A DNA stretch of 42,392 nucleotides from an archaeon (GTDB lineage: Archaea > AGJL01 > Methanococci > Methanococcales > Methanocaldococcaceae). Position 1 is the stretch's first letter. The number at the start of each line of letters is the position of its first letter. Made by a program: the position numbers and the translations under genes. The stretch covers positions 1-42,392 of the forward strand of contig JAJRSC010000018.1 of assembly GCA_024278985.1 (NCBI GenBank). Reading direction: 5' to 3'. Below the pieces are notes generated by a model that saw nothing but the letters and a program-made list of their open reading frames with translations, searched no databases and was not told where the DNA came from. Positions 1 through 42,392 of the stretch are shown here, one piece after another.

Positions 1-624
1 ATAGGGACATTAATAATATTCATAGCGATGGTATTAGTAGCAGCAGTAGCTGCAGCAGTATTAATTAATACAAGTGGTTTCCTCCAACAAAAAGCTATGG
101 CTACAGGTAAAGAATCAACTGAACAAGTCGCTAGTGGATTAGATGTCATGCAAGTTTTAGGAATCCACAACTCTACCGATATTAATTATTTAGCAATCTA
201 TATAACACCAAACGCAGGAAGTGCTCCAATCGATTTAAGCCAAGCTACTGTTATGTTAGCATCTAAAGATAAAAAAATTATATTAAAATTAAATGAAAGT
301 GCGTTTACAAGTAAAACAGACTTTGAAGCTACTGGACAAATCAATGATTTAAAATTAACTGCATGGACTGGAGCAACTGCAGGTAGATTTGGAATTATTG
401 TTATAAGAGATGACGACAACTCCTGCAGTTCTGGAAATACACCAGTTATTAACAAAGGAGATATTGTAGCATTAACTGTTAATTTAACTGCAAATGACAT
501 GTCATTACTTCCAAGAACTCCAGTAACTGGTTCAGTAGTTCCAGAATTTGGAGCACCAGGAGTTATACAATTCACAACTCCAGCTACATACTTAGATACT
601 CAGACAGTAGTTCAATTACAATAA
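1..624 (+). CDS. flaB: archaellin (archaeal flagellin), 5'-truncated by the window edge
   Basis: Frame is open from base 1 (IGTLIIFIAMVLVAAVAAAVLINTSGFLQQKA), the conserved archaellin N-terminal helix; C-terminal PEFGAPG..F.TP..Y motif. Confidence 0.95.
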   Translation: MGTLIIFIAMVLVAAVAAAVLINTSGFLQQKAMATGKESTEQVASGLDVMQVLGIHNSTDINYLAIYITPNAGSAPIDLSQATVMLASKDKKIILKLNESAFTSKTDFEATGQINDLKLTAWTGATAGRFGIIVIRDDDNSCSSGNTPVINKGDIVALTVNLTANDMSLLPRTPVTGSVVPEFGAPGVIQFTTPATYLDTQTVVQLQ

Positions 625-702
625 AAATCTTTTTATAATTTTTTTTTAGAAAGATAGATAAGATAGTAGAAATTACAAAATATAATTTTTTGGTGATGTT
701 AA

Positions 703-1380
703 ATGTTTATCAAGAGTAAAAGAGGGGCTATTGGGATAGGAACATTAATAATATTTATTGCATTAGTATTAGTCGCTTCAATAGCAGCAGCGGTTATAAT
801 AAATACTGCTGCTAATCTCCAACATAAAGCTGCAAGAGTTGGACAAGAATCAACTAAACAAGTAGCAAGTGGAATTCAAGTTCTTAAAGTTGTTGGATAC
901 ACTCCCGATAAATCACAAATTACCAAAATGTTGATAATAGTATCCCCTAATGTAGGTGATGAAATCGATTTAAGTACTCTAGTAGTTACACTATCAAATG
1001 GTGTTAAAAAAGTATCAATGGTTTATTTGAATAGTTCTTATTTATACACTCCTGCTATGGATGGATTAAACGGCTTATTTACCTCAACAACTGCCAATGA
1101 TAGTGTTTGGACTCCATTAAGTGAAGCTATTACTGATGATAAGGCTTATTTCGGAATTATTGTATTACAAGATGGAGATGGCTCTTTAAATAATAGTGCT
1201 CATCCAACAGCAAACTTTGGGGATAAAGTCGCTTTAGCTGTAGATTTATCTGCTATAAAAATGCCAATAACTCCAAGAGAAAAAGTTTATGGAGAAGTTA
1301 TTCCTGAATATGGAGCTTCTGGAATTATTGAGTTTTATGCTCCATCAACATTTACTAATAATATAATACCTCTCCAATAA
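703..1380 (+). CDS. flaB: archaellin, FlaB3-like minor subunit
   Basis: Class III signal peptide MFIKSKRG/AIGIGTLIIFIA; PEYGASGIIEF motif; GGTGA RBS upstream. Confidence 0.93.
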   Translation: MFIKSKRGAIGIGTLIIFIALVLVASIAAAVIINTAANLQHKAARVGQESTKQVASGIQVLKVVGYTPDKSQITKMLIIVSPNVGDEIDLSTLVVTLSNGVKKVSMVYLNSSYLYTPAMDGLNGLFTSTTANDSVWTPLSEAITDDKAYFGIIVLQDGDGSLNNSAHPTANFGDKVALAVDLSAIKMPITPREKVYGEVIPEYGASGIIEFYAPSTFTNNIIPLQ

Positions 1381-1412
1381 ACACTTATTAATTAAATTTT
1401 TTGGGGATAATT

Positions 1413-1993
1413 ATGGGTATTAAAGATATTCTTAATTCAATAAAAGAAAAACTTTCTAAACTTAAAAAAAAAAAGAGGATGAAGAGGATGTAACTCTTGA
1501 AGAGCCTATAATTGAGGAAATTGAGGGAGATGACAGATTTGAAGAATTGGAAAGAACTATAAGAGAACTTTCTGAAACTACTGAAAACTTAATGAATAAA
1601 GTTAATGATATTGAATCAAGATTACCAAGGTTTGAAGCTATATTAAATAGTTTAAGAAAAGAAAATGAAATGCTAAGAATGGAAATTAATAAAATTAATG
1701 AAAATTTACAAGATATCATGGCTTTGTATGAAGTAGTATCTAATCAAATTAATCCATTTATTGGAGTTTCAAAAATTACTGCTACAAGTTTAGAAAAACT
1801 TGAAAGATTAGAATCTGAATATAAAAGATTAAGAAAACTTGTGGAGGAAATGACCAATGATTTGATGATATTAGGGTCTTTATATTTATCTCAGTTAAAT
1901 ATAGATTTGGAAAAAATTATTGAGGATGTCCTTGAAGAGGAAATTATAAAATCTATATCTGGGGATAAAGATGACACAGAAAGAAATAAATGA
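1413..1993 (+). CDS. flaC: archaellum accessory protein FlaC, frame interrupted at an A11 tract (1464-1474)
   Basis: RBS-preceded ATG at 1413 (MGIKDILNSIKEKLSKLKKK) joins the 1547..1993 frame if one A is added; conserved LYEVVSNQINPF motif; operon position. Confidence 0.85.
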
Positions 1994-3011
1994 AACAATT
2001 TCAGTACTTGAGGATGAAGAATTTTTAACTGATGATGAAATTGAGGAATATTTAAATAATCTTAAAAATAAACTTCCCTCATTTGTTATTCTTCTATTAA
2101 AAAATAATTTAAGAGGAAAAAAAGTTACTAAAAGACAATTAGATAGAATTGTTGAAAGAATATCAGAAGTATTAACAAGAGGTAAAGAAGATAAAACTGA
2201 AGAATTGACTAAAAAACTACAATCTTTAGAGCAAAAGTTAGATACAATAATGAAATTAACAACAGTTGCAGTATCTTCAAAATTGTCAGAGGAATTAGAA
2301 AGTGTTGAGGAAACTCCAGAAATTGTTAAAGAATCTATAGATACATCTAAAGAAGTTTCCAAAAAAGATATTAGTAGTGTTAAAGTAGAATCTGTTGAAG
2401 CAGAAGAACCTATAACTATATCTGAGGCTCCTAAAGAGAGTATTATTGAAACTCCTAAAGAGGAATCTGAAAAAATTGAAGAAGAGTTAAAAGAAGAAGC
2501 AATTAGTGAGGCTCCTTCTGAGGAAATGTATAAAGAAGGTTTTGAAGAGAAAGAATTCACTGAAGGTTACGAATTATCTAAAGAAATAAAAGAAATATCT
2601 GAAATGGGTGAGGTTAAGGGTGAGGATATGTTTGAAGAAGAAAAGAAATATAGATTAAACGATTTTCCAGAAGACCCTGTTTATATAGCATTAGCATTTA
2701 AATGGTTAGAATTTTTAGTTAATAGAGTAGGTATGTCTAATTTGCCAGATATTTTAGACTACTATAATAAAATAGGATGGATATCTAATAAAGTAGTTTT
2801 AAAGTTATTAAGATTAGCTAAAAACTTAAGAATTATGATTAATGTTGAAGAGATTAAACCAAGAGACAAATTAACCCCAAGTGAGCATATAACATCATTG
2901 TTATATATTGAAAAATTAGCCAATAGACCAATAGACCCCGAAACATTAGAGTTATTGGAAATTGAATTAAGAAGAATTAAAAAATGGGTCTTAGAATTAC
3001 AAACAATTTAA
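1971..3011 (+). CDS. flaD: archaellum accessory protein FlaD
   Basis: C-terminal FlaD/E domain (KWLEFLV...LDYYNKIGWIS...H..SLLYIE), long acidic linker, operon position. Confidence 0.9.
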   Translation: MTQKEINETISVLEDEEFLTDDEIEEYLNNLKNKLPSFVILLLKNNLRGKKVTKRQLDRIVERISEVLTRGKEDKTEELTKKLQSLEQKLDTIMKLTTVAVSSKLSEELESVEETPEIVKESIDTSKEVSKKDISSVKVESVEAEEPITISEAPKESIIETPKEESEKIEEELKEEAISEAPSEEMYKEGFEEKEFTEGYELSKEIKEISEMGEVKGEDMFEEEKKYRLNDFPEDPVYIALAFKWLEFLVNRVGMSNLPDILDYYNKIGWISNKVVLKLLRLAKNLRIMINVEEIKPRDKLTPSEHITSLLYIEKLANRPIDPETLELLEIELRRIKKWVLELQTI

Positions 3012-3025
3012 GGAGGGGATATTTT

Positions 3026-3424
3026 ATGGAACCTTCAGTAACTCAATTATTAGAAATCCATAGACCTGCTAAACTTAATGATATTCCTGATACTCCAGAA
3101 GGGATTATATTAACATTAAAATGGATTGAATATTTAGCTGAAAAAGTAGGAACAGAAAATGTACCTGATGTATTAGAATTTTATTATATGTTAGGTTGGT
3201 TGGGAGAAAAAGCATTAGCAAAATTATTAAAATATCTTAAGGGAATAAGAGTAGATGAGGAAGTTGTAGATAATTCAGGAAAACTAAGTTTAGCAGACCA
3301 TATAATCTCTTTGTTAATAATAGAAAGATTAAATGGTAAGCAAATATCTGCTGAGTTATTAGATAAAATAGAATGGGAATTAAGAAAAATTAAGAAGGGG
3401 GCTGAACAATTTTATGGGATTTAG
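3026..3424 (+). CDS. flaE: archaellum accessory protein FlaE
   Basis: FlaD/E domain (KWIEYL...LEFYYMLGWLG...DHIISL); start moved to ATG 3026 downstream of the GGAGG RBS. Confidence 0.9.
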   Translation: MEPSVTQLLEIHRPAKLNDIPDTPEGIILTLKWIEYLAEKVGTENVPDVLEFYYMLGWLGEKALAKLLKYLKGIRVDEEVVDNSGKLSLADHIISLLIIERLNGKQISAELLDKIEWELRKIKKGAEQFYGI

Positions 3425-3818
3425 TTCCGTTATTGGATTTACTGTTATAATTATTGGAATTCTAATCGCTGGGGCATATATTTATACAACAACAGAAAGT
3501 CAATTTAATCAATTATATAACTCTTTAGATTACTTTTATAATCATATAAACAGTAAGATACATGAGAAAGTTGTTATAACTAATGTGGTCTCTACTGCAA
3601 CACAAACAAATATAACTATTTATAATAACGGCTCAACAGTTTTAGATCTGTATAAATTTACAATATTGTTTGATGGCGATATAGTCCCATGGAGTAATAT
3701 ATCAGTAAGTCAGCACTATTTAGCCCCTCTTTCATCAGCAAAATTTGTTATTAATTGGTCACAACCTAAAAGAATATGTATAATATCTAATACAGGAAAT
3801 AAATATTATTATGGATAA
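3414..3818 (+). CDS. flaF: archaellum stator protein FlaF
   Basis: MGFSS N-terminus plus TM helix, N.GS..L and DG motifs, operon position. Confidence 0.9.
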   Translation: MGFSSVIGFTVIIIGILIAGAYIYTTTESQFNQLYNSLDYFYNHINSKIHEKVVITNVVSTATQTNITIYNNGSTVLDLYKFTILFDGDIVPWSNISVSQHYLAPLSSAKFVINWSQPKRICIISNTGNKYYYG

Positions 3819-3831
3819 GTGGTGATTTTTA

Positions 3832-4275
3832 TTGGCATCAAATGCATTATCTGAGATTGTATTATTTGTTGCTGTATTGTTAATTGCGGGATTGGTTGTT
3901 AGTGTATTAATGGTTTCAAGTTATAAAATATCATTAAATTTAGAAAAAAAAGGAAATTCTTTAGCTGAAAAATTGTCTCAAGATTTTATCATTGCAAATG
4001 ACCCAAATAGTATTCCAAGAGACCCTACTTTAGGAATAACAACATTGTATATAAAAAATACAGGAAAAGATCCGATTATAATGTCTACATCTACCTTTAC
4101 AGTAGTTATTGATGGTAATATTGTTCAAATTACTGGGGTATCTCCAGATAATCAATATCTATATCCTGGACAAGTTGGAATAATTAATGTTTCATATAAT
4201 ACATCAGGTTGGCATAGAATTAGAGTAGTTTCTGATGTAGGAATTACAATAGAGATTATTGGGTATATTACCTAA
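3832..4275 (+). CDS. flaG: archaellum stator protein FlaG
   Basis: MAS..SEIVLFVA N-terminal TM, I.NDP and YIKNTG motifs; TTG start after GGTGA. Confidence 0.92.
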   Translation: MASNALSEIVLFVAVLLIAGLVVSVLMVSSYKISLNLEKKGNSLAEKLSQDFIIANDPNSIPRDPTLGITTLYIKNTGKDPIIMSTSTFTVVIDGNIVQITGVSPDNQYLYPGQVGIINVSYNTSGWHRIRVVSDVGITIEIIGYIT

Positions 4276-4286
4276 AGGTGTTTAAA

Positions 4287-4979
4287 ATGGAAATTGCAAA
4301 AATTGAGCTAAGTAGAGATGATTTAGATAAAAGAATTGGAGGGGGAATTCCATATGGAAGTTTAGTTGTAATTGAAGGTGAAGAAAGTTCTGGTAAATCT
4401 GTTTTATGTCAAAGATTAGCATATGGATTTTTACAAAATAGACATTCTGTTACCTATATCTCAACACAATTAACTACTTTGGAATTTATAAGACAGATGG
4501 AATCATTAGACTATAAAATTAATAAAAAATTATTATCAGGAGCTTTATTATACATTCCTGTATATCCATTAATTGCAGATAATAAAAAGAAAGATGGTTT
4601 TTTAAAAAAAGTTATGGAAACAAGAGTATTTTATGAGAAAGATGTTATTATTTTTGATTCATTATCTTCTTTAATAGCTAATGATGCAAGTGAAGTAAGT
4701 GTTAATGACTTAATGGCATTTTTTAAAAGAATTGTTGCTTTAAAAAAAATTATAATTTGCACTATTAATCCTAAAGAATTAAGTGAAGAAGTTTTAACAA
4801 TTATTAGGTCTTCAGCAACTCTTTTAATTAAAACTGAAGTTTTTGAATTTGCAGGTAAAATAAAAAATTTAGCAAAAATTTTAAAATATAATATGGCTCC
4901 AGGAGTCTATCAAAAACAAATAGTATTTAGAGTAGAACCTAAAATTGGTATTGCTGTGGAAATTGCTTCAATTGCTTAA
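4287..4979 (+). CDS. flaH: archaellum RecA/KaiC-like ATP-binding protein FlaH
   Basis: GGGIP, Walker A GEESSGKS, IIFDSLS, C-terminal FRVEP..G; ATG 4287 preferred over GTG 4278. Confidence 0.95.
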   Translation: MEIAKIELSRDDLDKRIGGGIPYGSLVVIEGEESSGKSVLCQRLAYGFLQNRHSVTYISTQLTTLEFIRQMESLDYKINKKLLSGALLYIPVYPLIADNKKKDGFLKKVMETRVFYEKDVIIFDSLSSLIANDASEVSVNDLMAFFKRIVALKKIIICTINPKELSEEVLTIIRSSATLLIKTEVFEFAGKIKNLAKILKYNMAPGVYQKQIVFRVEPKIGIAVEIASIA

Positions 4980-4999
4980 AATTTATTTTTGGTGATTTT

Positions 5000-6643
5000 A
5001 TGAGTGAAGCAGAACTAAGAGAAGCAATGAATAGAAATCCCCATTTAAGGAAATATATAGAAAACTTTAAGAGAATTTATTTAAAAATACCAGATTTTTT
5101 AACAGTTCTCTCAAGAGAGTTAAAAGAAATTAAATATCCTAATATTATATATCCTATTGGGGACCCAATTTTTATACATATATTTGGAACTCCTGAAACA
5201 AGAACTAAGTATATAGTTATAGAGCCAAAATTAGAAACTCCTGAAGAGAAATTTAAATATAGGTTAATATTAGACAGAATTTTAGAATTAGCTCCTTATG
5301 AAGACACTCCTAGAAGTCCTGAAGAATTTGAAGAGATTATTATTAGATTATTTAATAGATGTACAAAAGTAGTTGAAGAAATTCCAGAAAAAACTTTTTT
5401 TAAAAAAATTATTGGATATGTAGATACAAGAGTCGAAATAACTCCAAGTGAAAGAGAAAAATATCTTTATCTTCTAAAGAGAGATTTAATAGGTTTAGGT
5501 ACTCTTGAACCAATATCAAGAGACCCATATTTAGAAGATATTCATGTCATTGGGCCAAAAAATTGTCATGTTGTTCATAAAATATTTGGTATGCTTCCCA
5601 CAAATATTACTTGGGAAGATGAGGTAGAACTTGCCAATTATTTAAAAAATCTTGGAGAAAGAATGGGTAGACCTGTCTCAGATGCTCATCCAATTGTTGA
5701 TGGGGCACTTCCAGATGGTTCAAGAATTAACATAGTTTATTCTACAGATGTCTCTCCAAAAGGTCCATCATTTACTATTAGGAAATTTACAGATGTTCCT
5801 ATTAGTGTTACACAATTAATTAGTTGGGGTACATTTTCTACAGAAATTGCAGCTTATTTATGGTTATGTTTGGAATATGGTATGAGTATTTTTATTTGTG
5901 GAGAAACAGCATCAGGAAAAACAACAACTTTAAATGCTATACTTCCATTTATTAAACCTGACTCTAAAATATTCTCATGTGAGGATACTCCAGAAGTTAA
6001 GCCACCTCATCCAGTATGGCAGCAATTAATTACAAGAGAAAGAGGGCCAGAAGAAAGTAGAGTTACATTATTTGACTTATTAAGAGCTGCTTTAAGGTCA
6101 AGACCTAACTATATTATAGTTGGAGAAATTAGAAGTGTCGAGGCAGCTGTTGCATTCCAAGCTATGCAAACAGGTCACCCAGTTCTTTCAACTTTCCACG
6201 CAGCAAATGTTAGAAAAATGATTCAAAGATTAAGCGGAGAACCAATAAATGTACCATTAACTTTTATGGATAACTTAAATGTAGCATTATTCCAATTAGC
6301 AGTTTATCAAAGAGGTAAAGTTTTAAGAAGAGTAGTTACAATCGAAGAAATAGAAGGGTACTATAAAGAAGTTGATGGGGTTATAACAAGAGGAGTTTTC
6401 CAATGGGAGCCTGATAAAGATAGACATGTATTTACTGGAAAAAATAATAGTTACATACTTGAAGAAAAAATTGCTAAAGCTGCAGGATATGAAGATGTTA
6501 GGGATATATATAATGAATTGGAATTAAGGGCTAAAATATTAGATGAAATGATAGCCCATGAGATATTTGATTATTATCAAGTAAGAGACATTATCTGGAC
6601 ATTTTATGAGAAAGGTTTAGAAGGATTACCATTTACCATTTAG
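5000..6643 (+). CDS. flaI: archaellum motor ATPase FlaI
   Basis: Walker A GETASGKT, RSRPNYIIVGEIR, QTGH..TFHA secretion-ATPase motifs. Confidence 0.97.
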   Translation: MSEAELREAMNRNPHLRKYIENFKRIYLKIPDFLTVLSRELKEIKYPNIIYPIGDPIFIHIFGTPETRTKYIVIEPKLETPEEKFKYRLILDRILELAPYEDTPRSPEEFEEIIIRLFNRCTKVVEEIPEKTFFKKIIGYVDTRVEITPSEREKYLYLLKRDLIGLGTLEPISRDPYLEDIHVIGPKNCHVVHKIFGMLPTNITWEDEVELANYLKNLGERMGRPVSDAHPIVDGALPDGSRINIVYSTDVSPKGPSFTIRKFTDVPISVTQLISWGTFSTEIAAYLWLCLEYGMSIFICGETASGKTTTLNAILPFIKPDSKIFSCEDTPEVKPPHPVWQQLITRERGPEESRVTLFDLLRAALRSRPNYIIVGEIRSVEAAVAFQAMQTGHPVLSTFHAANVRKMIQRLSGEPINVPLTFMDNLNVALFQLAVYQRGKVLRRVVTIEEIEGYYKEVDGVITRGVFQWEPDKDRHVFTGKNNSYILEEKIAKAAGYEDVRDIYNELELRAKILDEMIAHEIFDYYQVRDIIWTFYEKGLEGLPFTI

Positions 6644-6661
6644 ATTTTTTTTGGTGGGATT

Positions 6662-8338
6662 GTGATTCATTTACTTCAAAGAATTGGGTGGAAGCCAAGA
6701 GAGTATGTATTAAAAGTTTTACTCCCTGCATTTATTGTCTCAATTATACTTATAATTATAGGTATTAAATTTTTTAGTGGTTATTTGTTATATTTCTATT
6801 TATTGTTACCATTGTTAATTATCGGTAGTGCTTTAGGTTATCCATATATTATTTTGGACCAAAAAAGGACAAAAATCAATGAAAGATTACATATATTTAT
6901 ATCAAAATTTGGTACTCTCTCAATTACAGATTTAGATAGAAAAGAACTTCTAAAAATATTATCTGAAGAAAAAGAGGAGTTAGGAGAACTTGCTGAAGAG
7001 GCAAGAAAATTGTATGTTTTAGTTGATAAATGGGGAATGTCATTAGCAGAGGCCTGTAGATTTTTAGCAAATAGAACTCCAAGTAAAGAATTTTCAGATT
7101 TTTTAGATAGATTAGCTTATGCTGTTGATAGTGGAGAAGAACTTAAAGAATTTTTAATTAAAGAACAGGATATTGTTATGGATGATTTTGCAGCATTTTA
7201 TAAAAGAATGTTATATTCTTTAGATATGTATAAAGAGCTGTATGTTAGTGCTATGACATCATTAGCATTTTTCTTATCTTTTGCAATTTTAGTTCCTTTT
7301 TTATTACCATTTGATTTTATATTTATGACCACATTAGGATTGTTGGGATTTATTGGTGTTGAAAGTTTAATAATAATTTTAATAAAAAATAAATTAACAT
7401 TTGATAGATTATGGCATACTGGTAAAAAACCAACTGAAACAGACTTAAAATTAAGAAAATGGTTAATCATATCTATTATATTAACTATAATATGGTTTGG
7501 ATTCTTAATTTGGGCTAAATATATTGCATTAATAAAACCATTTTACAGTATTCCATATATGATTATTGTTGCATTAGGATTTACACCATTAGCAATTGCT
7601 GGGATAATTGCATACTTAGAAGAGGAAAAAGTTAAAAGAAAAGAATATGTATTTCCAGAATTTTTAAGGTCTTTAGGAGGTTCAGTAAGTGCAAAAGGAG
7701 GAGGGATGGTTGAATCCTTAGGATACCTTGCTAAACATGATTTTGGACCTTTAACAAGAGATATTCAAAGATTATATAAAAGACTGGCTTTAAGTATAAA
7801 TACAAATAAATCCTGGAGATATTTTGGATTTGAGTCTTGTAGTTATTTAATTCAACTTTTTTCAGATATGTTTTCAAGATGTATTTATTTTGGAGGAGAT
7901 GCTAAAACAGCATCTGAAATTATTAGTAACAACTTTCGTAAAATTGTTCAGTTAAGAAAATCAAAGTATCAAAATGTTCAGCAATTTGTTGGTGTTGTAT
8001 TTGGATTGGCAGCAGGAATTACATTAGCATTATATGCCTCTTTAGGGGTTGCAAATATGATTAACTATTTATATGGTTCTTTAAATATCCCAGAAACTGT
8101 TATTCAAATTATTAATGTTATGCCTGCAAGAAATTTAAGAATCGTTGAATATATTATATTTGCTACATTGGTAGCTTATTCAGCTATTTCAGGATATTTA
8201 ATTAAAATTATGGATGGAGGACATAAATATGTTGGAATACTTCATTTTATAATTACTTTATGGATTTGTGCAATTGTTGCATATCTAACAAAAATGCTTG
8301 TTGCAAAAGTATTAGGATTATCTGTTCCAGTATATTAA
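6662..8338 (+). CDS. flaJ: archaellum platform membrane protein FlaJ
   Basis: Polytopic membrane protein with two TadC/PilC-like domains, directly after flaI. Confidence 0.95.
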   Translation: MIHLLQRIGWKPREYVLKVLLPAFIVSIILIIIGIKFFSGYLLYFYLLLPLLIIGSALGYPYIILDQKRTKINERLHIFISKFGTLSITDLDRKELLKILSEEKEELGELAEEARKLYVLVDKWGMSLAEACRFLANRTPSKEFSDFLDRLAYAVDSGEELKEFLIKEQDIVMDDFAAFYKRMLYSLDMYKELYVSAMTSLAFFLSFAILVPFLLPFDFIFMTTLGLLGFIGVESLIIILIKNKLTFDRLWHTGKKPTETDLKLRKWLIISIILTIIWFGFLIWAKYIALIKPFYSIPYMIIVALGFTPLAIAGIIAYLEEEKVKRKEYVFPEFLRSLGGSVSAKGGGMVESLGYLAKHDFGPLTRDIQRLYKRLALSINTNKSWRYFGFESCSYLIQLFSDMFSRCIYFGGDAKTASEIISNNFRKIVQLRKSKYQNVQQFVGVVFGLAAGITLALYASLGVANMINYLYGSLNIPETVIQIINVMPARNLRIVEYIIFATLVAYSAISGYLIKIMDGGHKYVGILHFIITLWICAIVAYLTKMLVAKVLGLSVPVY

Positions 8339-8341
8339 TCA

Positions 8342-9394
8342 ATGATGATTATGGCAATAGATGATTTAATTTATAGAATAGCTATATTTTCATTATTTGC
8401 TATATTAGGTTTAATTTTAAGTTTTATAACTAATAAAATTTTAAAAAATATTCTAAAAAAATTAACATTAAAGACTAAAACAAAACTTGATGATATTTTA
8501 TATTCTTCTTTAGAATTGCCTATTTATATATTTATTATCTCTACCTTTATTTATTTTGGAATCTTCTTTTTACCTATTCAACAAAATATTTTAATTTTAA
8601 TAACAAATGGATATAAAGCTCTTACAATTATTTTATTTACTTTGTTTCTATACAAATTAGTAGATTCTATTATTAACTGTTATGTTGAGCCTTATATCAA
8701 AAAAACAGACTCAAAACTTGATGACCATATTATAGTACCATTAAAAAAACTTATAAAACTCTTAATTATCATTTTTGGAATACTATTTGCTTTAAGTTCT
8801 GTAGGATATGATATAACAGCTTTACTGGCAGGTTTAGGTATTGGAGGGTTAGCTATTGCTTTAGCTATGCAGGATGTTATCAAAAATTTTATTGCAGGAA
8901 TTTTAATATATGTTGATAAACCATTTATTATAGGTCATTGGATTAAGGTAGATAATTTTGAGGGGATTGTTGAGGAGATTGGGTTAAGGACTACAAAAAT
9001 TAGAAGTTTTGACTATTCTTTAATAATTGTTCCAAATTCTAAAATTTTAGAGGCAGAAATTGAAAATTTTTCAGTTAGGGACAGAAGGAGAGTTTTAGTA
9101 ACTATCGGATTAACATATTCAACACCTCCAGAAAAAATTAAAATGGCTATAGAGATTATAAAAAGAATAATAGAAGAGCATCCTGCCACTCTTCCACCAT
9201 ATAGAGTTCATTTTGTTGAATATGGAGATTGGTCTTTAAATTTAAGAGTTGAATATTATATAAGAAATATGGGATTTGATTATTATTTAAATGCTCTTAG
9301 TGATATTAATTTAAAAATAAAAGAAGAGTTTAATAAGAAAAATATAGAAATGGCATTTCCAACCTATTCAATATATATAGAAAAAGATAATTAA
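8342..9394 (+). CDS. mscS: small-conductance mechanosensitive channel (MscS/MscMJ family)
   Basis: GLGIGGLAIALA.QD..KN..AG, G.VEEIGLRTT.IR, VPNS and AFPT motifs. Confidence 0.93.
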   Translation: MMIMAIDDLIYRIAIFSLFAILGLILSFITNKILKNILKKLTLKTKTKLDDILYSSLELPIYIFIISTFIYFGIFFLPIQQNILILITNGYKALTIILFTLFLYKLVDSIINCYVEPYIKKTDSKLDDHIIVPLKKLIKLLIIIFGILFALSSVGYDITALLAGLGIGGLAIALAMQDVIKNFIAGILIYVDKPFIIGHWIKVDNFEGIVEEIGLRTTKIRSFDYSLIIVPNSKILEAEIENFSVRDRRRVLVTIGLTYSTPPEKIKMAIEIIKRIIEEHPATLPPYRVHFVEYGDWSLNLRVEYYIRNMGFDYYLNALSDINLKIKEEFNKKNIEMAFPTYSIYIEKDN

Positions 9395-10641
9395 AATTCA
9401 AAATCTAAATCTTCCAATCTTCTTTTAAATTCTTCTAAAACTAAATCTTCATATTTTTCTTCTGTTGTAGGATTTCCATTTTCATCTTTTGCAACAAAAC
9501 ATGCTGCCAATCTTAAATAACTTCCAGCATCATCCCATGGAACAGTTGAAATAAGTTTTTCTTTAATTAAAAATTGTGAAAAGTATTCAGCAGTTTTAAA
9601 TTCAATACCATTTACTTTTTTAGGTGACTTAACATATAAGTAGAATGTACCTCCTGGCATTTTTGCATTAAATCCAACATCATTTAAAATCTTAACCATT
9701 TTTCTTAATCTTCTTTCATATTTTTGTCTAACTCTTTCAGTAATCTCTGGATGCTTTAGACAGTATATTCCTGCCTTTTGAATAGGAATAAATTGACCAC
9801 TATCATAGTTATCTTTAACTGTTGCAAATGCCTTTATTAATAATTCATTTCCAACTAAAAAGGCCAACCTCCAACCAGTCATATTAAATGCCTTTGAGAA
9901 GCTATGAATTTCTAAACCAACCTCTTTAGCATCCTTTACAGATAAAAATGATAATGGTTTTCCATCATAAACTAATGCCCCATAAGCAGCATCATTTACA
10001 ACTATTATTTCATTCTCAAAGGCAAAATCAACAACTTCCTTATAAAATTTTTTTGTTGCCTGTGCCCCTGTTGGGTTATTTGGATAGTTTAAATATAATA
10101 ATTTAGCTTTTTTTAAGATATCTTTAGGGATTGATTCTAAATCTGGCAAAAAGTTATTTTCTTCTAATAGTGGGAGATTATAAACTTTACCTCCATACCA
10201 CTCTGTATGTGTAGCCATAACAGGATAACCTGGAACAGTCATGAGCATAACATCTCCAGGATTTATAAATGCAGATGGCAAATATGCCAAGGCACTTTTT
10301 GAACCAATTGAGTGTATGACCTCATTCACAGGGTCAATATCTTTAACACCATAAACCTTTTCCAGATATTCAGGAACAGCATCTTTTAATTCCTGAATTC
10401 CATTGTCAGCATATCCTCTATTTTCCCACTTTTGAGCTTCTTTATATAAAACTTCTATAACCTCCTTATCAGCCATCTCATCAGGTTCTCCAACTCCCAT
10501 ATCAATTAATTCCATATCAGGATGTTTTTTCATAGCTTCCTGCTTAGCTCTTTTAATTTTTTCAAATTTATATATAACCTCTTCTTTTCCAAACTTTTTT
10601 CCTCCAATTCTTTCAGCAAATAAATTTTGTATGAAGCTCAT
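9391..10641 (-). CDS. dapL: LL-diaminopimelate aminotransferase (class I/II PLP enzyme)
   Basis: NYPNNPTG, NDAAY, HSFSKAFNMTGWR; N-terminal FAERIGG..FGK...YKFEKIK typical of the methanococcal DapL type. Confidence 0.85.
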   Translation of the reverse strand: MSFIQNLFAERIGGKKFGKEEVIYKFEKIKRAKQEAMKKHPDMELIDMGVGEPDEMADKEVIEVLYKEAQKWENRGYADNGIQELKDAVPEYLEKVYGVKDIDPVNEVIHSIGSKSALAYLPSAFINPGDVMLMTVPGYPVMATHTEWYGGKVYNLPLLEENNFLPDLESIPKDILKKAKLLYLNYPNNPTGAQATKKFYKEVVDFAFENEIIVVNDAAYGALVYDGKPLSFLSVKDAKEVGLEIHSFSKAFNMTGWRLAFLVGNELLIKAFATVKDNYDSGQFIPIQKAGIYCLKHPEITERVRQKYERRLRKMVKILNDVGFNAKMPGGTFYLYVKSPKKVNGIEFKTAEYFSQFLIKEKLISTVPWDDAGSYLRLAACFVAKDENGNPTTEEKYEDLVLEEFKRRLEDLDFEF

Positions 10642-11505
10642 TTATTCCACCTTAATACCTCTTTTTGTTCTAATTTCTTTAAACTTTTCTCTTAATAGTT
10701 TTGTAATATTTCCTATTTTCTTATTGTTTATAATTCTACCATCTATTTCAACAACTGGAACAATTTCTGCAGCAGTACCAGTAATAAATAATTCATCAGC
10801 AGTATATAAATCATGCAATGTTAAAGGAACTTCTTTAACCTCAATACCTTCCTCTTTAGCAAGTTCTATAACAACATCTCTGGTTATTCCCTTTAAAATA
10901 CTTTGATATTCTGGAGGAGTTTTTAAAACTCCATTTTTAACAACAAATATATTATCTCCAGTACCTTCAACAACAAAACCTTTATCATCTAATAAAAATG
11001 CTTCATCAACTCCTGCATAATTAGCCTGAATTTTTGCTAATATACTATTTAGATAATTTAATGATTTTACAGCTGGATTTAAAACATCTACTGGTAACCT
11101 TCTAACAGAGACAGTTATAGCCCTTATTCCATCCTCACCTAACAATGGAGGCATAGGTATTGCTATACAAAATATATTTGGTTCTTTACATTTTCTTGGG
11201 TCTAAACCAAGGTCACCCTCTCCTCTTGTTACTACTAACCTGATATATGCATCCCTTAAATTATTAACTTTTAATGTTTCTAAAACTACATCTATCATTT
11301 CTTCTTTTGATAAAGGAATATTTAAACATATAGATTTGGCAGAATCATATAATCTATCAATGTGCTCCTTCAACATAAAAACAACTCCATCATAAGCTCT
11401 AATCCCTTCAAAAACTCCATCTCCATATAAAAGACCATGGTCAAAAACAGATATTTTTGCATCTTCTTTATTTACAAATTTACCATTTAGATAAATCTTC
11501 ATCAT
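10642..11505 (-). CDS. ilvE: branched-chain amino acid aminotransferase
   Basis: [36 protein letters not shown] and TGTAAE class IV motifs. Confidence 0.95.
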
Positions 11506-11634
11506 TTCACCTTAAAATTTCTCATTATTATATTACCAAACAGTATTTAATAATTTAATGTAATATCCTAAATCCTTATATAGTATAAAAATTATAGAAA
11601 TTTAAAGGTTTAATTTTATTTTGAGGTGAGTTTT

Positions 11635-12657
11635 TTGTCCTGTTTAATTATAGTTGGGGGTCAATGGGGAGATGAAGGAAAAGGGAAAGTTATTAGCTAT
11701 ATTTGTAGTAAGGACAAACCAAATATTATAGCCAGAGGAGGAGTAGGTCCAAATGCAGGGCATACTGTAAATGTAGGTGGAAAGAGTTATGGTATAAGAA
11801 TGATTCCAACAGGTTTTCCTCATAAAGATGCAACACTTGCAATTGGTGCAGGTGTTTTAGTTGACCCAGAAGTTTTATTAAAAGAGATAGAAATGTTAAA
11901 AGAATTTAAGGTTAAAGAAAGGTTAATAGTTGATTATAGAGCTGGAATTATTGAAGAAAAACACAAAATTATGGATAAAAAAGATGAACATCTAGCCAAA
12001 GAAATAGGAACTACTGGAAGTGGTTGTGGACCTGCAAATGTTGATAGAGTTTTAAGAGTTCTAAAACAGGCTAAAGATATAGAAGAATTAAAGGAATTTT
12101 TAGGAGATGTATCTGATTTAATAAATGATGCTTTGGATAATGATAAAGATGTATTAATAGAAGGAACTCAGGGAACTTTTTTATCTTTATATTATGGAAC
12201 ATATCCTTATGTTACTTCTAAAGATACAACTGCCTCAAGTTTTGCAGCAGATGTTGGAATAGGTCCTACAAGAGTAGATGATGTTTTAGTTGTTTTTAAA
12301 AGTTTTCCTACAAGAGTAGGAGCAGGACCATTTCCAACAGAAATGTCTGAGGAATAAGCTGAAAAATTGGGATTAGTAGAGTATGGAACAGTTACTGGAA
12401 GAAGGAGAAGAGTTGGATATTTTGATTTTGAAATGGCTAAAAAAGCCTGTAAATTAAATGGAGCTACTCAAATAGCAATAACAGGATTAGACAAATATGA
12501 TAAAGAATGTTATGGAGTAAAAGAATACAATAAATTAACAAAAAAAGCAAGAGATTTTATTGAAAAAATTGAAGATGTTACAAAGGTTCCAGTAACTATT
12601 ATTTCAACAGGACCAGGAATAAATCAAACAATAGATTTAAGAGCTGAAAAATTATAG
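11635..12657 (+). CDS. purA: adenylosuccinate synthetase (short archaeal type) with an in-frame TAA at 12355-12357 (sequence error, pseudogene or split gene)
   Basis: [23 protein letters not shown], then same-frame [13 protein letters not shown] and STGP after the stop; TTG 11635 follows the GAGGTGA RBS. Confidence 0.9.
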
Positions 12658-12667
12658 AAAAAATTAT

Positions 12668-12742
12668 AAATGTCCCCCCTGCATCCGACACTCCCTCATC
12701 TTTGGCATCTGCCACATCAGGAGTGTGGGCCAACAGGGGGGT
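12668..12742 (-). ncRNA. single-hairpin box H/ACA guide sRNA
   Basis: GC-rich island. Minus strand reads CCCCCCUG/CAGGGGGG lower stem, UUGGCCC/CGGAUG pocket, ACACUCC/GGAGUGU upper stem, CUGA...GAUGA K-turn, and ACA 14 nt from the top of the pocket followed by UUU. Confidence 0.85.
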
Positions 12743-12747
12743 AGGAT

Positions 12748-13998
12748 TTAAATTTTATATCTTAATATTCCAGCCATTCCTTTAAAACCTTTTAATATTG
12801 TTGCTCCTTCTTCTGTCTCACTACTTACAGGAACCAACTTAGTGCCTGACAATTCACATAGTTCCTCTAAATATTCAATAAAGTCCTGTTTATCAGCTAT
12901 AGTTAAAGCACCTCCACATTTTGGACATTCTTTATTTTTAATCTCATTTTCAAGTTTTTGAAGTTCTAATTTATCAACAATCTTTTCCTCTTCATAATCA
13001 CAATTATTACATTTTATTTTTACTCTATATTTTTCTAATTCTTCAGAAACAATTAATGTATCTACAGCTCCCATTTGAAGAGCATTTAATATTTCTTTTT
13101 CTCCATATATTGCAAGACCACTATCATCCTTTATTAACTCTTTTAAAAACCTTTGAACAGCTTCTCTTTCTTTCATTAATTCAACATCTTTTAATAATGG
13201 AGCAGCTTTTTCTAAGAGTTCTCTAACACCCCACTCTTCAGTATAACATAAATCAAAGGTATCTAAAACTATCCTTTTTAATTCATGATGTAAATAATCT
13301 CCATTGACAAATTCAAGTTTTGTATTTCCTGGACCTCCTATTAATATTCCTTTTAATTTTTTTTCTTGTAAGATTGGAAGGAATTGCTCAGTTGCCTTTT
13401 GTCCAACTCTTTGTAAAAATTCATGAGCTGCTAAATCAATTAATCTCTCCAATCTTCTTGCTGACTGTCCTCCTGCTTTAAACTTTCCAGGAACTCCACT
13501 TGTTAATCTTTTTAATATTTGAATCTGTCTTCCTTTAACCAATGCAATAGTTGCCTCATTTCTATCAACTAAAATAACTCCATAAGCATCTTTATCTTCT
13601 AAAAATTCCTCCAATGGTTCTAAATAAAATTCAGAACTACATCTATATATATATGTTTTAATTGGTTCTGGTGGTTCAATAACATAAGTTTCCATTTTTT
13701 CAGTTCCAGGCCCACCTTTTTGGACCATTCCAGAAAATATAACTACACCCTTCTCCAGAGGTTCTTTTAAAAGTTTTAATCTTTGTAAAATTGACTCTAT
13801 AGCTGCCTGAACATTTTTTCTTGTACTTTTACTTTTAATGTTAGCTGCCTGACTCATTTCCTCTCTTAAATGTTGGGCTACATCAGATATTCTTCTACCT
13901 GCTGGGATATATAAACTAATTAATTCTGTACCTTTACCTTTTTTTGTTTTTAACTCTTTAATTAATTTTTTTAATGTATAATCTTTAGTTTTTGACAT
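12748..13998 (-). CDS. prf1: peptide chain release factor aRF1
   Basis: GTELISLYIP, NIKS, YRC and GGQS motifs; C-terminal Zn-ribbon insert. Confidence 0.97.
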   Translation of the reverse strand: MSKTKDYTLKKLIKELKTKKGKGTELISLYIPAGRRISDVAQHLREEMSQAANIKSKSTRKNVQAAIESILQRLKLLKEPLEKGVVIFSGMVQKGGPGTEKMETYVIEPPEPIKTYIYRCSSEFYLEPLEEFLEDKDAYGVILVDRNEATIALVKGRQIQILKRLTSGVPGKFKAGGQSARRLERLIDLAAHEFLQRVGQKATEQFLPILQEKKLKGILIGGPGNTKLEFVNGDYLHHELKRIVLDTFDLCYTEEWGVRELLEKAAPLLKDVELMKEREAVQRFLKELIKDDSGLAIYGEKEILNALQMGAVDTLIVSEELEKYRVKIKCNNCDYEEEKIVDKLELQKLENEIKNKECPKCGGALTIADKQDFIEYLEELCELSGTKLVPVSSETEEGATILKGFKGMAGILRYKI

Positions 13999-14073
13999 AT
14001 CATAATCACCTAATAAATTTTTTATTTAATAAAAATAATTATACATTAAATAAAAAATTAAGGAGAGATATAT

Positions 14074-15348
14074 ATGATTGGAGAAAAATCCAAACAATTA
14101 TTTGATGAGGCTAAGAAATATTTAGTTGGTGGAGTAAATAGTCCTGTAAGATATTTTAAGCCATATCCATTTTTTGTTGAAAAGGCAAAGGACTGTTTTT
14201 TATATGATGTTGATGGAAATAGATATATTGATTATTGTTTAGCATATGGACCAATGGTTTTAGGACATGCCAATGAGTTAGTAATAAAAGAAGTTGAGGA
14301 ACAACTATATAAAGGATTTGCTTATGGTTGTCCAACTGAGAAAGAGATTATATTAGCTAAGGAAGTGGTTAATAGAGTTCCATGTGCAGAGATGGTAAGA
14401 TTTGTAAATTCAGGAACAGAAGCTACATTATCAGCAATAAGGTTAGCGAGAGGATATACAAATAAGAAAAAGATTATAAAGTTTGATGGAGCTTATCATG
14501 GAGCTCATGATTATGTATTAGTGAAATCTGGGAGTGGGGCTTTAACTCATGGTATTCCTAACTCTGCAGGAATTCCAGAAGAGGTAACAAAAAATACTAT
14601 TTTAGTTCCATTTAATGATGAGGATAAAGTTAAAAAGGCTGTTGAAGAAAATAAGGAAGATTTAGCAGCTATAATTGTTGAACCAGTTATGGGAAATGTT
14701 GGATGTATCTTACCAAAGGATGGATTTTTACAATTTTTAAGAGAAATAACTGAGGAAAATGATATTTTATTAATATTTGATGAAGTAATAACAGGATTTA
14801 GATTAGCAAGAGGTGGGGCTCAGGAGTATTATAATGTAGTTCCTGATTTAGCCACTTTAGGAAAGATATTAGGGGGAGGCTTTCCAATTGGGGCATTAGT
14901 TGGAAAAAAGGAAATTATGGAACATCTTTCACCATTAGGAAATGTCTATCAAGCTGGAACTTTTAATGGAAATCCTATTTCCATAACTGCTGGAATTGCC
15001 ACTCTAAAGCAATTAGATGACAATTTTTATAAAAAAACTGAAAAATCTGCTGAAATATTGGCAAATACTTTAAGAGAGTTGGTAGATAAATATAATATTA
15101 AAGCTAAAGTTTATCAAATAGCATCAATGTTTCAGATATACTTTAATAATAAAGAAGTTATCAATTATGAAATTGCAAAACAAAGTGATATAAATAAATT
15201 TATAGAATATTTCTATAACTTATTAAAAAGAAATATATTTATCCCACCTTCTCAATTTGAGTGCTGTTTTGTCTCAATAAAACATAATGATGAAATATTA
15301 AATCAGACAATTAACATATTTGAGGAAGTATTTAAAGAATTAAAATAA
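14074..15348 (+). CDS. hemL: glutamate-1-semialdehyde 2,1-aminomutase
   Basis: [31 protein letters not shown] and QAGTFNGNP motifs. Confidence 0.96.
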
Positions 15349-15354
15349 TAAATA

Positions 15355-17295
15355 TTATCTTACTTTACTTCCTTCTTTTACATCTTTATCAACAGTTAAT
15401 AATGAAACAGTATTTTCATCTTCAGCTGCTAAAATCATCCCTTCTGAAAGAACTCCACATAACTTAGCAGGTTTTAAATTTGTAACAACTATAACCTTTT
15501 TTCCAATTAACTCCTCTGGAGAATAGTATCCTTTAATGCCTGCTACTATTTGCCTTTTTTCTTCTCCTAAATCTACAATAACCTTTAATAATTTTTTTGA
15601 TTTTGGAATATCTTCTGCATTAATAATTTTTCCTACTTTTAACTCTATTTTAGCAAGGTCATCAATAGTTATTTGATTCATTATTTCCTCCTCATCCTTC
15701 TTTATATTTTTATATAAATTATTTTTCATTTTTTCAATCTTTTCATCATCAATCTTTTTAAAAATAATCTTTGGTTTATTTAATTTATTTCCTCTTAGTT
15801 CTAAATCTAATTTCTCATTCATAATATTTAATAACCCTTCAGATTTCTTTGGCATGTATGGATAAAGTAAGTAGGATATAGTTTTAACCGCTCTACAACA
15901 TGTATATAATATCTGTTTTAATCTTTCTTCATCTTTAATATTCCATGGTTCCATCTTTTGGAAATAACTATTTCCTTCTATAGCAATATGTAATACACTA
16001 ACCAAAGCATCCCTAAATTTAAATTCTCTTATTAATTTATCATATTCCTTAATTTTATTATCTATATAATTTAAAAATTCCTTATCTTCTTTCTCTAAGT
16101 TATTAACAATTGGAATTTTCTTAAATTTTCTATATGTAAATGTAAGTACCCTATGGGTAAAGTTTCCAATTATGTTAATAAGTTCATTGTTTATCTTTGC
16201 TTTAAAGTCATCAAATGAAAAATCACAATCTTTAAAGAGAGGAGCAGCCATAATTAAATAGTATCTTAAATAATCAGGTTCAAATTCTTTAACAAAGTCC
16301 TTAATCCAAATAACCCAGTTTTTACTTGTACTCATTTTTTTTCCTTCTAATGTAAGATATCCTCCACTAACCACTGCTGTAGGTAGATTATAAGAGCCAT
16401 GTGCTATTAACATTCCAGGCCAAAATACTGCATGATGTACTGTTATATCCTTTCCAATAAAATGGTATATTTTTGTATCTTTATCAAACCAGTATTTTTT
16501 CCAAATATCTCCTAACATTTTTGTAAAACTAATATATCCTATTGGAGCTTCAAGCCAAACATACATAACTTGATTACTATTAGGGATAGGAACTCCCCAA
16601 GATATATCTCTTGATACATCCCAATCTTTTAATTCTTTTATCCAATTTAATGCAAGATTTTTAACATGTTCAGGCATTTCATCTGCATTTTTTATATACT
16701 CTTCCAACTCTTTTTTTAAAGCACTTAACTTAAAAAAGTAATGTTTTGTTTTCTTTATAACTGGTTTTCCACCACATAATACACAGTAAGGTTCTTTTAA
16801 TTCAAATGGCTCCAAATGTCTTCCACAACTTTCACAATGGTCTCCTCTTGCTTCTCCTCCACAGTAAGGGCAAATTCCTTCAACATATCTATCTGGAAGA
16901 AATTTTTTACATGATTCACAATAAAATTGTTCTATTTCTTTCTCATAGATATATCCATTTTCCAATAACTTTAAAAAGAATTCTTGAGCTGTTTTTATAT
17001 GTATCTCACTATGTGTCTTTCCAAATGCATCAAACCCAATATTTAAAGAATCTAAATCTTCCTTTATTGCTTTATGATAAAATTCAACAATCTCCTCAGG
17101 ATTCTTTTTTTCTTTTTCTGCTCTTAATAATATAGGAACACCATGGTTGTCTGTACCTCCAATATGAATAACTTCTTCCCCTTTAAGTTTTAAATATTTA
17201 TATAATATATCTGCTGGGATATATGTACTTCTAACATGCCCTAAATGTAGAGGTCCATTAGTATAAGCCAAAGCAGTTGTAATTAAGTATCTCAT
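15355..17295 (-). CDS. metG: methionyl-tRNA synthetase with C-terminal Trbp111-like domain
   Basis: HLGH and KMSTS signatures, Zn knuckles, C-terminal [10 protein letters not shown] domain. Confidence 0.97.
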
Positions 17296-17299
17296 TTTT

Positions 17300-18319
17300 T
17301 CACCTTTTTAGCATATATCTTGCTACAGGGTCATCAATTTTTACAATTTTAGCAAATTTATTTATTGTTTTATTGTTTATCTCAACATTTTTATGAGCTT
17401 CTTTTAAGATATATGGATATCCATCTATTGATATTCTCTTTAAACCTTCTAATATGTCAGGACTTGTTTTTTTAAAACTTGTTAATCCCAAAATACAACC
17501 ATTTTTTTCTACTCTAACAAACTGTAGATAGATATTTTCTAAATTTATATTAAACTCTCTTAAATAGTTGATACTCTTAATTATAGAACTTAACCTTTCA
17601 TGTCTCTCTTTTTTTAAATTTCCAATAACATCAATTAAATTTAATGGTTTTGAATAACCTTCCCCTTTTGTAAATCTTGTAAAGATAGATATATCTGGGA
17701 CATTTACATCAAAATAAACATTAATTTTTGATGTTTTAGAGATTCCTATTAATCTATCTTTAAACTCTTCTAAAATCTTTTTTAGAATTATCATATAATC
17801 AACATCCCAAAATTCATAATTAATATTAAAGTTTCCAGATTTAATTTCATCCTCAATTATCTTTTTTCTTTCTTTATAATAGGATAAGTACCTCTCTTTT
17901 AAATTATTAGGAAGGTCTGCTTTAGTGGAAATTAATAATGAATAGAGAGAACCATCAAATAAATAATAATCAACATCATCTATATTTTTTAATAAATAGT
18001 AAGCCAACTTCAACTCTAAAGTTAGCATAAAAATTTTTAATTTTTTTTCTATTTCAAGAGGGTGGGCTATATCAAATATAAAACATTTTTTAAATTCTTC
18101 TATTTTTTCTGAATGTATGTAATTTACAGCCCCTACTCCAAAAAAGGTAAAGGATAAATAATCAATTTTATTTAAACTACCATCTCCTGCTGCAAATGTT
18201 GCCTCATTTTCTTCAAAGTTCTTAGAAATCCAATACTCATTTATATTATAGTTAATATCCTTAAGTTCTTGAATTTTTTTTATTATTCTATCTTTATCTT
18301 TTAATAAAAATTCAATCAT
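17300..18319 (-). CDS. nurA: NurA-family nuclease
   Basis: AAGDGS, LFDGSL, GISKTS and GYPYIL.EAH motifs. Confidence 0.88.
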
Positions 18320-18322
18320 TAT

Positions 18323-19561
18323 TTACCCCTCAATTATACCATAACCAATTAATCTCCATCTTGACCCTACTCTTCTACTTATTGCTACTCTTTCACCAAT
18401 ATCAGCACATATTGGAATTCTTAGTCTTATATCTGCTATATCCTCCCTTGCTGAGGTTATAACTCCAACTGTTGTTGTAGTACCTACATTTAACATTAGT
18501 ACTTCTCCAGTTCTTAATGGCTCTATTTTAAGCTCTTCTTTACTACCAACTACTCTATCCAATAAATGAACTCTAATAGTTATTTTATCTCTAATTGGTG
18601 GTAATGTTCCTGGCAAACCTACAACACTTCCAGTTAAGGCATCTGATTTTGTTAAATAAGGGTCTAATTCTGTCCCTATACCTATTAAACCTCCAGGATG
18701 TGCTTTTTTTAGTTTTACATTTCCAGCAGCAAGAGAAACAATTTTAGTTCTTAATGGTTTCCAAAAAGTTTTATTTTCTTCAGTTACTTTTATTCCTGGT
18801 CTAATTTCAATTTCATCTCCAACTTTAAATTCTCCCTGAATAATAGCTCCTCCTAAAACTCCTCCTTTTATTTCATCAATTGGAGTTCCTGGTTTATTAA
18901 TATCAAAACTTCTTGCAACATACATTCTTGGAGTGGCTTTAGGGTCTCTTTTTGGAGTAGGTATAAAATCTTGTATAGCTTTAAGAAGAACATCAATATT
19001 AGCCTCATGATGAGCTGAAATTGGGATTATAGGAGCTTTTTCAGCAATAGTACCCTTAACAAATTCTTTTATTTGTTCATAATTCTCTAATGCTTGCTCT
19101 TCACTAACTAAATCAATTTTATTTTGGACTATAATAATCTTATCAATTCCTAATATTTCCAAAGCCATTAAATGTTCCTTAGTTTGGGGTTGAGGACATG
19201 GTTCATTTGCAGCTATAACCAATATAGCTCCATCCATTAATGAGGCTCCTGATAACATAGTAGCCATTAATGTTTCATGTCCAGGAGAATCTACAAAAGA
19301 TACTTTTCTTAAAAATTCTGTTTCAGCCAAACAATTTGGACATCTTTGTTTTGTTGTATATGTTCCACATTTTGGGCATTTCCTTATCTCACAATCAGCA
19401 TAACCTAATCTTATAGATATTCCTCTTCTTAGCTCTTCACTATGTCTATCTGTCCATACTCCTGTTAATGCTTTTGTTAAACTTGTTTTACCATGGTCAA
19501 CATGTCCAACCATTCCAATATTTACTTCTGCCTGTTTTTCTGAGGATTTTTTTCTTGGCAT
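18323..19561 (-). CDS. eif2g: translation initiation factor aIF2 gamma subunit
   Basis: [35 protein letters not shown]; ATG 19561 follows the GGTGA RBS. Confidence 0.97.
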
Positions 19562-19653
19562 ATCTCTCACCCATATACAAAATCTTTATTAATAATTAAA
19601 TATTTAATAGACAATAAATAAATTTACTACTTTAAAATACTTTGGGGGTAAAT

Positions 19654-20685
19654 ATGACAAGGTTGGTTGCTAAATTTAATGGTAAAGGAATCCTATTAAA
19701 TCAATATACTTTAAAAAATCCAGCATTAAAATGGGAGAAGCTTGATATTAATTTATATGAGGACAGTATAGAATTTATATTCCCTACTAAAAAATTAAAA
19801 ATTAAAACAGAATATATTGAAGATGTAGGGGCAGATTTACCAAGAAAAGCAATTGAAATAGCTAAATCAACTCTTGAAGATATTACCTATCACTCTTCAA
19901 TAGTTTTCCATCCTCCTGAAATGGATAAGACAATGGTAGGATTTGCCCCCGAAACATCAATTTATGGAAGAAAACCAATTGAAATATTTTTATTAAAATT
20001 ATTTAAAGTTCTTCTTAACAAGAAACCTGTTAAAGTACAATATGCAGCAATGAAAGGAGGTTCTTTAGATCCAAATGCAAAATGGGAGGATGGTTATTTA
20101 CTGTTTGTAATTGTTAAATCAGGTGTTTCAACAAAAGAAATTTTGGCTGTTGCAGTAAATGATGAATCTGGAAAACCAAAAATATATACTCTCTTTACAA
20201 ACCTTGAAGCAATAAGAATTAAAACTAAAGTAATTGATGATAAGGAAGTTGAAGTTTTAGAAATTAAACAAATAAAAAGTAATGAAAGTATAACATCATA
20301 TTTATACTTGGATAACAAAGATAGATTATTTGTCTTAAGATATATTGCTAACTTAACAAAATATAAAAATGTTGTTAAAGACTTACTACCAAAATCTGAA
20401 GAGGATATTTCAGCTGAATTTACTGCTGAAATGTGGAGTGGTGAAAAACTAAAGAGCGAAGTAGAGAAATTAACACCTCAAGAACAGGAAATTTTAGTTG
20501 CATTATATTCAGGAATATCTTCTTTAGAGTTACCAACAATGTTAAATATGGATGTTGATGAAGTAGAGAGAATTTTAGATGATTTAATTGATAAGGGGTT
20601 AGTTAGATTGGTAAGAGTTAGAAAAGAAGTAGAATTATCTGAAAAAGGTAGAGCAGTTACAAACTATATAGTCTCTAACTTCTAA
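19654..20685 (+). CDS. cheF: archaeal chemotaxis adaptor CheF (DUF439)
   Basis: GG.....KWE.G motif and C-terminal ILVALYSG..S.E.P....MDVDEVE.I...L...G....VRVRKEV.L...GR; adjacent to cheY. Confidence 0.85.
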   Translation: MTRLVAKFNGKGILLNQYTLKNPALKWEKLDINLYEDSIEFIFPTKKLKIKTEYIEDVGADLPRKAIEIAKSTLEDITYHSSIVFHPPEMDKTMVGFAPETSIYGRKPIEIFLLKLFKVLLNKKPVKVQYAAMKGGSLDPNAKWEDGYLLFVIVKSGVSTKEILAVAVNDESGKPKIYTLFTNLEAIRIKTKVIDDKEVEVLEIKQIKSNESITSYLYLDNKDRLFVLRYIANLTKYKNVVKDLLPKSEEDISAEFTAEMWSGEKLKSEVEKLTPQEQEILVALYSGISSLELPTMLNMDVDEVERILDDLIDKGLVRLVRVRKEVELSEKGRAVTNYIVSNF

Positions 20686-20702
20686 GAAAAGCTTATATAT
20701 AT
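20686..20702 (+). promoter_or_regulatory. putative BRE/TATA promoter upstream of cheY
   Basis: GAAAAGC-TTATATAT about 60 bp upstream of the cheY ATG; weak evidence in an AT-rich genome. Confidence 0.45.
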
Positions 20703-20757
20703 CTAATCTTTAACTTTCTATAAAAAATTATTACTATTTTATTGTTGAGGTGAAAAA

Positions 20758-21138
20758 ATGCCAAAGATAGTAAAAACATTAATAGTAGATGACTCAGCAT
20801 TTATGAGAAATATTTTAAAAAAAATCCTAACACCTACAGGAAAATTTGTAGTTGTTGGAGAAGCTTCAAATGGTAAAGAAGCAATTGAAAAAGCTAAGGA
20901 ATTACAACCAGATTTAATAACAATGGATATAGTAATGCCAGAAATGGATGGAATAACTGCAACAAGAGAAATAAAAAAGATACTACCAAATGTAAAGATA
21001 GTAATGTGTACTTCTATAGACCAAGAGCAGAAGGTTATTGAGGCAATAGAAGCAGGGGCAGATGGTTATATTGTTAAACCATTCCAAGCTCAGAAAGTTT
21101 TAGAAGAACTAAATAAACTATTCCCAGATGACGAATAA
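20758..21138 (+). CDS. cheY: chemotaxis response regulator CheY
   Basis: Stand-alone receiver domain: VDDS, MDIVMPEMDG, KPF; GAGGTGA RBS. Confidence 0.93.
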   Translation: MPKIVKTLIVDDSAFMRNILKKILTPTGKFVVVGEASNGKEAIEKAKELQPDLITMDIVMPEMDGITATREIKKILPNVKIVMCTSIDQEQKVIEAIEAGADGYIVKPFQAQKVLEELNKLFPDDE

Positions 21139-21215
21139 CTAATAAAATTTTTATAATTCTAAAATATACTTTTTTATGTCTATGTTTAGAAATTAATTTC
21201 TCATTGTGAGATACC

Positions 21216-21968
21216 ATGAAAATTGGAAATGTTGAAATTTCTCAGAAATCTTTAGAGATTATAATTAAAAATATTGTTAGTAAAACCTTAGGAGAAAGTA
21301 TGGAAGATAAAGGTATTGCAGACCATTTTGACCTTGAATGTTTGGCTAAAATAGAAAATGTTGGAAAATATGCTTCAAAGAAAGCAATGAATTTTATTAA
21401 TGATATGACTGGATATACTGCAAAATTAAAAGTTTTTAATATAAAGTTAGCAACTCCTGATGAAATAAAAGAAGAGTTTGGAGATGATAAAAAGATTATT
21501 ACAAAAATTGATTTTTCTGGAGATATAACAGGAACAGGGGTTTTAATATTTTCTGAAGATTCAGCTTTAAGTTTAGCAAATGCAATGCTTTTAGGTATGG
21601 GAATGGAAGCTGAAGGAGATGAATTTGATGAGATGAAAATATCAGCAATTAATGAAGTGTGTAATATATTAATATCTGCTTATGTTGATTCTTTTGCTAA
21701 CTTTATGAAAACAAGTTTAACTATGACACCTCCTGATTTTAAAATTGGTAAAGGTAAAGAATTATTAAAAGAAATTTTTGAAAAAAATAATATTAAAGAT
21801 GATGATATTATTATGGCTTTTAAATCTACACTTGAAGTTTGTGATGTTGGAGCAAGTTTTGATGTATTAATAGTTTTACCAAATAATTCAGTATCTAAGT
21901 TATTCGAAGCAATTAAAAAAGGAGAGGTTAATGATAAATTAAGTGCAAAATATGATGAAAATACTTAA
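21216..21968 (+). CDS. cheC: CheY-P phosphatase, CheC family
   Basis: F.GDI.G...L.F, SAINEVCNILISAY and M..PP motifs. Confidence 0.88.
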   Translation: MKIGNVEISQKSLEIIIKNIVSKTLGESMEDKGIADHFDLECLAKIENVGKYASKKAMNFINDMTGYTAKLKVFNIKLATPDEIKEEFGDDKKIITKIDFSGDITGTGVLIFSEDSALSLANAMLLGMGMEAEGDEFDEMKISAINEVCNILISAYVDSFANFMKTSLTMTPPDFKIGKGKELLKEIFEKNNIKDDDIIMAFKSTLEVCDVGASFDVLIVLPNNSVSKLFEAIKKGEVNDKLSAKYDENT

Positions 21969-22010
21969 TATTCAATTTTTTAATAAATTTACAAGAAAAG
22001 GGGGATTTTT

Positions 22011-22685
22011 TTGAAGCCAAAAGATGCTCTAAGAAAGGATATGTTTGCAGAATTTACATTAAATAAATCCTTTAATACATATAAGGGAAGAATAATAAAA
22101 GTAGATTTTAATGGTCCATTGGAAGGAATAGTAATGAAAAATAAAAAAGACCAAATCTATTTTTATCCTCTTTTAGCTTTACATATGGTTAAACCACATA
22201 ACTGTTATCCTATAAATGTTATTCCAAAAACTTCCTTACCAACAAATCCAAAGAATATTCATATTAAAGAAGCATTATCCAGAATAGTTGGAAGGACTGT
22301 TAAAGTATTTTATAACAATCCAAAAACTGGATATTTAGGTAGATTGTTAGGTTTTACAAGAGGTGTTTTTTCTTGGAGTTTAGTTATGGAAATACATGGA
22401 GAGATATATCTATTTTTTAATCCTGATTATATCGTTTATTATGGTACTGTATGGAAATTTTTAAAAAATAATCCTCCATATGAAAAGCCTAGACTTATGA
22501 ATCTTACTAAGACAGCCAATTTTTTAAATAGATGTTTATTAGAGGATGTAATTATTGAGGAGAATTATCCAAGAATTAATGTAGATAATAGGGTTTATAT
22601 CTATCCTTATGGTGTTGTTGGTGAAGATGGGTACTTAAAGGAGACAATTATTGAGATACTAAAAGAAAAAGAGTTTTTATCCTAA
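22011..22685 (+). CDS. hypothetical protein, possibly with tandem Sm-like folds
   Basis: Long ORF with GGGGA RBS and TTG start; Sm1-like segment LSRIVGRTVKVFY...GYLGRLLGF. Confidence 0.65.
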   Translation: MKPKDALRKDMFAEFTLNKSFNTYKGRIIKVDFNGPLEGIVMKNKKDQIYFYPLLALHMVKPHNCYPINVIPKTSLPTNPKNIHIKEALSRIVGRTVKVFYNNPKTGYLGRLLGFTRGVFSWSLVMEIHGEIYLFFNPDYIVYYGTVWKFLKNNPPYEKPRLMNLTKTANFLNRCLLEDVIIEENYPRINVDNRVYIYPYGVVGEDGYLKETIIEILKEKEFLS

Positions 22686-23116
22686 AGATATTCAAAGACT
22701 TTACTCATGCATCCAGCTAACAATCCAGCAATGGCATCATCCATAAATAAAAATCCTTCTTTATCCAACCTGCCTATAACTCCTGGCTTATGTTTATCAT
22801 AAAATCTAAAGTTAAAAATTGCTTTAGTTCCTGCTATTTCATTAGCTATAGCAATTCCAATAACTTCATCTACATAAATATAATTTGGGTCACTATTATA
22901 GTCAATAGGTAAGTTATTATTTTTCCCTTCTTTATCTAATAAGTAAGCTGCTAAAATTAATAAATATACATTTGGATTTTTTAAGGAGGAGATAATTAAG
23001 TTCTTTAATTTTTCTCTAATTATATTTTTCTCTTTTTTATCTCCAATATATAGTTCCATCCCTGATTCAACTAAATCATCAATTTTAATATTAAGTTCCT
23101 CCAAAATGTCTATCAT
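22682..23116 (-). CDS. cobZ: PgpA-like protein / alpha-ribazole phosphatase CobZ-type
   Basis: DP.....DEVIGIAIA..IAG.KA.FNF..YD..KPG and F.DDAIAGL.AG.MS motifs. Confidence 0.75.
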   Translation of the reverse strand: MIDILEELNIKIDDLVESGMELYIGDKKEKNIIREKLKNLIISSLKNPNVYLLILAAYLLDKEGKNNNLPIDYNSDPNYIYVDEVIGIAIANEIAGTKAIFNFRFYDKHKPGVIGRLDKEGFLFMDDAIAGLLAGCMSKVFEYL

Positions 23117-23124
23117 AAAATCCC

Positions 23125-23850
23125 TTAGTCAATAATATGCTTCTTAAAGATTGTTTCATAAATATCTAATGCTTTATTTATTAAACCTAATTTTTCATAA
23201 GCTAATGCTTTACCAAATATAGCCCCTACATGGTTTGGGCATCTTTCAATAACATAATCAAACTTTTCTATAGCTTCATCATACTCTTTTAATTTTAAAT
23301 GTATTATTCCCATTAAATAATATGCTTCAAGATTACTACTATTTATTTCTAAAGCTTTATTTAATGCCTCAATAGCTTTAGATATTTTACCTAAATACAT
23401 TAATATTTTTCCTTTTAATAGAAGAGCATTAACAAATTTTGGATAAATTTTTAAGGCTTTATCAATATATTCCAAGGCCTCGTTAAGTTTTCCTATATTA
23501 TATAGTATTTCAGCTTTTCCATATAATGCATGAATACAATTAAAGTTTCTTATTAATTTGTTATACATCTCTAAAGCTTTATCAAACTCTCCAATATCCT
23601 TATAAACATTAGCTAATCTTAAGGGTGTTACATATAAATGATTATTATTTAATTCTAAAATCTCAGTATATTCTTTTATGGCCTTATTAAGTTTTCCTAC
23701 CATCTCATAATAGTAACCTTTTAAAAACTTAATAATAATTTTTTCATCAGGATATTCTCTTTCATACTCTTCTAAAATTTTAATAATATCATTAGGGTCA
23801 GAATATTCAGAAAATATTTTAATTAATTTCTCCATTATATACCCCTCCAT
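23125..23850 (-). CDS. tetratricopeptide repeat protein
   Basis: About six 34-aa repeats with G..Y...G...A...Y..AL...P pattern. Confidence 0.9.
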   Translation of the reverse strand: MEGYIMEKLIKIFSEYSDPNDIIKILEEYEREYPDEKIIIKFLKGYYYEMVGKLNKAIKEYTEILELNNNHLYVTPLRLANVYKDIGEFDKALEMYNKLIRNFNCIHALYGKAEILYNIGKLNEALEYIDKALKIYPKFVNALLLKGKILMYLGKISKAIEALNKALEINSSNLEAYYLMGIIHLKLKEYDEAIEKFDYVIERCPNHVGAIFGKALAYEKLGLINKALDIYETIFKKHIID

Positions 23851-23996
23851 AGTATCCCATTATTATTTTTATTATCTAAAATTATTATATTTATAACCTC
23901 TCTATTTACAATAAATAATAACATATATTAATAATCATTTATTATAATTTTGTAATATTGGTATAGATATTTAAAAAAGTTGTAGTGGGATAATTT

Positions 23997-25130
23997 ATGG
24001 ATATAATATCAAATATATTAAAGAATGAAATATTTAAAGCTTTGGGTTGTACTGAGGTCTTATTAATTGGAAAAGCAGCTTTTAAAGCTAAGCCAGAGAA
24101 TATTTGGGATATTGAGGAAATAGTATTAACACTTAGTAAAGATGTATTTAAAAATGCTTATGCTGTTGGTGTTCCCAATACTGGAAAATTTGGGATAATT
24201 CCAGCAATAGTTGGAGGGCTGTTAAGTATAGATGAAAATAAAATTTTTGAAATTGAAAAATATGATGAAGAATTTGAGAAGTATATTAAAGATAAAATAA
24301 AAATTAATGTTGTTAATGGTAAAGTTTATTGTAAGATAACTATTAAAGCAGATAAAATATACACATCTGAACTAAGAGAATACAAAAAAAATAACATTAA
24401 TAAAGAGATTAAAGATGAGTTTAAAAACTTAAATCTAAATAATTTTTTAAAATATATTGAAAATATTCCTAAAGATGTTGAAAATCTTATTAATGAGGTT
24501 ATTGAAATTAATTATTCATTAACTAATCCAAAAGTTCCAGAAGACTTTATAAAAATAGATTTTAAAGATGAAATTTTTAGCTATGTCTTAGAAAAAAGTA
24601 TTTCTGCTATATACAATAGAATGATAGGAATTAATAAGCCAGCCATGGCTATAGCAGGCAGTGGAAATATGGGATTATCAGCAACAGTTCCAATTATTGC
24701 ATATGATGAAATAACCAATAAAGATAGAGATAGATTAATAAAATCTATAACATTATCTGCCTTATCAACAATTTACTCAACATATTACTCTGGATACACC
24801 TCTGCTATGTGTGGCTGTGTAAATAGAGGTGGTTTAGGGGCATTGGTAGGATTATCTTATTATTTAGATAAAGATATTGATACAGTTGTTAAATCTTTCA
24901 CTGCCAACTTACCAGGAATTATTTGTGATGGAGGAAAAGTTGGCTGTGCCTTAAAAATTGCTTCAGGAATATTTTCTATATTTTTATCATTAAATTCAAA
25001 GTGTCCAGGAAATAATGGAATTGTAGGGAAAGATTTTAAATCATGTATAGAAAATATTAATAAAATAGGTATATATATGGACAATGTAGATAATGCTATA
25101 ATTGAAATCTTAAAAAATAAAGAAGAGTGA
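23997..25130 (+). CDS. L-cysteine desulfidase (Fe-S, serine dehydratase alpha-like family)
   Basis: ALGCTE, GSGNMG, SAMCGC, GIICDGGKVGCALK motifs. Confidence 0.85.
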   Translation: MDIISNILKNEIFKALGCTEVLLIGKAAFKAKPENIWDIEEIVLTLSKDVFKNAYAVGVPNTGKFGIIPAIVGGLLSIDENKIFEIEKYDEEFEKYIKDKIKINVVNGKVYCKITIKADKIYTSELREYKKNNINKEIKDEFKNLNLNNFLKYIENIPKDVENLINEVIEINYSLTNPKVPEDFIKIDFKDEIFSYVLEKSISAIYNRMIGINKPAMAIAGSGNMGLSATVPIIAYDEITNKDRDRLIKSITLSALSTIYSTYYSGYTSAMCGCVNRGGLGALVGLSYYLDKDIDTVVKSFTANLPGIICDGGKVGCALKIASGIFSIFLSLNSKCPGNNGIVGKDFKSCIENINKIGIYMDNVDNAIIEILKNKEE

Positions 25131-26383
25131 GAGTTATGTTTGATGAACCAGTTAAAGAAATAATGACAAGAGATGTAGTAACAATAACTCCAGATACTCC
25201 AATATCCAAAGCAATTGGAATAATGGATGAAAATAATTTCCATCACTTAATAGTTGTTGATAAACAGGATGGAAAGGAAGAATACTATTTAGTAACTATG
25301 AGAGATTTATTATTAGCAAGAAATCCAGAGGAAGAAGTTAGGACATTAATGTATAAAGCACACTGTATTGATGAAGATACTCCTGTTTTAGATGCTATCT
25401 GTGAAATGGTTGATAGTGGTCAAAGAGCAGCACCAATAGTTAATAAGTATGGTGTATTAGTAGGAATAGTTACTGATTATGATATTATTTCAAGGGCTGC
25501 AAGAAGTAAGTTGTTAAAAGATGTTGATGTTAAAAAAATAATGTCAAGACCTGTTATAACAATAAATGAAAATGACTCTATTGGTAAGGCAAGGGCATTA
25601 ATGAGGGATAACAACATTGGAAGGTTGGTAGTTGTAGATGATGATGGAAAACCTATAGGAATAGTTACAGAGGAAGATATTTTAAAAAAGGTCTTTAAAC
25701 CAAAACAAAGAATGAAATATGGAGAAGTTAAAGGAGAGAAAGTTCCAAGATTTGGGCAGCCAGTTAAATTAATTATGAGTTCTCCTCTTATAACTATTGA
25801 CCCAGATGCAAGTGTTGCAGAGGCTGCAAGATTGATGAAAGAATACAGTATAAGGGGAATACCTGTTGTTAGAGGAGATAAATTAAGAGGTATTATTACA
25901 AGACATGATATTATTAAGTATCTGGCAGATTTAAAGAAAGGGGCAATGATTGAAGTAGAAATTCATGGAGAGATGGATAAAGATGTTGAAGACTTAGCTA
26001 AAAGAATTATTGCAACTGAAGTTAAAAAAATGGTTAAACATGCTGGAAAAATACACTGGATAAAAATTAACATTAAAAAAGAAAGAGACAAGGGAGTAGT
26101 TCCTTACTATAAAATAACTACCTATGTAAAGACACCTGATAAATTATATGTTGGTGAAGCAAAACCTAAAGGTTCAATTCCAAATAAATTAGAGGCTGAA
26201 GGGGAAGACGTAGGATATGTTTCTGAGCATGTTAGATGGGAATTTATTGATGTATTAAAAGATTCATTAGATTCAGTTTTAAAACAGTTAGAAGCAGACC
26301 ATGATAGAAAAAATCCAAAACATCAAAAGGAAAGAGTAGGAACTTATGAAGAGTTTAATCCTGAAGAGTTTAAAAGAGAATAA
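25127..26383 (+). CDS. 4xCBS-domain protein with C-terminal HPF/RaiA-like domain (candidate ribosome hibernation factor)
   Basis: Four CBS repeats in aa 1-270; aa 274-390 show the beta-alpha-beta-beta-beta-alpha pattern of HPF; ATG 25136 is an alternative start. Confidence 0.75.
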   Translation: MRVMFDEPVKEIMTRDVVTITPDTPISKAIGIMDENNFHHLIVVDKQDGKEEYYLVTMRDLLLARNPEEEVRTLMYKAHCIDEDTPVLDAICEMVDSGQRAAPIVNKYGVLVGIVTDYDIISRAARSKLLKDVDVKKIMSRPVITINENDSIGKARALMRDNNIGRLVVVDDDGKPIGIVTEEDILKKVFKPKQRMKYGEVKGEKVPRFGQPVKLIMSSPLITIDPDASVAEAARLMKEYSIRGIPVVRGDKLRGIITRHDIIKYLADLKKGAMIEVEIHGEMDKDVEDLAKRIIATEVKKMVKHAGKIHWIKINIKKERDKGVVPYYKITTYVKTPDKLYVGEAKPKGSIPNKLEAEGEDVGYVSEHVRWEFIDVLKDSLDSVLKQLEADHDRKNPKHQKERVGTYEEFNPEEFKRE

Positions 26384-26426
26384 ATTTTAAATATTCTTAT
26401 ATATTTATTTTTAAAGGGTTTGAAGT

Positions 26427-26861
26427 ATGGAGTTAAAAGTTAAAAAAATTATTAATGGTACTGTTATAGACCATATTTCTCCAGGAAAGGCATTAATTGT
26501 TTTAAAGGCATTAAATATTAAAACTGACAAAACTATAACCATAGCCATTAATGTACCATCAAAAAATAAAGGTAAAAAAGATATATTAAAAATAGAGGAT
26601 GTTTTTTTAGATGAGAATGAAGTCAATAAAATAGCCCTAATCTCTGATGCTACAATAAATATTATTAAAGATGGGAAAGTTGTTAAAAAATTTAAAGCAC
26701 AATTACCCAAAGAAATAGAGGGAATAATTAAATGTACAAATCCAAACTGTATAACCAATATTGAAAAAGTTAAAGGTAAGTTTATAGTTGAAAAAAAAGA
26801 ACCATTAAAAATAAGATGCTACTATTGTGAGAAATTTATTAATAATATTGAATTTGTATGA
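26427..26861 (+). CDS. pyrI: aspartate carbamoyltransferase regulatory chain
   Basis: NGTVIDHI, KKDILKIE, C.NPNCIT...CYYCE Zn site. Confidence 0.96.
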   Translation: MELKVKKIINGTVIDHISPGKALIVLKALNIKTDKTITIAINVPSKNKGKKDILKIEDVFLDENEVNKIALISDATINIIKDGKVVKKFKAQLPKEIEGIIKCTNPNCITNIEKVKGKFIVEKKEPLKIRCYYCEKFINNIEFV

Positions 26862-27790
26862 TTATTATGTTAATGGAAGACATTATTTTTTTATATAATA
26901 ATAAATCAACTTTGGAATTACTATTTTTGGCTAATAAGTATAGCTCTAAAAAAATAAGTTTATGCTCTATTATTAATGCCAAGTGTGGAAAATGTCCTGA
27001 GGACTGTATATATTGTTCTCAATCAATTTATCATAAAACAAACATAAATATTTATCCTTTAAAACCAATAAATGAGATTTTAGAAACTGCTAAAAAGTAT
27101 GATGGTGTTGTAGAAAGATTTAGTATTGTTGTTAGTGGAAAAAAAGTAAATGAAGATGAATTTAACAAAATTTTGGAGGCTATAGAAAAAATTAAAGAAG
27201 AGACAAATTTAAAAATATGCTGTTCTTTAGGACTATTAAATAAAGAGGAATTAAAAGAATTAAAAAAATTAGATGTAAGAATACATAATAACTTAGAGAC
27301 AAATAAGGACTATTTTAAAAATATCTGTTCTACACATTCATATGATGATAAAATAAAGGTTATTAAAACTGCCAAAAAATTGGGTTTAGAGGTTTGTAGT
27401 GGAGGAATTATTAGTTTAGGGGAGAGTTATATAGATAGAATAAAGTTGGCTTTAGAGCTTAGAGAGTTGGGTGTGGATAGTATTCCAATAAATATATTTC
27501 ATCCTATAGAAGGAACTAAGGCATATCAATATCTAAAAACTGGAAAAATAAAGATGTTAGATATTGACGAAATATTAAAAACAATAGCTATTTTTAAAAT
27601 TATTAATCCTAATGCAGAAATAAGATTAGCAGGAGGAAGATTATATTTAGGGGATTATCAAGCATTATCTTTATTAGCTTTAGATGGGTTAATGGTTGGG
27701 GATTATTTAACTACTAAAGGAAGAAAATTAAAAGATGATTTAAAAATGGTTGAAATTTATGAAAAAATACAGAAAAAAAATAGCTATTAA
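26858..27790 (+). CDS. bioB: biotin synthase (radical SAM)
   Basis: CPEDCIYCSQS, CCSLG, HNNLET, CSGGI, IRLAGGR, GDYLTT. Confidence 0.92.
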   Translation: MIIMLMEDIIFLYNNKSTLELLFLANKYSSKKISLCSIINAKCGKCPEDCIYCSQSIYHKTNINIYPLKPINEILETAKKYDGVVERFSIVVSGKKVNEDEFNKILEAIEKIKEETNLKICCSLGLLNKEELKELKKLDVRIHNNLETNKDYFKNICSTHSYDDKIKVIKTAKKLGLEVCSGGIISLGESYIDRIKLALELRELGVDSIPINIFHPIEGTKAYQYLKTGKIKMLDIDEILKTIAIFKIINPNAEIRLAGGRLYLGDYQALSLLALDGLMVGDYLTTKGRKLKDDLKMVEIYEKIQKKNSY

Positions 27791-28478
27791 AGAAAGTATA
27801 ATTAATTTAGTGGTTGATAATCCCAATTACTTTAATTTAGCAGAAGAAATAATATTAAAGTGTAGAGTAGAGATAGAGAGTTATATTATAAAACATCCAG
27901 AATTTTTATATTCATTAGAGCCAATAAATGTGGATGGTTATGGAATTATAAAAGAAATGGCCTTAGCAGGTTTTAAAACAAACACTGTACCAATGGCAGC
28001 AGTTGCAGGGGCAATTGCTGAGTTTGTTGTAAAAAATATCCCTTCAAAGTATGTAGTAGCTGAAAATGGTGGGGATATAGCATTAAAGGGAAAGGAGGTT
28101 TTAATAGGATTATATGCAGGAAAATCTAAGATTTCTGGAGAAATTGCATTTAGAATAAAAGACAAAAAAATTTATGGTGTATGTAGTTCATCAGCTACTT
28201 TTGGACATTCTATAAGTTTTGGTAATGCTGATATAGTTACAGTTTTTGCTAAAAGTCCAACCCTTGCAGATGCTGCTGCTACTGCAATATGTAATGCTAC
28301 TGTTGGAAAAGATAAAGAAGAGATGATAACTAAAGGCTTAGAAAAAGCTGATGATATTGATGGAATTGATGGAGTTTTTATTTCAGTTGATGATTTAGTT
28401 GGAGTTAAGGGTAAAATTCCAGATATTATAAAGGTCAATAAAAAAATCAGTATTAATGATTTATTTGAGGTATATTAA
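27750..28478 (+). CDS. UPF0280 / ApbE-like protein
   Basis: PMAAVAGAIAE, ENGGDI, SS.TFGHSISFG.AD, ADAAATA; start probably ATG 27759. Confidence 0.88.
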   Translation: MKFMKKYRKKIAIKESIINLVVDNPNYFNLAEEIILKCRVEIESYIIKHPEFLYSLEPINVDGYGIIKEMALAGFKTNTVPMAAVAGAIAEFVVKNIPSKYVVAENGGDIALKGKEVLIGLYAGKSKISGEIAFRIKDKKIYGVCSSSATFGHSISFGNADIVTVFAKSPTLADAAATAICNATVGKDKEEMITKGLEKADDIDGIDGVFISVDDLVGVKGKIPDIIKVNKKISINDLFEVY

Positions 28479-29407
28479 TATCTTAGCATACTTTTAATAT
28501 GCTCCAATAATTCAATGGCATCTGACATTTTTTCAAGTTCTTTAATACTTAATATTGGAAGTTTAGAATATTCTTTTTCTTTTTTTTCAACAATTAGTAA
28601 GGAATAGCTATCTATTAACTTTGATAGTTCTTTAACAATTAAAGCCTTTTTTTCTACTTCAATATTTGTTTTTTCTTCAATATTGGTCAATACTATATTT
28701 TCCTTATTATTTTGAGCAACTGCATCAAAAGGAGCCTTTTCAAATACAAAAGACTTAAATCCTAATTCCTTTAAAAATTTTAATGCCTCTTTTTTATAGT
28801 CGTCAATTTCTAAATTTTCATTAAATTCTAATTCATTAGATTCTTTTTCAAATAAATCAATTCCCTTTACAAGTGGAACATCTAAAACTTCCTCAATCTT
28901 CATAGCTACCTCTATTGAAGGATTAGCTGACTGTGTTTCATATTTATATATTGCCTTTCTTGATACTCCAACAGCTTCAGCCAACTTTCCAGCAGATATT
29001 CCTAACTCTTCTCTGACTTTTTTTAGTTGATATCCATCAATTTTAACAAAAAATCCTCCTCTATTTGCATAAATAATAGGTGGCGAGCCTTCTAAGTAAT
29101 CCTTAAATGTCTCTAAATTTACAGATTTTATATTATATCTATCATAAACTACTCCCCTCTCCATTGGAGCATTTCTTGTTCTAATCCCAATTATTAAAGG
29201 AATTGCATTTAAGATATAACTTATTTTTTTTAGTTCATAGGCTTGGTCTTTACTTAAACTGTCAATATTTTTTAAAATTTTTAAGATTAATCTAATATCA
29301 TCTCTACTGGCAAATATATCAAAACAACTTCTACCCAATGGCTTAGAAACTCTAAAATGATGTAATTTTAATATTTGGATACATTCTTCTATTAACATTT
29401 CTCTCAT
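28475..29407 (-). CDS. conserved archaeal Cro/XRE-type HTH transcriptional regulator with nuclease-like flanking domains
   Basis: SCFDI, K.L.NIDS, RGG.FV.IDG, HTH REELGISAGKLAEAVGVSRKAIYKYE, KAPFDA; ATG 29407 follows GGAGG. Confidence 0.88.
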   Translation of the reverse strand: MREMLIEECIQILKLHHFRVSKPLGRSCFDIFASRDDIRLILKILKNIDSLSKDQAYELKKISYILNAIPLIIGIRTRNAPMERGVVYDRYNIKSVNLETFKDYLEGSPPIIYANRGGFFVKIDGYQLKKVREELGISAGKLAEAVGVSRKAIYKYETQSANPSIEVAMKIEEVLDVPLVKGIDLFEKESNELEFNENLEIDDYKKEALKFLKELGFKSFVFEKAPFDAVAQNNKENIVLTNIEEKTNIEVEKKALIVKELSKLIDSYSLLIVEKKEKEYSKLPILSIKELEKMSDAIELLEHIKSMLRY

Positions 29408-29520
29408 AAATATCCCCTCCAAATGATTTTCATATATAATATTTTCTATTTACATTTATAAAGATTTGTTTATATTCCCAAAATTTGTAAAAAAATAAAA
29501 TTTTTGAGATATTTAAGAAA

Positions 29521-29629
29521 TTAATAGATTCTATTAAAAAAATAATTAATCTTTCCTGCTTTTATATGAAACCTTTAAAAAGGTTTCAACCAAAGAGATA
29601 CATTACCTCGCTTCACTCGGTAATGTATC
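29521..29629. repeat. cluster of three inverted repeats
   Basis: TTAATAGA-T-TCTATTAA (29521-29537); TGAAACCTTT-AA-AAAGGTTTCA (29567-29588); GATACATTACC-N11-GGTAATGTATC (29597-29629). Confidence 0.8.
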
Positions 29630-29917
29630 ATAGTTTTTTTGCTTTTATAAGTCCTCTTTCAGATTTTGGTACGAGAAAATTGGTAAAAAATATTATTAAT
29701 TTTTTTTGGTTTTAATTGCTTATTTTTTGAAGTTTTTATTATTTTGAATTTTATTTATATCTCTTTTAGGTTTGTATCTTACTTATATTATCTATTTATA
29801 GAGATTTTTTAATATAGTTTATAAAATATATTCATAATCTTTCTTACACTTATAAAGGTTTTAATAATCAGAAATAATAAGTATAAAAACATAACCCTAA
29901 AATAAATAAAATAATAT

Positions 29918-30622
29918 TTAAATGTCCTCAATATCTGTAATAATATAATTACCTTCTTTACCTTCAAAACCTTTAACTAAAAATGTCTTAGCATTTAACT
30001 TAAAGCATATATGTCTAATAGTATCCTCAACTCCAAGTTCTTCCAATAAATCTAAGATATTAGGAATTAATTTTTCAAGGGTTGAGTGTGGTAAATAAAA
30101 CCTTTTTGTTGAAGTTCCAAAATGTATTTTTCCAAATGTTTTAATTTTAACATCAACATCATCTGGAGAAATTTCTCCACAATTTTTACAGATATAAACT
30201 AAACCTTTTGGTTTTATTTTTGGTTCAACTATTGATTTACAATTTTTACAGTAGTAGTTTGTATATATTGTTTGAATATTTAGTTCAAATATAGCAGGAA
30301 TCTTTAATTCTAATGGTTGTCCTCTATTAAAAAGTTCATCATCTGGAATGGGAGGAATTTCATGAGGGTATATTTTTCCTTTTATTATCTTTTCTACAAT
30401 TTTTACACTTTTCTCCTCAGTAATTCTCCCAAAAATTTCATAATATTTATTTTTTTCTAATGGAATATTTGAGATAAAATTAGCAATTCCATCTTTATCT
30501 ACCATTGTTCCAGTGTAAAATTTAACTCCATCTTCAGTTTCTCTTTCCCTTATATCTAAAATTTTAACCTTTGTTATTATTTGACTACCAGGAAGTAATT
30601 CCTTAATTTTACCTAAAACCAT
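29918..30622 (-). CDS. OB-fold / Zn-finger protein, RPA1-like
   Basis: N-terminal OB fold (GKIKELLPG...KVKILDI...GTMVDKDG) and a second OB fold with CKNC-x16-CKNC insert. Confidence 0.65.
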   Translation of the reverse strand: MVLGKIKELLPGSQIITKVKILDIRERETEDGVKFYTGTMVDKDGIANFISNIPLEKNKYYEIFGRITEEKSVKIVEKIIKGKIYPHEIPPIPDDELFNRGQPLELKIPAIFELNIQTIYTNYYCKNCKSIVEPKIKPKGLVYICKNCGEISPDDVDVKIKTFGKIHFGTSTKRFYLPHSTLEKLIPNILDLLEELGVEDTIRHICFKLNAKTFLVKGFEGKEGNYIITDIEDI

Positions 30623-31297
30623 TTAATCCTCCTCCTTTAACAATTCTTTAATCTTTGGGAGGACAATATCCTCAACAAATATTTTTTGTGCAATGTATTC
30701 CTTTGGTTGTACTATAACAGGCATGTCATTTAATGATAAAGATATTGCTCTATGTCTTCCTTTCTCTGTTTCATATTCCATAACTCCAAACCTAACAAAT
30801 CCTCTAATAAACATTCCACTATATATTTCAGGATTTGCCTTAATTCCAAATAATCTTAACCTTCCCCAACTATATCCATCAAATACTCTAAATATAGTGT
30901 AATCTTTCCCTGTGGATGTAGTTCTATGTTCTAATCCTACAACTATTCCAGTTATTATAGCCCTTTGAATAGGAATTCCTTTAATATCTAAATATGTTAT
31001 TCTCTCATCTTCGTCATCAATTCTTTTTAAAAACTTTTCTTTACATAGTGATAATGGAATAGGAACAGATGTTCTTAATTCTGTTCCTTTTGCTATCTTT
31101 AAATCCTCTAAATTTCCAATAAATCTAAATTCTTTTTTTGGAAATGGTTCATATGTTCCCAATATAGCCTCATAATCATCAGCAGTTATTTTTAAATATG
31201 TCTCTTCTATTTCTTCAATACCTTCATCAGTATATACTTCTGAATATTTAACTATTTCATATCCATCTTCATAGATTTTTATATCATACCTGACCAT
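30623..31297 (-). CDS. OB-fold protein, RPA2/RPA-associated-like
   Basis: IQRAIITGIVV...YTIFRVFDGYSW.RLRLF...FIRGFVR resembles the RPA32 OB fold. Confidence 0.6.
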   Translation of the reverse strand: MVRYDIKIYEDGYEIVKYSEVYTDEGIEEIEETYLKITADDYEAILGTYEPFPKKEFRFIGNLEDLKIAKGTELRTSVPIPLSLCKEKFLKRIDDEDERITYLDIKGIPIQRAIITGIVVGLEHRTTSTGKDYTIFRVFDGYSWGRLRLFGIKANPEIYSGMFIRGFVRFGVMEYETEKGRHRAISLSLNDMPVIVQPKEYIAQKIFVEDIVLPKIKELLKEED

Positions 31298-31331
31298 ATT
31301 ATCCCCAATAAATAATTTATTTTTACTAATA

Positions 31332-31922
31332 TTATAAAAAGTTAATTAATTTTAAAAGAGCTTCATAAGAAGTTAAAAATAATTTTATTGAGAATATAAT
31401 AAAAACAAGTGCTGCAAATTTATTAAAAATAAAAAGATTTTTTTCATCTAAATTTATTTTAGAACTAATCATTCCAGCAGATAAAAATGCTAATGCAATT
31501 CCCAAATATAGATAAATTAAACTTAAAATTAAACTACTATTTAAAAAAGGAGTTATAATAATTGCAAAAAATACCATTGCCTTAGGATTACTAAGATTTA
31601 ATATTAATCCTTGTAAATATATATGTTTTTTATTAATATTAATATCTTTTAGTTTTACATTTTCTTTTAAAATATTTATTGCCAAATAAATTAAATATAT
31701 TGCCCCAATACTTCCAACTATAAACTGAAAATATGGATTTTTTCCTAAACTTTCAAGTCCTATATATACTAAAAATAAATATACTATATTCCCTGATAAT
31801 ATGCCACTAACTGCTAATAATACCTCTGTAAGCCCATATTTTAATCCAGTCCTTATTATAAAAAATATATCTGGTCCAGGAGTTAATGCAGCAATAAATC
31901 CAATTATTGCTAACTCTATCAT
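31332..31922 (-). CDS. LysE/RhtB family amino-acid exporter
   Basis: TPGPD, GAIYLIYLA and LNLSNPKA motifs; hydrophobic. Confidence 0.92.
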   Translation of the reverse strand: MIELAIIGFIAALTPGPDIFFIIRTGLKYGLTEVLLAVSGILSGNIVYLFLVYIGLESLGKNPYFQFIVGSIGAIYLIYLAINILKENVKLKDININKKHIYLQGLILNLSNPKAMVFFAIIITPFLNSSLILSLIYLYLGIALAFLSAGMISSKINLDEKNLFIFNKFAALVFIIFSIKLFLTSYEALLKLINFL

Positions 31923-31933
31923 AAAAAAAATCC

Positions 31934-33106
31934 TTAATTTATTTTTGTTCTTAGAATTACTAAACTGTTGTTGTTAAAAGTTTTTGGTAGTGATTTTAAA
32001 TATTTCCCTTTAATATAGTTACTTAACTCTTTCCCAATATCTCCAACAAAATAATAGTTAGCAGAATATTTTTTTAATATATCTTTTAACTTTAAAATAT
32101 CAATTTCCTCACATACAACTCCAAAATCTCCCCCAATATATATATCCCCATCTTTAAAAATATCTAAAAAATCCTTAATAGCATAATCAATTGCTTTAAC
32201 ATCTAAACCAGGATTTATATTTTTTATAATATAATATTTATTTTTCTCAACTTCCATTCTATTTTTTAACCTAAATGTTTTAATTTTATTAATTATTTTT
32301 TCTTCATCCATCAAATTTTTACAAATTTCAAAGGCAAATATTATATTTTCTATAAAATGAGTACCCAAAATAGAATGATTTAGATTAAATTCAATATCCT
32401 TATAAACAAATGATAGAGGATATTTATTTTTTATTAAAATATTTTCTGTATCTAAAATATTTGCATTAACATTTATATTATATCTTCTTATATCCTTTAT
32501 ATTTACATATCCTTTTTTAGCAAATTTTAAAGTTGAATACTTAGCAAATAAGGCATTTCTTTTATTCTTAGCAATTTTATAATTTTCAACAATGTTTATA
32601 ATTCCTCCATAATCACATTTAACTAACCCTAAAGAACATTCAAATACATATAAATCATAATTATACTTCTCTAAAATCTTTAAAAGAGTAACAGGAGTTA
32701 TTGAGCCATAATTAGAGTTATGTAAAAAAATATTTTTATATTCATCTTTTAAAATATGATATATTAATTCTGTTGTTGTAGTTTTTCCTTTTACTCCTGT
32801 TATACATATAATATTTTTATTGTAATAATCCTCTTCAATAATTTGAGAAACTGCTTCATGAAAAGAAACAAAATTATCAATTGGACAATGAATAGGGGCT
32901 ATGACTTTCTCATATTTCTCAAAATCTGGCTTATCTAAAAAGAGTTTAATATCATATTTAGACTTTAATTTTTGATAGTATTTTTTAGCTTCATCAGATT
33001 TTAAAGTTTTTTTGTATATATCATATACATCTACTTTAATACCCCTTTTTAAATAGTATTCAGCCAAATCCAGAGCACCATGATTTACATCAACTAACAA
33101 CAACAT
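31934..33106 (-). CDS. cfbE: coenzyme F430 synthetase (Mur-ligase-like)
   Basis: DVNHGA, APIHCP, ITGVKGKTTT, SITP, E.SLG, Y.IA, NPG and VCEE motifs. Confidence 0.87.
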   Translation of the reverse strand: MLLLVDVNHGALDLAEYYLKRGIKVDVYDIYKKTLKSDEAKKYYQKLKSKYDIKLFLDKPDFEKYEKVIAPIHCPIDNFVSFHEAVSQIIEEDYYNKNIICITGVKGKTTTTELIYHILKDEYKNIFLHNSNYGSITPVTLLKILEKYNYDLYVFECSLGLVKCDYGGIINIVENYKIAKNKRNALFAKYSTLKFAKKGYVNIKDIRRYNINVNANILDTENILIKNKYPLSFVYKDIEFNLNHSILGTHFIENIIFAFEICKNLMDEEKIINKIKTFRLKNRMEVEKNKYYIIKNINPGLDVKAIDYAIKDFLDIFKDGDIYIGGDFGVVCEEIDILKLKDILKKYSANYYFVGDIGKELSNYIKGKYLKSLPKTFNNNSLVILRTKIN

Positions 33107-33713
33107 TGTTTATATCCCCTACTAATATAGCAATTATAAACCTACTCTCTGCTTTATCCAACTCTTTTGTTGAATTACCTTCAATAATAAATACATTTCC
33201 AATTCTTTTTATAGTTGCTGTATTGTTTGTTTTATAAATCTCAATAACCATAGTTTTATTATTTGTAGTTAAATATCTAACTTCCTCAGGTGTGAAGTAA
33301 GTATATTTTTCAGTTCCATTATAAAATATTGCTTTGGCATTGACAGTTCCATTTTTTTCTTTATTAAGCTCAATAATTATATTATGTGGATAAAATTGAT
33401 TAAACCATTTTAACTTTGTTATTAGGTCAATCATTGAGACTCCTCCCTCTTCTGGAGAGATATTAAAGTCTCCTCTTATATAGAGTAGTTTTTTTGTATG
33501 ATAGTACTCATAAATCTCTTTATCAGTTGTATTTATAAGTCTAACTTTTTTAGCCTCTCCTATAGTTGCCCTTAAAGGAATCTCTATTGGTTCATTTTTA
33601 TATTCTATAATAATTTTATTTTTCATATCCTTTAAAGATGTTGAATTGTTAATACACATTGTTAAGGAAACAAACATTACAGAAACAATAAATAGAATTA
33701 ACAATTTTCTCAT
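33090..33713 (-). CDS. hypothetical secreted protein / lipoprotein
   Basis: Basic plus hydrophobic N-terminus ending SLTMC. Confidence 0.7.
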   Translation of the reverse strand: MRKLLILFIVSVMFVSLTMCINNSTSLKDMKNKIIIEYKNEPIEIPLRATIGEAKKVRLINTTDKEIYEYYHTKKLLYIRGDFNISPEEGGVSMIDLITKLKWFNQFYPHNIIIELNKEKNGTVNAKAIFYNGTEKYTYFTPEEVRYLTTNNKTMVIEIYKTNNTATIKRIGNVFIIEGNSTKELDKAESRFIIAILVGDINNVVVS

Positions 33714-33715
33714 AA

Positions 33716-34333
33716 CTATCCCTCTTTTAAGTATCTATATCCATAATATAGAACAATTCCTAATATAATTAAATACCAATACTCTTTTGCATAAATTGAA
33801 AGATATCCCAAGTATGGAATAACAAGGGGCTTTCCATTGATTGTAACAACTTTCTGGACTATTTGGTCCTTTCTTATAAGTTCTGGGTCATGAATTGGAT
33901 TATTATCTCCTTTTGTTATATAGTAGGTTTCTCCTCTAAAATCTATTTTTTTAATAACTCTATGTACAACAGGAAGAGTATTAAAATAACCATCAATTTC
34001 ATAGATATAAAAATTATCTGCTTTTCCAAGATATTTTATAACAATACTATTTTTTTTAGAAACATTAAATAAAAATAATGTATCTTCTGGATTTTTCTTT
34101 ATTAATGCATAGATATTAAAATTTATATTTGGCCAATGAGCTTTATATACAACAATATCCCCAACATTTATATCTTTAAACTCCCAACCTGCATTTTCTA
34201 CAATTATTAAATCACCTCTTTTAAAAACTGGATACATACTATTAGAAACAACAACATTAATATGACTCCAAATTATAAAAAGAAAGATTAAAAAAATAAT
34301 CCATTCATATAATTCTTTTTTATTTATTTTGAT
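33716..34333 (-). CDS. signal peptidase I (Sec11-like, S26); start extended to a non-canonical ATC
   Basis: VVSNSMYP..RGD, VVHRV, TKGDNN..D, IPYLGY; TM anchor and catalytic Ser lie upstream of the ORF-track Met. Confidence 0.85.
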   Translation of the reverse strand: MKINKKELYEWIIFLIFLFIIWSHINVVVSNSMYPVFKRGDLIIVENAGWEFKDINVGDIVVYKAHWPNINFNIYALIKKNPEDTLFLFNVSKKNSIVIKYLGKADNFYIYEIDGYFNTLPVVHRVIKKIDFRGETYYITKGDNNPIHDPELIRKDQIVQKVVTINGKPLVIPYLGYLSIYAKEYWYLIILGIVLYYGYRYLKEG

Positions 34334-34378
34334 ACTCTCACCTAATTATAATATTATTATAATATTAAAAAATATTAA

Positions 34379-35671
34379 TTAAAAGAAAGGACATCTAAAG
34401 TTCTCTCCTGCATATTTAGATAATCCAAGTTCTTCCTCAATTCTTATAAGTTGGTTATATTTTGCAGTTCTTTCTCCTCTTGCATGAGCACCTGTTTTTA
34501 TTTGTCCAGAGTTTAAAGCAACAGATAAATCTGCAATTGTTGTATCTTCAGTTTCTCCACTTCTGTGAGAAACAATAACACCATAACCATTTCTAAATGC
34601 TAAATTAGCAGCATCAATTGCTTCACTTAATGTTCCTATTTGATTAACCTTTAACAATAATGCATTTGCTGCCTTTCTTTTAATACCTTCCTTTAATCTT
34701 TCAACATTGGTAACAAATAAGTCATCTCCAACTATTTGTATATCTAACTCTTTAGTAATTATTGCAAAACCTTCAAAATCTTCCTCATGGAATGGGTCCT
34801 CAATTGAGACAATTGGATATCTATTTACTAAATCTTTATAATACTCTAAAAGTTCCTCTCTACTTAGTTTTTTTCCATCAATATAATAAACTCCTTCTTC
34901 CTTATTGTAAAATTCTGTGGCAGCTGCATCTAAGGCAAATACTACCTTATCCTCATAGCCTGATTTTTTTACACTTTCAACCAGTAAATCTAATGCTTCA
35001 TCACTCTTTTTTAAAGGTGGAGCAAAACCACCCTCATCTCCTACATTTATAGCTCCTTTTCCATATTTATCAATAATTACATTTTTGAGAGTATGATATA
35101 CCTCTACCCCTATCCTTATTGCTTCACTTATAGAACTTGCTCCAACTGGCATAATCATAAACTCCTGTATTGCTAAATCATTACCAGCATGTTTTCCGCC
35201 ATTTATTATATTCATTAGTGGAACTGGAAGGATATAGCTATTTATGCCTCCTAAGTATTTATAAAGTGGTAATTTTGCAGTACTTGCAGCTGCTTTGGCA
35301 ACTGCCAAGGATACTGCCAATATTGCATTTGCTCCAAGTTTTGATTTATTTGGAGTTCCATCAAGTTCTATCATAATATAATCTATTTCTCTCTGCATTC
35401 TTGAATCATATCCAATAAGTTCTGGCTTTATTATTGAGTTAATATTTTCAACTGCCATTAAAACTCCTTTTCCACCAAATCTTTTTTCCCTGTCTCTTAA
35501 CTCTAATGCCTCATGTGTCCCTGTTGATGCACCACTTGGAACTATAGCTCTTCCATAACCATTTCCCTTAGTTAAAACTTCAACTTCAACAGTTGGGTTA
35601 CCTCTTGAGTCTATAACTTCTCTGGCTATAATATCCTTAATTTCAAATTTCTCATCTATATTAATAAGCAT
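34379..35671 (-). CDS. eno: enolase
   Basis: [38 protein letters not shown]. Confidence 0.97.
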
Positions 35672-36048
35672 ATATATCCCTCCTAAAATTAATTTAGTTA
35701 AAATAAATACAACAAGGTTATATTTTTAGTTTGTTATCATATAACTGACTGTGTAATTTTGATGATTTATTCTTTATTTGCTAAATAAATGAATTATAAA
35801 TAATAACTTAAACAATAAATACGTACTTTTATTAATAGTCTAAAAATTCCAATGAAAATATAAATTATACTAAAATCTTATAATTGTTAATTTTATCCAT
35901 AACATAAAATGGTCTAAAACTTAAAAAAGTAATTATATTGTATTTTGCTCAAAAAAGACCCTTTAAATTGTATTTTCCATAATTTACATATAAATTGTGC
36001 ATACCTTACAAATAAATAATTGGAATAATTAAATATATTTATTTTTTA

Positions 36049-36435
36049 TTATTTTGGATAGGCATCTTCTGGGAGGAATTTATATAATTCTGGTCTTCTT
36101 GATAATGTTAATATATCATCAAATATTCCTGCAGTAATATCAACAACTCCAACAGCTCCAACTATATTATCATTTTCTACTATTGGAGTAACTATAACTG
36201 GAAGTCCCTTATATGGACCATCAATAGGTGTAGCTTTTATAGTTTTTCCTAACATAATTGCCAATTTTAAAACATATCCCTCATAATTAGTATCAACAAC
36301 TTTTCCCTTCTCTATTCTAACACCAGGCTTATTTTTACTTCTTATACTTACAGGTAGCTTATTTACTAAAACATGTATCGCCTTTGCTATGGGTATTAAA
36401 TCTTCAGCTGTTGAATCTTCAGATATTCTTATCAT
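36049..36435 (-). CDS. DUF2111-family protein
   Basis: LPVS.RS....GVRIE.G.VVD.NY.G and G.Y.G.PV.V.P...GVVD motifs; ATG 36435 follows GGTGA. Confidence 0.75.
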   Translation of the reverse strand: MIRISEDSTAEDLIPIAKAIHVLVNKLPVSIRSKNKPGVRIEKGKVVDTNYEGYVLKLAIMLGKTIKATPIDGPYKGLPVIVTPIVENDNIVGAVGVVDITAGIFDDILTLSRRPELYKFLPEDAYPK

Positions 36436-36498
36436 AAATTTCACCTACTAATATAATTATAATATTTTATATTATAAAATAATTATTTTATTAAAATT

Positions 36499-36732
36499 AT
36501 GAAACTAAAAGATATTATAAATAAAATCTTTTGGCATCCTGATTATAATAAGGAAGATTATGAAATTATTATTTTACATAGAGGTGGTAAAGATAATAAA
36601 AAATCCATAAATTTAGAAGATATCAAATTAGAGGGTAATTTTATAATATATTATGATTCCTATATCCCCCTCCATAGAGTTTTAGCAATAAGAAATAAAA
36701 AAACAGGAGAGTTAATATATTCTAAATATTAA
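36499..36732 (+). CDS. UPF0248 / MJ1316-family small protein
   Basis: [12 protein letters not shown] and IPLHRV motifs. Confidence 0.85.
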
Positions 36733-39269
36733 CCTTTAATAACTCCTAATGGTCTCATTCTTACGACTTTTTTAGAGATTCCTGCTTTATGAGCTGTATC
36801 AGCCACTAAATCAACACTTTTATAAGCATCTGGAGCTTCTTCTGCTAAAACTGCCTTAGAATCACTCATTACAATAATACCCTCACTTTCTAATTTTCTT
36901 TTAATTTCTTTACCTTTCCAGATTTTTAGAGCTTTGGCTCTACTTAACTTTCTACCTGCTCCATGAGCAGTTGAACCAAATGTTTCCATCATCGCCTTCT
37001 CTGTTCCAGCCATTATATAAGAAGCTGTTCCCATATCTCCTGGTAAAATAACTGGCTGACCTACATCTCTGTATAGTTTAGGAATTGCTTCATGATTATA
37101 AAATGCTCTTGTAGCTCCTTTTCTATGAACAACAACCTTAACCTTTCTTTTATCTATTTTATGTTCCTCTTTTTTTGCTATGTTATGGGCCACATCATAA
37201 AGTATATACATCTCCATATCTTCTGCATATCTATTAAATACATCTTCAAAACTTTCTCTAACCCAGTGAGTAATCATCTGTCTATTTGCCCATGCATAGT
37301 TTGCTGCTGCACACATAGCTTTATAATAACTTTGCCCTTCTTCAGATTCAAATGGAGCACATGCTAACTGTCTGTCAGGAATTGATATACCATATCTTTT
37401 ATATGCCTTCTCTAAGATTCTTAAGTAGTCAGTACAGACTTGATGACCTAAACCTCTTGACCCACAATGTACCATAACTACTACTTGATTTTTCTCTAAA
37501 CCATAAACTTCTGCTATTTCTCTATCATAAATTTCTTGTATATATTGAACTTCTAAGAAGTGATTTCCACTTCCTAAACTTCCTAACTGAACTCTACCCC
37601 TTTCTTTTGCTTTATCAGAAACATAAGAAGAATCTGCATCTTTCATACATCCATTTTCTTCTATAAACTCTAAATCTTCTTTCCAACCATAACCTTCTCT
37701 AACAGCCCATCTAACACCTTCTTCTAATACTTCATCCATTACACTCTTACTAAATTTAAGAATTCCCTTACTACCTAAACCTGATGGAACATTTTTAAAT
37801 AATGTTTTAATCAACTCCTTAATTTTTGGTTGTACTTCATCTTTTGTAAGATTTGTTTTTATAACTCTAACTCCACAGTTATGGACAACTATACCATTAG
37901 CTATAAAATTATGCTCCTCTTTAATAACTCCAATATCATATAACTCATCATTGTAAGGAATAGTTTTTATTTCTTTAATTTCATCTAAAACAAATCCTCC
38001 TATTAAACCATATTTTTTTATAAACTCTGTAAGATTTCCTTTATGTTTTCTTTTTAAATATTCACAAAGTAATAAACCAAAAATCTTTTTTTTCTTATTG
38101 TACTCAAAGTTTATTTTTCTTAAAAATTCTAATTTATCATTATCCATATCTATAATTAATTTATCTTTATAAATCTTACAATTTATTTCAAACTCAGATA
38201 ATAAAATTTTTATGTCTTTTAAAAATTCATTTATTGGAATTTTTATGAATATGAAAGTGTTTATTTCTCCAATAGCACCAAACAATCCAGATAAGAAATT
38301 TCTCTTAATCCATTTTGGGGCTTCTTTAATCCAGTCAGGAATTTGATTTATATTTTCAAATCCCAATTTGTTAATAAATTGTATAAATGCCTCTGAACTT
38401 ATTATAATATACTTATCTTTTTCTAATATATCAACTCTTAACTTCTTTAAATCATTTTTAATATTTTTTAAAGTTTCTTTATCTCCAAATATTAACAGCT
38501 TATTATCTTCACATTTTCCATTTCCAAATATATAACCCAACAATCTTGCAACTGTTCCTATATATTTACTATCCATTTTAAATGGTATTAAATTTTTATT
38601 TTTTAAGTATTCTACAAAGTTTGGATTTATATCATCTTTATTTAGTATTATTTTGTTGGATGGTTTTATATACTCTACACCATCATAAGGATACACAACT
38701 ATTAACTCACCTTTTTTTAATAATTTCATTGGTTTATAACCCTCAACTGTTAAAATTGGATGGTCTTCACTACCTTTTAAAATTCTACCAGATTTAGTTA
38801 TTATTTTTATTATAACTTTTCCATTCTCTTTTCTTTCTGAAACAAATAATATTCTTGAACTTTTTTCTCCTTCATTTTTATTATATATTTTTATATTTAA
38901 ATTTATATTTTCTTTTAAATCCTTTATTTTGATAAAATAACCATCTTCAGTTAAAATCTTAGTATCTGGAGTAAGACAGTTAATATCAAAACCAACTCCT
39001 CCAGGGCTTATGACTCCATCTTTTTGGTCAAATGCTGCAACTCCTCCAATAGGAAAACCATAACCATAATGAACATCTGGCATGGCTATAGAATACTTAT
39101 ATATTCCAGGTAGGCATGCAACATTAGCAATTTGTTCTAAAACCTCTGGCTCTAATTCATCCAATAATATCTCATTTAAATAAATTCTTCCAGGAACTCT
39201 CATACAGTCCTTATAATCCTTTGGAAGTTCCCAAACTACATCATCAATTCTTTTTAATATCTCTTTCAT
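36729..39269 (-). CDS. rtcB: RNA-splicing ligase RtcB precursor containing an intein
   Basis: [44 protein letters not shown]. Confidence 0.96.
37878..38978 (-). mobile_element. 367-aa intein with degenerate LAGLIDADG domain
   Basis: Begins [10 protein letters not shown] after N97, block B SEDHPIL, ends [11 protein letters not shown] followed by Cys(+1). Confidence 0.93.
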
Positions 39270-39496
39270 AATTTATCCCTCAAATATGTTTTAATTATTT
39301 TATTAATTAATAAAAAATAATTTAAGTAGGAATATAAAATTTTACCACTATTTACTTATCAAAAAATAATTAACTAAACTAATTCTAATAACTATTTATC
39401 AATTTACCTCATAACTTTTTAACTAAATTTATATACTACAAAAAATTTAATTATATGAAGTAGGAATATTATATACATTATTAAGGTGATACTTAT

Positions 39497-40801
39497 ATGG
39501 TTTTTGAGGAATTTTTTATTTCATTAGGAAATAAATATAAAAAAGATAAAGAAGAATTTAAAGAATTTGATGAAATTAAAGAGTTAGAAGAAATTAAAAA
39601 AGATGAAAATGAAAAAGAAACAATTGAAAATTTAGATAAAGATGCAAAAATTGCAGAATTAGAGGCTAAGATTTTAAGATTGGAGATGGAGAAGAAAAAC
39701 TTAGAAAAAGAAAATTTCCAATTAATTAAAGAAAATGAAATTTTAAGAAGAGAATTAGATAGAGTAGGAATGCCTCCATTGATTGTTGGGACAGTTGTTG
39801 AAAGAGTTGGAGATAGAAAGGCAGTTGTTAAGAGTTCAACTGGACCAAGTTTTTTAGTAACTATATCTCACTTTGTAAATCCCGATGATATAACTCCTGG
39901 TAAAAGAGTATGTTTAAATCAGCAATCATTATCAATAGTTGATACTCTTCCAGAAACAAAAGATTACAGAGCCAGAGCTATGGAGGTTGAAGAGAGACCT
40001 AATGTTAGATATGAAGATATTGGAGGTTTAGAAAGACAAATTCAGGAAGTTAGAGAAGTTGTAGAACTTCCTTTAAAGCATCCTGAACTATTTGAAAAGG
40101 TAGGAATTGAACCACCAAAAGGTATTTTACTTTATGGACCTCCAGGAACAGGGAAAACATTGTTAGCTAAAGCTGTTGCAAGAGAAACAAATGCTACATT
40201 TATAAGAGTTGTAGGTTCTGAATTGGTTAAAAAATTTATTGGTGAAGGTGCAAGTTTAGTTAAAGATATATTTAAATTAGCCAAAGAAAAGGCACCTTCT
40301 ATAATATTTATTGATGAGATTGATGCAATAGCTGCTAAAAGGACAGAGGCATTAACTGGGGGAGATAGAGAGGTTCAAAGAACATTAATGCAACTCTTAG
40401 CAGAGATGGATGGATTCGACCCAAGAGGAGATGTTAAAATAATAGCTGCAACTAATAGATTAGATATATTAGACCCAGCAATATTAAGACCTGGAAGATT
40501 TGACAGAATTATAGAAGTTCCTCCACCAGATGAGAGAGGAAGATTAGAAATTCTAAAAATTCATACAAGAAAAATGAACTTAGCTGATGATGTTGATTTA
40601 TCTGAAATTGCAAGAATGACAGAGGGATGTGTTGGGGCAGATTTAAAAGCAATATGTACAGAGGCAGGAATGAATGCAATAAGAGAGCTAAGGGATAAAG
40701 TAACTATGGAAGATTTCTTAAAAGCAGTATTTAAAGTTATGGAAAAGAAGAGATGGAGAAAAAGAGAAGAACCAAAACATTTGGAAGTTTTATACAGATA
40801 A
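39497..40801 (+). CDS. pan: proteasome-activating nucleotidase
   Basis: Coiled coil, PPLIVG OB domain, [23 protein letters not shown]-terminal HbYX motif (LYR). Confidence 0.97.
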
Positions 40802-41044
40802 CTTTTCTATTTTTATTTCATAGTTGTGTATAACAGGATTTGCTAAAAGTTTCTCACACATTTCTTTAACTCTCTCTCTTGCTTTTTCTTCATTTTCAGC
40901 ATCTAATACTATATCTAACATTTTATAACTATCAACTTCTTTAACCTCTTTAAAACCTAAGAAATTTAAAGCCTGTTTTATGGTTCTACCTTCTGGGTCT
41001 AACAAACCTTTTTTTAGTTTTATTATTACTGTTGCTTTATACAT
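40790..41044 (-). CDS. purS: phosphoribosylformylglycinamidine synthase subunit PurS
   Basis: LDPEG and LLANPVI motifs. Confidence 0.95.
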
Positions 41045-41765
41045 AATTATCCTCTTTTTTTATTATTCCCAACCTTCCAGCAACTATTTTATATTTTGCA
41101 ATAACATCTCCTAAATCTTTTCTAAAAACATCTTTATCTAAAATATCCCTTGTTTCCTTATCCCACAATCTCATAGTGTCAGGAGAAATTTCATCTGCTA
41201 CAACTAACCCATCCTTACATCTTCCAATTTCTATTTTAAAATCAACTAAAATAATTCCTTTCTTATCAAAGTATTTTTTTAAAATGTCATTAACTTTTAA
41301 AGCTATTTCTCTCATCTCTTTTAACTCTTCTCTTGTTGCTAAATCTAAATTTACAGCAATATCTTCATTAATCATTGGGTCTCCATATTCATCATTTTTA
41401 TAATCAAACTGAACTATTGGCTCCTTTAACTCTTGCCCCTCTTTAAAAGGATATCTTTTACATAAACTTCCAGCAGCTATATTTCTTACAATAACCTCAA
41501 TAGGAATTATTTCAACTTTTTTAGCTAATATTTTATTTGGTTCTATATATTTAATAAAATGTGTCTTAACTCCACTTTCTTCAAGGATTTTAAATAATTC
41601 AGATGAGATTAAGGCATTTAAATATCCTTTTCCTTTTTTAACATCTTTTTTTGCACCATTTCCAGCAGTTATATCATCTCTAAACTCTATTAAAACCTTA
41701 TCCTCATCATACTCATATATTGTTTTTGCTTTTCCTGAATATATTGGCTTCATATCTTCACACAA
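41037..41765 (-). CDS. purC: SAICAR synthase
   Basis: GKAK, EVIVRNIAAGS, LVDFKIE.G, ADEISPDT.RLWD, DKD.FR; start may be ATG 41753. Confidence 0.96.
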   Translation of the reverse strand: MCEDMKPIYSGKAKTIYEYDEDKVLIEFRDDITAGNGAKKDVKKGKGYLNALISSELFKILEESGVKTHFIKYIEPNKILAKKVEIIPIEVIVRNIAAGSLCKRYPFKEGQELKEPIVQFDYKNDEYGDPMINEDIAVNLDLATREELKEMREIALKVNDILKKYFDKKGIILVDFKIEIGRCKDGLVVADEISPDTMRLWDKETRDILDKDVFRKDLGDVIAKYKIVAGRLGIIKKEDNYV

Positions 41766-41796
41766 AAAAATTTTTACATTAAATATCTGTTATGGT

Positions 41797-41810
41797 TATT
41801 TATATATATC
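41797..41810. promoter_or_regulatory. TATA element between divergent purC and the H/ACA sRNA
   Basis: TTTATATATA at 41799-41808, about 30 bp upstream of the sRNA stem and also readable toward purC. Confidence 0.5.
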
Positions 41811-41833
41811 CCCTTTAATAAATAATTATAATA

Positions 41834-41991
41834 TCCCCCTAACCAGCCGAGCCCTGTTGAGGTTCCATTAGGATAACGATGATACAAGGGGCTCGAAGTT
41901 AGGGGGACATCTTTATGGGGCTCGGGCGGGCTGTATGAGAGAGATAACTCTCGATGAAAATGATTACAGCTCAGCAGAGCCCCTAACATTA
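41834..41991 (+). ncRNA. two-hairpin box H/ACA guide sRNA
   Basis: Hairpin 1 CCCCCUAAC/GUUAGGGGG plus ACA (41907-41909); hairpin 2 GGGGCUC/GAGCCCC plus ACA (41986-41988); each has an internal pocket 14 nt from ACA and UGA...GAUGA K-turn-like motifs. Confidence 0.88.
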
Positions 41992-42392
41992 CAAAACATA
42001 CATTTTAAATATTCAAGGTTTTTATTTGCCATAGGAACTGGATGGTCGAATGCTTGACCCCTATAATCAATTAAAAAAAGCTCTTTTTTTGCTCTAAAAG
42101 CTGATGAAAAAACAGTTTTTTTAAATAGCTCTCTGTCAATATGATGAGAGCAGGAACAGGTTATTAAAAATCTTTTTGCTAATTTTATTCCTAAATAATT
42201 TAAAGATGAATATCCTCTTAAAGCATTTTTTATATCATCCTCTGAACTTGTAAATGCTGGAGGGTCAAGGATAGAGATATCAAAGGATGTATTTTTATTT
42301 AAAAACTCTTCTAAGACAGAGAAGGCATTACCCTCTATAAATTCATATCTATCTTTAGGGATATTATTAAGTTCCATATTTTCCTCTGCCAA
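41964..42392 (-). CDS. RlmI-like SAM-dependent rRNA methyltransferase, 3' part (truncated by the window edge)
   Basis: FD..ILDPPAF, TCSCS, Q..DHP and YLK motifs. Confidence 0.85.
   Translation of the reverse strand: MAEENMELNNIPKDRYEFIEGNAFSVLEEFLNKNTSFDISILDPPAFTSSEDDIKNALRGYSSLNYLGIKLAKRFLITCSCSHHIDRELFKKTVFSSAFRAKKELFLIDYRGQAFDHPVPMANKNLEYLKCMFCNVRGSAEL

Follow-up and report, generated by a model that had tools for sequence, protein, structure and literature searches.

The question raised by this locus is whether an open reading frame encoding CBS repeats and a further C-terminal domain specifies an archaeal ribosome hibernation factor, as had been proposed from the sequence without database searches. 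The frame lies on the forward strand of the window, which is the whole stretch of 42,392 nucleotides that was analysed (contig JAJRSC010000018.1, assembly GCA_024278985.1, from an archaeon of the Methanocaldococcaceae). The answer reached below, with a probability of roughly 0.9, is that the gene encodes an archaeal ribosome hibernation factor, the orthologue of HibA/AHA in Methanocaldococcus, which would clamp idle ribosomes. The architecture, the fold, the homology to HibA, the conservation of the CBS3 loop and of the Thr/Asp motifs, and the occurrence as a single copy throughout the class were computed in this study.

Gene, start codon and feature assignment

The stop-free ORF at 25127-26383 (+ strand) comprises 418 aa when counted from GTG 25127 (ORF translation), and residue numbers are counted from this codon throughout (longest ORF, 418 aa). 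The reading frame assigned in the sequence-only reading was confirmed. The start codon was revised: ATG 25136, and not GTG 25127, is most likely the real start, because an MF or ML start is aligned to residue 4 in 26 of 27 aligned homologues (the remaining one is N-terminally truncated), the database copy of the same protein has 415 aa, and the purine-rich AGAGTGAG is located 5 nt upstream of the ATG. Such genes in hyperthermophilic methanogens are annotated only as "CBS domain-containing protein", just as the sequence-only reading had anticipated. The following features were assigned:

25136..26383, + strand: CDS of the HibA/AHA homologue, 415 aa from ATG 25136; stop codon TAA at 26381-26383
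25151..25318, + strand: CBS domain 1 (Pfam)
25358..25495, + strand: CBS domain 2 (Pfam); GIVTDYDI, Thr/Asp pair invariant in the subfamily
25529..25693, + strand: CBS domain 3 (Pfam); GIVTEEDI, Thr/Asp pair invariant
25694..25753, + strand: extended CBS3 loop, aa 190-209, FKPKQRMKYGEVKGEKVPRF (alignment with the PTC loop of P. abyssi HibA)
25772..25927, + strand: CBS domain 4 (Pfam); GIITRHDI, Thr/Asp pair invariant
25946..26161, + strand: HPF/RaiA-like domain, strand 1, helix 1 and strands 2-4, aa 274-345 (models, fold searches)
26162..26230, + strand: insert between strand 4 and the last helix, aa 346-368, KPKGSIPNKLEAEGEDVGYVSEH (alignment, models)
26231..26311, + strand: last helix of the HPF-like domain, aa 369-395 (alignment, model); R370, W371 and Q387 invariant
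26312..26380, + strand: C-terminal tail, aa 396-418; basic NPKHQKER, then acidic-aromatic EEFNPEEFKRE

CBS module and CBS3 loop

The four CBS repeats seen earlier were recovered by Pfam as four stretches (E 9.4e-63), and the motif G-h-h-T-x-x-D was invariant in CBS2, CBS3 and CBS4 in an alignment of 28 sequences. With the full-length model, Foldseek matched CBS tetrads (3kh5, MJ1225, E 5.8e-20; 9znf_4, E 1.1e-19) and returned only these and AMPK-gamma; the C-terminal domain was therefore folded alone. Among the candidates tried, HhpR (a CBS-tetrad pressure regulator, NCBIfam NF053603) was rejected at 77.7 bits against a curated cut-off of 520.

The loop of CBS3 (aa 190-209) has a net charge of +5, was modelled by AlphaFold2 with pLDDT <50, and was aligned without gaps to the PTC loop of P. 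abyssi HibA, which is defined in the description of that protein as residues 190-207 of the third CBS (PMC13324472). The pattern KP..YGE..GEK.P.F is common to both loops, and K191, P192, G199, G203 and E204 are invariant among the 28 sequences. When conservation was scored over 49 unique subfamily sequences, this loop ranked highest (0.83, versus 0.72-0.79 in the other folded parts). The corresponding "loop 3" in CBS3 of AHA is described as reaching the PTC (PMC13728122).

The CBS module would also suit a generic CBS-tetrad sensor or regulator (HhpR-like, AMPK-gamma-like or of the Sri/ARC type) in which any resemblance to HPF had arisen by chance: it matches chain 9zni_6 of the SriC/SriD complex (E 1.4e-30) and the NCBIfam HhpR model (E 8.4e-22), in addition to MJ1225 at the Foldseek value given above. 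The evidence that weighs against such a sensor comes from the low HhpR score, from the C-terminal domain and from the alignment with HibA.

Fold of the C-terminal domain

In two AlphaFold2 models the C-terminal domain consists of a strand (277-280), a helix (285-306) and three further strands (311-319, 327-335 and 340-345), followed by a low-confidence stretch (350-368) and a helix (369-395). The peptide strings that had been quoted from aa 274 (nt 25946) onwards as indicating the HPF order of elements are present and coincide with this secondary structure.

A structural comparison of the kind that had been suggested as a check was performed with VIA-align against 48,161 PDB chains. Rows 1-16 were all bacterial or plastid HPF/RaiA/pY/MPY/RafH entries (Z 9.0-12.6; rmsd 2.4-7.2 Å, and 2.4-4.2 Å in 15 of them; 91-107 residues aligned, whole targets covered). 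In row 17 the score falls to Z 6.9, and the HPF-type rows stand 2-6 Z units above any other fold. Foldseek with the C-terminal domain likewise gave HPF/RaiA-type factors, pY included, as the best rows (prob 1.00, with E values of only 1.6e-3 and weaker). The modelled fold is that of HPF/RaiA.

Sequence searches were carried out with the same domain. With phmmer, the C-terminal domain alone gave 0 matches in the PDB at E ≤10, and 6 proteins, all close relatives, at E ≤1e-3 among 1.84 billion cluster representatives. A profile of 20 C-terminal-domain sequences (A2) returned no HPF or HibA match from the PDB; comparison of A2 with E. coli HPF by hhalign yielded a probability of 0.14%, the ESM Atlas feature search with the domain gave no usable match, and Pfam on the full protein gave no S30AE/HPF match at E ≤1. 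Two sets of matches were discarded: RecA concatemers found with A2 in the PDB were artefacts (i-Evalue of each repeat in the hundreds; other rows E >0.3), and PBECR3 (E 0.23) and LBD_receptor (E 0.29) in the C-terminal part were sub-threshold Pfam noise. Judged by sequence, the domain would not be assigned to the bacterial HPF/RaiA family (Pfam S30AE). The HPF-domain profiles are shallow (Neff 1.8), which limits a claim of membership by sequence and not that of a shared fold.

Assignment to the HibA/AHA family

The best solved relative by sequence in the PDB search was P. abyssi HibA (9sr9_H, E 9.7e-33), collinear from 8-304 to 5-302. A profile of 28 sequences matched the same chain at E 7.2e-39 (5-337 of the profile aligned to 5-347 of the chain), with an additional weak match of the last helix, the W and ERQ of which are common to the protein and P. 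abyssi HibA. The fold libraries ran to 2026-04-08 and were without HibA structures, and the likeness to HibA is one of sequence rather than of superposition. Entry 9SR9 is named "HibA-ATP" in the data-availability statement of the paper (PMC13324472). Four CBS domains, the CBS3 loop, a domain of HPF/RaiA fold and two-module homology to a characterised member were thus all found in one protein, and the fusion of CBS and HPF modules read from the sequence is supported by both the fold and the collinear homology.

A generic CBS sensor with a fortuitous resemblance to HPF is accordingly very improbable: no HPF domain is present in Sri, ARC or HhpR proteins according to their descriptions, the match to HhpR falls far short of its cut-off, the HPF rows lie 2-6 Z above every other fold with whole targets covered, and the HibA alignment is collinear through both modules. 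The HibA/AHA assignment was retained.

Recent reports on CBS-containing archaeal hibernation factors, to which the sequence-only reading had referred, do exist (HibA, PMC13324472; AHA, PMC13728122; Sri paper, PMC13454478). In these three 2026 papers HibA/AHA is described as a ribosome hibernation factor present in 42-47% of archaea, so the family is already known, though newly described, and the central idea is in print.

Distribution and gene neighbourhood

Exactly one full-length match to the C-terminal domain was obtained by profile search in 38 of the 40 genomes of the class (the phylum-level genome search comprises the same 40), always within an open frame of 401-446 aa; one copy is present in the window's own genome. 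Of 19 Methanococcales loci (approximately 1.5 kb of flank each), 15 carry pyrI downstream; an SDH_alpha-type gene is located upstream only in the two loci of the nearest relative, and no shared neighbours were seen in ANME-type loci. The neighbourhood is read as lineage synteny, not as a functional link.

Insert and C-terminal tail

The two extra features that had been pointed out, an insert of some 20 aa preceding the last helix and a charged tail, are both present in the sequence and in the alignment. In 67 of 74 locus rows, LYVG and RW are separated by a spacer of 27 residues, compared with approximately 3 in P. abyssi HibA, which amounts to about 23 extra. The insert (aa 346-368) is of low model confidence (pLDDT <50) and has no counterpart in P. 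abyssi HibA. Its conservation among 17 unique Methanococcales sequences (0.85, versus 0.83-0.91 in folded parts) equals that of the folded parts, which suggests constraint. It was found in Methanococcales and in ANME-1, Syntrophoarchaeum and Methanoliparum-type archaea, and the EEFNPEEF(KRE) tail is kept in most Methanocaldococcus sequences and only there. The insert is termed subfamily-specific by comparison with P. abyssi HibA only, because, of the 252 proteins retrieved at E ≤1e-20 with a profile of the full-length alignment, the 120 that were listed all belong to the same close subfamily and represent no other HibA lineage.

By fold topology, the insert would emerge at the same pole as two published archaeal-specific HPF-domain insertions. 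These are located between strand 1 and helix 1 and between strand 2 and strand 3 (PMC13324472), and are described as touching the uS19 tail and uS12/the decoding centre. The insert and the acidic tail, absent from solved HibA, could alter the binding mode.

The same features could be taken to indicate a HibA-derived protein with a changed job in Methanococcales and ANME-1-type archaea, redirected to another partner or auto-inhibited by the insert and the Methanocaldococcus tail, and so more than a plain, constitutive clamp of the ribosome. The long spacer, the conservation of the insert at the level of folded parts and the recurrence of EEFNPEEF in most Methanocaldococcus rows would fit such a change. 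It is nevertheless improbable, since the ribosome-directed elements (PTC loop, HPF core and the basic residues that follow the last helix) are all kept and conserved, and the insert is predicted to be disordered, as would be a loop ordered by a partner, for which the ribosome is the obvious candidate. Within the preferred reading as a HibA/AHA hibernation factor, it is tentatively suggested, at odds well below even, that the insert forms a third ribosome contact and that the EEFNPEEF tail is auto-inhibitory or partner-recruiting, which would give a clade-specific mode of binding or release compared with the solved HibA/AHA.

Proposed mechanism

By analogy with the published homologues, the C-terminal HPF/RaiA-fold domain would lie in the small-subunit channel for mRNA and tRNA and cover the A and P sites, the N-terminal disc of four CBS domains would dock on the large subunit, and the long basic CBS3 loop would be pushed into the peptidyl-transferase centre. 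A single polypeptide would in this way clamp the idle 70S ribosome, so that translation would be blocked and the ribosome protected in starvation or stress. Ribosome binding by P. abyssi HibA has been solved by cryo-EM on 70S (Madru et al., Nat Commun 2026, PMC13324472; PDB 9SR9-9SRF and 9T7H), and published archaeal homologues are reported to sit at the same 30S site as bacterial HPF. HibA/AHA homologues are also reported to inhibit translation in vitro, and their deletion to produce phenotypes in T. barophilus and H. volcanii. From these homologues we infer ribosome binding, translation block and AMP binding for the present protein; ribosome- or nucleotide-binding data for Methanococcales members were not found in the literature searched.

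The proposal that the protein is adenylate-regulated stands with respect to binding, which is published for two homologues, and not with respect to regulation. P. abyssi HibA is reported to bind AMP/ADP/ATP (PMC13324472), and AMP binding is reported for AHA (HVO_2384) of H. volcanii, in which two AMP molecules lie where CBS3 and CBS4 meet (Souza et al., EMBO J 2026, PMC13728122; structure PDB 12DM according to the paper). An ITC Kd of 12 μM for AMP is published for a HibA/AHA homologue. The invariant Thr/Asp motifs are consistent with adenine-nucleotide binding at the CBS3/CBS4 junction here, and the CBS3/CBS4 pair probably prefers AMP over ADP and ATP. That energy charge governs binding or release is hypothetical for every member of the family, because the HibA authors report that neither AMP nor ATP clearly affected ribosome binding (PMC13324472).

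Significance

A gene labelled only "CBS domain-containing protein" is, in all probability, HibA/AHA, which is near-universal and single-copy in the class. As the central idea is published, the finding adds annotation value and not a new concept. Genetic systems exist for Methanococcus and Methanocaldococcus. The gene offers an entry point for asking how limitation of H2 or energy is coupled to the shutdown of translation, and for testing a question raised by the published work, namely whether engagement or release is under the control of AMP or ATP bound to the CBS module. The insert and the tail represent small, testable differences from the solved structures.

Comparison with known systems

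HibA of P. abyssi and T. barophilus has the same architecture (four CBS domains, a long CBS3 loop and a C-terminal HPF/RaiA-like domain) and a similar size (392 aa, versus 415 aa here), although the two C-terminal domains are too diverged to be matched by the sequence of the domain alone. Compared with P. abyssi HibA, strand 4 is separated from the last helix by about 23 more residues here, and the tail is about 25 residues longer. AHA (HVO_2384) is a differently named member of this family and is likewise a fusion of four CBS domains with HPF; in the present subfamily, CBS3 and CBS4 each have an invariant Thr/Asp pair. The likeness to AHA is drawn from its published description, AHA not being among the PDB matches listed, and AMP binding by the present protein would follow by analogy.

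Bacterial HPF, RaiA (YfiA) and plastid pY (PSRP1) share the fold, with no match at the level of sequence. In contrast to bacterial HPF, a CBS tetrad is fused here, which in the published homologues also engages the 50S subunit and may do so in this protein; the last helix is longer, an insert and a tail are added, and a dimerisation domain of the long-HPF type is absent. SriA-D (Methanosarcina acetivorans), ARC-P/ARC-A (Methanolobus) and Dri (Pyrobaculum) are archaeal CBS-tetrad hibernation factors with related CBS modules and, according to their descriptions, without an HPF domain; Sri and ARC bind as pairs and Dri as a double tetrad. The CBS3 loop of the aligned 9zni_6 chain (SriC/SriD complex) is 7 residues shorter than that of the present protein.

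Assignment to the HibA/AHA family

The gene product belongs to the already published HibA/AHA family of archaeal ribosome hibernation factors, described in an October 2025 preprint and three 2026 papers (family background: PMC13324472, PMC13728122, PMC13454478 and bioRxiv 10.64898/2026.01.19.700304). The protein has a CBS tetrad, an extended CBS3 loop and a domain of HPF fold, and its sequence is homologous to HibA. Among solved structures, the one closest to the full protein by sequence is 9sr9_H (392 aa; PDB label 'Dehydrogenase'), matched at E 9.7e-33 in a single collinear stretch (8-304 to 5-302). With the profile of the full-length homologue alignment (E 7.2e-39), the alignment continues past the boundary between the domains as far as profile position 337 and chain residue 347; the last helix gives a separate weak match, with W and ERQ in common.

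Entry 9SR9 is 'HibA-ATP' of Pyrococcus abyssi, and 9SRA-9SRF and 9T7H are its 70S-HibA complexes (PMC13324472). As described there, HibA consists of a four-CBS module (1-269) and an HPF/RaiA-like domain (270-392); the latter occupies the 30S mRNA/tRNA channel, and the former takes three positions on the 50S subunit, in one of which loop 190-207 encloses A2834, a universally conserved nucleotide of the PTC. The same paper gives Kd values of 12 uM (AMP), 65 uM (ADP) and 113 uM (ATP) for the isolated CBS module and reports no clear change of ribosome binding with AMP or ATP. The family was described independently under the name AHA in Haloferax volcanii, where 'loop 3' lies in the PTC and the CBS3/CBS4 junction carries two AMP (PMC13728122).

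CBS module and CBS3 loop

The four CBS repeats named in the sequence-only reading were matched by Pfam (four stretches, E 9.4e-63). These matches, placed on the DNA, and the neighbouring genes are as follows.

Features of the HibA locus (window coordinates)
23997-25130, + strand, SDH_alpha-family gene, 377 aa, upstream (Pfam E 3.2e-27)
25127-26383, + strand, HibA gene, counted from GTG
25151-25318, + strand, CBS domain 1
25358-25495, + strand, CBS domain 2
25529-25693, + strand, CBS domain 3
25772-25927, + strand, CBS domain 4
26427-26861, + strand, pyrI (aspartate carbamoyltransferase regulatory chain), downstream
26858-27790, + strand, radical-SAM/BATS (BioB-like) gene, after pyrI

The CBS3 loop FKPKQRMKYGEVKGEKVPRF (aa 190-209, net charge +5) pairs with P. 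abyssi IKPRFKAQYGELAGEKIPPF in an ungapped alignment and is the most conserved segment (mean majority-residue frequency 0.83 over 49 unique subfamily sequences). G-h-h-T-x-x-D motifs in CBS2, CBS3 and CBS4 are invariant in the full-length alignment, a pattern consistent with adenine-nucleotide sites by the published Thr/Asp logic.

Fold of the C-terminal domain

AlphaFold2 models were built for the full-length protein (28 sequences, mean pLDDT 77.8) and for aa 270-418 (20 sequences from the fetched loci, mean pLDDT 73.6). Both contain a strand (277-280), a helix (285-306), three strands (311-319, 327-335 and 340-345) and a helix (369-395), the last preceded by a low-confidence stretch at about 350-368. 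When the domain model was compared with 48,161 PDB representatives by VIA-align, rows 1-16 were HPF, RaiA/YfiA, plastid pY, mycobacterial MPY and RafH (Z 9.0-12.6; 91-107 residues aligned, usually the entire target; rmsd 2.4-4.2 A in 15 of the 16 and 7.2 A in one NMR model). At row 17 Z fell to 6.9, and dsRBD-like and lipoprotein folds followed. The Foldseek ranking of the domain model concurs: RaiA (8rd8_D) stands at the top with E 1.6e-3, no row reached E<=1e-3, and hibernation factors make up nearly all rows to about rank 30 (prob 0.95-1.00). The HPF/RaiA fold proposed earlier for this domain thus has its structural match, and the lack of an S30AE/HPF match that had been named as refuting it was not encountered, because both methods rank HPF-type factors first. 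The reading of the gene as an HPF-type hibernation factor is supported, with adenylate regulation a hypothesis for this protein as for the whole family.

Assignment to the bacterial HPF sequence family was also tried and fails. Pfam returned nothing significant in about the last 150 residues, domain-only PDB searches found nothing relevant, and hhalign against E. coli HPF gave a probability of 0.14% with shallow profiles (Neff 1.8). The protein is therefore placed in HibA/AHA, outside the bacterial HPF family, with the reservation that these profiles are shallow and that the AHA authors report HHpred homology for their own protein (PMC13728122).

Open reading frame and gene neighbourhood

The frame at 25127-26383 lies on the + strand and runs for 418 aa from GTG without interruption; every peptide string quoted from it earlier was found, from aa 274 (nt 25946). 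The true start is likely ATG 25136, since an MF/ML start aligns to residue 4 in 26 of 27 homologues in the full-length alignment (the remaining one is N-terminally truncated), the database copy (P0002) is 415 aa long, and AGAGTGAG stands 5 nt before this ATG.

The stop of the SDH_alpha-family gene overlaps GTG 25127, leaving 5 nt between it and the likely ATG, so the two genes may be co-transcribed. Among the loci compared, this neighbour is common to the window and its nearest relative (L001/L072) only. Downstream, 43 nt separate the HibA gene from pyrI, which overlaps the radical-SAM/BATS gene by 4 nt; of 19 Methanococcales loci, 15 have pyrI after the HibA gene. ANME-type loci have no neighbours in common with the window's HibA gene, and gene order in Methanococcales and ANME-type loci revealed no functional link to the neighbours.

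At E<=1e-3, Pfam recognised nothing in two further ORFs, 22011-22685 (+, 224 aa) and 27750-28478 (+, 242 aa). The 242-aa ORF has a relative (39% identity over 169 aa) in an ANME-1 locus (L020), where it is encoded about 5.4 kb downstream of HibA.

The window's own genome holds 24 CBS matches in 11 open frames, the HibA gene included; the C-terminal profile search found the C-terminal domain in none of the others. These further CBS-domain frames, at least 10 in number, span 127-493 aa (e.g. contig C17, 37801-38145). Stand-alone Sri/CM-type ribosome factor genes rarely co-occur with hibA, according to published work.

Distribution

The C-terminal profile found a single copy in the window's own genome, an assembly of 30 contigs that is 86% complete, and one full-length match each in 38 of the 40 genomes of the class, always in frames of 401-446 aa; the wider phylum-level search covered the same 40 genomes. 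Genomes at least 90% complete had a match in 29 of 30 cases, and the two class genomes without a profile match are 96% and 86% complete. Among the matches listed, the closest by name is Methanocaldococcus indicus (86% over the full length, 89% in the C-terminal part), followed by other Methanocaldococcus (70-78%), Methanotorris (about 67-69%) and Methanothermococcus (about 60%); the next tier among them (50-56% full-length identity) holds many MAG proteins labelled Methanophagales/ANME-1, Methanosarcinales, Syntrophoarchaeum and Methanoliparum. On sequence grounds the clade's C-terminal domain is well separated from other HibA lineages, because just 6 clusters were matched when 1.84 billion representatives were searched with the domain alone.

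HibA-subfamily genes of 54-56% identity were also seen on MAG contigs labelled Desulfobacteria bacterium (L031), Nitrosotalea sp. (L048) and Bathyarchaeia (L008). The nearest relatives of these genes are ANME-1-type sequences, so the contigs may be mis-binned and the labels not the true hosts.

Published surveys place HibA in 47% of archaeal genomes (PMC13324472), the family as a SriA-HPF fusion in 42% of archaeal species (PMC13454478), and 3160 AHA homologues in 2723 of 6968 species (PMC13728122). The strings 'Methanococc' and 'Methanocaldococc' are absent from the main texts of these three papers, whose supplementary tables very probably list Methanococcales genomes.

Comparison with solved HibA

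The extra insert before the last helix (aa 346-368) and the charged tail (aa 396-418) pointed out in the sequence-only reading were both borne out. The spacing between LYVG (end of strand 4) and RW (start of the last helix) is 27 residues in 67 of the 74 locus rows, in which some genes are counted twice, and 25, 28, 31, 32 or 36 in the other 7; the 79 loci include five that yielded none, namely L040, L049, L057 and L058 (both bacterial CBS loci) and the E. coli locus. One Methanophagaceae homologue (L045:6001-7344) has a longer, Gly/Ser/His-rich insert (36 vs 27 residues). Insert pLDDT is below 50 in both models. Conservation of the insert equals that of the folded parts (0.85) in 17 unique Methanococcales sequences, mostly Methanocaldococcus, and drops to 0.48 over all 49 unique subfamily sequences; P347 is its sole residue invariant across both clades of the full-length alignment. 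The tail carries a basic stretch after the last helix and then, in most Methanocaldococcus sequences, an acidic extension with the motif EEFNPEEFK(K/R)E.

Two published archaeal HPF-domain insertions touch the uS19 tail and uS12/the decoding centre (PMC13324472). Judged from the models, the insert would emerge at the same pole as these insertions, where a third contact is plausible. In P. abyssi HibA the chain is continuous (VFIARGETWGAI) where about 22 positions of the full-length profile are skipped. The clade-specific insert and tail represent a modest difference from solved HibA.

Follow-up and report, generated by a model that had tools for sequence, protein, structure and literature searches.

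The window (the whole stretch of archaeal DNA analysed here, 42,392 nt long) carries near its 3' end, on the plus strand, a GC-rich hairpin whose flanking upstream genes are purC/purS (minus strand) and PAN. Judged from sequence and comparison, it is the first (motif 1) of the two hairpins of a ~160-nt box H/ACA guide sRNA (~41830-41990, plus strand), and the parts of this gene are as follows (rRNA positions in E. coli numbering).

41799..41806, plus strand: putative TATA box TTTATATA of the sRNA gene, ~27 nt 5' of motif 1
41834..41909, plus strand: H/ACA motif 1 (lower stem, pocket, upper stem, K-turn, ACA); core in 40/40 genomes
41835-41843 with 41898-41906, plus strand: motif 1 lower stem, CCCCCUAAC with GUUAGGGGG, read in the sequence
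41844..41850, plus strand: motif 1 5' guide strand CAGCCGA, of which AGCCGA (41845-41850) pairs with 23S U2506-U2511
41851-41857 with 41884-41892, plus strand: motif 1 upper stem with an AA bulge, opening with GCCC 41851-41854 / GGGC 41889-41892
within 41851..41892, plus strand: predicted L7Ae site of motif 1 (K-turn/K-loop type, from its sequence signature) and apical stem-loop
41893..41897, plus strand: motif 1 3' guide strand UCGAA, of which UCGA (41893-41896) pairs with 23S U2500-A2503
41907..41909, plus strand: ACA box of motif 1 (ACA or AUA in 41/41 rows)
41917..41988, plus strand: H/ACA motif 2 (fold -34.7 kcal/mol, z -6.24; stem covariation)
41917-41923 / 41977-41983, plus strand: motif 2 lower stem GGGGCUC/GAGCCCC
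41924..41928, plus strand: motif 2 5' guide GGGCG, pairing with the 23S C2556-C2560 equivalent (CGCCC)
41929-41935 / 41965-41971, plus strand: motif 2 upper stem, closing pair G.U
U41936.U41964, and 41937-38 with 41962-63, plus strand: K-turn-type layers of motif 2, the latter a tandem G.A
41972..41976, plus strand: motif 2 3' guide CAGCA, of which CAGC pairs with 23S GCUG (2550-2553)
41986-41988, plus strand: motif 2 ACA box, 14 nt (41972-41985) from the upper stem

Motif 2 begins 7 nt past the ACA of motif 1. On the opposite strand, a 71-aa ORF can be drawn across motif 1, and a convergent ORF downstream (~41964-42392, minus strand) exits the window end. This convergent ORF shares its last ~25 nt, stop codon included, with the 3' half of motif 2, and it had no Pfam match at E 0.001.

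Fold and conservation of the two hairpins

The anatomy of motif 1 can be read directly from the sequence. Above the upper stem, a U41858.U41883 layer is followed by the tandem pairs G41859.A41882 and A41860.G41881, and the gap from the upper stem to ACA is exactly 14 nt (41893-41906). An earlier note on this DNA, made from the letters alone, had taken the hairpin for a box H/ACA guide on the basis of this spacing, the two pocket strands and the GCCC/GGGC stem: every one of these elements is present where it placed them, the spacing holds on an exact count, and the H/ACA reading is supported by canonical geometry and by conservation in 40/40 genomes of the class. The hairpin is thus real, but the note had missed the second hairpin, the A-loop (U2554) pocket and the kinship with HgcG/Pab40 described below.

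Motif 1 has a folding energy of -35.2 kcal/mol (z -4.28; 0/200 shuffles as stable) and lies within an island of 0.50-0.51 GC, whereas the whole genome is 27.5% GC. Since the reverse strand folds about equally well (-36.5 kcal/mol), the strand was called from the ACA boxes, K-turn, promoter and model matches, not from energy. The minimum free energy fold of the free RNA zips three pocket pairs (CGA 41848-50 with UCG 41893-95), an unavoidable closure because the target flanks are self-complementary. A small pocket in the style of that fold (CCAGC/AAG) was considered and rejected, as it yields only 2+5 or 3+5 target sites. Passages of PMC2377435 describe active motifs as having 14-15 nt to ANA, a K-turn or K-loop, and an upper helix of 5-6 bp. 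The spacing of 14 nt and the ANA box found here agree with that description. In both motifs here, the upper helix comprises 7 bp plus one U.U or G.U layer, or eight layers, though counting conventions may differ from those behind the 5-6 bp of that source; the Rfam HgcG consensus draws 7 bp for the upper helix of its motif 3.

A DNA search at BLAST level (query 41780-42010, 41 genomes) returned only AT-rich upstream matches at other loci, because the RNA is too diverged. The literal pattern AGCCGA..UCGA..ACA gave 7 matches among 17 family genomes, with hairpins only in the window genome (G000) and G013, and a reversed control pattern matched about equally often. The G013 homologue has the same pocket strands and covarying stems, set among neighbour genes that differ from those of the window. 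A covariance model of two sequences (R1) found the RNA in 12/40 genomes, then in 3/5 more on a second look; a model of 15 sequences (R2) found it in 40/40 genomes of the class, namely 16/16 of family f1, 23/23 of f2 and the window's own genome. The phylum-level search comprised the same 40 genomes and added none. An A/T-rich TATA-like box stands at a similar upstream distance in most of the 28 relatives compared.

In a 31-row alignment, which leans towards the model structure because it was fitted to it, 92.6% of cells pair versus 80.5% in shuffles, and 19/32 pairs have changed on both sides (0/500 shuffles match this), while the pocket-strand columns are invariant. The both-side changes include 5/5 pairs of the motif 1 lower stem, 7/7 of the motif 2 lower stem and 5/10 of the motif 2 upper helix. 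All 41 rows for motif 1 (the 40 genomes and the extra G018 copy) retain CCGA, UCGA followed by 10 nt and ANA, and the "8 nt-GA ... GA-8 nt" K-turn signature: tandem GA/GA, one layer of U.U or G.U, and a C-stem of GC/GC. For motif 2, GGGCG is kept in all full-length relatives compared, and the 3' guide is CAGCA in relatives, with CAGUA in G017, G020 and G038 and CAGCU in G008.

Some features of motif 1 vary. Most relatives lack the pair that closes the upper stem: either a guide A pairs within the RNA, which may leave UGU unpaired, or there is one extra U. An unpaired 5'-UNN-3' trinucleotide can still be active according to passages of PMC2377435. Pairing through UCGA gives a 3' guide duplex of 4 bp in this RNA, against 5 bp in several relatives. 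The same passages state that the stability of this duplex matters most, and that a 4-bp duplex with two G.U pairs failed.

Besides the full gene, G018 carries motif 1 once more as a lone hairpin (L065, C1:356196-356289). The single motif-1-type hairpin of G032 (L064, C1:619640-619733), the only one found there, matches that copy in its guides and in its score (32.2 bits). On the minus strand of G006 (L039, C30), the motifs (1501-1648 and 1674-1769) are split by an AT-rich insert with a small hairpin and appear as two model matches.

Complementarity and covariation with 23S rRNA

The organism's own 23S rRNA gene is split in the assembly: contig C4 closes with its 5' part, contig C5 begins with model positions 1887-2987, and ~650 nt (model positions ~1232-1886) between the two are absent. 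On one strand of contig C5 (1-2227), the 23S 3' part (1-1110) is followed in the same orientation by 5S rRNA (1166-1280) and then RNase P RNA (1334-1591). At C5:716-727 the 23S reads exactly UCGAUGUCGGCU, a 12-mer that occurs once on the forward and nowhere on the reverse strand genome-wide; its reversed control has 0 genome matches. The earlier note had named this target and proposed pairing the hairpin with the organism's own 23S, where the match is indeed exact. Because the same 12-mer begins at 2500 in E. coli K-12 rrlB (2904 nt), the dinucleotide left unpaired by motif 1 is U2504-G2505, flanked by 4+6 Watson-Crick pairs. The note's assignment to U2504 thus holds by E. coli numbering, and guide-target covariation (below) supports the target. 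Motif 2 forms 4+5 Watson-Crick pairs with the A loop, GCUG-UU-CGCC(C), leaving U2554-U2555 unpaired.

On the complete 16S and 23S of a relative, 5/2000 shuffled guides reached the motif 1 score and 90/2000 the motif 2 score. Across both strands of the whole 1.1-Mb genome, each motif's 23S site is the sole all-Watson-Crick site of its strength; the scan for motif 1 gave three weaker sites, which depend on G.U pairs and lie in AT-rich DNA. When the guides of two relatives were compared with their own complete 16S and 23S, the U2504 site was the top or only match.

Other registers and targets were considered for both motifs. A motif 2 register with strands GGGCGG/UCAGCA, directed at the 5' end of 16S with two G.U pairs, was rejected since it fails in G013; in the accepted register a G.U/A-U pair closes the stem, and both the RNA in the window and that of G013 then have an all-Watson-Crick site in the A loop and a spacing of 14 nt. 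The sequences of relatives also permit a U2555 register of motif 2 at 15 nt. For motif 1, U2496 (the site of Pab40 motif 1) was rejected as a target, as the pocket strands are unable to pair around it.

The 23S site was readable in 30 of the 40 genomes, the other assemblies being without it. Across these 30 (related genomes that do not count as independent), position 2510 and its partner in the guide never mismatch: the pair is U:A in 26 genomes, C:G in 3 and U.G in 1. The covarying guide base is G41846 in the window. C2510 is found in G000, G013 and G008 and U2510 in the other 27, and G002 has the wobble G guide. The four genomes whose guide has G here seem to form one subgroup, and the change at 2510 may therefore be a single event that passed through a G.U intermediate. 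At the duplex edge, position 2512, the same comparison gave C:G in 7, U:A in 13 and a mismatch in 10. This change at 2510 on both sides, between two unlinked genes, is the strongest argument that motif 1 pairs with the 23S strand. In G031, G033 and G036 (L056, L060, L059) the guide is GAACCGA, as in the C2512 group, while the rest of the genus has U2512 with AAACCGA; their assemblies do not include the 23S site, for which this guide predicts C2512.

Protein partners and related guide RNAs

By profile search, the window's own genome encodes Cbf5 (98.1 bits), Nop10 (76 bits, contig C23) and two L7Ae-family proteins (108.4 and 80.9 bits), all above cut-off, and Gar1 gave a weak match in an 84-aa ORF (24.1 bits, below the 29.3 cut-off; E 2.6e-5). 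A weak Nop10p-profile match was also noted within the window itself (19319-19390, minus strand; 23.8 bits, sub-cut-off), inside a 420-aa ORF. No RluA/RluC-family gene (PF00849) turned up in the organism's genome (85.8% complete) or in any of four archaeal control genomes. The E. coli enzyme RluC makes pseudouridine at 955, 2504 and 2580, as given in passages of PMC7600485 and PMC12710931, and the earlier note's attribution of E. coli pseudouridine 2504 to RluC accords with these sources. The proposed guide and RluC would thus act on the same 23S position, but RluC is a stand-alone protein without a guide RNA and has two further sites.

Rfam gave 0 gathering matches in the window. Its best lead, in a 401-nt search, was RF00064 (HgcG/Pab40) at 15.0 bits (E 0.044; gathering score 77), so the Rfam search that the earlier note had suggested returned no family at gathering score, with HgcG/Pab40 at 15 bits only. 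In f2, the sister family, the gene carries a third hairpin 3' of motif 2, and four such loci (L042, L046, L050 and L054) align end to end with RF00064 (47.5, 44.4, 36.4 and 25.1 bits), motif 1 on motif 1. Because of this alignment, the RNA is by sequence a diverged relative of the HgcG/Pab40/Pf7/Afu4 guide that falls below the Rfam threshold. Outside the window, contig C18 of the same genome (32126-32186, minus strand) carries a separate single-hairpin H/ACA sRNA that resembles HgcG/Pab40 motif 3; its pocket strands read GGUUAGC / UGUUAA, its K-turn contains GAUGA, and it has an ACA box and a run of T. Since f2 has all three hairpins in one gene, the window's genus has a split, 2+1 arrangement. 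The C18 hairpin agrees with the Pab40-motif-3-like guide reported from M. jannaschii in the cited part of PMC4652768. The RNA in the window thus resembles HgcG/Pab40/Pf7/Pho40/Afu4 (RF00064; Thermococcales, Archaeoglobus) in being a multi-hairpin archaeal H/ACA guide for the peptidyl transferase region of 23S, but those guides have three motifs in one RNA, whereas here two hairpins stand together and the motif-3-like hairpin lies on contig C18.

To compare the targets of the known guides with ours, 92 was subtracted from P. abyssi positions to give E. coli ones. We derived this offset from the correspondences 2549/2457, 2672/2580 and 2697/2605, themselves inferred from the listed targets of Pab35 and a remark on RluE, RluB and RluC in a passage of PMC2377435. 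According to the same source, as excerpted, Pab40 motif 1 guides P. abyssi 2588, and Afu4 motif 2 is proposed for the A-loop equivalent of P. abyssi 2647; by the offset these are E. coli U2496 and U2555. The predicted target of motif 1 in the window thus lies 8 nt downstream of the one in Pyrococcus, and motif 2, like Afu4 motif 2, is directed at the A loop, where the two sites (U2554 here) adjoin. In Thermococcales, where the same rRNA stretch was probed, the consulted passages of PMC2377435 and PMC6138745 list pseudouridine at P. abyssi 2585, 2588 and 2603 (E. coli 2493, 2496 and 2511 by the offset), and the U2504 equivalent is not among these. A functional parallel is Pab35 of Pyrococcus abyssi, an archaeal H/ACA sRNA that replaces RluE, RluB and RluC at three 23S sites (PMC2377435, in part). 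It is a different RNA, however, and its RluC-type site, P. abyssi 2672, corresponds by the offset to E. coli 2580, not 2504.

For motif 2, a eukaryotic parallel exists at the position predicted here. Yeast snR10, the guide for 25S pseudouridine 2923 in the A loop, would act at the E. coli U2554 equivalent by an offset of 369, but it is a snoRNA with H and ACA boxes, without a K-turn and with no sequence homology to motif 2. The correspondence of yeast 2826 to E. coli 2457 in the cited part of PMC11077068 is consistent with that offset. The papers returned by a literature search report no pseudouridine at the U2504 equivalent in archaea or eukaryotes and no H/ACA guide for it; the M. jannaschii copy of the RNA may already be listed in early sRNA surveys.

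Predicted function and its alternatives

Three other explanations of motif 1 need to be weighed. The hairpin could be non-functional: a chance GC-rich palindrome, a terminator of the flanking genes or part of a coding sequence. Its reverse strand folds equally well, Rfam gave no family at gathering score, and ORFs touch both motifs (71 aa over the hairpin, minus strand; ~25 nt of motif 2 in the convergent ORF), yet the idea is scarcely credible and the comparative sequence data already contradict it: the RNA is found in 40/40 genomes, its neighbour genes differ in G013 (the sole relative whose flanking ORFs were read), and compensatory stem changes go together with invariant guides, a conserved promoter and ANA boxes. 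It is also very unlikely that motif 1 is a real H/ACA guide with another physiological target (a tRNA, an mRNA or another rRNA position), to which the 23S match is secondary. According to passages of PMC11077068 and PMC2377435, an H/ACA motif in archaea can act on several targets through 8-11 bp, with mismatches tolerated, and both the three weaker G.U-rich genome sites and the ~650 nt missing from the assembled 23S leave room for such a target. The U2504 site, however, is the top or only match in the complete 16S and 23S of two relatives, the guide changes along with rRNA bases 2510 and 2512, and the alternative genomic sites need several G.U pairs and lie in AT-rich DNA.

Alternatively, a true H/ACA RNP might pair with 23S 2500-2512 as a folding or assembly chaperone of the peptidyl transferase centre and leave U2504 unmodified; some eukaryotic H/ACA snoRNAs act in processing, not modification. 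We consider this unlikely as well, though the covariation proves selection for pairing and not for catalysis, the 4-bp duplex of the 3' guide is short, and the pocket is able to close on itself. In Thermococcales, moreover, the U2504 equivalent is not reported as pseudouridine in the passages of PMC2377435 and PMC6138745 drawn on here. Against a chaperone stands the geometry of a productive guide (a UN dinucleotide left unpaired, ANA 14 nt away and a K-turn always equally distant), which is kept in 41/41 rows, as does the design that motif 1 shares with motif 2 and the separate third motif. The targets of these two other motifs are known or proposed pseudouridine sites in other organisms.

The explanation that we regard as probable is a two-hairpin H/ACA sRNA with its own TATA promoter, whose motif 1 directs Cbf5 to 23S U2504 and whose motif 2 directs it to the A loop. 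From the observed anatomy, complementarity, conservation and covariation, we infer transcription, RNP assembly and modification of U2504 along the following lines. The sRNA would be transcribed from its TATA-box promoter, L7Ae would bind the K-turn above each pocket, and Cbf5-Nop10-Gar1 would bind the lower stem and ACA box. In the motif 1 pocket, UCGA would pair with U2500-A2503 and AGCCGA with U2506-U2511, placing the unpaired U2504 in the active site of Cbf5, where it would be isomerised to pseudouridine. Motif 2 would act alike at U2554 of the A loop (possibly U2555 in relatives). The short 3' guide duplex, the lost closing pair, the base-pair count of the upper helix and the U2555 register do not contradict the H/ACA reading.

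A broader proposal, for which the comparative data leave the chances about even, is that RNA guidance is how Methanococcales pseudouridylate the U2504 equivalent. Motif 1 of the ancient HgcG/Pab40 guide would have been retargeted from U2496 to U2504, and would then have followed the rRNA as position 2510 went from C to U, by way of a G.U pair. In the literature found, U2504 is reported as a pseudouridylation target only as a product of bacterial RluC, with passages of PMC7600485 and PMC12710931 describing the E. coli case.

These predictions can be tested directly in organisms for which tools are available: M. maripaludis, whose homologue carries the same core guides, has a genetic system, and recombinant M. 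jannaschii H/ACA proteins are in use (PMC7075261). Rfam misses the RNA in the 40/40 class genomes searched, and a family model could be built from the present alignment. U2504 lines the peptidyl transferase centre, in the binding site of several antibiotics. If the proposed function is correct, the same base would be targeted independently by RNA-guided and protein-only enzymes, a case of convergence, and the motif 1 pocket and its 23S site would offer a clean natural example of guide-target coevolution. It would also add two predicted modifications, U2504 and U2554, to the sparsely mapped rRNA of methanogens.
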